A DNA stretch of 58,745 bases, the filler included, from Dimargaris cristalligena (taxonomy: Eukaryota): assembly GCA_003614675.1 (NCBI GenBank). It is 7 parts of 7 records of this genome, joined end to end, with 100 filler letters (N's around TTAATTAATTAA, not from the genome) between each part and the next. Parts side by side here need not be neighbours in the genome. Positions count along the whole stretch, not along the records: positions 42,123 to 50,384 come from ML003342.1; 6 more parts are not named here. One strand, 5' to 3'. A model generated the notes under the pieces. It had not been told where the DNA came from and did no database searches. It worked only from the letters and a program-made list of their open reading frames with translations. The first letter of the stretch is position 1, and every line of letters starts with the position of its first letter. This document shows positions 1-58,745 of this stretch, piece after piece. The position numbers and the translations under genes were made by a program.

Positions 1-53
1 TCCCATACACATATAATGTAAACCCTTATATAGCTGGGCTGAATTTCACCCAT
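1..53. repeat. Terminus of a dispersed repeat, probably a DNA transposon/MITE end, at a contig edge
   Basis: CCCATACAC...TTCACCCAT (~50 nt) recurs at the starts of three contigs (1-53, 8458-8510, 42125-42177) and similarity stops at ...CACCCAT. A degenerate reversed copy lies near 16644-16695. Confidence 0.65.
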
Positions 54-3000
54 ATTGTTGTATATTTATGCTCGCATTAATGGGGGAGGGGATCTGTAAT
101 TAGGGGAGGCCGCGTTGGTGGGTCGTTTTTAATCACTGCATAGTCAATAGGGGATATCTACTTCAATATAATCTGGTTTCCCGTTATCTTCATATCCCCC
201 AGCCCTAAAGACTATTAGACCCCCCGTTTTTTAACGGTACATACAAGGAAAGCGAGGCATGCACTCATCATTTACCCGTCCCTTGTTCTGTACGTCCCGT
301 AAAAAGTCCGCTAAAATACTACCCCTTGCTAACAATAAATCGTTGAATTCGGAATCATCTCTTGAGTGGCCGAATATATAAAGGGTAATAGGAAGGCAAA
401 CAATAAAGGAAAAGGAAAAATGGCCATCGATTTTCGAGGTTTACATGTCGGCGCCGCTGCTTCACGGAATCCCTTGAAAGTATCACACCTTGACTAAGGT
501 CCTTCCCACTCCCCTCCCCTTCGCCACCTCTTGGTGTCTTCTTCATCACTAGTGTGTCCCTTCATCCCCATCATTACCGTCGACAGTCTCCCCTCTACCA
601 CCATGTATTATCGAGGTGCTCATACAGAGTACGGTCTAGTCCAGCGGGCCCGTGGGCCCCTAAACTCTTTTTTTTTATGGAGGATGGTTATGCCCTGGTC
701 ATATGAGGAATGCGCGTGGCGGTGGGGTCTCGGTGATCCAAGGGCTCTAGGAGTTAGTTATTCTGATCATTGTGGGCACAGTTGCCAACTCCTCCTCCCC
801 CAGACCATGCCCGCGGGGCTACTGCACTATGAAAGACTAACAATTTTTTACTATTCCCCCCTCTCAAATGGGAGATGAAACTTATTCGACGTGGGAAGGA
901 GGATGAGGTCGAAGCGGAAGCGGAAGTTCGCTGGCGCGAAGAAGGGTATTGAGGGGGAGGTGTTGTCGGGTAAGGGATATTTAGGGGAGGAGGAGAGATG
1001 TTAGCCGTACGGGAGAACTCCCCTTCCCTGTTGGTTGATGTCTGCTTGGCCAATGCGCCCTTGACTTCCACCAATGAACTCGGCCGTCTATATATAGGTC
1101 ATGCCTAATTCTGGGAATACTCCGATTGGGACGATGGTTGGACCTCATGCAAAGGAACAGACGCCGGAGAGCAGGGGTGGATTTTTCCCCTTCATCTCTT
1201 TCAATTATGCCCGCCTCGCTTTATCCGGCCTAAGCGGCAATGTATTGGGCCCCTGTAGCGAATGCGGGAGAGCGGTCTGGTCTTGGCGTTGGTTAATTAT
1301 TTAGCCCGATTCTAGTACCCCTTTTTTTGGCTAGTATAGGCCAAAGTGTACGTCGGGAAACGCTAATAAATGGGTTACCGGATCGGATGGCCTATAATTA
1401 GAGTAGCCTAGAATAACAACACCCGTTATGGAAGTTATAGGAGCCCAAGTTTAATCGGCTGGCGTACCTGTGCAAAAAGGGATACTGGGATAATTATCGG
1501 GGTCTCATATTTTCAGTTCTTTTGGAGACCCACCCAATCCCTCATATCTTTAGAATGCCTTGGCAAAAGTAGCGGCGTGGTCTGGGCCCACATGGGCCTA
1601 CGAAGGAGAACCGTTATTGGTTATGCTGGGGACCCTTGGGTGGTAGGACAGTGCAGTTCGTACTCCCAAACAGGGCACGTGTACAGAGTACAGTGTCGCA
1701 GTAGACGGACACCCAGCAGGTGTAACCCATGTGCCCATTAGCTAGGCCTGCTACTAAAGCAAACCGTCGGTGGGTGAAGTGGGTGTAGTGGAGGTGGTCG
1801 ACGCGTCCGATTGTACACATGCCTAAATAAATATATGGCCCGGCAGAGGGGGGAGATAAGGGGATTCTGCAGCGTCTCAGGCTGGCCCATAAAACCCTCT
1901 AAATGAATGGACCCGGTATGGTAAGGGAACCGGTAGAAGTGCAAGAGCATCCTCTCTCTATATTGGGTGCTTCTGGTACTGTTCAGTGTGACGCGGAGGC
2001 AACAAAGAGCCCTCCGAGAACCCGGCCCGATATTAGCTACAGAGGAGGATACTGGAGGACACAGTGAATCACGCCCCTCTCCCCCTTGTTCCAATTGAAA
2101 AATGGTGATGTCAAGGGATCTTATAATCGATGTGCTTACGGGGCTCTGTGGACCATAAGCCACCAGCCCTAGGGAGATATCCCCAACAGGAGCCTATCGG
2201 TACTCTGGGCAAAGATAAAGGTGGGAATATGAAGGAGATATATTTCAATAATGGAAATAATGGAGAGAAATACGGTTTTGCAGCCAAGTCGGTAAAGAAA
2301 TGTAAGTGTCTGGTAGCTCATGAAGAAGCGGCTTCATATAATCGACTAGCCGGTTTGGGTTGCCGTTTTTGGATCAGGTACTAGTGTGATGCCCCTTTTG
2401 GTGTGTGAGTTAAACAACGAATGCATCCGGCTGAAAGGGAGTGGGAAAGTTGGAATTTTATGATCTAGGGGATTCACCGCATTGGGTCACTGGGCAATAT
2501 TCCTCCCCGCCCTCCGACATATCCCAAAACCAATCTAAAACTAGCCCTGGTATTAGGATGTATCTAAATACGGGTCAAGTCGGTGGTTTCTAAGCACCGT
2601 CCAGTTAAACAGTCTAGCATCGGCTGCCTTGTCGGGAATCCGAATACAATAGTATTAATATTGGCGAAAGTGTATATGTAGTATAGACGAGAGAGGCCGA
2701 GATAAATGACTGGCTCGGGATTGGTTGCACTTAAGCCAGAGGTAGTATAATACTATTGCTTTACTTTGATGAATTGGCGGCTGATCAACAGGGGATGGGA
2801 CGAGGAGTGGTGGGTGGTGAATCAGTTCAGGCCCTTGACTGTTAGGACCAGTGCCTGGGCCCTGAAAAAAACTTAAGGGGGAGGCAGGAGGGGGACATGC
2901 AGATTATATAGGCAGAGAGATCGATCTATCCATTATCAACTCTCACTAGAGCCTATTTAGAAGCCCAGTTCAAGTGGGCAGTGCCGGCTGTAAAGCATAC

Positions 3001-3422
3001 CGCCGGGGCGATCCTGGAGATCTCTGGTGGTTGTATCGGGTCAAGTCACGGGGGACGATGGTGGTAGTTGGCGCGTGGTGGTCAGTATAGCTGGACTATG
3101 GCGCTGCAAAAGGAAATAGCTGGCCGGTGATCCTGCTGTCATTGGAAAAGGAGTCAGAGCGCGATAGATTATTATATAGTATAATACTATACCCCTTATC
3201 AAAGCAAAGGCGCAGAACCCTGGGCGTTTTGGGACATGTCAACCTGAGATGTGTATGTACTACACACCGGCTTCTCTTTCATCTCACGCCAGGCCCAAAC
3301 CAGGCATCATCATATACTAATTAGAAGCAGCAGTACTCATGTCCCCGCTAATTCATGTAAATATTATGCCAGCGCTATCCACATCCCTTCACTGCCAGTT
3401 GCTCTTGAATACAAGCATACCC

Positions 3423-3449
<27 letters not shown>
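3423..3449. repeat. (TA)n microsatellite
   Basis: Perfect AT dinucleotide run upstream of the large ORF. Confidence 0.9.
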
Positions 3450-3454
<5 letters not shown>

Positions 3455-4009
3455 TCATGTACATATCCACCGCTTCATCCCATTTCCGAGCACAAGGTAC
3501 GGCTTCCAAACGGGCTTCACCTTACACCTTCACTTCATACCTTCTAGTCATCGTAGCTAATTAATACCTGGACAAGGAGAGTCCGCACTGACTGTGTAGG
3601 CTTTAGTACTGTCTGTCTATTCTACTCCTATTCACTCTCTCTATATAGCAGTTTTGTTTCCCCTCTGGCTGTTTGCACCTCTCTCTCTCTCTCTGTCGCT
3701 TTTCTAAGTTGTTCTGTATTTTGCTCATCCGAGCCGCCTGGTTGTACAGCCTGCCACCATAACCTGAGCAACAATACCTCCATTTACTATTATTGTATTT
3801 CTATCCCACTGGGCTCCTGCCTGCACTCTCAGTGTTATTTTTCGCTCCTGAGGAAAGTCTCCGGCCACCCTTCCCCGACTCTATTATACTCTTTGTCTCC
3901 AGGTTCTCCGTCCAAGTCCTCCCGTCCACTCCTTATTCTTATTACGCCCTTTAGTCGCCATCTCTCGTTAGTCCGACCCCCAGTGTTACACCCCGGCGTC
4001 CACCTCACC

Positions 4010-7000
4010 ATGTCGGGCCATATTCGCGGGGGTGCTTCGGTCGATTCATTACTGATGACCTTCCAGACCGCCCTTACCTCCCTAGATGAAACCCCTAAAC
4101 CTAATACCAGTCAGCGACCGGCGGACCCAAACTCCTCCGTACCCCGCCCTGCCCCCATTCCTGCCACCGCAGAAAGGTCGGCACTAACCCGGAAACCCCC
4201 CAAGGCCGCCCCACCCGCCCTCCCTACCATCCCGGCCGCCCGGGTGGACCGCGAAGGCCCACGTTCAGCCACTCTGCCCCACCGGCCCATTCCTCGTGCC
4301 CCTGTCCAGGGAACCGCCCTCGGCCTTGGTGCCAAACTCCCGCCTGGCCCACACCACCGCCACCGCGGCGGCGGTAGCAGCAGCCGTAAGGCCCATTCCG
4401 ACCCCGACGATTCCGAGGACGACCTAGAGAGGGTTGACCATCCCCGGTCGGCCCGTTCGAGAGGGACCGGATTGCTAGATCTCGCCCAGTTTCTGAAGGA
4501 TACGGAACCCCCCGCCAGCCCCGAGCCCCCCCAGCAACCGTTCGCCCTGGCTCCCCCCTCGGGTCCGGGCAGTACCAAACCGAAAAAGTCGGGCATGTTC
4601 GATAATTTGCGAGGCTTAACCCATAAACTCAATTTCACTCGGAATCCGGGCCGGTCCCCTCTGACTAAAAAGAATTCAAAATCCGACATCATCCCCACTA
4701 CTAACGGGCAGCCGGTGGTCAGTCGGAGTCCGGGTCTGTCGTTCACCCGGTTGGGCCCTAAGGGAGGAGGAAGCGATCGGCGTCCCCTGAGTAGCCACGA
4801 ACCCGATTCGACCAAATCTAATACGGCTACGATTAGCAGTAGTTGTGGTAGCAATCATAGCTTCCCAACGGCCTCGCGCACGTCGTCACACAAATCCTCC
4901 GACCAATTATCATCCATGGCCGAGCCAAGCAGTCCTAGTAGCAAGTCGAGGGCCTGGTCCCCGAGTTCACCCTCGTCCACTAGCCGCCATCCCCCGGTTC
5001 CCGCCTCTTCCCTTCGTCCGCCATCGCTGTTCGATTTCCCCGCGGCCAGCCCCTTATCGTCCACCACCATGTTTACCCCTTCCCCTACACACAATGCCGC
5101 CACGCTACCCCGGTCTAACCGCGATCATATTGCTGCCAATGGAACTGGGGATCCCGCGGAACGGGTCCGTCTCCAACATCTAGCGGACCAACCGGGTAAA
5201 CACCACCGCCAAAGTCGCAGTTTCTCGCATTCGAACCACAAGCTATCGGATCTCATGGTGCCGCCACAGTCGCCGTTAGGTGCCCAGGCCGAGGAAGCCA
5301 AATCCGGGCACGCCCGTATCGGTAGCAAGGCTAGTCCAACGGGCCGGCTTCGATCGATCACGGCGGTTAATTCAAGCCCAGTGGAACTGGCCAAAATATC
5401 AACCACCTTGGCCACCTCCATCACTACTCTGCGGGATGAGTCAATCTCCCCGAAATCAGCCGACGGGCCGATGGCCGAACGGAGTTTATCATCGGACGCT
5501 TTATCAGCAACGGCCACGCTATCAGTGCCCGAGTTCATCGTCCCCCGCACGGCTGCCTTGGCCGCGGCCGCGCCCGGGGGGTCCGCTTCCACCCTGGGCC
5601 GGTCCCGCACCTGGAAATTATCCAACTCTCTGAAGAACGCTTCCGCCCAACCAGGCGGAATAAACGCCTTAGGCAAGGGGCCCGCGGGGGTATCAGCCGA
5701 TGTGATGGCGCTGAAGACGACCCCCATGGACGGTACAATGTCCCTCGGTCGTAGCAATCGCCTGGCTCATGCCACAGCGTCCCAGAACGGGGACTCGTCA
5801 TCCCCCAACGCATTGCAACCGTACTCTTCATCGGTATTATCGGCGTCAACGGCAAATTTTGCGACCGAACCCCTATCGGCCATGACCACCGGTCTTGGTG
5901 GTAAGTCAGTTAGCGCCAATACCAGCCCCACTGATGCGGCGGTATCCGGGGAAAAGTGGGTGCTGGTGCGAAACTTCACTAAATACGATTCACGCAAGAC
6001 CAGTGCTACCGCAGCAGCGGCTGCTACAGCCGTAGTGGCGGCGGCGGTTGAGGCCGGAACTCCACCGCCGGCATCGGTCGGTGACTTGCTGGACATTGAA
6101 GCGGTTCACCACCATCGGCATCACCATCCACCCCGGGGACCGATCGATACATCCGTGGCTAGCGGGCAGCCTCCCATCCACCAAACCAGGTCTAACCCCG
6201 TTGTTCTCCCTACAATGACGAAGCCCGCCACCGCCGGTACTTCCGAAATCTTCGCGCCCCTTGATGATATGACCGGTGATGAATTGACGTCCCCGATATC
6301 GGCCAGCTTGGAAATCCCTCCCCGGATTTCCTCAGCCTCTCTTGGCAATGGTGGGGGCAGCAGTAGTACCACCAAAGATAATAGTGGCGGAGGATTGCCA
6401 CCCTCGATCCACCAATTAATTCAGCCCACCCGCAAATCATCTAACCAGTCGGGCATGATTTCTACTGTTTCATCGTCCTCACCTTTTCCTTCACCCTCGC
6501 CATCACCATTGGCATCAACCACTTCTACCTCCGCTGCTGTGGCGGCCGCGGCTACTACCACCCATCACCATGCGACCGGCGGAAACGGTAGCAGTGGCGG
6601 GGGATTGTCCATTCAGTTCCTGGAAGATGCGTTGGCTCGGTTACCCAAACTATCCCGTGAAGGGAGTCGGGGTGGCGATATATCCCAACGTCTTAGTACA
6701 CCATCACTCGAAGGTCTGATTCAGCGGGTGCAAAACATAGCCGGAGGTAGTAACCAGCACCTTCATTACATCGGGAATACAGGTACCGCAATCGGACCCA
6801 GCGGCTTTGCTGCCAATTCGCAGGTTCAGGCGCTCGACTCCATGGAACTGGCGGATGTCATTACCCAGTCGCGTAAGCGCTTGCAATACTACCGGAGGTT
6901 ATGGCAGGAGGTGACGGAACCCGATTCGGATCTGACGCGGTGGTTACAGGCCCAGCCCACTACCACTATGCCGGTGACGATGGCCACCACCACCACATTT

Positions 7001-8355
7001 GGTAAGCGGTCGGCTACTCCACCTACTATTATAAATACGGGACTACGAAAATTACCTCTGGTCAAATCATCCAGTAGCACCCCAACCACTCCATTGACGA
7101 CCCCACCCGCTTTAGACCGCAGTGCAAGTGCTAGTAGCAGCGGTGGCCACACGCATGGCAACGGGTCGTCCCTGTTTCTTAGTCCCAAGTCCCGCGAACT
7201 GATTGATCAGATTCTTAACCAGGGAGGGGGTCAGGTGGACAGCACTGGCTCCAAGATGCCAACTGGGTCGGCGTCGGGACCAGCTGCGAAGCCCTTGACC
7301 CTATCCCTGTCTTCCTCGTCATCATCCTCATTATCGCCCAGTCCATCCGAAACCCCTTCGCCCCGGCCCTCAGGACCCGGCCCAGCGACTCACCCCATGG
7401 TCAATTATGCGGCTAGTCTATCCCCACCTAATTTATCGTCCACTGGCAATATTCACGAGGGCAGCCGGAATCGGAGTGGCAGTGGCAACGGCAACGGTGG
7501 TCTCCCACTCTCCACATCCAGTCGATCGGCTACTTCGCTGTCATCCCTAACTAATGGGAATTTACTCCACCTACCTGCAGCCAATCACGGTGGGGCAGGT
7601 GACCCCCGGTTCCGCAGCTACGAATCCATTTCGCATTCCGAAGTAGACTCCGTTGATACGAATAATTTCGGTGGGTATTTCGGATCGGACCCTAATTTAC
7701 CGTTGGGTACTATTTCGAACCCGTTGGCGACGGAGTTTGGTGGAAAGAGGGGTGGTTCTGCTAGTGCAGGCAGCGGAAATAGTGCAGGTGGGGGTTTTCT
7801 GCATTCATCTATGACTGATCTCAAACGGGGACGGAAATCCAAACGAGGTCGCGACAATCCCTCATCGTCAACAACCAATCTGACCACAGCCTCTAACTCA
7901 TCCGGATCATCCCGGTCGGCCTTTCTAACTCGGCGATTAAATGGGGCGTTCGGAAATAGGGACCGTAGCCATACTAGCGGTAGTGATGGGACTGGTAATA
8001 GCGATAACGGCAGCGCTGGCCGTGGCCGTAGTGGCAGTGATACGGGGCTTGGAGGAGGGGGAGGGTTAAGCAGTACATTGGCAGCTATCCGTACCAAGAA
8101 AAAACCCTCTAAATTACGTGAGTTATCGTCCTCCGCCTCTCCCATTCCGGCGAAATTGGCCACGACCACGACCACCACCATTGCGGCCGCTCGGGGTCGT
8201 CAGCCGTTGAAAGTCTTGCCCATGACTGGCCTTGATGCCCAGGGGAATTATAGTGCGGCTAGCTTGTTGGGGAAAAAATTGGCCGGTTTTAAGGTGTCCC
8301 CCACTGAGGCCAAGTCGCTACTGTCTCCGTCGGGACCAGTAGTGACCGTGGACCA
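4010..8355 (+). CDS. Large Ser/Pro/Gly-rich, mostly disordered hypothetical protein, 3'-truncated by the contig end
   Basis: Uninterrupted >1440-codon ORF. First ATG in good context (CACC-ATG at 4010, MSGHIRGG). Short ordered islands such as LLDLAQFLKDTEPP and ELADVITQSRKRLQYYRRLWQEV. Runs into the N spacer. Confidence 0.8.
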
Positions 8356-8455
8356 NNNNNNNNNNNNNNNNNNNNNNNNNNNNNNNNNNNNNNNNNNNNT
8401 TAATTAATTAANNNNNNNNNNNNNNNNNNNNNNNNNNNNNNNNNNNNNNNNNNNN
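8356..8455. other. Artificial contig-joining spacer
   Basis: 44 N + TTAATTAATTAA (stops in all six frames) + 44 N. Confidence 0.99.
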
Positions 8456-8457
8456 TA

Positions 8458-8510
8458 TCCCATACACATATTGTGTAAAATCTTATACAGTTGGGTTGAA
8501 GTTCACCCAT
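8458..8510. repeat. Second copy of the contig-edge repeat terminus
   Basis: Matches 1-53 and 42125-42177. Confidence 0.65.
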
Positions 8511-9054
8511 ATTCAACAAATTACACAACAACTCCTAGCTAAACAGGCCCTCTCCTCAATAATCATGGACACTCCCTCTTCCAACTGACAAAGATAGGCT
8601 GCTCCATTTTTTACATTTTGGCATTACCCTTTAATACTTGAACCTTCGCACAATGGTGCTATTATTTTGAAAATCGAGTTTTACATGTATTTTTTGAAGA
8701 TATTATGGCAGAGAAGGGAATATAGTTGCACATTTGATAGTGCGTAAAGAGACGCTGTGAGCGAAAGTAATTTAATTAAAACATACCGATAGGCTGTCAA
8801 AATGAGTGGATTAGGGCAGTCACTTCCCTGGGATCGTTTTGTAGGCTTAATTGCGGTGCCCATCAATAATAAAAACATAGTGGAATGGGTTTCAAATAGT
8901 CAACACTATGATTCAGAGAGATCTAGTTGCTCTCATTAATTATGAACATCGCTGTGAATTGGGCGGGACAGTAAATCCGCTGCATTACGAGTGAGCTGAT
9001 TTACCTACCACCCATCAAATGCCATCGGAATCCAAAACCGGAAACGATTGGCGT

Positions 9055-11193
9055 CTATGGGCCGCGCTTGGCCTTCTTCGGGGGGGATTTACTCCGGGCT
9101 TCCTGAGCTAATTCCGCAATAGCGGCATCCTGCAGCACAAACGCCTTGCACTCGGCTTCGGTACCTTTAGGGTGGAGGATTTGCCAGTCCATGATGTGAC
9201 TTAGGATCTGACCGATGATGGGTCCAGGTTTGATGCCCAGGATCGAAGCCGCCTGACTACCCTGGAGGCGGTGTTTCCACAAATGACAGGAATCCAATTG
9301 ATTGTTGCGAAGATAGTCGAAAAATTGGGAGTAGGGTTGAATTTGTAGCTGGGGCGCTTCGGGTAGATCGGATTGGGTGACCTCATCGGATTGAGGTTTT
9401 CTCTCGACGTCCTTTAAAGACTTGCATAGGGTGAAGAGGGTGGCGGCGGGCCAGAGCGGGCCAACGTCTCGAACAAACTGGCCAGCCTGGATTCGAGTGG
9501 ACCGGCTCTGATCATCCTCGAGGCTGGAGGGATCCGCTTTAATTTGCTTGACTAGGCTTTGGACGTTTGGTACCGAGGTGATGATCCGGTGGCATTGTTC
9601 CATATCTTGGTTGGAAAGCTTTAGACTGTTTCGGACAATAAACTGCGGGCCGGTCAGCTCCCGCTTACCATCGGGTATGCGTACATCCCGGAAGGGAAAC
9701 AAGCACGCCGATAGATAAAGTAGGCGCCGGCGATTTTTCAACTCGACTACGCGATCCTTATGGCGTTTGGTCGTTAGTAATGGCAGCCAGCCTCCTGAAT
9801 AGAACCTAGTTACAGGGGGCAAACATTTAGGATATGGCAGAATTACCGCAGGTTAGATTTGCGATAAAAGTAATAATGGTTACGTTGGAAAATATGCTCA
9901 AAGGGCATGTGGTCCATGAACGGAAGATGCGATGTCAAGGATCCGCCCAGGGCAAGTTGCTGTCGATCAACTAACTCAACTTTTGGGCAATACTATTCAT
10001 GGGGTGGATGTGTACAGAATACAAAATATATAATTCTTACCGTTCCAAATTCTCAGTAATAGACATCACATCGTCGGTGTCACGAACCAAATCGCTCTGG
10101 TCAGAAGGAATGGCAAATACGATGGGCATCAACTGGAGGTCCCGAAGGTAACGGACGGCCTGGGCTGCATTTTCATGGCTCAACATCTTATCTACTTCCA
10201 CACCGATCCGTTCCCGACTAATTTTTTTGTCCAGGGCCTGCCGAATATCCTCCGACTGAACTGCTTCGGCGATGGAAGGGTCCAATTTAAACGAGAACCG
10301 ACTGGCGAAACGGACGCAGCGCAGAATCCTTAGGGGATCATCCCGAAAGGTCTCGAAGGCGGCCAGCGGGGTCCGAATCACCCGTTCCCGTAGGTCGTCG
10401 AGGCCCTTCTTCGTGAAATCCTCGACTTGGCCAGTCTGAATATTATAAAAAAGCGCATTGACCGTGGCATCCCGGCGGAAGGCATCTTCGGAAGGGGTGC
10501 CAAAGTCCATGGTGGTGGGTACCCGACTCGACTCGTCGTAGGTTTCGCTGCGGAGATTAACGAAATCAATGGCCTGGTCAAACACCATCATGGTGGCGGT
10601 TTCGAGGTGCTTGGACCGCTCCGGATTGCTGCTGATTTTGGCCACATGGCAGTTGCGATTCCCGGACGCCACTAGGAAGTGATTGAGGCGCTCGGCCAGC
10701 TGGAACCCAGTCATGGTATCGACGGCGACATCAATATCATGGGATTCTAGGCCTAGCAGCTGGACAAAGTAGATGGCGTAGTAGTTCACGGGGAAGCAAC
10801 AAGAGTGGGCATTGGGATAACCAGAGAGTTAGTATTCAGTGGGCCATAGACCATCGACAGATATAATGTGATATAGTATGACGTACCATTAATGAACCAG
10901 CAAAGGAAGACTATAGGCCCCAGTTCCAGAGAAGGGTAGCTTACCTTATCACGAACCCACCCACCGGCGATTCGCAGGGTCATGGGCGGCTCCTGCGGGT
11001 GGGTGGAGTGGTGGTTCTCGGCCAGCTGCTTAAGGACATTGACTATTTTAATTTCATGGGGTGTAAGGGTGATGGACATATTGGGGATCCGGTGACTCGA
11101 AAATAGGTGGAGGTGAAGGAAATGGGGGGTGGCAGAGACTACCGAAAGGCTACGGCGGAGTAGAGGAAAAGGACCTGGCAGCAAGGCATACAT
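9055..11193 (-). CDS. CCA1: CCA tRNA nucleotidyltransferase, 3 exons (11193 or 11079..10945, 10759..10041, 9805..9055)
   Basis: Class II NTase motifs LRIAGGWVRDK|LLGLESHDIDV, IDFVNLRSETY, EDAFRRDATVNALFYN, DDPLRILRCVRFASRF, ISRERIGVE. Introns GTAAGC..CAG and GTAAGA..TAG keep frame. C-terminal PPKKAKR. Confidence 0.95.
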
Positions 11194-11812
11194 AACCAAG
11201 GCGTCGATGAAGGAGAAAAATATATATTTATATAATACACTGGTTATTAGAGTTAGAATATACACAAGCTATAATAAGGTTGGGGGGCTTGGAATGGGGA
11301 GTGTGCTACGCCTCATTATATGGCCTTTGTTGCTGGGGTTGGAAATACGGGGGATGCATAGGAATGATTGATTAAAATTACTCTGCCATAGTAGACATGC
11401 TATTGTCCATCCAACGCTACCTCAATGCCAACCATGATGAGTCGGGGTTAGCGATTGGGCACGTGACAGACTATTCTCCTCACCCATCCGCCTTCCAAAG
11501 GGGAAAATCCCACACGTCTTGTTGAGCTTGTTTTGGTCCAACAGCTTAATCAACGGGTGAGTGAAGACATGGGCAAGGCTAATTAAAAGCACCTACAACT
11601 AGCACTCGTCTGCTCCAAAGCAGCAGGCCTACTTGGCACTGCCCCGACCCTCCCCTCCCCTTTGTTCAGCCTACTAGATATTTTATTCAGTTTCTCTCCT
11701 AAACCCCAACTGTTGCCCAGAGATTGAGGTCCCTAACTCTTCATTTCATATTTGGCAAACACCCTACGACTATCTTTTCCCCTACTACTAGAGTTTATTC
11801 TTACATCCCGCC

Positions 11813-11971
11813 ATGGGTCTACCGAATTTCCGGGCCATTTACGCCTCCTTCCGCACCCCCGAAGAAGAGCGCCGGATTCTACAACGGGCGTTCTTGCGCC
11901 TCACTGGCTTCGTCGGAATCTGCGTCTCCATGGCTCTGTTCGCCAGCAAATTCGGCCGGCGAGTCCTGTAG
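11813..11971 (+). CDS. 52-aa single-TM tail-anchored microprotein resembling a small TOM subunit (Tom5/Tom6-like)
   Basis: GCC-ATG-G start, MGLPNFRAIYASFRTPEEERRILQRAFLRLTGFVGICVSMALFASKFGRRVL*. GC-rich coding-like codons, hydrophobic C-terminal helix followed by basic tail. Divergent from CCA1. Below the ORF-track cutoff. Confidence 0.6.
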   Translation: MGLPNFRAIYASFRTPEEERRILQRAFLRLTGFVGICVSMALFASKFGRRVL

Positions 11972-14674
11972 CCCGGCCAGGCCCTAGTATTTATTTTATT
12001 AGACCGACGCCAAGGTACCTTTGGGTAGGGTTATCTCACCCATGGTACTCTCCCCTACCTGCACCAGTTGCCTGTCTTATCATCGACATTCTCCCTTATG
12101 GTGGTGGGGGTTGTCGTAACCTCCGCTCCTATCACTTCCACCCTTCGAGTCACTGTTTTCCAGTTCTTGAGCATTGTGCCTATGTGTATCATCCGTTTTC
12201 TCTCCGGCATTGTCATCAACTTCCCGACCGCCTCTCACGCCTTTTACAGACAACTCAGACAGAGCCAACTAGTTGCCCCTCATTGGTATATATAGCCTCG
12301 CCCAATTACCCGAGGGTTTTGTTTGCGGCTATTACTTGTTGCCTACCGGCAAGGGGTAGAAGTTCGGTCATTGGAGCCCCACCTGTTTTTATTGGCCATT
12401 TTCATCAGAACCGTTCTCAATTCTGAGCTGAGCTGAGCCGAGAAATGGATATTCGGAGTGATTGCCAGCTGACCTATTGCGCGTATTTGGAAGCGTAATG
12501 GGCTGGCCATTCTTGGGGCTGATAGTACTGCATTCCTCTGGGCTAGCAATTCGCCGCTTCTACCACAATTCGGTTGGCTTTGTGATCTTAAAATAGGCGA
12601 TTATCACCCAAGCTCATATCGACGCCATTTGGCTTACTGTTTCTATTATAATACCCCATTTTATATTCTTCCATCAGGTTAGTGCTCCCTCTAACGGGTT
12701 TCGTAAATATGCCCCATTTGATATCTCAAGACTTGCTTACACTACACCACACTACCATACCGTTTATATTAATACCCCGGCGCCGGTGCCACGGTTTATC
12801 TGGTTTTATTTATGGTCGAATAAACCCTTGTACAACACCCTTGGTCAATTATCTAAGTTTTTTTTACATTAACCAGAGTTTAAGCTGTGTTTGCATTCAA
12901 CTATTGTATTCTTGCGGATTACAGAAAGGTAGCCGCCTTATTCACACCACTGGCCCATCCCTATCATTTCTCGAGGCAATCAAATTGGTAATGTCTACCA
13001 TGTCCAGCATTTGGCCTTGTTTAAAAACCATTTTTGCCACTGACCCAGTCAGAGGAGGCTCACTATAGACTAATACTCAGCTCAGAAAATTACAGTAAAC
13101 AACGCTGGCGAATCCCTGGGAGCGGCGAGGTGAATGTCTTTTCAGCTAATCCCGAAGCTGATTATATTTTGGGGACTCTATCATCCGCAAATTTGGACGG
13201 CGTGCGAAAAGTGCACTTTAGTGGTGGGCGAATATCGAATAACCCTTGATGCCTTCGTCAGTTCCTTATCGTTTATTTATTTCCAATGGTTGTGTATTCC
13301 ATCGGGTTCCATTTCTCCACCCATTTCCCCAATCTTCTCTGCCTAATAACTATTTTTGTCATCCTTGCCACAAGGCCCCTTTACTGCCCCACGATTCGGC
13401 ATTGAAGCTAACTTTCTCACCGAGACTTGCGTCAGCCCAACCCGGTGATGCACTTTTACAAAGTCGCTGGGCTACCGGTTATCGACAGTGCCTTCCTGTA
13501 TTGCTGCATAAAGTAGAATCCGGGGTAGATTTACATCTCAATGATTATTGTCTTCGACCCCCAATTCGTAAAAATGCCATATACCTGTGAAGCAGGTGTT
13601 GCCTCTGTGCTCAACGATATATTACATTGTCACCTCTAGAATAGGGTGGTAGAGGCCAACCGTCCAAATGAGACCCCGCTGAGTAGCAGAAGCCAGCGCT
13701 AGCGATGAATCATCGCAAATGACCACATAGACACCTCTAAATTCTCCCAGATCTAGTTTGTCGTTTCTCATATATGAATGTGGTTTTGGGTCATCGAACA
13801 TAAAGCACACTCTAGTAATATTCTCTTTTAGATTAATGACTCCCGAGTATGTCGCAAATTTGTTTATAATGTAACGTTTATAAAAGTCTTATTAGTATAT
13901 CAAATAATAACTATCAAATAGAACAGAAGGGGAACCTCCTAGATCCCTGAAGGGGAGCGGGGGGTGCAGTATAAGTGTCCTACAAGCAGTAGGCTTGGGT
14001 ATCATAATTACCCCATAGGCTATTCCTATTAGCCGGTACAGTGTATCCCATATATCGAAGGATCTACCACTAGATAGCCTGGCATCTACTTAGGATGGTC
14101 AACATGACCGTAACAATAGTAATGCCAAAGTAATACCTATCGACTATTTTAATGATTCTACCTGATATGACGAGTTTTAGGAGAATATTTCCCCATCTTT
14201 TGGGAAGTCTATATCCGATTAGAAATTCTGATTTTATGACATCGGCCATGCGCTACGTCAGCTTTATGATAATATTCTAAATTGTAGTATGAGACCTGTA
14301 TTTTTTATAATGATTGCTTTACGACCTTAGTTCAGGGAGCCCTCTTCCTCCCAGGAAAGCGATATTATTTTGCTCAAACTTTTTCATTTCTTTTATGACT
14401 TTAGAATCTTAGTGCAATAATTATCATAAATACGTATTATATTCATTAAAATGGTTATTCTTCTACTAATTTATTGATTATTTCTATAGCTCGATAGATA
14501 TTATGTCACCCCCCCTTTTGTTCCTTCCGGGGCCATCGTTCCATTTTTGGTCGGCCAGGAGATGCCCTCATCGATGACAGTACGCCCTACACCAGTAGCC
14601 GCAAAGCCCACGCACATCCCCAAGCTTGGCAACCGATGACCCGATCCTGACGGCAATACACTTTATTCCGCGGC

Positions 14675-16376
14675 CTAATCATCCCCTGGAAAAGATACTG
14701 GCATCTTAGTATGAGTGGCACTCTGTCGTGCGGATAGAACGGCACTTCGTTCATAAGGGCCCACAAGCCACTCGTCGAACAGCGTTTCGCTTTCGGCCGG
14801 GACTTCGAAGGCTGACTCAGGAAGATTGAGCTCCTTGGGTAAGGCCGAACGGAGGGTAAGGTAGGAGACCGATGTCTTGGTAATATTATTCCCTCCTGTA
14901 CTGCGCTTAATGTAAACTTCACCACCGGTGCCGTAATGGGAATGGCACGCGGTAATTTCCTTCGGTTCCATATCTTCTAATAAACGAACTCCATCCATTG
15001 ATCCGACCCGGTTTAATAATACCGTGGCAGCGTGATCATAGCCAAAAAAGGTAGCACACTGATAACTCTCCTTATAAGTACACCTAAGTTTCGCCAGAGC
15101 CACTTCTTTGGCTTCGATAAGGTCCAACTCTAAGGCTATGATGTTGGCGAAATATCTCGCCTTTTCGTCAATAGCACATTTTTGGATTTCGATAATATAT
15201 TCGCTCAGCAATTTGTAATCTTCTTTCGCGACCAAGGCGCCGATAATCATGCGGATGAATGTGTTCTGTATAGACTTGGGTTTTAGTTGTATACCCAAGG
15301 GGTATTTGTCAGGGTTAAACATGGGAAGCAGCATACTGCTATGTGGAAGACTGGGCAAGATATCTTGAGTACCGAATCCCAGTTGAATGATTTGGGTAGT
15401 GATTTCCCAGAGTTGCTTAATGTCACCGTCAATGGCTGTTTCCACTGACGGGAATGCTTTTGCTAGCTGATTCCGATCCATCTGGTCAAGACGCACATAA
15501 CACCAGTCGGAATATACTTTTTTAAGTGTACTTTTGAATTCTGCGGTGTTCAAAAGCACTCCACGGGCCCCCGAATTATTAGTTTCGGCCAGTCTTTCGC
15601 CTAACGGTGAGATCCCAAGGCCGTAGAGTTCTAAGTACGCGGCGTTGAATGCGGCAAGGGTGAGTTCAGTACGCATGGCCCGGCCGATAACGGCGACCCG
15701 GCCATTTGCTCTGCGATTAAAAGTAATCAGAACTGCCCATTTGGGTAGAGGCCCATATTTCTATCAAGTAGGTCCAATGTTAGGCAAAATATGGCTCGGT
15801 TAGAGATTACTCAGGGTTGGCGCATGGAAGTCGAAACGCGGAGTTAAATGTATAAAACCAATAGTACGGTCTGCCTAGAAATGCCCATTTTGGCCTTGTC
15901 AATAGATTTTTAGAGATGTACCCGTGGCCATATGTCCATTACACAATAATAATACTGACAATCATACGTATGTAAACTCTTTTTCGGTAGTCCTCGTCGG
16001 CGAGGGCTAATTCCCGAAGTCCTTTAGATGCTTGGGCAGCATAGCCTAAATCGGAAGTATTCAGGTATTGGGCCACTTGTTCTTTAATTTCCTGTGGCAG
16101 GTCTTCCGGACTCTTCTTGGCTAAGCTCTTCAATTGGATATCGTCGTTTGAGTTTTTGAATGTGCTGGGCATAGTATCCTGCAGCAACTCAGGGGCGCCA
16201 AATAAAGTTGGATACTCCCTATTATTGTATGAGGACTTCAAACGGGGCATCCATCCAGTCGAGGTCTGGGAGGGGGACTCGGCGGTAGTGGGGTCAGAGG
16301 AAGGGAAGGCCATGGCATAGTGAGCCAAAAGCATACCCACCAGGGAAGTAGAGAAACAAATGGATTTCATGGTCAT
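14675..16376 (-). CDS. Putative secreted protein with F-box-like segment, probably one spliced gene (5' exon ~16376..15968, 3' exon ~15760..14675; junction unresolved)
   Basis: Signal peptide MKSICFSTSLVGMLLAHYAMA|FP. F-box-like LPQEIKEQVAQYLNTSDLGYAAQASKGLRELA. Donor-like GTATGA at 15967, and a CTAAC..TAG acceptor before a 333+ codon helical ORF. Confidence 0.6.
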
Positions 16377-16808
16377 TATAAGAGGGAACAGGTGTTTAAT
16401 GGACCGGGTGGAATGAAGAATAGGGTTATGGTAAATAGTGTGGTGGGGATAAAAATCGAGTTAAATCCTAAGTTGGGGTCGGGGAAGAGGAAGGGTAGAT
16501 GTGTGAGTAAGTACAGGGAGGCTTGAGGGTAGTATTTATATAAGGTGTTGAGTATGGCCAACTTCGAGTTTGCCCTGTATGAGCCCAAGAGGTGAGTAAT
16601 GGGATATCAAATGCAAACGATCTCGGGTAAGAGTGCTATACTAGGGTGGGGTTCTACTCAACTGTATATAATAATGGGTTAAATGTATATAGGAATATAC
16701 ATAGGATCCTCATTTGGTACTTGAAAAATCAGTCATATCAACCAAGGTTAAAATCATATAAAACCGTTACAGGTTCGACCGATGAACCCTCTAATTGTTT
16801 CCCTTTCT

Positions 16809-16908
16809 NNNNNNNNNNNNNNNNNNNNNNNNNNNNNNNNNNNNNNNNNNNNTTAATTAATTAANNNNNNNNNNNNNNNNNNNNNNNNNNNNNNNNNNNN
16901 NNNNNNNN
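16809..16908. other. Artificial contig-joining spacer
   Basis: Same 100-nt N/TTAATTAATTAA linker. Confidence 0.99.
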
Positions 16909-18367
16909 TATACGTTATATTAATAAAAGCATGCGGTGAGGATCACTTCTCTACTATTTTAATAATTATTATATATTTAGATCATGTATAATCTCTCTTA
17001 GTAGAATGAATACCAGGATTTGACTTGTGAATTTTTAGATAGCTGATATTGTTGAGAGAGCATAGTTGATATACCACACTTGATAAAATATCGGACTCCA
17101 GCCCTGCTATTTTTTGCACTGGCTTATCTGGCCTCATGGGGTTAAGCCATTTCCATATAGCTTGTCTTTGGTAGGCTTCATTACACTATAGTACCTTCCT
17201 ATGGAATACTTGGTGCTCTGAATATCTTCTATTCCCCCCCCCTCCCCCCATTTGCTTATATCCCACTCTGCCCTTTTACACTCAAGTATTAATCCAAAGA
17301 CTCAGCCATTTCCATCAGTCTTCTAACCGCCAATGGACCCCAGTCGGCACCTTTAGTGATCCCTTCTGGATGACCTTATGGTGCTGCCCACCAATGCTAT
17401 TACTCTGCCCAGGTTACAGCCAATTAGTTTATTAGCTCATATCCCCCTCTGTTAATCCAATAATTACTTATATATTCGCCCCCTGGTAGCAGTTGGTACC
17501 TGCCACTATTAATTCTATCCCCTATACTTGTCAGATAACATATTAATGGAGTGTGCTCCTAATGCTCTACCTAATTTAAGTCTACATGCATGGACTTAGA
17601 GCGAATTAAGAGATGTTAATCACTGCAACGGTACGAATTAATCGGTGTTGTCTACATATCCAAACCCCGTTCTAACCAACAGGAGCCATAATACCAGCAA
17701 CTGATACAGAAATAGGTGGAAATCACTAATTTCCAAGCCTAGATTCAGACAGCAAAGTTTCGACAGGGCTGTAGTAAACATACTACTTTGTTTATAAGCA
17801 GATCATATTTGTCGCTTAAATCTAACTTACCCCATCCCTTATCGGTCACCCAGTGCCCCTCGCACTTCCATCATTGCTATATATCCTACATTCAAGCGGG
17901 TATGTGGAAATGTCCCTTCATCTGATATCCAGTCCGAAGCTCTTGCAACATAATCTTTGGCACATTATGGGTGAAATATGGGGCTAGCTCTCCGGGTACT
18001 CTATAGGTCCTATGACCCACCTGCGCCCTACCCATACATCTGTGACAGGATCATTTTTCAGTATGCAAAACTTGGATCGGGCTTTCAGGTAAGAAGCGAT
18101 CCAGCCAAAGCCGAGTGGAGGATTAAAACCTGAATAGCCGTGCCCTGTCAAACTTATCCTAAGCCCTTTATAACATCACCAAAACTAGCGTTCGGAATTT
18201 CTCAAGCGACGCGTCTGGAGTCCTTGATTTCTGTAGGTATTTTTGTACCTTTGGGTAAACAACCTTTGGTTAAAAGGGGAAACATACTCCCCGAGCATTA
18301 AGAAATGGTCCATTTATATAGCAATCAGAAAACGGTGATATAACAAGCCCAGATGATTTAAGAAAAA

Positions 18368-19766
18368 CTACAGTTCTTTCCGAAGGGTTTTAAGTATAGA
18401 TGAAATTTTACTGCCTAGCCTAGGCTGGCCTTTGTTCGTTTTGGCGGCAATTGAGCGATAGCGCTTTTGGCGTTGAAGCTGGTAGTTTCGGCGTCCCTCT
18501 TTAGCTTCTTCGATTTCTTTTTGTTTTGCCTAGATAAAGCACGGCGAGAATATTTGGTTTTTCAAAGGGAAATAAAAAGCAACATATATGGCTCTATTAA
18601 AGCAATGTGCAAGTATCCCGTTAAACTCGTCGATAGAAGTTGGGAAACAACGGATAAGTCCATATAGCCGCATGTTGTGAAGGTCAAGCCAGTAGTGCGG
18701 ATTCACCGGGGCAGCAATACCAGACACGGTACGTGTGTAGCAACCCGTCTCTTATGGCTTATGTTTATGGTACCTAGTAAGTGCACTTACCTCGAATTCC
18801 TCCTGGCGCTGTTTGCGGGCCTCTTCGGCAATCATCTGAGCACGCCGGAACGGGTTGGGCTTATTTATCCAACCACTATGGGATTGGGGAAAATAAAATA
18901 TATAAAAAATGGTGGGTTGCGAAATGCAGAAGATGTTCAAATCAGTTAGTTACGCTTCCGCAGCAACCTGTTTTAGAAGCCAGTATAGTATTGTCGTACG
19001 TGATAAAGGACTAATATAGCTGTATCATGGTAGACGCGGGATATACCTTGGTTTTTCACTGGCCTGGGCAGTTCCATTGTTATTGTCATTGAGATTCTAA
19101 GTATGTGTAGGTTGGAATAGGGAGGCAAAGGGGGTGGGCGATTAGGGAACAATCGATTATATTAATATCGATGGCAAGTCGGTGGGTCCCAATGTCCTAA
19201 CATTGCATTTCCCGGACATAGGCATAATGCCAATCGCGGACTATGGTTTAGATTTTTACATACCTTTGATTCGTTCTTCTCATCAGACGATTTTGTTTGA
19301 TCATCTCCTTCCCCATCGGGTCCGGCCTCCAGAAGCTTCAATATTCATATCCAACGCATAACAATGTTTATACGAATGCTTTAATTAAAGGTGACAAGCT
19401 ACTTGATATTAACTACGTCCAAAGACCCAAAGACTGGCCGGGTATTATGCCATTTTTTTCTCTTTACACTCCCCATTCGAACAAACATGTAACCAAAGTA
19501 CTCGAGTGGGGTATGTTTAATAGGATACCTACCTTCTTGACGTAGTCGGGAGTATCGTCCGCGTAATTCCGCAGTACCCGACCATGATATTCCCGCTTTA
19601 TCTGAGCATTGTGAACGAGTTTTTCCTTGAGTTTCTTGACACCGGTATTGTATTGGGTGACCGCTTTGGGAAAGCTGGTGCGGCCCTGGGCCCGTCGCCG
19701 TTCCCGATGACTCAGGTTAGGTTTTTTACCCTTGGAAGGACCCGCTTGTGGGTGTTGGGGAGCCAT
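18368..19766 (-). CDS. FYV7: rRNA-processing protein Fyv7-like, 5 exons (19766..19533, 19335..19264, 19096..19047, 18875..18791, 18529..18368)
   Basis: Exons joined by hand with GT-AG introns keep frame. N-terminal KKLKEKLVHNAQIKREY, PNPF motif, and C-terminal KTNKGQPRLGSKISSILKTL typical of the Fyv7/TAP26 family. Confidence 0.8.
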
Positions 19767-20306
19767 GATGGTTGCAAGGCTATAAAGTGTCGAGAAGTGT
19801 TTAAGGACAAGAAAAGGAGGGACCAAGCCGCAAGCCTCGTTTTCGAAATTGAAGAAAATTGAGAAGTGGATGGTAATGCGAAATGGAGAAAGTGTTTGAG
19901 GGGTATTGGGAGAAATTCACCCTCAATTGCCTTGATTTTTTTTTTTTGGAGTGGTGGTTAAAAATTGGTAGATAAATATCCCATAGGGGGAAGTTAATCC
20001 ACCGGAGCCAATTGAATCCCCACGGCACCGGAACCATAGTAGTACCTACTTCAAGCGGCAAGAGGTCCCCACCTACGTTAATTTGAACCCGTGTCCCCCC
20101 TATTAGCGTGCCTGAATAATGTATTGACTAGGAGAAACACCAACCATCTTCAAGTTAGTTGTATATTGATAAATTATTAAGGCATTTATATTTCGTATAA
20201 TCACAAAGTGGAGTGTTTCAAATCCAGAACCTGACCTAGGTGCCCCATAAGTAAAGGCGTGTGATAATCTTAATAAACTATTAGCCACTGACATTGTGGC
20301 TCTATA

Positions 20307-21345
20307 CTAAGTCCTTAGCGATCGACGTAAGTTAGCTAACATAGTCGCTGTCCATTTCATATTCAGCAGGCTCAGAGTAATCACATTGAAGGTGGTGAGG
20401 CCAGCTACAACCCGGGGTAATTGGCGGAAGCTGCCAAACAATAAACTTAATCGTTCCGAAATATTGGTTTGGGCAAGTATGTATTTGGCCTGAGGATTCC
20501 CCCCAACCGAAATGGGATATTTGAGGGCATACGCTGCGACGAACACCGTGGTCCCCAGTCGACATACCACATAGGCTAGCGCTCGCAGAATCAAGAGGCG
20601 CCGGTACCAGACCGAGTCACGGCGTTGCAGGCGCTGCATGTACCAAACAAGGTTAGCGGGTACCACGGTCAGCTCGGTTACCATGAAGGCGGTAGGGAAA
20701 AACGCGGCCTGGCGATAGTGTAGCATGAGTGCAGACCCTAGCAAACCTACCAAGTGGTGCATCCACATGAGAGGGCCATCCTTACTGGCCCGTGGTTTGA
20801 GAGCCATCGTGCCCAGGTCATACAGGGAATACCCCGCGAAGCCGGCGAAGAGAAGATCTAGCGGTCGACTAGGGTATGGGTAGATGATATCCCCTGAAAA
20901 ATCCCGTCGGACGTAAACGAGGTAGATGGCCAAGAGGCCACTGAATAGTCCATTGGTAGTAGAGCACACCCTATAATATATGTGGCAATTATAAGCGAAA
21001 ACAAGTAGATGGATAGGTCACGCGATTATTACACGAAAAACTCCGTTCTCTATCGCACAGCCAATCCATAGGGGGCTAGTTTTACCCGCCTACTGTCTTT
21101 TTTATATACAATGATAGCGATAGGGACGGTATGTGGCGCGCTTGAGTGGTCCATGGTACGTCAGCTATGGTAATTAGTAGGAAAATACATGTAGCTTACT
21201 TTTCAGCTAAATCGATGCGCTCACCTCCTGAGAGTCGGGCCACGATACGGGGGTCGAATCTGGGTATGAGTAATTTTTCCGCAGCCCAATGGAGGGACAC
21301 GTAGAACATACCAGCCGTGGTGATGTTGGCCAGATGGTTCGACAT
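20307..21345 (-). CDS. TLC (TRAM/LAG1/CLN8) domain membrane protein, TMEM56-like, 2 exons (21345..21200, 20970..20307)
   Basis: GYSLYDL, MWMHH, TELTVVPANLVW and LLNMKW motifs, multiple TM helices. GTAAGC..TAG intron gives LAEK|VCST in frame. Confidence 0.85.
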
Positions 21346-21956
21346 AATCGCGTGTTAAAGAGATAATGGGGGTGAGGAAACAGCGGTAGTGAATTAAACT
21401 CGAGTTATGGCAATCAACCCTTTAAACAACTAAAAATAAAATACTAGACGATACTGGTGAGTTTACGAAGAGGGGCGTAATACTCATTCATGTAGCAAGA
21501 TAAGTAAAGCCAACCGGCACAGCATGGCCAGGGAATTTATATGTTGGTATCTCGACAGACCCCGTGCCAACCAAGGGAATGGGTGGGAGTGAAATGAATA
21601 CCAGGTTTTCACAAGCAAGTATGGTCAAATGAACTCATTTGCGCATGGCTTGCAGAACATATCGGCCCCATGTGGTCGTTGTTTGGTGCTGGTATGCAAC
21701 CGGAATGTTTTAATCTACTTGGGAATTGAACAGACAGCGCGCCCCTATTCCCAGTGCCCATACTGATTCATGAATAGTTCGAAGAGTAACATCGCTAAGT
21801 AAAAACACGCTTGATTTGGGTTGGTCGCAGGGAGGTAGAGGAAAATGACCTACAAGTGAATTGGCTTCAGGAGTAGCTCAGTATCGTTGATAATATCAAA
21901 CCAGGTGAGAGAACTGTGGCATTTTATTATTCAACCAGAGAGAGCGTCTAGCGCAT

Positions 21957-22412
21957 TTAGAATATTTTGGCGGGAACGGATCGGGTTTTCTTGCCTGTGA
22001 ATAGGTCAACGTAATCCTTTTCATTCTTCGGGGTCCCCGTCTTCTTATCCGCCAGTGAGCCTTTGGCCCGTGCCTTTTGCTTCAGCCGGTTACCCGAGGT
22101 CTTGGCTTTAGCTCGGGCATTGGCGGCTAGACTGCCCATGTCAACCTGGTCATCGCTGGTGTGGTTATGGGCTGTCGAAAACGCTAAAGGAACCATGCCG
22201 CCGGCGGAGTAGACGGTTGCTGAAGTGGCTGTCGACTGAGATTGTCCCGTGGTTTCTAGGAATTCTCGCTTCATTTGGCCAGCCAGATTTGACTTGCTGG
22301 TAGTCTTCTTAGTAACCTTGGCCAGTTGCGATTGGGAGGCATTCTTGAGAGTCTTTTTGAGCTCGGTCTCCTTGCGGGTAGGCCGTTTGAAATTCTTGGC
22401 GGATCGTCCCAT
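21957..22412 (-). CDS. Small basic hypothetical protein (151 aa), likely nuclear/nucleolar
   Basis: Intronless ATG ORF, MGRSAKNFKRPTRKE start, Lys-rich, DYVDLFTGKK near the end. Confidence 0.75.
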   Translation of the reverse strand: MGRSAKNFKRPTRKETELKKTLKNASQSQLAKVTKKTTSKSNLAGQMKREFLETTGQSQSTATSATVYSAGGMVPLAFSTAHNHTSDDQVDMGSLAANARAKAKTSGNRLKQKARAKGSLADKKTGTPKNEKDYVDLFTGKKTRSVPAKIF

Positions 22413-23249
22413 GCTGAAGAAATGGTTGGCAGACGAGGAAAACTATGTGGAATGGTGGAGGCAATGTAGTTACGAATGAAGTGCAATGACAAGAAATGGA
22501 GAGATCGGGCCAATAAAAAAATACCGTAACGAATCTACACACTCTTCGTTGGAACAGCTCAAGGCGTTGTAGCCATACACAGAGCTATAAGAATGGTCAT
22601 AAAAAAACATGCGCCTGGTCAATTTATACAGTTACACACTGTCTTTCTGGTCGTATTGCAACCAAGGGGAAACCCCGACCTGAATAATCAGGAGGACGGC
22701 CGAACCAATCATACCCCCCTTCAGGAGGATAACCCACCGATGTACATGGGGGTCCAATCTATCCCCCTAATGGAGGAGGACGACCCTCTCTCGTCGACAC
22801 AAGAACTACACCCCGCCCCAGAGGGATAAAACTAGCCACCCGCCCAGCGGACCAGGATTCTATGTCTTTAAATAAAATACTATTATTTACAAATACGCCT
22901 ACAGTTATTTCGCATCTACCCTGCTCCACTCAGCGCCATCTTCTTCACTCTTCATCCTGCCCTACTCGGCACTAGGTTACAGTATAAGCCATTAATCAAA
23001 CATGCTGATAATTCCTTGGAAATATCGGAAAGCAAAACAAAAATTGTGTACTCTCGCCTTGGACGGAAACATTAGGACATTATTTACTCGATAAGGTAAT
23101 TATAGGAGAGGGCAGTTTCTTTCGGATATAGTTCAAGTAGCTGATTCCGCGGATAGTGAGGCCACTAATGCCAGTTTAACCTATCAGGTCTAGATATGCA
23201 CTGTCGTATAAGGCTGAAGCCCAACACAATGGTATACAACTTAAAATGG

Positions 23250-24160
23250 GGGTAAATATGGGAACACTGGCAGTGTAGTTAATTTTGTTTAACCGTTACT
23301 ATCAGTCTTATCCAACAGTTTTTTTGATATGTAAGTGAATTGAACTGCTCTGTTTTCTAATGGAGTCAGAGTACCAATTGTTGGCATATACCAGCAAATG
23401 ACCAGGCAGGCCAATCCTAGAAATGACAGGCCAACAACTGCATCCCCATATCCAACCTATTGGTCGAAAACTAATGATAATATCAGGCTGACTGGTAAGC
23501 TGTACAAACACCAAGAACCTTCATCCATATCCAGACAGATAGGAAAGGTTGGTGTATCTACAATCGGGATTTGCCAGCTATAGGATCAAAGATATCCTAG
23601 AACCAGGTGGAGTGGTGATTGAAAGCACGTGTATTGGCCTTGGAGAGCATTAGGAAGAGGGATAGCAACTGTGGACTATGCCTAGACAAGCATTTTAACA
23701 TGTTATGAATTAGTTAAGCCTTTTAGTTGACAGCTGGGACTAAGCAATTGTTGTCATTATGGTTTCTGTTTCTTACAATTGGTGCACCTGGGTAGAATAT
23801 ATTTGAAGCAAATCTAATGCATAAAGTATATCAGACAGGAATTGTAGTGGCATTCAATGGTAAGTGCATTTAGGTCTGTAGCAAACAAAATAACACACAA
23901 ATAGGTTGTTGACTGCACCTTCCTCCATATTAAAGGAATGTATAATATAAAGGGCAGTATTAGAAATAACTAAGGTGTCTAATATTACAATAATCCTGGG
24001 AGTCAACTGGTCAGGTACTTAAAGTATTCTGTAGGTTTTTCACACTAAAAAACAATAAGGAAAGGTGTGTGATCAGTTAGTAGGAATTTGCTTTAATGAA
24101 TAATTGGATAGGTTATTCAGTATTATAGATATAGTGTATTAAATACTATTAAATATGAAA
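23250..24160 (-). mobile_element. Highly degenerate Ty3/gypsy-like pol remnant (RNase H-integrase)
   Basis: Minus-strand fragments resembling F-x-L-TDH, LY(I/V)P and CxxC-K zinc-binding residues, in RNaseH-to-integrase order. Many stops, CpG-depleted. Confidence 0.45.
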
Positions 24161-24162
24161 GT

Positions 24163-24707
24163 TGTTGGCCCATCTAATCCTTCCTAAATATGGAACACTG
24201 ATCACTCCATCCTATCACATAGTGCCATATTACCCCTCCCTCAACTATATAACTCACTATGACCAGGTCCTAATGCTTCTCACACCATACTCCACTGGCT
24301 GATCCAATGACCCTCCTCTCTCAGTGAGAGTCTTCCGAAAGCAAGCCCACCTGGTTGAGATGCCAACCCTTACCTCTTCTTTAGTCATCCCATTCCCTTA
24401 GGGACCCCTCATTATGAGCAGCCCCTACATATAAATAACCAGGCCCCTCTGGGACCGGTTCAGTTCCTGAGCTTATTTCTTACCCCCAGAGTTACCTCAA
24501 TAAACTCCTTATATGCTCACCCATTGTATTAGCCAGTAAGTGTACCTACTGCATGTCCCTTGCATTAGCCTGCACTCATCCTTTATTAATTAGTACTAAT
24601 CCCCTCCTAATGCTAGTAGCCCACTTGGCTGAGCCTAAGCCCCACCTACTGTTAGAATCCTATCCTCAGGACTCTTGATGGACTAAGAGTGGTTGACCTG
24701 GGTAACA
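24163..24707 (+). mobile_element. Solo LTR, family A, with 5-bp TSD
   Basis: TGTTGGCCC...GGGTAACA termini, flanked on both sides by AAAGT (24158-24162, 24708-24712). Internal TATA and AATAAA. Homologous to other family A copies. Confidence 0.85.
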
Positions 24708-24915
24708 AAAGTCATTAATTATAGTAGTGAGTATTGTTATACATGCTATTCTAATTTAGTTGGATTAATTCCCTTCCACATAACTTACCTACATTAGGCC
24801 TTAATATACCATATTACCTCTCCATAATAATATCTACTACTATAAGGATTACCTAGTTTATCATCCAGGTACTACTACCCAACTCTACTCCATATACTTA
24901 AGCATTAGTCTAAAG

Positions 24916-25178
24916 TATTACCCAGGTTATCTACTCTTAGTCCATTAAGAGTCCCAAGGAAAGGATTTTAACAGTAGGTAGGGCTTATGCTGAGCTAGGT
25001 GGGTCACTGGCATCAGATACAGGGGTACAATATTAACTAATAAATACTAGTGGCAATATATATGTAAGAAATATGTAGGTAGTACACTTACTAGTTGGTA
25101 TGAGGGGATAAATGTATATAGAGTTTATTAAGTAAATAAGGGGTAGAAATAAGCTGAGGAACTAACAGGTTCCAATGG
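24916..25178 (-). mobile_element. Partial family A LTR interrupted by a family B LTR
   Basis: ACTCTTAGTCCATTAAGAGTC...AACAGTAGG core. Ends abruptly at TGTAAAGAAC. Confidence 0.7.
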
Positions 25179-25233
25179 TGTAAAGAACTGAAATCAAATC
25201 CTTGAAAACTGAACTTTATTTGAAAAGATAGAT
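25179..25233 (+). mobile_element. Family B LTR terminus at a contig end
   Basis: TGTAAAGAACTGAAATCAAATCCTTGAAAACTGAACTTTATTTGAAAAGATAG, near-identical to three other contig-edge copies. Confidence 0.7.
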
Positions 25234-25333
25234 NNNNNNNNNNNNNNNNNNNNNNNNNNNNNNNNNNNNNNNNNNNNTTAATTAATTAANNNNNNNNNNN
25301 NNNNNNNNNNNNNNNNNNNNNNNNNNNNNNNNN
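25234..25333. other. Artificial contig-joining spacer
   Basis: Same linker. Confidence 0.99.
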
Positions 25334-25394
25334 TTTATTATCTATCTTTTCAAATAAAGTTCAGTTTTCAAGGATTTGATTTCAGTTCTTTACA
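25334..25394 (-). mobile_element. Family B LTR terminus at a contig start
   Basis: Reverse complement of 25179-25233. Confidence 0.7.
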
Positions 25395-25603
25395 CCATAT
25401 ACTACTTACCCAAGGCCTTTAAATCTACCTAAAGGAATAGCCGCCCTTTTCATAGCTAGTTAGGATAAGAGGATATCAGATGTACCACAGAAGAAGTAGT
25501 ACCCAGTAATGGGAATATATATACTACTATTACCCCAAGTAACTATAATTAGTTTATTACATAATTCATAACTTTAGCCATTACTAAAGTACTCTAGATC
25601 CAC

Positions 25604-26184
25604 TATCACCTGGGTTAACTACTCTTAGTCCATCAAGAGTCTGGAGGATAGGCTTCTAACAGTAGGTAGGGCTTAGACTTGGCTAAGTGGGCTACTAGTA
25701 TTAGGTATGGGCCATAGTACTAACTAATAAGGCTTTAAAGATGGGATCTGCAAGGGATCTACAGCAGGTGTACTTAATGGTTAGTACAAAAAGGGGTAAG
25801 CATATATAGAGTTTATTAGGATAAACTAGGGGGTAGGAATAAGCTAAGGAAGCTAACTGGTCCTAAGGGGCCTGGTTAAATATATATGGGAACAACTCCA
25901 GAGGGAGGTCCCAAGGGAAAGATACTACTAGACTATGTATTGATAAATAGGCTGACTGGATGGTTACACATATCTGGAAGACTTTGATGGTAACTGGAAG
26001 ACTCACTGGGTTAGCACTCAAGTAATTAGTGTGAAGTGGGGAGACCTGGTTTGAGGAGGGTTATATGATAAGGATGATCCCATAATATGGGGTGTGCTAT
26101 GGGAAGGCTAGATATAGTGCAATATGACCTAATTTAGCTAGGTGTTTATACCCAGAGTATTAGGGTGGATTAAATGGCCTGACA
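25604..26184 (-). mobile_element. Family A LTR, near full length and decayed
   Basis: TATCACC (TGTCACC-derived)...GGCCTGACA. Colinear with 56458-57029. Confidence 0.75.
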
Positions 26185-26712
26185 CTGTTCAGAACAATTG
26201 ATATTCAAGAGTCTAGTCCTATATGGATACAATTCCACACCTGTGGCCTTATATAATCAACAATGTCGAGAGTAATCTCAGCTAATACCCATTCAATATA
26301 AACTAGGGATAAAGGGAAACTAATAAACAGATACTGATGTGAACTTACTAAGGGCAAAATAAGTATATATGTGCTTTTTAGATTAACTAGAAAGAAAGGG
26401 ATAAAAAGCAAGGTTTTTGAATTAAATTCATATTTCCCCTGTATTTGTTGGGATGCATCTCCCCCCCCCCCCCGAGTGTCATTCACTGTATCGGACATTT
26501 GGAGTGATCCTAATGGTCCAAATCATCTCTAATGAATACCAGCTACATACTAAACGAGGCATAATAACCAAAAAAAGCTTAAAGAATCGACCGTAGTAAA
26601 AAGCCATTGATTTTTATTGCAAATATAATGGGATCTAGGGTTAGGAATGCGCTTATTCGATATACCTAATAACGGTTTATTAAAAAAGGGCTACACTCAT
26701 GATGATGGAAAA

Positions 26713-27450
26713 TTACAGTTTCTTTCGGGGCGTCACAGCGATAAACTTAATCATATTGTCGCGATCTTTGGAACACCACTTAGCCGAGTGAATGTATTTA
26801 GTCTCCAAGCGAGTGAATTTCCTATCGCAATCCGGGCAGGAATAGCTTCGATCACCAATGTGAGTTAACATATGGCGGTCGCGATTGGCTGAACGAGTAA
26901 ACGTATCTTGGCACACCGGACAAATTAGGGGATTCGCTTGCTTATACTGCTTAATCGGCTGATAGAAGACCCCATCCTCGTTAACCCACTGGTCAAGGTT
27001 ACTGGGGTCCCATAGGTTGCCTTGGAAATCGTAGAGAGGCACCGGGCCCAACGTGGAACGATGGCCTTTTCCGCTGGCCCGCCAACCCGTAACGGGCCCC
27101 ATCTTTCGTACATAAGGAGGAGGAGGAAGAGGGAGAGGGGTTAACATTGCCTCGGGCTCGGCAGTTAGTGGTTCAGTGGGGCCCTGCTGACCTTGTACTT
27201 TCTCATTATCCGGCCAAAATAGCCCAAGGCTAAGCATTTGGTTGCATTGCAGGGCTTCTTCGGGCGATAGATTACTACAAAGCAACTCGTCCATCAGTCC
27301 TTGGACCTCCGCGTCATCTCGAACATACGAGCTATCGAGATTGATTAAATCGTCGATGTCAGGAGTTTGATTATCCGGTTGCGAAGCACGAACGAGTGCG
27401 AGTGAGCCCAGTAGAAGCAAACAAGTCGTCGTCACCTTGAGATTACGCAT
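26713..27450 (-). CDS. C2H2 zinc-finger protein with predicted N-terminal signal peptide
   Basis: Intronless 245 aa. MRNLKVTTTCLLLLGSLALVRA|SQP. Finger CPVCQDTFTRSANRDRHMLTH, linker IGDRSY, second C2HC-type finger CPDCDRKFTRLETKYIHSAKWC. Ends PRKKL. Confidence 0.85.
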   Translation of the reverse strand: MRNLKVTTTCLLLLGSLALVRASQPDNQTPDIDDLINLDSSYVRDDAEVQGLMDELLCSNLSPEEALQCNQMLSLGLFWPDNEKVQGQQGPTEPLTAEPEAMLTPLPLPPPPYVRKMGPVTGWRASGKGHRSTLGPVPLYDFQGNLWDPSNLDQWVNEDGVFYQPIKQYKQANPLICPVCQDTFTRSANRDRHMLTHIGDRSYSCPDCDRKFTRLETKYIHSAKWCSKDRDNMIKFIAVTPRKKL

Positions 27451-29910
27451 GTCGAATCGAGGATCGGGGTTGACGGGCCGTTAAAATAGAGTTAATAAAA
27501 AAAGTGGTTAAATTAAGCGGGCGCGGATGAAAATAATCAAGATATATTCTGCCGTTTCAGATTGTGGAGGTACGGGTTAAAAAAAGGCTTGATAAATATA
27601 TCTACGGTGTGCCAAAAATAATAGGCAATTAAAAAAACTATGAGGTATGATGAGTGGTGAATAGCGGCGGAAATATTAGCTTATATAGGTTGAACTTGGT
27701 CACCCCCCGCTTAGCAGACTGATGTAGTCTATGGCCATTCCACAGGTACCCTATACTCACTAGCCATTAAAAGACCCCGGCTAACCTTTATTGGCTCCAC
27801 CAGTGCCTTTTCCATTGGCCAATTGCCATCTCACATGAATATAATGTAGGCGAGATTCAATCGTGTAGGGTGGGATTTTGGGAGTAGTAAATGAGAAAAT
27901 TGGTTTTGGCCAAAATTGGACGAGCTAGTCTACGCTACTATGACCAGGCCCTTACCTCGGCGGTTTCCCATAATGGGCATTGCTGTACTATAGCGCCTTT
28001 TCTATAGGCATCATCTTTCTTCACGGACCACCCATAGTATAGGGTATGGAGTGGTTGCGGTGTAAGGAAAGGCGAATAAGTTGGTACTACGGTAGAGCAC
28101 CCGATACCACTTTTCGATTGATGCAAAATCCCTTACAGTTGAACCCCTTTCCTTTCCTCCCTTTTTTTATTTTACGCAAAACCCGAGCCCTGATGCTTCC
28201 ACTACCCGGCGGTGACACATAAAAGGTGATACCATTAAAATCCACGTACTACAACCCTACCCGTATTTCTCCTAGCATGTCCCCTTTGGGGTGGATGGTC
28301 ACTGGGCCCATGGTTACATGACTCTATCCCTTTCCGGGTTTCTTGGTAATGGCTTCAGCTTGTGGACGTGTGTTTGACCACAGCAGCACAGCCAGTCGGA
28401 ACAATGGATGAGACCGTAACTCCATCTAATGAACCGTAGAAATGCACTGTCCTCGTCTGCTTCATTTATTATTATTATTATTATCATTTTCTCCAACGTG
28501 GCACCCGAGGGAATATTGAGTGGCCGTGCACTGAGTCGCATTCTCGGAAGCCTCAATCGACAGCCCGTTAGCCCTATTGGCCATCCCGAAGTCGTTGCCT
28601 AAAGCACCAAAAAAAAAGAGGGGGGAGAGGGAGGGTACGCTGCGGTAAAGATATTAGGTGGTCTGCAGAGTATGTTTTATATATTTTATTTTCCCGAAAT
28701 GGAGAAATACGCTGACGAAAAAGGATCTACACCTCTAAGTGTCGATAAAGGTTGGTTAGCAATGCCGGCAGGGGAGGTGGCGTGCTGGTTCATGGACGCA
28801 GGCATATAATGTATGTATCGAGTAGTAAAAAGTACTCCGAGTCGGGTCGATGGTGAACTTGATAGAGACCCCTTACGAGATATCCGTTCATTCATAGGAG
28901 AATCTCGACAACCGAATTCGGTCACCAAGGCTTAAATAACGGGTAAGATAATACTGGAGACTGTTATAGACTAATCTAGGGTACTTGTGTGCGCACACTT
29001 GTAGTACTTTATGGGGTGGATTGATTGAGTGCCCCAAATGTTAAATCGAGCCAACGACGGGAATAATACACACAAGCCGAAAGTAGGCCTTTCCTGGGGT
29101 GGCTTTACGGTGGCATTAGTAACCCTATTCAACAACTGCACCAATACTGTTCCCCACACTAAACTCTCCACTCCAAATTTAAAATTCGCTTTACAATTTC
29201 CAGGTGAAGCCGTATTACCGGTTGTATTCTACTGCGTACCGGCTGCCTTTTCGGATGCCGTTGACGAGGCGCCACTTATCCCAAACCCGCCATGTATAAT
29301 ACTCATCATGCAACCATATTCTGATATATTAGTATAATGAGTCAAGAGGTTGCCCAGTAGGAAGGTATATTTTGTGTTTCATAAATGATATATATAATTA
29401 GATCAGTTTAAGTAGCGTGCCAATCCAGGAAGTCACAGACTGTAAAAAAATGGTAGTGGGTGCTTAGTTTATTCGGTGGTAGGCTTTTTCTATATATTGA
29501 ACAAGTTGAATAGGGGATCGAGGTCATATGTATGATTTTATAACATCCCTTAAAACGGGAAATACCAAACTACACACATTATTGCCAGGAAATTCACTCA
29601 CACTATAGATTGCTACCAACCTGGCCCAAAAATATGCTGAGCAACTTATAACCATGGTACCTAGGCGCGTACATCAAAATAAGAATGGCAAATCATCGAT
29701 GTGTTTACTTAAATATATGATACTAGACAATGCTATTTTAAATCTAATCTAAATGCTACAGGGATTGCAAATGTGATGTATAGATAGGCAGAGGGACCAC
29801 ATACGAAAAATAAATATAATAAAATAAAACACCGTGGTATTATCAAACTACATGGGGAGTACGCAACAAAGGTTTCAACTAGTATATTAGCGGACAAATT
29901 CTTTGAATAT

Positions 29911-32900
29911 CTAGGATTTAGCCACGTCGGGGTCCAGTCTGTTGGTCAGTCGGGGTCCCGAGCCACGATCCCTTTTTTCCGTGTCGTCGAGCATGGTCTG
30001 GAAATAACCCAGCGCCTTGTTCAGCTCAATATGATCGGTCAAATCACGGCGAGCCGCCGCGGCCAGGGCGTGGTTAGAGTCGACCTGATGGTCAATCACA
30101 TTCGAGTAATAAGCCCCAGGACTAAAGCCCAGGCGCAGCGAATATTCGGGCTCTAATCCCTGATGGTCACGCTTCCGTTCGTACACTTCAAACGTGATTT
30201 GGGTCAAGAAATCCAATTCACCCGCTTGGTAAACCGAAAAATTCGTCGGTAAGCCACTGAGGAAAACACAGTTGAGGAGGGTATGGATGTGGGATTCTTT
30301 GGTGAAATACAGGCGACAGCCGGGGTAGTCTTGCTGGGTCATTTGGCGGAGATCTGAGATGATCTGTTTAAGCAAAGGTACGGACGTGAGGACGCCGATT
30401 TCCAACTTCTCGGACTCATCAATGCCGTATTCGCGAGGGGTCACAAAGTCAAACAGTAGTTTGGCCTTGTGGTACAGTTCGCGGATTGATTCAGGGGTAT
30501 GGCCACCGGTACTATTCCCACCCGCCCGGGCCAACGAAGTCCGGTTGTAGGGGAAGGGAGAGATTCGGCCACGCGAGGACAAGGAACCCCGACGAGACAA
30601 CGACGATGACGGGTACGAGGCGGCCGTGGGAGTGGGTGGCGATTTGTCCAAGGGTGAGACCCCGGCGGTGTCACCACCCCCTCCTCCCCCGCGGCTTTGG
30701 GAGCTGGGGGGACCTCCTCCACTGGTCAATACAGGAGCGACAGTATTGGAAGTAGAATCCTCGACGGAACTACCCCCAGAGGTGCCTGGCGTCATTCGAT
30801 AGGCCGTGGGGCGGGCTGGGTTGAGCGGGATTGGTCTCGGCAATTGGGGGGCTGAACCCCCACCACCAACGGATCCTTCCGAAGAAGGCGGAGTCGTAAA
30901 GAGGCTAGTAGCGGGTAAGGAGGTCGTTCTGCCCGACGGGGATTGGAAGCTATCATTGGAGGGCGGCTGGGTTGCCTGGCTGAGCGACAGGCTATTAAAC
31001 ACATCGCTGATGCGGCGGCTAGAGGGGTGATGGGTGTTCGCGGGTGTCAGACCCAGCGACTCGCCCAAATTGGCCGAATTTCCCCCACTGGGGTTGCGCT
31101 GGTGCGACGAACTGGAGCTGTTGCCCGACCCATCGGGACTCACAAAAATCCGATCCATGAGCTTTCGATTATGCAGAGCGTCGTATTTGAGTGAGTCGTA
31201 CAACTCGCCCACCTTCCCCGGGTCGAACTTATTCTTCTCCACCTTGCCGAAATCCTGCAACAATTTCTCCCAGCGCTCGCGGAACAGGGCCACATTCTCA
31301 TTGCAGCACCAGTAATAGTTCTTGAGGATGGCATTCTGGACCTGAGGGGATTCGAGGTTTTTGCGCATGTTGCGAGTCACTCGGGTAAGGAGATCGTACA
31401 CGCCGCGAACGAAGGTCTGAGGGTCCTCCATTTCGTCGGGCAGGTCAAAGCCCTTGCTTACCTCCAGGTTCGCCTCGTGGGCCTTGAAAAATGCCTTGAG
31501 CCGGGACTTGACGTGGTCCATTTCTTCCTTGGCCGCGTTACTGTCGTCCAACATATCTTTGCGGATAATGAGGAAGTCCGATGGCAGATGGGTACAATTG
31601 AGTAGGCGTTCGCAGAAGACCTTGGCGGTCGCAATGACACGCTGCTCCGAGCTCGAGTACACAACCACATCGTCCAGGATACGCTTGTTAAGTATGATCA
31701 GGTCCTTGCGCATATTATCGGCCAATTCGCGGGTGTGGTGGATACCGGCGTGGGTGCAACCGCCACCCCATTTCAAAATGACCTGGAGTTTGACCAGAGC
31801 CCCCGTGACCTTGCTGTAAGACGGCTTAAGCTGCACTTTGGTCCCTTCCATCCCCATTTTGCGGCTCAGAATGGATTGGAGTTGCTCGAGCTTATCCTCG
31901 TCTTCCAAGTTCGCCTCCTGGGCCGTCTCCGCCGCCTTGAGAACCTGGGCAAGGTCGGTTTCCTTGCGTAGAATGACCTCCTGGTGAGTCCCTTTGAGGA
32001 GAGCGACGAAGGGTTCGCTGGTAAAACCGTACTTGATTTTCTGCTTGGGGGTCCGGTCGGCATGGCGGAAAACGGACAGAAACCCCTTCAGGGTCCACTG
32101 GTCGTCGTAGGACGGTTTCTTCCACAGATACATGGAGAACCACCGACGTTCGGCCGCTTGCAGGAAAATATCGTGTAGGTACTGTGAACATACTTCGTAG
32201 TACTCGCTACAGCCCTTGACAAATGACCAGCCGTTGACATCAATCACGTAGGAGGTCCCATCGACCCGCAGGAAGTCGATGCCGCAAACGGCCTGGCCGA
32301 AACTCATGGACACTTTCCGCGCGAATCGTTTTTCCTCGGGGGTCAATTCGGTTTCGTATCGCACTTCTTTACCATCAGCATTGCGTTTGACAATTCCATC
32401 CACAACCGGGGATCTGGTTAGGAAATAAGGGGAAATAATAGGATGTGATTGGAGGTTATTGATACATCAGTGAAGTGTAATGATTAGTGGCACGATAGAG
32501 GTGGAGGCTTTCAGCGAAATGGATATTTGGGCCAATATGATTGCTTAACGGGGAGTGACTTACTTGCGGGTTTCAGCGTGGAGGTCCTTTTCCGATAGTG
32601 TAGACCTTTACATCTTCGGCGTTGTCAACATCCATGAAGTCCTAATTGGGCACTCAAATGAAGTTTAGTTGAGTGTGGGTTAGACGGATGATTCAATGTA
32701 TTCATCTGTGCTTTTTGGTGGTAGGTCAGATAAGTAATTCCAAAATGTTTTAATCCTGAACCTTTTATCACCCAACGGTGACCATAATAATGTGTATACT
32801 GTACTTACTTCGTAGATAAAGGAACCTTCTTTCCGAATTTCCCAGAGGTCGGGGAAGTACTCACTGGACTTGTTTCCCACCTGGAAACGGACATTCAAAG

Positions 32901-33595
32901 GGCGAGACAAAACATTAGACCGGCTGATGAGTACAGATAGCTGGTAAACTCAGGGTTGCGGAATTGGCTGATTTACAAATAATCAAACAAGGGAAAGGTC
33001 GATGGTCGAAACCACGATGATCAGTGGACCAGTCACTAAGAGTCACGAAAAAAAGAAATGCCGGATGCAATAGGGGGACAATCCTCCTGTCGCTATCGCA
33101 TTCTATCTGTTTGCCCTTACAAATAGGTGAAATTGACTATACTTACCTTGCGGAAGAGTTTACGCACCCCGCCACCCTGTTCGGTGGAAAAATAAATGTA
33201 AATATTGTGATCTTCCCCCGATACCGGCTTTTCGACAAATGGTTTACGGATGATTTCGCCATTGATGGAAATGGTGTCCTCGTCAATATGGTGAACCACG
33301 GGGGGCTTTTCGGTACGCTTCAGCCTCACCCCCATGCGGTTCTTGAGAATGGCGGCTACATCGTCGGAGACAAAGGGGCCCCCGTCCCGACTGACAGTCC
33401 AGCGGGGTGGAGTATGGACACCGATGCGACCAAGTACCTCCATGACCAGACGGCGATCCCAAAGTAGTTCCTGAAGCGGAAGGTTGTTCACGCTAAACAC
33501 TCCACGTAATTTCTGGTAGGCGATGGCCTTTCGAAGGGGGAATCCCTTGGAAAAGAAGGAGATCATGTAGTCACAATAGGGCCATTGCTCGATGT
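29911..33595 (-). CDS. VIP1: PPIP5K Vip1/Asp1 inositol pyrophosphate kinase/phosphatase, 5'-partial (exons 33595..33147, 32880..32809, 32641..32564, 32413..29911) with a frameshift in the third visible exon
   Basis: WPYCDYMISFFSKGFPL, PFVEKPVSGEDHNIYIY, GGGVRKLFRK|VGNKSSE, HAETRK|SPVVDG, YVIDVNGWSFVK, phosphatase RHADRTPKQK, LYDSLKYDALHN, RLYFTKESHIHTL. Confidence 0.95.
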
Positions 33596-33638
33596 CTGTG
33601 GCACACCCGGGGGGGGGGGGGGGGGGTTATAGAGGTCA

Positions 33639-33738
33639 NNNNNNNNNNNNNNNNNNNNNNNNNNNNNNNNNNNNNNNNNNNNTTAATTAATTAANNNNNN
33701 NNNNNNNNNNNNNNNNNNNNNNNNNNNNNNNNNNNNNN
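33639..33738. other. Artificial contig-joining spacer
   Basis: Same linker. Confidence 0.99.
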
Positions 33739-34605
33739 ACCAATATCAACCGGGGGCCGGTGGCGGGCCTGATGCCGGTTGAAGGCGTATCGAGTATCGA
33801 AAATATCGATATTACAGACGTCATGGACGGCCATATGGCCTACCGCAGTTATATGCCCCGCTTGCTGAAAATCGTCGGATTCGAAGTCACGAGTGATGAG
33901 TTTCTGGATCCGGACGCGGAGGTGGTGGAAGAGAAGACCACCGAACCGTTGGAGGAAGACAATGGGGAAACTCAGAAGAATAAGGGAAAGGACAAGGGTA
34001 AGGAGGACGCTGGCGATACGGAAGAGGGCCGGGGGGGTCCCCACGGTTTAGATGAGGTGCGAGCGAGACCGAAGACCGCCCTGGGTGCTTCGTCGTCGTC
34101 ATCGCTCTACAACTCCGAACTTGACCCGTTCGCCGATCCGCCCAACGGGAAATTCGGCCTGGCTACGGCACCGTCCTCCCCTACGACCTCCGCCGCTGCC
34201 GCTGCCGCCGCCAGCGCCTCCGGTTGGTCGGACGCATCCTATCCTATGCGTAGCAGCATGTCGTCACCCGTGCCAAACCAACCCGTACGCCCCGCGCGTG
34301 CTTCATCGTCCGCCGCCACAGCCAGCCGATCCCTCTTTGGCTCTATGCTGCCGTTCGGATTATCTAAACAACCCTCCGGTCACGGTCACATTGGTGGCAA
34401 AGGCGGTTCTAATCGACTATCCTTTACGGGTGCGACCTTACCTGCGGCGGCTGCGGCCTCGGCCAGTCCAATGGGTAATGGGCGGTCACCGAACCCGCTC
34501 GACGATATGGAATTGATTCGCCGGGAATTGGAAATGGCCGGTTGTGTGGTGAAGGAAATTGAGACTACATTACCCAAAATGGTCATTGATTCTAAACGGC
34601 CGTAA
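33739..34605 (+). CDS. 3' part of a DUF726/TMCO4 (Mil1-like) alpha/beta-hydrolase-fold protein, 5'-truncated
   Basis: VAGLMPVEGVSSIENIDITDVMDGHMAYRSYMPRLLKIVGF matches the DUF726 C-terminus, followed by a disordered tail ending VKEIETTLPKMV. Confidence 0.8.
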   Translation, partial: TNINRGPVAGLMPVEGVSSIENIDITDVMDGHMAYRSYMPRLLKIVGFEVTSDEFLDPDAEVVEEKTTEPLEEDNGETQKNKGKDKGKEDAGDTEEGRGGPHGLDEVRARPKTALGASSSSSLYNSELDPFADPPNGKFGLATAPSSPTTSAAAAAAASASGWSDASYPMRSSMSSPVPNQPVRPARASSSAATASRSLFGSMLPFGLSKQPSGHGHIGGKGGSNRLSFTGATLPAAAAASASPMGNGRSPNPLDDMELIRRELEMAGCVVKEIETTLPKMVIDSKRP

Positions 34606-35407
34606 AACCAATACCCGATTTTCTTTGTCTCATTTCATAATTACTAGATGATGCCTTTTATTTACGAAGTGTCGTTTATGTGTTCACTTTCCCCGTTGGC
34701 TTTGTTCCAATTAGCTTTTAAACCCCGAGCCAGACGTTGGATATTTCTATTTATTTGTTATTCTTCTCTCTCCCTCTCTATCTATATATATATAGACAGC
34801 CCATGTTCATTTACTTATATTTTCTTGTGGTGTACGTTTTATATCATTCACCGCCGCATGCATCTTTCTCCATTACCCTCAACGGTTTATGCTGAGTTTA
34901 TAGTATATTCGTTTTTCTATTATCATTCCTGTATTTCTAGCAAGTATTCGGCATTCACGGCTATTGCACAATGTTTCAAAGGCCAGATTGGTTGATGATC
35001 AAATTTTAATAAAACCTATCGAATACTCCGAGTTTTTTTTTGCAATAGCCTATTGTTAAGTTGTAGTTGACCATGTACTGTCCCATAGTCCAATGTATGA
35101 GTTATCTACCCAGAAGTGGTACAGTATGCAAAAATTAATTCTCATCTGCTTTGGACATTTTGTAATTTCGTTTTTGTTTTTGATAACCACTATACATTCA
35201 GTATAAAAATAACAGTAAATAGTATATTACCAATTGTACTCTTATAACCCGCAAGGCAAAAAAAATGGATTTTGTTTTAAAAAGGGGGGATATATTGCTG
35301 AAAATCAACCCAGGTAAAAAATTAAATAGACCAAATGTCAACCTCGTTGATAGTCACTAAAGGAAAAAGAGCAAACAAATAAACAAAAATAAACATTGTA
35401 CAAGCCG

Positions 35408-36782
35408 CTAGTCTTCGGTTTCCATGTTAGTGTCTGGTGTGTCGAATGATTCGGTTTGGAACGTAGTGGCCGCTGAGTCCAATCGCGGGGTGGGCTGAGA
35501 AGTTTCGTGTACCATATGAGCAATGGATGGCATCTGGGTCTCTTGCTGGGGCTCGTCTGGCTCGTGGGTCGTAGTCGCCGATTCCACAGCAGTAGCAGTC
35601 GTCGCAGCGGACGTTTGAGCGGCAGACAGTTCCGTAGGGGTGGTGGGTTCCTCGATGGCCTGCGAATTTTCCACGGGTTGATCGGCGTCAGGTGACTGGG
35701 GCTGGCGGTGAGAAGGAGGAGAAGTGGCCCCCACCGCTGCTGCTAATTCACTGGGGAGTGGTTCCGAGGATCGGGAGTAGCCAGTTATGGGTGGAGATGT
35801 GGGAGGCAGTTCCGTTGCGACGGCAGCAGGAGAGCCCGTCGCTCCGGATGATGAAGCGGATGGGGAGGAGGCCGTTCCAACTACGTCAATTTCGGAAGTT
35901 CCAATGATGGAAGCTACTGTAGCAGCGGCATCGTCAATGGCTTCGGGTTCGGTTATAGCAGCCTCTACGGAGGCCATGGAGGGTTCCGGTACGGTTTGGG
36001 GTGATTGGGGTTCAGCAGGTGTTGAATCCACATCAATGGGGGCACTGTCCTCGGCATCAAGTTCGGCCGAAGTAGAAGGTGCTATGGCATCCTTGGTGGT
36101 TGGTACCGGTGGGATCACGATATCGCCAATCTTCAGAGGTTCCTTTTCCAAGGGATCAATCTCGGGGGAATTATCGACGGTCATTTCGTCGTCACTGTCG
36201 CTCAAGACATTATCCTCGTATATGATTTCGCGATCGGCTATCCGGGACGACAAGGGCGGTGATGTGAGTAGGGTAGGGTGGTGGAGTGCCGGGTTCAATA
36301 CAATTATTTAGACACTGTACGTTCGTAGCTAAGAAAAAAGCATTCGAGGTACCTTTGACAATTTCAACGGAGTCTATGAGATAGCAGCTCATGTAACTTA
36401 CATCGAACCCATTTTCCGATTTGGTAAGGCACGCGAGGAGTCCGGGTCTGGTCGGATACGGTGGCAGTGACCAGCTGGCGGTCCCTGAAAGGTGAAGTAG
36501 TGTAGAATGAGGCAAAGGCCAAATGAGACATATGAATGGATGGTGTTGCAGAGGAGGAGGAGGGGTGATTGGTTCAATTTAACGCAAGTGGGGAGTTAAT
36601 ACAGCACCATGGCGCGAATACCATGACCGGTTTAGGGCGTGGGGTATTTGGCTAAATGGGCGACAAGGGCAAGCAGCTTACCAGGCCTGCACGGGAAGCG
36701 GGATGGCATTCTTAAGTTTCTCTAGTTCAGTTGGAACATGGCGGGCATGCCGGGCTTCGGTGTTACGCGTAGGACGAGACAT
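35408..36782 (-). CDS. BCL7-like protein (BCL_N-type N-terminus plus acidic/Pro/Thr disordered tail), 3 exons (36782..36682, 36484..36402, 36237..35408)
   Basis: Spliced N-terminus MSRPTRNTEARHARHVPTELEKLKNAIPLPVQAW|DRQLVTATVSDQTRTPRVPYQIGKWVR|SDREIIY. GTAAGC..CAG and GTAAGT..TAG introns keep frame. The gene model is solid; the family call is by eye. Confidence 0.65.
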
Positions 36783-37303
36783 GGTCGCTATGGAAATACG
36801 GTAGCAGGATAAGTATTCGTGTAAATATATATAAAAAGCCCCAAGTAAAAACTAGCCAAGAGGGTCAAAATAGGAATGTCTGCAGCGGCAAAATAGTAGG
36901 AATGGGTCGCGTTTAACGGTTGGGAAGTCGATTTAAAAAGGGGGACACGCGATATGGCGGTTGTGGTGTATGGGTTTAATGAAAGGAAGATAAAGTTACC
37001 TACTAGGCAATCCATAGGCAAAGGAGCCCCACCAAACCAGCATAGGGCTTTTGGGGGAGGTCTCTCCCACCCAAGCTTACCAAAGCATCTCGCTCCTTTA
37101 CTCCTGAGTCACCACCATACAATTGAGCAGTCCACACCACACCAATCTAACCACCCAATTTTTTTAGACGGGCGTTTTCGTCTCATTCGGTCAAGGGATT
37201 CCACACATCTCTTGTACTTGTGTAAATATAATAAACCTTCTCCCTCCTGCGATCCGCCCACTCTGCTTTTCTTTCAAGATATATTAAATTATTGTGTCGT
37301 ATT

Positions 37304-39172
37304 ATGTTTAGCCCATTGCGACCCACACTCGTCTGCAACCGGCTTCCCCCTTTTCGTCTTTCCCGACCTCTTCTCGTCCATACCCGCTCCTTCTCTTCTT
37401 CCTTCTTATCCGTTAATCTCCGACCTTCGCCACCACCAGTTGTGCCTCTTACCCAGAACTCTATCCACTTTATTTCCTCGATTCACAATCCCCTTCGCCA
37501 AGTATCCACCATGAGCAGCGTCGAATCCCTCAAGGAGCAAATCGCCCAGCTCGGTGATAAGATTCGCCAGCTTAAACTTGAGAAGGCCGACAAGGAAACT
37601 GTCACTCGCGAAGTAGCCGTCCTGACCCAACTCAAGTCCCAGCTGGCCCAACTCACTGGCGAGCCCCTCCCCACCGCTGGCGGCAGTGGCTCCGGCAAAA
37701 AGAGTGGTGGCGGCAAAAAGGCTGCGGCCCAATTTACCCTCAAAACCCCCAAAGGTACCCGTGACTTCAACGATAAGGAAATGGCCGTTCGCGACGAAAT
37801 GTTCGCCACCATCAAGGGGGTCTTCCAGCAACATGGCGGTGTGACCATCGACACCCCCGTCTTTGAACTCAAGGAGATTCTGAGCGGCAAGTACGGCGAA
37901 GACAGCAAACTCATTTACGATTTGGAGGACCAGGGCGGTGAAAAGTGCTCGCTGCGCTACGATTTGACCGTGCCCTTCTCACGCTTTTTGGCCATGAACA
38001 GTAGCCAGTACCCCAATATCAAGCGCTACCACATTGGTAAAGTGTACCGCCGGGACCAGCCCGCTATGACCAAGGGACGGATGCGTGAATTTTTCCAATG
38101 TGATTTCGATATCGCCGGTACCCACGAGCCGATGGTCCCCGACGCCGAGATTGTGCGCATCGCCGTTGACGTATTGACCGCGCTGGATGTCGGTGATTTC
38201 ATGATTAAGATCAATCACCGGCAGGTTCTCGATGGTATGTTCCAGGTCTGCGGAGTGCCTGCGGATAAAATCCGGCCCATCTCGTCCGCAGTGGATAAGA
38301 TGGACAAATCGCCGTGGGAGGAAGTGCGCCGGGAAATGGTCGAGGACAAGGGTCTCGACCCCGCAGTGGCCGACCGTATCGGTACCTACATTTGCCTGAG
38401 TGGTGGCGAAGATCTGCTGGCTAAGCTGCAGCAGGATGCGGATTTGATGGCCAACCCTAGTGCCACCGCCGGTCTCAAAGACATGGCTCTCTTCTTCCGT
38501 TACGCCAAGGTCTTCAAGATGCAGGACAAGGTCCTGTTCGACCTCAGCCTGGCCCGTGGCCTGGACTACTACACCGGGGTCATTTACGAGGCCATCCTGG
38601 TCGATTCCGAAGAGAACCAAAAACTACTGGCCCAGGATATGGCTGGTCAATCCAAGGCCCCGGGCCAGGAAGACGAAAGCCAGGCCCGCCTGGGTTCAAT
38701 TGCCGCCGGGGGTCGCTACGACGAACTGGTGGGGATGTTCGCGGGGACCAGCAAAAAGGGCAAGAGCAACAACATTCCCTGCGTGGGCGTCAGCGTCGGC
38801 GTCGAACGGGTCTTCTCCATTCTGATGCGTAAGCGTAAACTGGAGGAAATTAAGGCGAACCGTACGGAAGTGTACATTATTAGTGTCGGCGATGGACTGC
38901 TCGAAGAACGCATGGCCATCGCAGCGGAGCTGTGGGACCACGGAATTAAGGCCGAGTACATGTTCAAGGCCAAACCCAAGTTGCCAGCCCAGTGGGCGGT
39001 CTGTGACCGTGACTTGATTCCCTTGTCCGTAATTATCGGCCGCGATGAGCTGGAGAAGGGTGTGGTCAAAATCAAAGATATGATCAACAAGACTGACTCC
39101 CAATCCGGGGGTAACGAGGTGCCCTACGTCAACATGGTGGCCGAGATCAAGAAGCGCCTTGGCCAGGCGTAA
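37304..39172 (+). CDS. HTS1: Histidyl-tRNA synthetase with WHEP domain; upstream ATG 37304 (mitochondrial form), ATG 37511 (cytosolic form)
   Basis: LKTPKGTRDF, KYGEDSKLIYDL, SLRYDLTVPF, YRRDQP, REFFQCDFDIAG, LARGLDYYTG, GSIAAGGRYD, GVSVGVER motifs. Confidence 0.98.
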   Translation: MFSPLRPTLVCNRLPPFRLSRPLLVHTRSFSSSFLSVNLRPSPPPVVPLTQNSIHFISSIHNPLRQVSTMSSVESLKEQIAQLGDKIRQLKLEKADKETVTREVAVLTQLKSQLAQLTGEPLPTAGGSGSGKKSGGGKKAAAQFTLKTPKGTRDFNDKEMAVRDEMFATIKGVFQQHGGVTIDTPVFELKEILSGKYGEDSKLIYDLEDQGGEKCSLRYDLTVPFSRFLAMNSSQYPNIKRYHIGKVYRRDQPAMTKGRMREFFQCDFDIAGTHEPMVPDAEIVRIAVDVLTALDVGDFMIKINHRQVLDGMFQVCGVPADKIRPISSAVDKMDKSPWEEVRREMVEDKGLDPAVADRIGTYICLSGGEDLLAKLQQDADLMANPSATAGLKDMALFFRYAKVFKMQDKVLFDLSLARGLDYYTGVIYEAILVDSEENQKLLAQDMAGQSKAPGQEDESQARLGSIAAGGRYDELVGMFAGTSKKGKSNNIPCVGVSVGVERVFSILMRKRKLEEIKANRTEVYIISVGDGLLEERMAIAAELWDHGIKAEYMFKAKPKLPAQWAVCDRDLIPLSVIIGRDELEKGVVKIKDMINKTDSQSGGNEVPYVNMVAEIKKRLGQA

Positions 39173-40608
39173 GGTAGGAGGGAGCCGGCATGTATCCGTG
39201 ATATCCGGTCGCGGGGTTCCTCGATCCCCTACAGCCGTGAAATAGGGACCGTACTTTTGGGCCATGCGCAAAGCATGGTTATCATTTTAGACTAGGCCAC
39301 ATTGTTATATTGGCCTGTTTTGTTTAATCCTTCGCCTGGTCTGGGATTATTATTAGTGATTAATAAAAAACTACTTCATTTATTAATACGCAAGTCTAAA
39401 GGGGTCTTTGCCTTCGGCATCAATTCGATCGATCCCTGGTCTGCCGGTCGTTATCTTCATAGCCGCTGGTTTAATTCTCATGCGATGGGCCTGTTATTCG
39501 GACCGGCCTTTTCATGCACCTACCTTGTTTGTGGTCATGCTCTATTATATTCAGGCGAAATAACCAGCCTATCCTCGGCCAAACCCCCTGCCAATGCCCA
39601 GCCCCGGCTGTTGTATTTCTAGTCTCCCTAGTTTCAATCGAATTACCAGCCCCGCCCATCCCTGGCATTATTCGGGTTAAGTTTATTCGACTGCGGCATC
39701 GGCATAGCCCCACCACCCCTTTTACGTTCGAGGTCAGAGGCTAGGAAAACCGCCCAGACGCCCTCGTTGGCACTTCTGGACACTGTCTCTTTAGTAATTT
39801 CGGTTTCGTTTTATATAAATACCTCACTTCTGGCCCTTTCAATGAGCATTATGATATGGCCACTCGCTCCTACTTCTTGCATCGGCCTAACCACCGTGCC
39901 ATGCCCACCCGCCCCCTTCACTTGACTATCTTTATATAGAGTTGTTATCACCCCAGCCCTCCATGCCACGTTCCCACATACTTCATTCTCATTGCCACCA
40001 TACCCTCATGATTCGGAAAACCGTTATCGTATGTCTTTCCTTCTTGATTTTTTTTATACGACGGCACCTACGTGGTCTGCTGCTATACGCATGGTAAATA
40101 TCTCCCACTTACGGACTGGCCTTTATGGTTTGACTATGCCAACCCTTTTTACTAAAATGCGTGACCGTTTACTCTGGTTGGATGGTGCACTTCAAAGGTG
40201 GATTAATTTATACCGGCAGTCTATTTTAGGATCACTACTGGTGCTGGGATATTCAAATTATACATGAAGTAAAAATATAATAACCTATTTTTTTGGTAAT
40301 GTAAAAGAGCGGATCTCGAATTGAATCCAAAGCCATATAGAAACATTTGAGCATATAATATACACATTCGATATAATCTATACAAACATGGTAAATTTAC
40401 ACTGATAATTGCATAGATGGGTGGGCGGGGCATTCCCCACCAGATGAGCAACCTTAAGTCTCGCTACCCGCTGTATTACTGCCTCGATACCGACCTGCAT
40501 AATAGACCCCTGGCCAAGCGGCGGCGGCCAGCTATAGCCCCATTATATTTTACAGCACTCTCGGCTGCGCTCTGAAGGCTTGGCTGGTAAGTGTTTAGCG
40601 GTATGGGC

Positions 40609-41295
40609 CTAAATCGCGTGTATGCATTCGGTTAGCGCCCCCAGCCACTCTTCTACAGGCGCAATGGTCTGGCTCCGGGGATTGACCCACTTCACCCGAC
40701 CAGTCAGCTGGACAGTGGTAGTGGTAGGAGTCAGGACCGGGACCGGGGCCTGGGTGATGGTGGGGATAGGGGTGGAGGTGGAGGTGGAGGCGGAATCCGA
40801 GTTGGTAGCTATGTCGGCGGTTTGCGTCGAAACGGGTCAAATCTCGATGTAGGTTGTAGCGAAGGGGAGAGGAGGTGGAAGTAAGGCCTCAATGTCGATA
40901 CCCTTGCTATCGATCTCCTCGGCCGTCTCTGATGGGACCCAGGTGGTAAAGTCCAACGTCAGATCAGGCGTCGGCACCTGTACGTTGGCAAAATAGTTGT
41001 ATTGGGGGCGACCTATCGGTGAAGCATCACCGGACTTGAAAGATTTGTGTGCGGCCGGCTTTGTAGCTGGTGCTACGTCGACCATGATCCTCGCTGTTGA
41101 CATGGTCATAATAGACTGCGACAAGTCAACGGACTTGTCATTGGAAATTCGGCCGAGTCTAGATCAGTGGAAGTGATCCATACTCAGTTCCGCCTCGGAC
41201 CAAGTCGCCGCTGGGCTCAGCTTACGCCCCAGCTTCACCAGGGTGGGGTGAGGGTTGACACGACGAACTAAAAACGAGAGACAAGGGAATTGCAT
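40609..41295 (-). pseudogene. Probable pseudogene, one frame broken by in-frame stops
   Basis: ATG 41295 frame stays coding-like through TGA 41164-41166 and TGA 40837-40839 to TAG 40609. No recognisable family. Confidence 0.45.
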
Positions 41296-42022
41296 TTTTT
41301 AATATGAGAAGATAATTATCTGAAATCAGGGGAAATGGAGTAAGAAGTCTAGGGGAAGGGAGAGGAGAGGAGAGGAGAGGAAAAATCGAATTATCGAACA
41401 GATTGTAATAAAATGGGTGGTGTATGAATATTTTACTTTTGAGCGGAGCACTCGGTTAATATATATGTGTATTGCTAATGTTAATTTTGATGGCCCCTCC
41501 AGAAGAAATGAAGAGAATACTGGTGTAAAAACCATAACAAACATGAGTACCAGATAAGTTGCATGACTGGTATGGGTCATTATCTACGACTAGGCATCCC
41601 GCTGAGATGTTGAAAGGGGAGACCGTTGAAGGCTAAACTGATCCTCAGCCGCCGTATAGCTCCATCCATGGACCTTGGGGATGCAATAGGTGGTTTCTTC
41701 CATGTCTCAGAGGGTTTAACCACTGAACAGCAAATGTGACCTAGGTATAGTGTGCTAGTGGCTGGAACGACCAAGTTATCAACCCCGGGTTTATACTGAA
41801 AGAACTTGTAATTGCTGGACTCTTTTCAGTTTACTGGGTATTTTGGATATTGGATAAAGCATGGAAGTTTGCCGCATTCGAGCACACCTGTCCCTGCCCG
41901 GTAATATATGGGAGATGTTCATTCAGGCTGTATAATGAAAAATCCATTGGGTGAGGCCAATATTACTGGTTAAAAGCTTTTCTCACATATATTCGCCCGT
42001 GCACGTATTATGTCAAACCTTA

Positions 42023-42122
42023 NNNNNNNNNNNNNNNNNNNNNNNNNNNNNNNNNNNNNNNNNNNNTTAATTAATTAANNNNNNNNNNNNNNNNNNNNNN
42101 NNNNNNNNNNNNNNNNNNNNNN
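42023..42122. other. Artificial contig-joining spacer
   Basis: Same linker. Confidence 0.99.
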
Positions 42123-42124
42123 TT

Positions 42125-42177
42125 TCCCATACACGTATAATGTAAACCCTTATATAGCTGGGCCGAATTTCACCCAT
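42125..42177. repeat. Third copy of the contig-edge repeat terminus
   Basis: Nearly identical to 1-53. Confidence 0.65.
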
Positions 42178-42579
42178 TTGCTACTGAAATAACAAGTGGA
42201 CGGCCACAACATACCATCTATCCCACAATTAGTAATGAAAAACTTCAACCCCATCGAGACGCAGTATCGGATACTAACCATCCTAAATATATAATATACT
42301 TTTTATTCATGTGAAGAATTGGATATCACGCTGACATAAAATCAGAAAACCAGTTTATTAATGAACAAGCCTTACTTGGCTGTTGGAGGGTGGTAAGGTT
42401 AAAATAAGCTAAAACCCCTGGGCTCCATTGAACAAGGGTAGTCGGGATACGGTAAGGACAGCCCCCCACATTGCAGTCGATTGCCGTGGAAAGAAAATGG
42501 GCGGGATAGAAGAGTGTGTGGTGAATAGACTGGAATATTTAATGAACTGGTCGATAGGCAGGTCGCCCAGAGCCCACGA

Positions 42580-42756
42580 TTAGCGACCCTGGGTTCCACC
42601 AGTACCTAAGAAAGTGTGGATTTTGATTTTCGTGTCTTTAATCTTATCGGATATACGGGTCTTTAAGCTAGGTTGGGGCTGAGGCACCGGCGACGCCAAA
42701 GCTAACATTGAACCGGCCAAAGCGACGGCGATGAGGAGTTGGATGAGCTTAACCAT
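42580..42756 (-). CDS. 58-aa secreted peptide precursor
   Basis: CACCACC-ATG-G start. MVKLIQLLIAVALAGSMLALA|SPVPQPQP|SLKTRISDKIKDTKIKIHTFLGTGGTQGR*. TATATA ~180 nt upstream. Paralogous N-terminus with the gene at 43652. Confidence 0.75.
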   Translation of the reverse strand: MVKLIQLLIAVALAGSMLALASPVPQPQPSLKTRISDKIKDTKIKIHTFLGTGGTQGR

Positions 42757-43651
42757 GGTGGTGAGTGCGTAAAGGAGTGTTGGGCGGGAAGAAGTGTAAG
42801 CAAAAATTTAGGACCGAGCAGGAAAGGTCTGTTGAAAATGGGGGGCCGCAAATATACAGGGGTGATATTGATAATGAAATATAGCAGATGCAGTGCGCTG
42901 GTATTGATGATGGAAGAAGGGTCTTGTTGAGACTATATATATATGTATGTGGGTGTTGTTCGGCAGTTAGTTAAGGCAAATGTATTGATTCACCAGTATG
43001 ATTGATTTAGCGAATTTCACTGCCGTTGACCGCCGTCTTCAACCTCAGCCTTTTCTACACCCGGGGGGTAAGTTGGTAGGGTCTAGTGAGCCTCGTATCC
43101 CTACTTTACTTGAACAGCGGAAGAAATAATTAGCTGACCCCTCTCCCTGCCCTATGAGTAGGGAGAAGAAGAGGGGGAGGCGGCAGAAACGATCACCTCT
43201 TCATTGCCTCGATTGTTCTTGGGCTTTAATACCGGACTGATCGATTATTCACGAATCGCGAACCATAGGGCCCTTTTATTCCCGTAGTTAATCAAGATGA
43301 TCTTTACTACTGGTCTTCATTCACATATTTGCACACGGAGCTCTAAACGTAAGTGGCGGAGAGATAGGGCGAATCGGTAGTATGGTCTACCTAATGACCA
43401 TATCCAATAGCCAAACGAGCCCCTTGACTAATAAATAGAAACCCTATCCCTCTCCTCCTGGGGTTACCATTCCATTTTTCACTGACATATTTGCTGTCCT
43501 ACATCCTTCACCACTTCATCTTGCCCCAGTTTCCAATTTTTGTCTAATTGCCCCTATAACAGCCTCTTCTTCCTACTACAGCCTCGGCCATCCTAACTTT
43601 TTTATATTTATTTGCCAAATAGAACTTCACATCCCTACCTCCACAACCACT

Positions 43652-43986
43652 ATGCTTAAACTTATCCGACTCTTCATCCTTTCCGTTGTACTCGGCTCGG
43701 CGCTGACTATGGCCACACCACTGCCCAAACCTGGTCTGGCCCAGGCCGTTAAGGATGCCCGCAATAAAAAGGGTAAGGAGTAACTCAACAGATAGACCAG
43801 GGGGACGCAACCTGTGGCATTTGGCGGATAACGTACAATCGGTAGATGGTAAAAGGGGGGCAAGTACGCTTTGGCTCCTACCTTATTTTGCCATCCTCGC
43901 CATGTTGGTAACGCACTGACATCATCTTCAGCCCCCTAGTGCAGCTTGCCCGGTTTCCGTTCGCAATGGATCCGTCAAAAAGATGA
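43652..43986 (+). CDS. Small secreted peptide precursor (42-55 aa depending on splicing)
   Basis: MLKLIRLFILSVVLGSALTMA|TPLPKP|GLAQAVKDARNKK, then donor GTAAGG at 43773, branch CTGAC 43916, acceptors at 43931 (..AP*) or 43939 (..VQLARFPFAMDPSKR*). Unspliced it ends GKE* at 43783. Confidence 0.7.
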
Positions 43987-45186
43987 ATTTACTGCATACC
44001 TTCCCCGTTTCATACTTCCATTTCGTAGATTGGGCCACACACACACAGTCTCTCCAATCTACTACTATTACTTGGCCTATTTGACGTCACTTGGTGTATA
44101 TCAATAAACAACTTCGTTTATATTCTGGATATTTGCATCACTGGGCTCGACCCGGCCATTCCTATAAGCTGATATAAAATAATGGATAGCCAATACGTGA
44201 ATATGTGAATACTGGTTTCTGTAGTAAAAGAGTTGCGGGGTAGAGCAGGTCCTTGTATATAAAATTGGCGTACTTTCCTAACTTAGAGTGGACTAATTGA
44301 GCAGCAAGAGAGAACATGGCGTATGTGCCTAGTCTATAGCTAGTAAATGCGGCTTGGCTATCGCTCATTTGCGCTACTGGCAGTTAACCTGGATACCCAC
44401 GGTTCTTGTTTTAATCAAGTGATCGCGTGTACTTCGGCTTCACGGCCAATGTGGCCGTTTTAAGTACCAGTCAGTATCTTAACTCATGATTGAAAAGGCC
44501 GATGGTCCAAGGTTGTTATAGCGATATAGCTGAATGGGGCCCACTGGCCCCTTAAAGGGTAGATCCGACTAAAGTGGGTGTGTGATTCGCCGAGTACCTG
44601 TAAAAAAGGGGGCCTGGGATGCGTCGAAATAACAAACCAGGGGACTTGTTTAGTGTAAGGCCGTAGGACCAAATGCCAGCTGTAATACCCCCACCTTGGC
44701 TAAGACCGCCAGTGGATAAGAATACCTATTTTTTTCTGAACTCGCCATACAAGAATTCAGTAGGATTAAAATATCAACAACACATAGTGTCGCAACTGGA
44801 ACAATCGCAACTGGTCATCGGATGCGTGTACAATATAATTGTTTGCATCATTTTTTGTTGAATAAGGAACAACAATCAATGGGATTTTGCCTTGAATACC
44901 CCGCAAATATACAGTGGTTACACTGTATTATTGATATAGATAGTGCTTAACCAAGTGGGGAGGAAAAATTACATGCATGTTCTCATCGTTGGCCATCGGC
45001 AGTGCTGCCGTCAACAAGGTCCGACAGGTCTTGTATGGCCTTGACAATGCTTGGGAAGGAATGGTGCAGCCGTTCGAATACGAGGGTGAAGGACTAGGTA
45101 GTACTGTTGGAGATCCCCCCGAATATGTAATGTCCAAACAAATCTAGTCGCACATTCGTCTTACTTTCCTTCATTAAAAGGATTGC

Positions 45187-45344
45187 CTCTGGAAACTTCC
45201 AGTCACTCGGCGAACCTACCCGATAGGACCGGGTGATTCGTGGAGAGTCCCCCCGGATCTGGATAGGGGGATTGTCCGACTGGGCATCGGCGACCTCCTG
45301 CCTGAAGAAGGCCCGTTAAGTGCCCCAGCCGCGAAGTATAAAAA
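45187..45344 (+). promoter_or_regulatory. Candidate heat-shock element and TATA box upstream of HSP104
   Basis: cTCtgGAAacTTCc (inverted nGAAn units) at 45187-45200 and GTATAAAA at ~45337, upstream of a heat-shock gene. Confidence 0.5.
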
Positions 45345-46031
45345 TGCCAGACTCCCCCAACGACAACGGGCTTGAACTACCCACACCTATTACTATTATA
45401 CATTCACCATCGCAGTCACTTAATAGCCTACCACCACATCTTGTGCTTTTAATTGCAGCAGTCCTCACCCCCCTTGTGCACTTTTATCGGCAATTGCCAC
45501 CTTGGCCCTGCGATCAGTATCGTCTAGCATATTATATTCATAATAGCCTTTCCTTTAACCCATTCCCGCCTGGCTGGCCAACTGGTCTCCGTTTCATCAA
45601 TTCTAGCGCCCTTGACTAGCCCAGTGTTTCACTTCGCCCATCATCCCCCGCCCCCATTGTGTTTTAGCCAACTCCAGCCGCCGCCGCCGCCGTCGCCTCT
45701 TCCACAGTTTAACTAGGATTCTCCTGTCGCACTCCACAGACTACAGCCCTTTGTTCTCAACCTCCCACTGTAGTTCTTCCGTCATCTTCCATACCATCCT
45801 ATTTTCCACGCATTGTTTAGTCAGGCAGTACTTCCCACCGAATCCAAGAGCCAGATAATTTCCGCTCAGCCTTCATCCAACACCACCGATATCACCCTTC
45901 TGTTTCAGGCCTATTTCTACGCCGACCTCCCCCCCTCCATATCCCCCCACCCTTTGCCTTTATACACTGTTCCCTACTGTCTTTTTCTTATCACTGTTCT
46001 CTGACTTGTCTGTATTTTTTTATAACCTAAG

Positions 46032-46034
<3 letters not shown>

Positions 46035-46062
<28 letters not shown>
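46035..46062. repeat. (CA)n microsatellite in the HSP104 5' leader
   Basis: Perfect CA run ~30 nt before the ATG. Confidence 0.9.
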
Positions 46063-46090
46063 GCGCACCCCTATCTAACCAACCGCCACA

Positions 46091-48790
46091 ATGTCTATCG
46101 ACCCGGATAAGTTTACCGATAAGGTCACCCGTCTCTTCCAGGAGTCCATTGACTTGGCCCGGGAATCCAGCAATGCCCTTATGCACCCCCTCCACATTGC
46201 CTCCTGTATACTGGACGACGAGGATGGCTTGTTCAAGTCCATTCTCAACAAAGCCGGCGCCGACCCCGTGGTAGCCGAACGCGAACTGAAGCGTGCCTTA
46301 ATTCGTCTCCCCGCCCAGGACCCGGCCCCGGAGGACGTGGGTCTCCACCCCGCCAGCAAACGCCTGTTCCTCAAGGCCCAGTCCATCATGAACCAGCAAA
46401 AGGACAGCTACGTATCGGTTGACCACCTTATCTTGGCCCTCGCGGATTGCAATGAATTTATGGACGCCATGGCCAAGGCCGGTCTGACCAAGAAGGCCCT
46501 CGAGGAGGCCATCACCCAGGTCCGGGGCAATCGTCGCGTCGACAGCAAACACGGCGACGAAAACTTCGAAGCCCTCAGTAAATACGCCGTGGATTTGATC
46601 GAATTGGCCCAGCAGGGTAAAATAGACCCCGTGATTGGTCGCGATGAGGAAATCCGCCGCGTTATTCGGGTGCTGTCCCGCCGAACCAAGAACAACCCCG
46701 TGCTTATCGGTGAACCAGGCGTGGGTAAAACCGCCGTCGTGGAAGGCCTGGCCATGCGTATCGTGCGTAAGGACGTGCCTGCTAATCTGCAGGCCCGTTT
46801 GTTTTCCTTGGATATGGGCTCCCTAATCGCGGGCACCAAGTACCGGGGTGAATTCGAAGAACGCCTCAAGTCCGTCCTGAAGGAAGTCAAGGAGTCTGAA
46901 GGCGGTATCATCCTGTTCATTGACGAAATTCACCTAGTTTTGGGTGCCGGTAAGGGCGAGGGGGCTATGGACGCCGCCAATCTGCTTAAGCCCATGCTGG
47001 CCCGTGGTGAATTGCGCTGTATCGGCGCAACCACCCTGGACGAATACAAGAAGTACGTGGAGAAGGATGCCGCTTTCGAACGTCGATTCCAGCAGGTGTA
47101 CGTGCCTGAGCCCTCCGTCGAAGACTCCATCTCCATCCTCCGTGGTATTAAGGAACGCTACGAAAACCACCATGGTGTCAAGATTATGGACTCCGCACTG
47201 GTGGCCGCCGCCACTCTGTCCAAACGCTACATCACCAACCGGTACTTACCAGACAAGGCCATTGACCTGATGGACGAGGCCTGCGCGAACACCCGTGTCC
47301 AACTGGACTCCCAGCCCGAGGCGATTGACCAACTGGAACGCCGCCAATTGCAGCTCGAAGTCGAAGCCACCGCCCTGGCCAAGGAAAAGGACTCGGCTAG
47401 TAAAGGTCGCTTGAAGCAGGTCCGCCAGGAGATTGCCCATCTTAAGGAGCAGCTTCGTCCGCTTAAGGCCAAGTACGACAACGAGAAGGGCCGTCTGGAT
47501 GAAGTGCGCTCCCTCAAGCAAAAGCTCGACGAATTGCGCAACAAAGCCTCGGAAGCTGAACGTCGTTACGACCTGGCCCAGGCCGCCGACATTCGCTACT
47601 ACGCTATCCCCGACATTGAGAAGCGCATCACCAAGATCACCGAAGAACGGGAACGCCAGGATGCCGAGCAGATGGCCAAGGCCGGCGGGGACGAGAATGA
47701 GGATAAGCTGCTGACCGAGGTGGTGGGTCCTGATCAGATTATGGAGGTGGTGAGCCGCTGGACCGGTATCCCCGTCACCCGTTTGTCGCAGACCCAAATC
47801 GACCGTTTGTTAGGCCTGGCCCAAAACCTGGAACGTCGGGTGGTGGGTCAGAACGAGGCGGTGGAGGCCATCGCGGACGCCGTTTTGCGTTCCCGCGCGG
47901 GTATGGCCCGGGAAAACCAGCCCATGGGCTCCTTCCTTTTCCTAGGTCCCACGGGTGTGGGTAAAACCGAGCTGGCTAAAGGTTTAGCCGAGCAACTGTT
48001 CGACAACGAAAAGTACATGGTCCGTTTGGACATGAGCGAATACATGGAAAGCCATTCCGTGTCCCGTTTGATTGGTGCTCCCCCCGGTTACGTGGGTTAC
48101 GAAGAAGGAGGGCAACTCACCGAGGCCGTGCGTCGTCGCCCTTACATTGTCGTCCTGTTCGACGAGATTGAAAAGGCTCACCCCAAGGTTCTCAACGTCA
48201 TGTTGGAAGTGCTCGACGACGCCCGTTTGACCGACGGACAAGGTCGGGTGGTGGACTTTAGCAACACCGTCATTATCATGACCTCCAACATTGGCCAGGA
48301 ATATATCCTCAACTACGCCGCAGCCCAGCATGCCAACAACTCGCCCTCGGATAATGACGGCGGTCGTTTGCCCGAATCCGTCCGTAAACAGGTCATGGAT
48401 CAGCTCAAGGCCTCCATGCGCCCCGAACTGTTGAACCGTTTGGATGAAATCATCATCTTCTCTCAGCTGTCCCGGTCTAACCTGGCCAGCATCGTGCAAC
48501 TGCAGGTGAAGAGAATCGGCAAACGACTCGCCGAGCGTGATATCACGCTGTATGCGGATGAAGCCGCCATTGCCTACGTGGTCCGCATGGCCTACGACCC
48601 CCTATACGGCGCCCGCCCGATCCGTCGCTTCCTGGAACGCAAGCTGGTGACGGAACTGAGTCGAATGATCTTGACCAATTCGTTGCCTAACCATACCGCC
48701 GTCATTGTCACGGCCAAGAACGACGATTTTGCGTTCAAATTGCGGGCCCGACCAACGGGCGATGATGGCAATGCTATGCCGGTGGATTGA
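46091..48790 (+). CDS. HSP104: Hsp104/ClpB-family disaggregase (899 aa, intronless)
   Basis: Clp-N domain, Walker A GEPGVGKT and [15 protein letters not shown], middle coiled coil, [20 protein letters not shown]. No mitochondrial presequence. Confidence 0.98.
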
Positions 48791-49669
48791 CTCGCCACGA
48801 CTGGTCTTCCTCCGTCTCCAGCCCTTTCGCCTCGTAACAGTGATGATGATGATCATGCCGACACTACTCACGTTCAAGACCAAGGTACCCTTAAGCACCA
48901 ACGTTCCGCGTCGCCGAAAACCAAAGCTACCCGCCGCACCTCTTGTTCCCGTAAACGCCCGTCTCCGGAGGGAGATGGTGTGAAGCCAACTGCGACCACT
49001 AACGGTCGCCACCATCCTCCCAAGGCCAAGAGGAATCGAAAACGCTGAATTCTGAGAGGAAGAACAGTGTGAAGCCCCCCCTCCCTTGTTTCAAGCACTC
49101 TACGCTGTCCGCTTTGACCTGTCCTTTTTCCAATCTTTTAGCTATTCCTGTTGATAACCTCCCCCACTTTCTTCCAGATCCCTATCTTTTTCTCTTCCTA
49201 TACATATTTTCATACGTACTCTACTTCTATTTGTAATCTCCAGGTCATAATTATTTTGGTTCATTTAGTTCCCAGCCTGTTTTTTAGCCACATATTTGTT
49301 TAGCTGTACTCTGCAACTGTTCTTTTATCAGACTATCATTCGTAGAATTGCATTGTTTATATTATATCCTCATGTTAAGACTCAGGGGAGTGACAGGCTA
49401 TAAATTTTAGTATTGATAGCAGCTATTCAACAATAAATCGATAATTTCAAGAATTGTGGACAAAATGCGGAGATATTCTAGGTCCAAAGCAACATTGTAC
49501 AACAAAAAATCACCTTGTGAAATTTAGATGTAGAATGAGATTAACCTAATTGTATAAGGCTATCTGAAGAATCATACCATTGGGAGAGTACCATCTATAA
49601 CCCAATATTAATGAGGCCAGGGTTACTCTAATAGGATTATATTTTAAAACCCAATAACATTATTGTTAA

Positions 49670-50023
49670 CTGACTAGGGCTAGTCACATATATGTTGTGC
49701 CAACCTTTTGAGGGGCTCCACGGCAAGGTCCTTGGGAGGGTTGGCAGAGAGAGGAATCTCCAGTTTGCTGTCCCCAGATGGTTTGCCATACTTGGTTATG
49801 TAGTGCAAAGGGCTGGGCTTAATTAGTTTCGAGGGGGTTGAGACTGAGGTAGCTTTGGGGAAGTTGCCCCTGAGTTCTCTTTCATTTATTGTGAAATGCA
49901 TTATTGTCTCATGTGCTATTGTATTATTAATTGCTAAGAGAAAAAACAGAATATAAAAACTATTTGGTATACAGAGGTGCCAAAACTGTGAACTGAATAA
50001 AAGGAATAAAAGGTTAAAAGGAA
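49670..50023 (-). repeat. Unclassified repeat family D (also 51870-52465 and 56100-57420)
   Basis: Shared core TTCCCCAAGGCCACCTCAGTCTCAACCCCC encoding NFPKATSVSTP in three copies. Confidence 0.7.
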
Positions 50024-50118
50024 TATCAGCCCTCCTACTCTAACTTAATCTAGACATAGTGGTCACCCATTCTGACAAAGGCCTTATAGCACCATATTGA
50101 CCCACCCATAGTCACCCC
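50024..50118 (+). mobile_element. 5' fragment of a family A LTR, interrupted by a family B LTR
   Basis: TATCAGCCC...GGCCTTATAGCACCATATTGA...GTCACCCC, then TGTAAAG. Confidence 0.65.
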
Positions 50119-50384
50119 TGTAAAGAACTGAACTCAAATCCTTAAAAACTGAACTTTATTTGAAAAGATAGGTGATAGAAGGGAAAGGTGATGATAGACT
50201 TGCTGTTCCAAGAGGTAGTAGCAAGGGGGAGTATTTACACTTGAAAGAGGAAGCCTAAATGAAAAGATAAATGGTGTAAAGAGAAAGGGAAGGGAGTTCC
50301 CATATAATAGTATTAGTCATCATAAAGGATAGGTAATACTCAGGTAACTGATAAATTCAATGTGAAATAATAGAAGGGAAAAAA
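50119..50384 (+). mobile_element. Family B LTR running to the contig end
   Basis: Starts TGTAAAGAACTG. Matches the 25179, 25334 and 50485 copies. Confidence 0.7.
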
Positions 50385-50484
50385 NNNNNNNNNNNNNNNN
50401 NNNNNNNNNNNNNNNNNNNNNNNNNNNNTTAATTAATTAANNNNNNNNNNNNNNNNNNNNNNNNNNNNNNNNNNNNNNNNNNNN
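50385..50484. other. Artificial contig-joining spacer
   Basis: Same linker. Confidence 0.99.
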
Positions 50485-50568
50485 AAGTCTATCATCACCT
50501 TTCCCTTTTTATCACCTATCTTTTCGAATAAAGTTCAGTTTTCAAGGATTTGATTTCAGTTCTTTATA
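50485..50568 (-). mobile_element. Family B LTR terminus
   Basis: Reverse complement of 50119-50200. Confidence 0.7.
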
Positions 50569-50829
50569 CCATCTCATCAGGAGTGCTAAAAATGGGCAAA
50601 CTACTAAAATAAACTAAAAGTGTAAAAGAGGGATTTCTTTTATAGAGTTTCCCATATAAGTACCCCTGCTCATTTGTGAAGAGGTAATAAACTATAGCAC
50701 AGGTTTCTTTACACCAATTAAGTGCATAGATGAGTCTCAGAAATTCCAAGATGGATGTTTGAGCTATTAGGGATATTGCAAGTTTCTTGGAATATAATTT
50801 TTCTTTAATATTATATAGATTAAGGTCAA

Positions 50830-51306
50830 TATTACCCAAGTTAACCACTCTTAGTCTGTCAAGAGTCTTGGGGATAGGCTCCTAACAGTAGGTGGGGCTT
50901 AGACTCAGCCAAGCAGGCTACTAGCATTAGGTATGGGGCACAGTACTAACCAATAAAGGCTTATGTGATTGGTTATGTAAGGGACATGCAGCAGGCACAC
51001 TTATGGGTTAGTATGAATGGGTAAGTATATATAGAGTTTATTGGGGTAAACTAGGGGGGTAAGAATAAGCTGAAGAACCTAACTGCTCTTAATGGGGCCC
51101 AGTTATATATACATGGGGGACAACTCCAGAGGGAGGTACCCGGGGGAAGGTACTACTAAGACTAATGATATAATGAGTAAGCTAACCAGATGGCTGGGAG
51201 GACTTAGAAGACTCTAATGGTAACCGGAAGAGTCTTTGGATCAGCAATTGAGTGATTAGTGTGAAGAGCCAGAGTCTTCATCAGGGAAGTCCAAGTTAGG
51301 CCAATA
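50830..51306 (-). mobile_element. Family A LTR, decayed and internally shortened
   Basis: TTAACCACTCTTAGTC...AAGAGTC...AACAGTAGGTGGGGCTTAG core. Confidence 0.7.
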
Positions 51307-51869
51307 TAGCCTCTCAATAAGGAGTAGGATAGCCAGTATGGGTTGCTAGTAGGTACAGGGGTACTTAGGGGACTTGGGTAGAGAGGAAAGGTCATGGTCT
51401 AGGGGGTTTACCCCCTCAGGATGGGGTAGCAGGGATTGCCAGAGGGCCTGGGGTATTTCAGGGCATAAGGGGAAGTATCTCCCCTTAGTCTCATCAGTAC
51501 CACAGGGGTAGGGGCAGGGAGTACCAGGTATCTAGTTTAACCTCTACCTCAGTATTCTTCTCTTCTCTAATCTGGTGGAGGGAAGGTATAATATGGGATT
51601 AACCCCCAGAGGGGGTCTATAGGCCTTGAGGAGGACTTGTGAGGGGATCAGTGAGGTATAGTAGGCTACCCTAGTAGTCTGGATAGTAGCCCTGACATCC
51701 TTAGCTAAAGGATCAGGAGGCAAAGAATAAAAAAGAGGAGATTTGGAAAGGTCACTAGCATATCTAGTAGTATGTAGGATGTGTTGCTAACCATTTCAGG
51801 GGCTCTGCTGGTTTATCTTTAGGAGTGTCCATAGGAGGGGTAACCTCTGGTTTCTTTCTACTGGATGGG

Positions 51870-52465
51870 TTACCATAATTTGTCATATAGTGCAGAGGGT
51901 TGGGCTTTACTAAGTTTGAGGGGGTTGAGACTGAGGTGGCCTTAGGGAAGTTGCCACTGATCTTCTAGTTGTCTATTGTATTATATATTATTGTCTCACA
52001 TTATCAGTTAAGAAAAACAAAATAAACTAAAAATGTTATAATCAAACAGTATAATCAATTCAGTATGTGGAGATACTACAAACTTTAACTAAGTAAATGA
52101 AAGTAAAATAAATAGGAGCAATAGTAATAAAGTAATTAATAATAAAACTAGGTAAAAGGTTAATCATAGGTATTATCTAGTAAAGTTAAAACAGAGATTT
52201 ATTTGTTTATCTTGAAACTAACTTGTCTGGTAAAGTTAAAATAGATATTCATTCATTTATCTTAAAATTAACTTGTCCCTTTAACTGAGGGGATACTGCT
52301 AAGGTATATATAAGAAATTGACCAGACTAAATAACTATAGCTAAGAATAAAACTATAATAATTATAGGTCATAAAAACCTGTAATTGGAAAAAAAATTAA
52401 CCTACTGGCTAAACTATAGTTGTAATATGTTAAATAGAAGTAAAATATAGAAATTAGAAGGTTAG
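51870..52465 (-). repeat. Repeat family D copy
   Basis: Reverse complement of 56140-56457 plus 57030-57260. Confidence 0.7.
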
Positions 52466-52788
52466 TATCAGCCCACCTAATCTGACCTAATCTGGCTGGA
52501 TGATTATCTACCATATCAGGCCTTATAGTACCATATTGGACCCCCCATGGTCACCCCCAGTACTATGGGGACAACCATTATCATATAACCCTGCTGGTTG
52601 TGCCCTCCAGAGTTCACACTAATTACTCCACCATCAATCTAAGGCCTTTTGGTTCCCATAAGAGTCTTCCCAATATAAGGACCCCCTGGCTAGCTAACTC
52701 ACTAATAACTTAGTTATGTAGTTCTTCCCCTTAGGACCTCCCATTGGAGTAGTCCCCCACATATATATAACTGGGCCCATTTAGACCA
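52466..52788 (+). mobile_element. Partial family A LTR
   Basis: Colinear with 53037-53350. Confidence 0.7.
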
Positions 52789-53036
52789 GTGTAGCAAGGT
52801 GGACTGTTCCCCTATATCCACACTTATATTATTATTATTATTATTATTATGCAGGGTATTAAGTAGCTTTTTTTCTGGTACAACCAGTTTTTTTCCCATC
52901 CCCTTTAACCTATTCTTTCTATAAGAATTTATCCTTTAATTTCTATATATTACTATTAGTTAATCCACCCTTTTCATATAATTGGGTATGCATATATATA
53001 CATAATTAATAGTGGTTCTTTATTTTTATTCCTATC

Positions 53037-53606
53037 TGTTGGCCCACCTAATCCAACCTAATCCAGCTGGACAATCACTTGCTATATTAGGCCTTATAGC
53101 ACTATATTGAGCCCCCTATAGTCACCCATGGTACTATGGGACCACCCATTATCATATAACCCCCAGTTATGTCCCCTGGAGTTCACACTATTCACTCCCC
53201 CACCAATCTACAACCTTTCTATTCCCATAAGAGTCTTCCTGATACAAGGGCCCCCAACTAGACTACTCACCTATCCACTAGTTATGTGTTTTCCTCTCTT
53301 GGAACCTCCTGTTGGAGCCATCCCTATGTATATATAACCAGGTTCCTTTGGACTGGTTAGATTCCTTAGCTTATTCTTATCCCCCTAGTTTACCCAATAA
53401 ACTCTATATATGCTCACCCACCCAGGTACTGACCAGTAAGTGTGCACCACTGCACGTCCCTTGCATAGCCTTTGCACTTGTCTTTATTTGGTTAGTATCA
53501 CCAACCCTGATGCTAGGAGCATGCTTGGCCAAGCCTAAGCCTGCCTACCATTAAAAGCCCACCCCTGGGACTCTTGATGGACTAAGAGTGGTAAACTTGG
53601 GCGACA
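53037..53606 (+). mobile_element. Family A LTR, full length, abutting the copia RNase H region
   Basis: TGTTGGCCC...GGGCGACA, with internal TATATAA (53331) and AATAAA (53396). No matching TSD. Confidence 0.8.
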
Positions 53607-55450
53607 ATGCCAGAGGGCCTCTTTGATGGCACATATAATGGCAATGTACTCAGCCTCAGCAATGGAAGTAGTAATTAACAATTGTTTCTTAGATACCCAT
53701 GAGACTGGGCTATTTGCTAGATGAAAAATATAGCCGCTTACTGATTTTCAATCTATTTTATCACTAGCCCAGTCACTATCTGAGGCACCATGTAGGTTTT
53801 ATAGTGTGTTATTGGTGGTTTCATCCATTAAATACATCAAGCTAATTGACTTTGTCCCTTTTAGGTATCTAAGGATACATTTTACTGCACACCAGTATTC
53901 TTTGGTTGGTTCAGCATTAAATGTACATAAATAATTAACAGCATATGCAATATTAGGAAGTGTCAAGTTTGCCAGGTACAATAGACTCCCCAGTAAGTTA
54001 GTATATAGTGCTTTTATAATATTTTTACCTTGTCCAGTGGGATTAGGGTAGTACCCATATTCCATTAGAGTTTTGGTGGGATTATAGTTAGCCATGCCAT
54101 GTTTCACAGGTATATTGCTAATTTATTTCCCCTTTGCAATTAGTTTCTGTTCAACTTAGATGCCTAGGATAAATGTGAGTTTGCACTAGTCAGTCATTTT
54201 GAAATGATTATTGAGAAATTTTTTTATCCAGTTAATGTCATCAGTATTAGTAGTGGCAATCAAGAGGTCATCAACATAAACAGTAAGTATGATAGAATTA
54301 TTACCATTATGTTTAGTTGTATATAGTCCATAGTCTGTTTCCAGGTGTTATAATCCTTTACTAGCCATAAACTCATCAAACATTTTATTCCACATTCTAG
54401 GGGACTGTTTAAGTTTATATAGACTGCATTTTAATTTATGGACAAGTCCGGGTTTCAGGTGTTCAAGTCCTTCAGGAGGACTCACATAAATATCTTTACC
54501 TGGTTCACCATTCAGGAACACCATTTTAATGTCCATCTGATGTACTAATAGATTATATTTAGCAGCCATCACAAGTAGAATGCAAATTGTAGAATAACAG
54601 ACTACTGGGGCATAAGTTTCAAAGTAATCAACACCCTCACACTGGTAGAATCCCTTTACTACTAGTCGACCCTTTTGTCTATCAATACTACTGTGGTGCC
54701 CCACCACATTACACTGTTCCCCTTTCCGATTTTCCCTCTGTTTTCTTCTGTGTTCATCATGGGGACATCAATGATTCCCATGATCCATTGTTCCCCTTCT
54801 CCCTTCTCTTTGCCAAGCCTTTTCCCATGACTTGGCTATGCCCGATTGGCCCATATTTCCGTCCTCTGCCTGAGTCATCTTGCTGATGACTAATGGACCA
54901 TTTTCCCTTCTGTTTTCCTTGTTTTTTCAGATAAACCATTGATTATAAATAAACTCTTGTCTGCCCTCTTGGAAGGACAGACAACCTTGGCTCCCTTAAC
55001 TATTTCTTGATCCCCTTGACCCCTGCGACCCCTTTCTTTGGAGTATTCTAATATCACCTTGGCTTCAGGTGACTATTAGTTACTTCCCAGTTTTGTTTTT
55101 CCTTTCTTTGCCCATCTTGTTAATTGTTATTAGCACCTTGGCTTCAGGTGATGAGTTAACTCTTTACCAATTTGGCCCTATTGGCACTTCACTACCATCA
55201 GGATTTAGTTAAGTAACAAAAACCCAGCAGCAGGGAATGATTTTTCAGCCTTTAGGAGGTGGGACAAGGTCCTAAATGTTATGGTTAGATATTGATGCCA
55301 GTTCATGTTTAATGGCAATTGACCACTCGTTTTTGTCCTCTTGTACCATGGCATCCTTATAGGAATTTGGACCCAGTACTGCTAATAGGGCAATGTCATA
55401 ATCAACTAAAGTCCGCTATTTATAAGTTGGAGCTAGATTATCATGGATTC
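53607..55450 (-). mobile_element. Degenerate Ty1/copia pol (RT-RNase H), split by a solo LTR
   Basis: PNSYKDAM..EW..AI..EL, KGRLVVKGFYQ.EGVDYFETYAPV, HQMD..FLNG, SLY.LKQSPR.W, YVDDL, GSLLYLA, SWVSKKQ..TSIAEAEYIA..EALW. Contains stops and frameshifts. Confidence 0.9.
54692..55191. mobile_element. Solo LTR, family C (500 bp), with 4-bp TSD, nested in copia RT
   Basis: TGTGGTGCC...GGCACTTCA termini, CTAC on both sides. Removing it restores in-frame D-G-S-I-D of copia RT. Confidence 0.85.
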
Positions 55451-56099
55451 CAGCCTGAGCCTCTACTGCTACTTGACATTTAGGTCAATGACTAACTAAT
55501 AATATATTGTTCTCTTCATCAATAATTTCAGGGATTTGTACCACTGGATATTTATCCAAATTATTATCATTGGTAGAATCCCCTGCGCTTGAATTTCTGA
55601 TGAATAATTCAATGATTGGATGATTATCCCTGGGCTCATTGATGACGTCATACTCAGTGATCGCAACTGGTGTACAGCCATGGGCAGTTGGGCAGAGGCT
55701 GCATCAGCCCCAGTACCTATTACTAATCCAAGAAGTAGTCATACTTTGAATGGATTCAAGGTCCCTGGATGATTAATGAGTTATTTCCATGGAAATAGTC
55801 CAGGGCCGAGAGTATTATTGTATTTATTTATGCTAATTGATTCTTATTTTGTTCAGCTTTCCAAATCATTTTTTCATTTTCTTTTCCATCTATTATTGAC
55901 GAAGTTATAGGTTGTCAAAATCAATGGTGATTTTAAAACTATGACTATTGACCACCTTATATTACTACTTTTATGCTATTGATGATCCTTTATGAGCGGG
56001 GCTTAGGAATAACAAGTCTCTGGTGGATTCCTTCTTAGAATTACGCCATACAACTTCTTAGTATGAATTCCGTTTATTAATTTTATCAATATCCAATAT

Positions 56100-57420
56100 G
56101 AAGGAGGACTGGGAAGACTGTGTCTTCCAACCTTCCAACTTCTATATTTCACTTCTCTTTAACCTATTCATGGCCATAGTTTAGCCAGTAGGTCAATTTC
56201 CCCCCTATTTTTAGGTTTCTTATGACCTATAATTATCACAGCTTTATTCTTAGCTATAGTTCTCTAGTCCGGTCAATTTCTTATATATACTCTAGTAGCA
56301 TCCCCTCAGTTGAAGGGACAAGTTAGTTTCGAGATAAAGGAATAAATATCTGTTTTAACTTCACCAGATAATACTGATGAATTACCCTATACCCAGTTTT
56401 ACATGATTACTATAATCCCTATTTCCTATCTTACTTTATTCTATTATTATTTCTTTATGTCACCCAATTTAACCACTCTTAGTCCATCAAGAGTCTCAGG
56501 GATAGGCTTCTAACAGTAGGTAGGCTTAGGCTTGGCCAAGCATGCTCCTAGCATTAGGATCAGGTGGTACTAACAAAATAAAGACAAGTGCAGGGGCTAT
56601 GCAAGGGACATGCAGTGGTACACACTTACTGGTTAGCAGGGGAGTAGGTGAGTGTATATAGAGTATATTGAGTAAACTAGGGGGATAAGAATAAGCTAAG
56701 GAGTCTAACCAGTCCAAGGGGCTTAGTAATATATATGTGGGGGACAGCTCCAATGGGAGGTCCCAAGAGAGGAAACACATAACTGGTTTGTAGGTGAGTA
56801 GTCCGGTGAATGATCCTTATATTAGGAAGACTGCAATGGGAACAGAAAGGTCTTGGATTGATGGGGGAGTGAATAGTGTGAACTCTGGAGGATACGGCCA
56901 GGGGTTATATATGATAATGGGTGGTCCCATAGTACTGTGGGTGACTATAGGGGACTCAATATGGTGCTATAAGGCCTGATATAGTGAGTGATCATCCAGC
57001 CAGATGAGGTTGGATTAGGTGGGCCAATACTTTAGTTTGAAGTTTTGGTATCCCCAAGTACCAAATTAGTTGTACTACTCAATTATAATATTTTTTTCTT
57101 ATAATGTTTTTTATTTTATTTTTCTTAACAACCAATGAAGCAAAATGATGACATATAACATAATAGATGACCAGGAACTCAGCAGCAACTTCCCCAAGGC
57201 CACCTCAGTCTCAACCCCCTTGAACACAGCAAAGTCCAATACTCTACATTACTTGATGAAATATGGCAAGACATCTAGTGGAAAGAAACTGGAGGTTCCC
57301 CCTCCTGCTGACTCTCCCAAAGGCAAACCAGCAGAGCCCCTTACATTATTGGCAACACATCAGTAATGGCAATAATTATTGATAATAAATTGTATAAATA
57401 ATAGTAGTATAACCAAAACA
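56100..57420 (+). repeat. Repeat family D copy, split by a family A solo LTR
   Basis: Both flanks of 56458-57029 align to 51870-52465 in reverse. Confidence 0.7.
56458..57029 (-). mobile_element. Solo LTR, family A (572 bp), with 5-bp TSD
   Basis: TGTCACCC...GGGCCAATA, with CTTTA at 56453-56457 and 57030-57034. Confidence 0.88.
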
Positions 57421-57726
57421 TTTCACTTACTTGTCCAGTACATTGGATACCAATGGTAATGGGGTGGAACAGTGGTGGTTTAATAAAAGAATCTGGATTC
57501 ATTTTACAAAGTAAGTAGTTATAACATTAAATTGTGGTGAGGACAATAGAGAAACCCAGGTAGGACAAGTAATGTATATAAATACTTTTTTTATTCATAA
57601 TAATTTGACTGGTCTTACGTTGGCCTGTTGGTTGGCAAGGTTCAACTGAGACTAAGATGGCTGGTATGGCCTGGGCTAGGTTAAACATTGTGGTATTTTA
57701 GGGCAATTACCCTCCACATACACCCC

Positions 57727-58003
57727 TGTCACCTAAGTTAACCACTCTTAGTCCATCAAGAGTCTTGGGGATAGGTTTATAATGGTAGGTAGGCTTAGGC
57801 TTGGCTAAGTGGGCTTCTAGCATTATGATGGGTTGATATTAACCAAATAAAGGAGGGATACATGCTAATGCAAGGGTCATCTAGTGGGTACACTTACTAG
57901 CTAGTATGAGGAGTGAGTGTATAGGGAGTTTATTGAGTAAACTAAAGGGGGTATGAATAAGCTGAAGACTCTAACCAGTCTAAATGGGCCTGGTTCTATA
58001 TAC
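57727..58003 (-). mobile_element. Partial family A LTR
   Basis: TGTCACCTAAGTTAACCACTCTTAGTCCATCAAGAGTC start. Similarity is lost after ~58003. Confidence 0.75.
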
Positions 58004-58745
58004 TGTTAGAATACTAAGGACTTAAAGGAAATAAAACTGGAAGTAAGGAAAGAAAGTAGCTAGGGGTCAGTTGGCACCTCTAGGTAGTTAATTATATTGA
58101 ACTGTAATTTTCTGTGGGGTGAAATATAAGTGGCTAACATGAATGATCTTATGATAGCAGAATAAACTAACATAATTGGGCGAAATAGGATAGGATTAAG
58201 AATACATAGGAACATATTCTTCAATAAAATGGAATATTTATAGTATGGAGTTAATATAGTATTAATACATAAGGTTAGGGACACTCATAGATATGGATTG
58301 GCTGTTTTCATATGTGCCATAACTTAAAGTAGCTGCTCAGTCAATTTATAGGGGACAAGGTGTTAAAATTGTTGATATTCAGAGGATCTACTGTTCCCCA
58401 GGAGGGAACATCTCTTTATTTATACATTTTTTTAAGATATTGTATTGTTGATCATATTCACCCAAGAGGAATAAAAGTTTTTCATTTAGAAATAATTCAC
58501 ATGTGTAGTATAGCGGCTTTATGATTGGCCTACCATGACCGGGAAAGATCCTCAATGATCTATAATGCTCTTATTGGTGGGTAGTGGATGTCCCATGTGG
58601 TGAACTTACCACATTTTTTACCTACTTTTATTTTTAATCCATTTTTCGCACTTATTGGAACTACGCCCCTGACGAGTGAATGAGCCCCTACCCCTGCCCC
58701 TGACGAGTATGGTCATTTTTCCTCCATTTTCATTATTATATTGTT

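Follow-up and report, generated by a model that had tools for sequence, protein, structure and literature searches.

HSP104 and its stop codon

The window, meaning the whole 58,745-nucleotide stretch of Dimargaris cristalligena DNA that was analysed, contains a single-exon HSP104 gene, whose Met-started CDS covers positions 46091-48787 of the plus strand (899 aa) inside an ORF at 46079..48790 (+), as delimited by the ORF, its translation, Pfam and an alignment with relatives. The naming of the gene as Hsp104 in the first-pass annotation agrees with the Pfam domain set, which comprises Clp_N, AAA, AAA_lid_9, AAA_2 (1.2e-67), and ClpB_D2-small. This is the architecture of an Hsp104/ClpB disaggregase, in which a single chain of about 900 aa combines an N-domain, two AAA+ modules, an AAA lid/middle region, and a D2-small domain. 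Mean column identity is 65% in a full-length alignment with 11 relatives, and identity to the four Hsp104 proteins from Dimargaritales, the closest named relatives, is 83, 73, 71 and 70%; the N-terminus, MSIDP, aligns with the N-termini of these four. Perfect heat-shock-element trimers number 0 in the window, against 0.5 expected by chance.

The protein ends in M-P-V-D (48776..48787, +), an EEVD/DDLD-like free terminus that was placed by alignment with relatives. An M-x-V/I-D terminus is common to this Hsp104 and all four Dimargaritales relatives, one of which has an extra Y, and the acidic Hsp104-like end ascribed earlier to the short form is conserved in these relatives. The motif is of the eukaryotic Hsp104 type and is predicted to bind TPR proteins; in yeast Hsp104, the last residues bind TPR proteins (PMC5480384) and drive nuclear targeting (PMC10770042). 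Because the four closest Dimargaritales relatives end at the same motif, the stop at 48788 is, judging from the aligned sequences, the ancestral Hsp104 terminus.

As first read, the stop codon is TGA (48788-48790) followed by C, and the full context is TGA CTC (48788..48793, +), the leaky type expected of functional translational readthrough. Among the 13 long-ORF ends in the window, only that of HSP104 has TGA-C. The description of this context as leaky is borne out by the experimentally defined fungal core motif, since UGA followed by CU suffices for efficient readthrough in Ustilago maydis (PMC4207609); the motif, UGA-C with CU as its best form, is also defined in PMC12233894. Some cases of readthrough, but not all, need a stimulatory RNA structure just 3' of the stop. 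The first 123 nt past the HSP104 stop give a weaker fold than their shuffled versions do (z +1.35), which lends no support to a local stimulatory hairpin. A long-range helix of 19 bp, pairing 48794-48814 with 49053-49075, appears in both the MFE and centroid structures (whole-fold z -1.68), but it is not specific, its 5' arm pairing equally well with 48957-48990.

Coding signature beyond the stop

After the first stop the HSP104 frame stays open for 85 codons (48791-49045, +, 255 nt) until a TGA at 49046-49048 (+), which is followed by A and, eight codons on, by a third TGA; both the open frame and the peptide are identical to those of the earlier reading. The open frame by itself is unremarkable, because the frame also stays open in 2063 (0.069) of 30000 shuffles that preserve the mononucleotide composition of these 255 nt, and it is the longest of the 13 post-stop frames in the window. 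The peptide is hydrophilic and rich in S, T, P, K, R and D, with hydrophobic residues at 6 of its 85 positions, no Met (the frame has no ATG), and four S-P dipeptides, which account for the several SP sites listed at first reading.

The extension is GC-rich throughout (0.54-0.60), a level of 0.55 or more being found in only 4 of 252 putative non-coding windows of 260 nt, and past the stops of the other 12 long ORFs GC mostly drops to 0.28-0.45 within 90-180 nt. The claim that the stretch is GC-rich like the CDS and turns UTR-like soon after the second stop thus holds for the extension itself, but the compositional edge does not lie exactly at that stop, because GC of about 0.51 persists for some 80 nt beyond it (49049-49130). 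GC at third codon positions is 0.48 in the extension, compared with 0.71 in Hsp104.

The period-3 signal of the extension amounts to a chi2 of 38.69, or 29.85 when the GAT run is left out; across windows of the Hsp104 CDS the values run from 19 to 52 around a median of 35, while open-frame shuffles of the extension average 6.4 (sd 3.5) and none of 1500 reaches 38.69. Outside ORFs of 150 aa or more, a chi2 at least as high is seen in 1 of 604 windows, which lies on GC-rich minus-strand ORFs, and the remaining windows with 25 or more all fall in a copia-like coding remnant. In sliding windows the signal continues across the first stop (40.2 at 48757-49011 and 32.6 at 48808-49062) and falls to 11.9, 7.7 and 4.6 once the windows clear the second. 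Counts of T by codon position follow the same course, being 8/6/33 in the extension, with 2/3/9 already in its first 17 codons, and 6/10/9 (49049-49129) and 38/38/36 (49130-49384) past the second stop.

When the six frames are compared under a codon model, the plus frame in phase with Hsp104 comes out on top at +0.208 bits/codon, the others scoring from -0.02 to -0.60, and a 12-parameter position model likewise places plus frame 0 first (-497.2, with the runner-up at -507.6). The codon score is exceeded by 0.1% of composition-matched open shuffles, and of the 136 short ORFs that lie outside long ORFs, 131 score lower and 5 as high; it is lower than that of the lowest 85-codon window of Hsp104 (0.361), and five GAT codons supply 8.2 of its 17.7 bits. 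None of the 292 confident coding windows has as little T at second codon positions as the extension (0.07). In composition the extension resembles genuine disordered coding segments of the window, where T2 is 0.09-0.11, T3 reaches 0.35, and GC3 is 0.40-0.45. With 85 open codons, period-3 and frame 0, all read from a single sequence, the in-frame coding signature is strong and is bounded by the second stop, as would be expected of functional readthrough. No tandem repeat that could lie behind the periodicity was found in the extension, nor any paralogous source of it within the window. Nevertheless, periodicity shows coding origin and not present translation, because the copia-like remnant at 54-55.5 kb, although decayed and with broken frames, retains chi2 values of 26-36.

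The end of the predicted peptide is basic. The terminal cluster PPKAKRNRKR (49016..49045, +) is NLS-like, and K or R occupies 6 of the last 9 residues of the extension; among 2718 open shuffles, 0.7% contain at least six K/R in nine residues and 0.07% have them at their extreme end. The classical consensus for nuclear import is K-K/R-x-K/R, which K-R-N-R at extension residues 80-83 fits, so that a classical (importin-alpha type) NLS is predicted there from the sequence. Further upstream lies the basic triplet R-K-R (residues 54-56; 48950..48958, +), and the two had been read together as a bipartite NLS. Only part of that reading stands: the terminal cluster is solid, but the linker between it and the triplet is 21 residues long and exceeds the 10-12 residues of a classical bipartite NLS.

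Searches for homologues of the extension gave 0 matches among 1.84 billion representative proteins, no word-sharing candidate of 46-149 aa in a word-indexed protein search, no Pfam family, and no usable match in the ESM Atlas. In metagenome contigs, none of 593 stretches picked by pattern was confirmed by tblastn, and a screen of 657 candidates yielded 20 Hsp104 relatives, none of which had such a tail. The C-terminal 250 aa of Hsp104 were confirmed in 592 of 595 metagenome stretches; the best 80 are ClpB-type genes that are only 47-55% identical, and for that reason they are of no use for judging conservation of the extension.

Origins of the post-stop sequence

The favoured interpretation, held tentatively, is that the 255 nt after the stop are probably a real coding extension accessed by readthrough, which is the simplest route to their translation, since the frame has no ATG and no plausible in-frame intron. 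The alternative that survives best, although fairly unlikely, shares the leaky stop with this interpretation and supposes low-level translation of a tail that has no role in targeting, selection having only kept the product harmless (that is, hydrophilic, disordered and non-aggregating) and the basic end being incidental. The strongest period-3 feature is a depletion of T at second codon positions, which amounts to a scarcity of hydrophobic residues and is what such selection would yield; moreover, disordered tails have been proposed as a robustness device for readthrough (PMC6365619), and the extension has no homologue in the searches above. On the other hand, the simpler safeguard against readthrough errors in a highly expressed gene would be a second stop close behind the first, whereas here 85 codons are open, and a basic cluster at the very end is rare among open shuffles.

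Distinctly less probable is that the stretch is a young fossil, derived from coding DNA but with its translation at this place lost or never begun, such as a rearrangement fragment by the transposon-rich flank or a transient stop-loss tail, still unbroken by mutations. Periodicity does outlive function, as the copia-like remnant illustrates, and the flank downstream is rich in AT and in repeats. Such a fossil, however, would have to begin no more than a few nucleotides past the stop, given that T is already enriched at third positions in the first 17 codons, to be in frame and stop-free over 85 codons, and to lose its periodicity just at the next in-frame stop; in addition, neither a paralogous sequence in the window nor a homologue in the searches was found as its source, and the position of the stop is ancestral.

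An ordinary 3' UTR, GC-rich and open by chance, with no coding meaning, is an improbable and already strained explanation. It can draw on the 6.9% of same-composition shuffles that stay open, on the continuation of GC richness past the second stop, and on the 5' flank of the gene, which also has GC of 0.47-0.60, ORFs of 80-99 codons, and chi2 of up to 16; it is opposed by the rarity of a chi2 of 38.7, both among open shuffles and among windows outside long ORFs, and by the lack of a tandem repeat in the extension to account for that value.

Very improbable, too, is an alternative splice that removes the stop and turns the extension into an alternative last exon. Lacking an ATG, the extension must indeed join something upstream, but a scan for introns with donors at 48400-48790 and acceptors at 48790-49045, relying on a splice consensus not derived from this genome, returned 64 in-frame GT..AG pairs, and in only 2 of these did the donor match at least three of four consensus positions. 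These two share the donor at 48550, and splicing from it would cost the protein about 80 conserved residues of the D2-small domain.

The coding signal might also stem from a minus-strand gene, namely the 162-codon ORF at 49090..48602 in the exact antisense frame, which is open and could inherit an RNY-type periodicity, this being symmetric under reverse complement. This is hardly plausible, since the codon score is -0.02 as compared with +0.21 in the plus frame, the position model is 16.5 bits worse, A makes up 7% at codon position 2, which leaves a peptide nearly devoid of D, E, K, N and Q, 189 nt overlap the conserved Hsp104 CDS, and no similar protein of 89-284 aa was found at E up to 10 (60 candidates).

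Finally, the idea that the TGA arose by sequencing error or as a strain nonsense mutation, or that it encodes selenocysteine, can be dismissed almost outright, as no point was found in its favour, the same terminal motif ends all four relatives, contigs of 4 of 4 read runs (2 studies) carry identical letters, though these runs are possibly the source of this DNA and hence not independent support, and positions 48500-50380 contain no SECIS match (Rfam, E up to 10) or other Rfam match at threshold. Three sub-threshold matches to snoRNA families (E 1.9-6) were recorded in the same interval.

A predicted tailed Hsp104 and its known counterparts

Because the 255 nt look like real in-frame coding sequence, a minor fraction of the chaperone probably acquires an additional tail that is basic and NLS-like. 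Most ribosomes would stop at the UGA and release the 899-aa protein with its free M-P-V-D terminus, while a minority, helped by the UGA-CU context, would place a near-cognate amino acid there and append a disordered stretch of 85 residues that finishes with PPKAKRNRKR. In this long isoform the TPR-binding motif would no longer be a free C-terminus, and the new end would present a classical basic import signal, which could bring a fraction of the disaggregase to the nucleus or nucleolus. Since Hsp104 works as a hexamer, a single extended subunit could carry a whole hexamer with it, and a readthrough rate of 3% per subunit would, by our own arithmetic, suffice to tag about 17% of hexamers.

Taken to its full extent, the model would be that in Dimargaritales Hsp104 a programmed UGA-CU readthrough switches the C-terminus between two modes of nuclear targeting, the short form exposing a free Met-containing TPR motif (used for conditional import in yeast) and the long form hiding it behind a classical basic NLS, with readthrough of a few per cent and hexamer assembly combining to supply a constitutive nuclear/nucleolar pool of disaggregase. 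As a whole this model is speculative and fairly unlikely to hold.

Some features of the proposal have counterparts in known systems. The Pgk1/Tpi1-type UGA-CU(A) isoforms of Ustilago maydis (PMC4207609) share with it a fungal host, a UGA followed by CU, a short form beside a minor extended one, and a sorting signal in the tail. They differ in being glycolytic and other metabolic enzymes with short tails that end in a peroxisomal PTS1, whereas the predicted Hsp104 tail, an NLS-like and basic one, has 85 residues; at the third position past the stop, the Ustilago motif has A and HSP104 has C. The mammalian isoforms MDH1x and LDHBx also combine a leaky UGA-CU context with a few per cent of extended product, but they are targeted to peroxisomes by short extensions and are reported to have a conserved CUAG (UGA CUA G; PMC5133446, PMC4359377).

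Closer in destination are readthrough extensions that give an NLS to an otherwise mostly cytosolic protein, described in Drosophila, where 3 of 4 tested extensions with an NLS worked (PMC3840789), and reportedly in Arabidopsis (PMC9293766). Those are animal and plant genes backed by ribosome profiling and reporters, and none of them is Hsp104. Saccharomyces cerevisiae Hsp104 belongs to the same family, has a Met-containing acidic C-terminal motif, and acts as a nuclear disaggregase, the outcome proposed here; its signal, however, is the free TPR-binding terminus (the last 8 residues) and acts in aged or quiescent cells (PMC10770042), while the tail predicted here would mask that terminus and offer a basic signal in its place.

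The first-pass suggestion that this route to dual localisation is new for Hsp104 can be kept in a narrower form. A full-text literature search, which did not extend to the U. maydis TGA-CT gene tables in the supplement to PMC4207609, returned no description of Hsp104 readthrough, but readthrough to an NLS has been described in Drosophila (PMC3840789) and a nuclear route in yeast Hsp104 (PMC10770042). The means by which cytosolic Hsp104 enters the nucleus are under active study, the yeast protein depending on its last 8 residues (PMC10770042). If the proposal is true, it would add a second, translational way of dividing a chaperone between compartments, and it would be the first fungal readthrough case directed to the nucleus instead of the peroxisome. 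The single-sequence period-3 test could moreover serve to screen other readthrough candidates, because at this locus it set the post-stop frame apart from ordinary 3' UTR.

The open frame beyond HSP104 and its periodicity

The single-exon HSP104 gene (CDS 46091-48787, plus strand) encodes an 899-aa product with the full Hsp104/ClpB architecture (Clp_N, AAA, AAA_lid_9, AAA_2 and ClpB_D2-small, Pfam) and stops at TGA 48788-48790, followed by CTC. The same frame then stays open for 85 codons (48791-49045), here called the extension, until a second TGA (49046-49048), with a third in-frame TGA eight codons further on. Retranslation reproduced exactly the coordinates and peptide of the first-pass annotation, and its observation, an open in-frame extension after TGA-C, is confirmed. 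Openness alone is no more than chance, since 2063 of 30000 shuffles of the 255 nt (6.9%) also lack a stop in this frame. The composition is unusual: the extension has a GC of 0.54-0.60, whereas of 252 windows of 260 nt that are putatively non-coding just 4 have a GC of at least 0.55, and among the 12 remaining long ORFs most drop to 0.28-0.45 shortly past the stop.

Codon periodicity, measured as χ2 on the table of four nucleotides by three codon positions, provides the decisive evidence. The extension scores 38.69 (29.85 with its GAT run removed), within the range of same-length Hsp104 windows (median 35, range 19-52), while open shuffles average 6.4 (sd 3.5). T occurs 8, 6 and 33 times at codon positions 1, 2 and 3, a third-position bias that is clear in four of five 17-codon segments, and no tandem repeat accounting for the periodicity was found in the extension. 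Sliding χ2 is unbroken across the first stop (28.1 at 48706-48960, 40.2 at 48757-49011, 32.6 at 48808-49062) and falls beyond the second to 11.9, 7.7 and 4.6 in successive windows, where T by codon position is 6/10/9 and then 38/38/36. The UTR-like shift proposed after the second stop is seen in periodicity, but GC remains near 0.51 over about 80 nt past that stop, which counts against a coding extension.

A tail that is translated and has simply been kept harmless is a minority possibility of some substance. The test proves coding origin and not present translation, because decayed coding DNA retains periodicity: all windows with χ2 of at least 25 outside long ORFs, save one, lie in a degenerate Ty1/copia-type retroelement (53800-55750, minus strand; RVT_2 at 54348-54767, Pfam, E 6.6e-30), whose frames are broken either side of RVT_2, yet whose χ2 is 26-36. 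This remnant lends a young, untranslated fossil of coding sequence some plausibility, and we consider it rather unlikely. A chance 3' UTR, which the frequency of open shuffles would allow, is less likely still, as 38.69 is reached by none of 1500 open shuffles and by one of 604 windows outside all ORFs of at least 150 aa, that one falling on minus-strand ORFs of high GC content (40.6-41.2 kb).

Proposed route to translation and choice of frame

The extension frame contains no Met codon, and no SECIS element is present around the HSP104 3' end (48500-50380). Of the in-frame GT..AG pairs that enclose the stop, 64 in all, only two offer an acceptable donor; splicing at either would delete about 80 conserved residues, so that a splice bypassing the stop is very unlikely. 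With no Met, no credible intron, no SECIS and a TGA-CT context, readthrough would be the simplest route to translation. The leaky UGA-C context first proposed agrees with a study in which UGA plus the dinucleotide CU sufficed for efficient readthrough in Ustilago maydis, efficiency being set mainly by the first two post-stop bases (PMC4207609); mammalian work likewise names C after UGA as the key promoting base (PMC12233894). A local stimulatory hairpin was not supported (fold z +1.35). A 19-bp RNA helix (48794-48814 with 49053-49075, plus strand, -22 kcal/mol) that brackets the extension and second stop is shared by the MFE and centroid structures when 298 nt are folded (z -1.68), and may be fortuitous; it is given little weight because its pyrimidine-rich 5' arm pairs equally well with 48957-48990.

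A codon model built from nine of the window's other long ORFs gives the frame continuous with Hsp104 +0.208 bits/codon and the other five -0.15, -0.60, -0.02, -0.47 and -0.14, a score above 99.9% of open shuffles and 131 of 136 short ORFs outside long ORFs. A 12-parameter position model also ranks this frame top (-497.2 bits; runner-up -507.6), and an antisense gene is highly improbable with the exact antisense frame at -513.7. Position-specific composition (T2 0.07, T3 0.39, GC3 0.48) resembles that of disordered coding stretches of neighbouring genes (T2 0.09-0.11, T3 at most 0.35, GC3 0.40-0.45). Against coding, every Hsp104 window has a higher codon score (lowest 0.361), five GAT codons supply 8.2 of the extension's 17.7 bits, nearly half, T2 is below all 292 confident coding windows, and no tail homologue was found in 1.84 billion representative proteins, a word-indexed protein search, metagenome contigs, Pfam or the ESM Atlas.

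The canonical terminus and the predicted tail

The nearest named relatives are Dimargaritales Hsp104 proteins, from Tieghemiomyces parasiticus (83% identity), Dimargaris verticillata (73%), Dispira simplex (71%) and Dispira parvispora (70%). All four share the terminal position and motif in alignment (NAMPVD here; SSMTID, AAMNVDY, QAMAVD and QTMAVD there), bearing out the acidic Hsp104-like end claimed for the short form, and none of 20 Hsp104 relatives, found among 657 candidates, carries a tail-like extension; on these alignments the stop is judged to mark the ancestral end of the protein and not to have arisen by recent nonsense mutation. The letters of 48400-49400, TGA included, are identical in contigs of four of four runs (two studies); as this DNA may itself derive from those runs, their agreement excludes only a private assembly slip. 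With the ancestral terminus and lack of SECIS, it leaves an error, nonsense mutation or selenocysteine codon scarcely credible.

The tail is hydrophilic: of its 85 residues, 29 are S/T/P, 18 K/R, 8 D/E and just 6 hydrophobic. It has four S-P sites, in line with the several first noted, and ends in PPKAKRNRKR. Among 2718 open shuffles, 0.7% contain a stretch of nine residues with at least six K/R, and 0.07% have one right at the end. The monopartite NLS consensus is K-K/R-x-K/R, which the terminal cluster fits; the bipartite signal first proposed would need a 21-residue linker. In yeast, the counterpart of the short terminus (DDLD) binds TPR co-chaperones (PMC5480384). With the tail attached, TPR proteins would no longer find the free carboxy-terminus they require, and the long isoform would thus lose TPR-motif behaviour and gain a basic import or nucleolar signal; since Hsp104 assembles as hexamers, even infrequent readthrough might leave a far higher proportion of them tagged.

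A precedent in kind exists for sorting-signal tails added by readthrough. Support for the readthrough interpretation is partial and comes from a new, fairly strong argument drawn from a single sequence; if real, it would be a case of functional translational readthrough adding a sorting signal, an already known phenomenon, and would be new for Hsp104, for which the full-text literature searched (main texts) holds no readthrough report, and for nuclear targeting in fungi.

Flanks of HSP104 and other features

The 5' flank (45300-46090, plus strand) is C-rich (GC skew -0.34 to -0.61, GC 0.43-0.59), its ORFs of 80-99 codons have negative codon scores, and the whole window lacks a perfect three-unit heat-shock element. 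Downstream, GC falls sharply to 0.31-0.35 at 49130-49650, where the plus strand is T-rich, with an AATAAA near 49433; here the HSP104 transcript probably ends and a repeat-rich, gene-poor flank begins. Twelve 44-N runs, paired and regularly spaced at about 8.4 kb (8356-8455, 16809-16908, 25234-25333, 33639-33738, 42023-42122, 50385-50484, spans of filler between joined parts), look more like masking than assembly gaps and account for a spurious plunge to very low GC near 50.4 kb. Two adjoining GC-rich ORFs (40597-41163, minus strand; 75 and 108 codons, GC 0.62 and 0.52), neither with a Pfam family, carry the only coding-level period-3 signal outside long ORFs (χ2 up to 39.3) and the highest codon scores among short ORFs, and may be unannotated exons.
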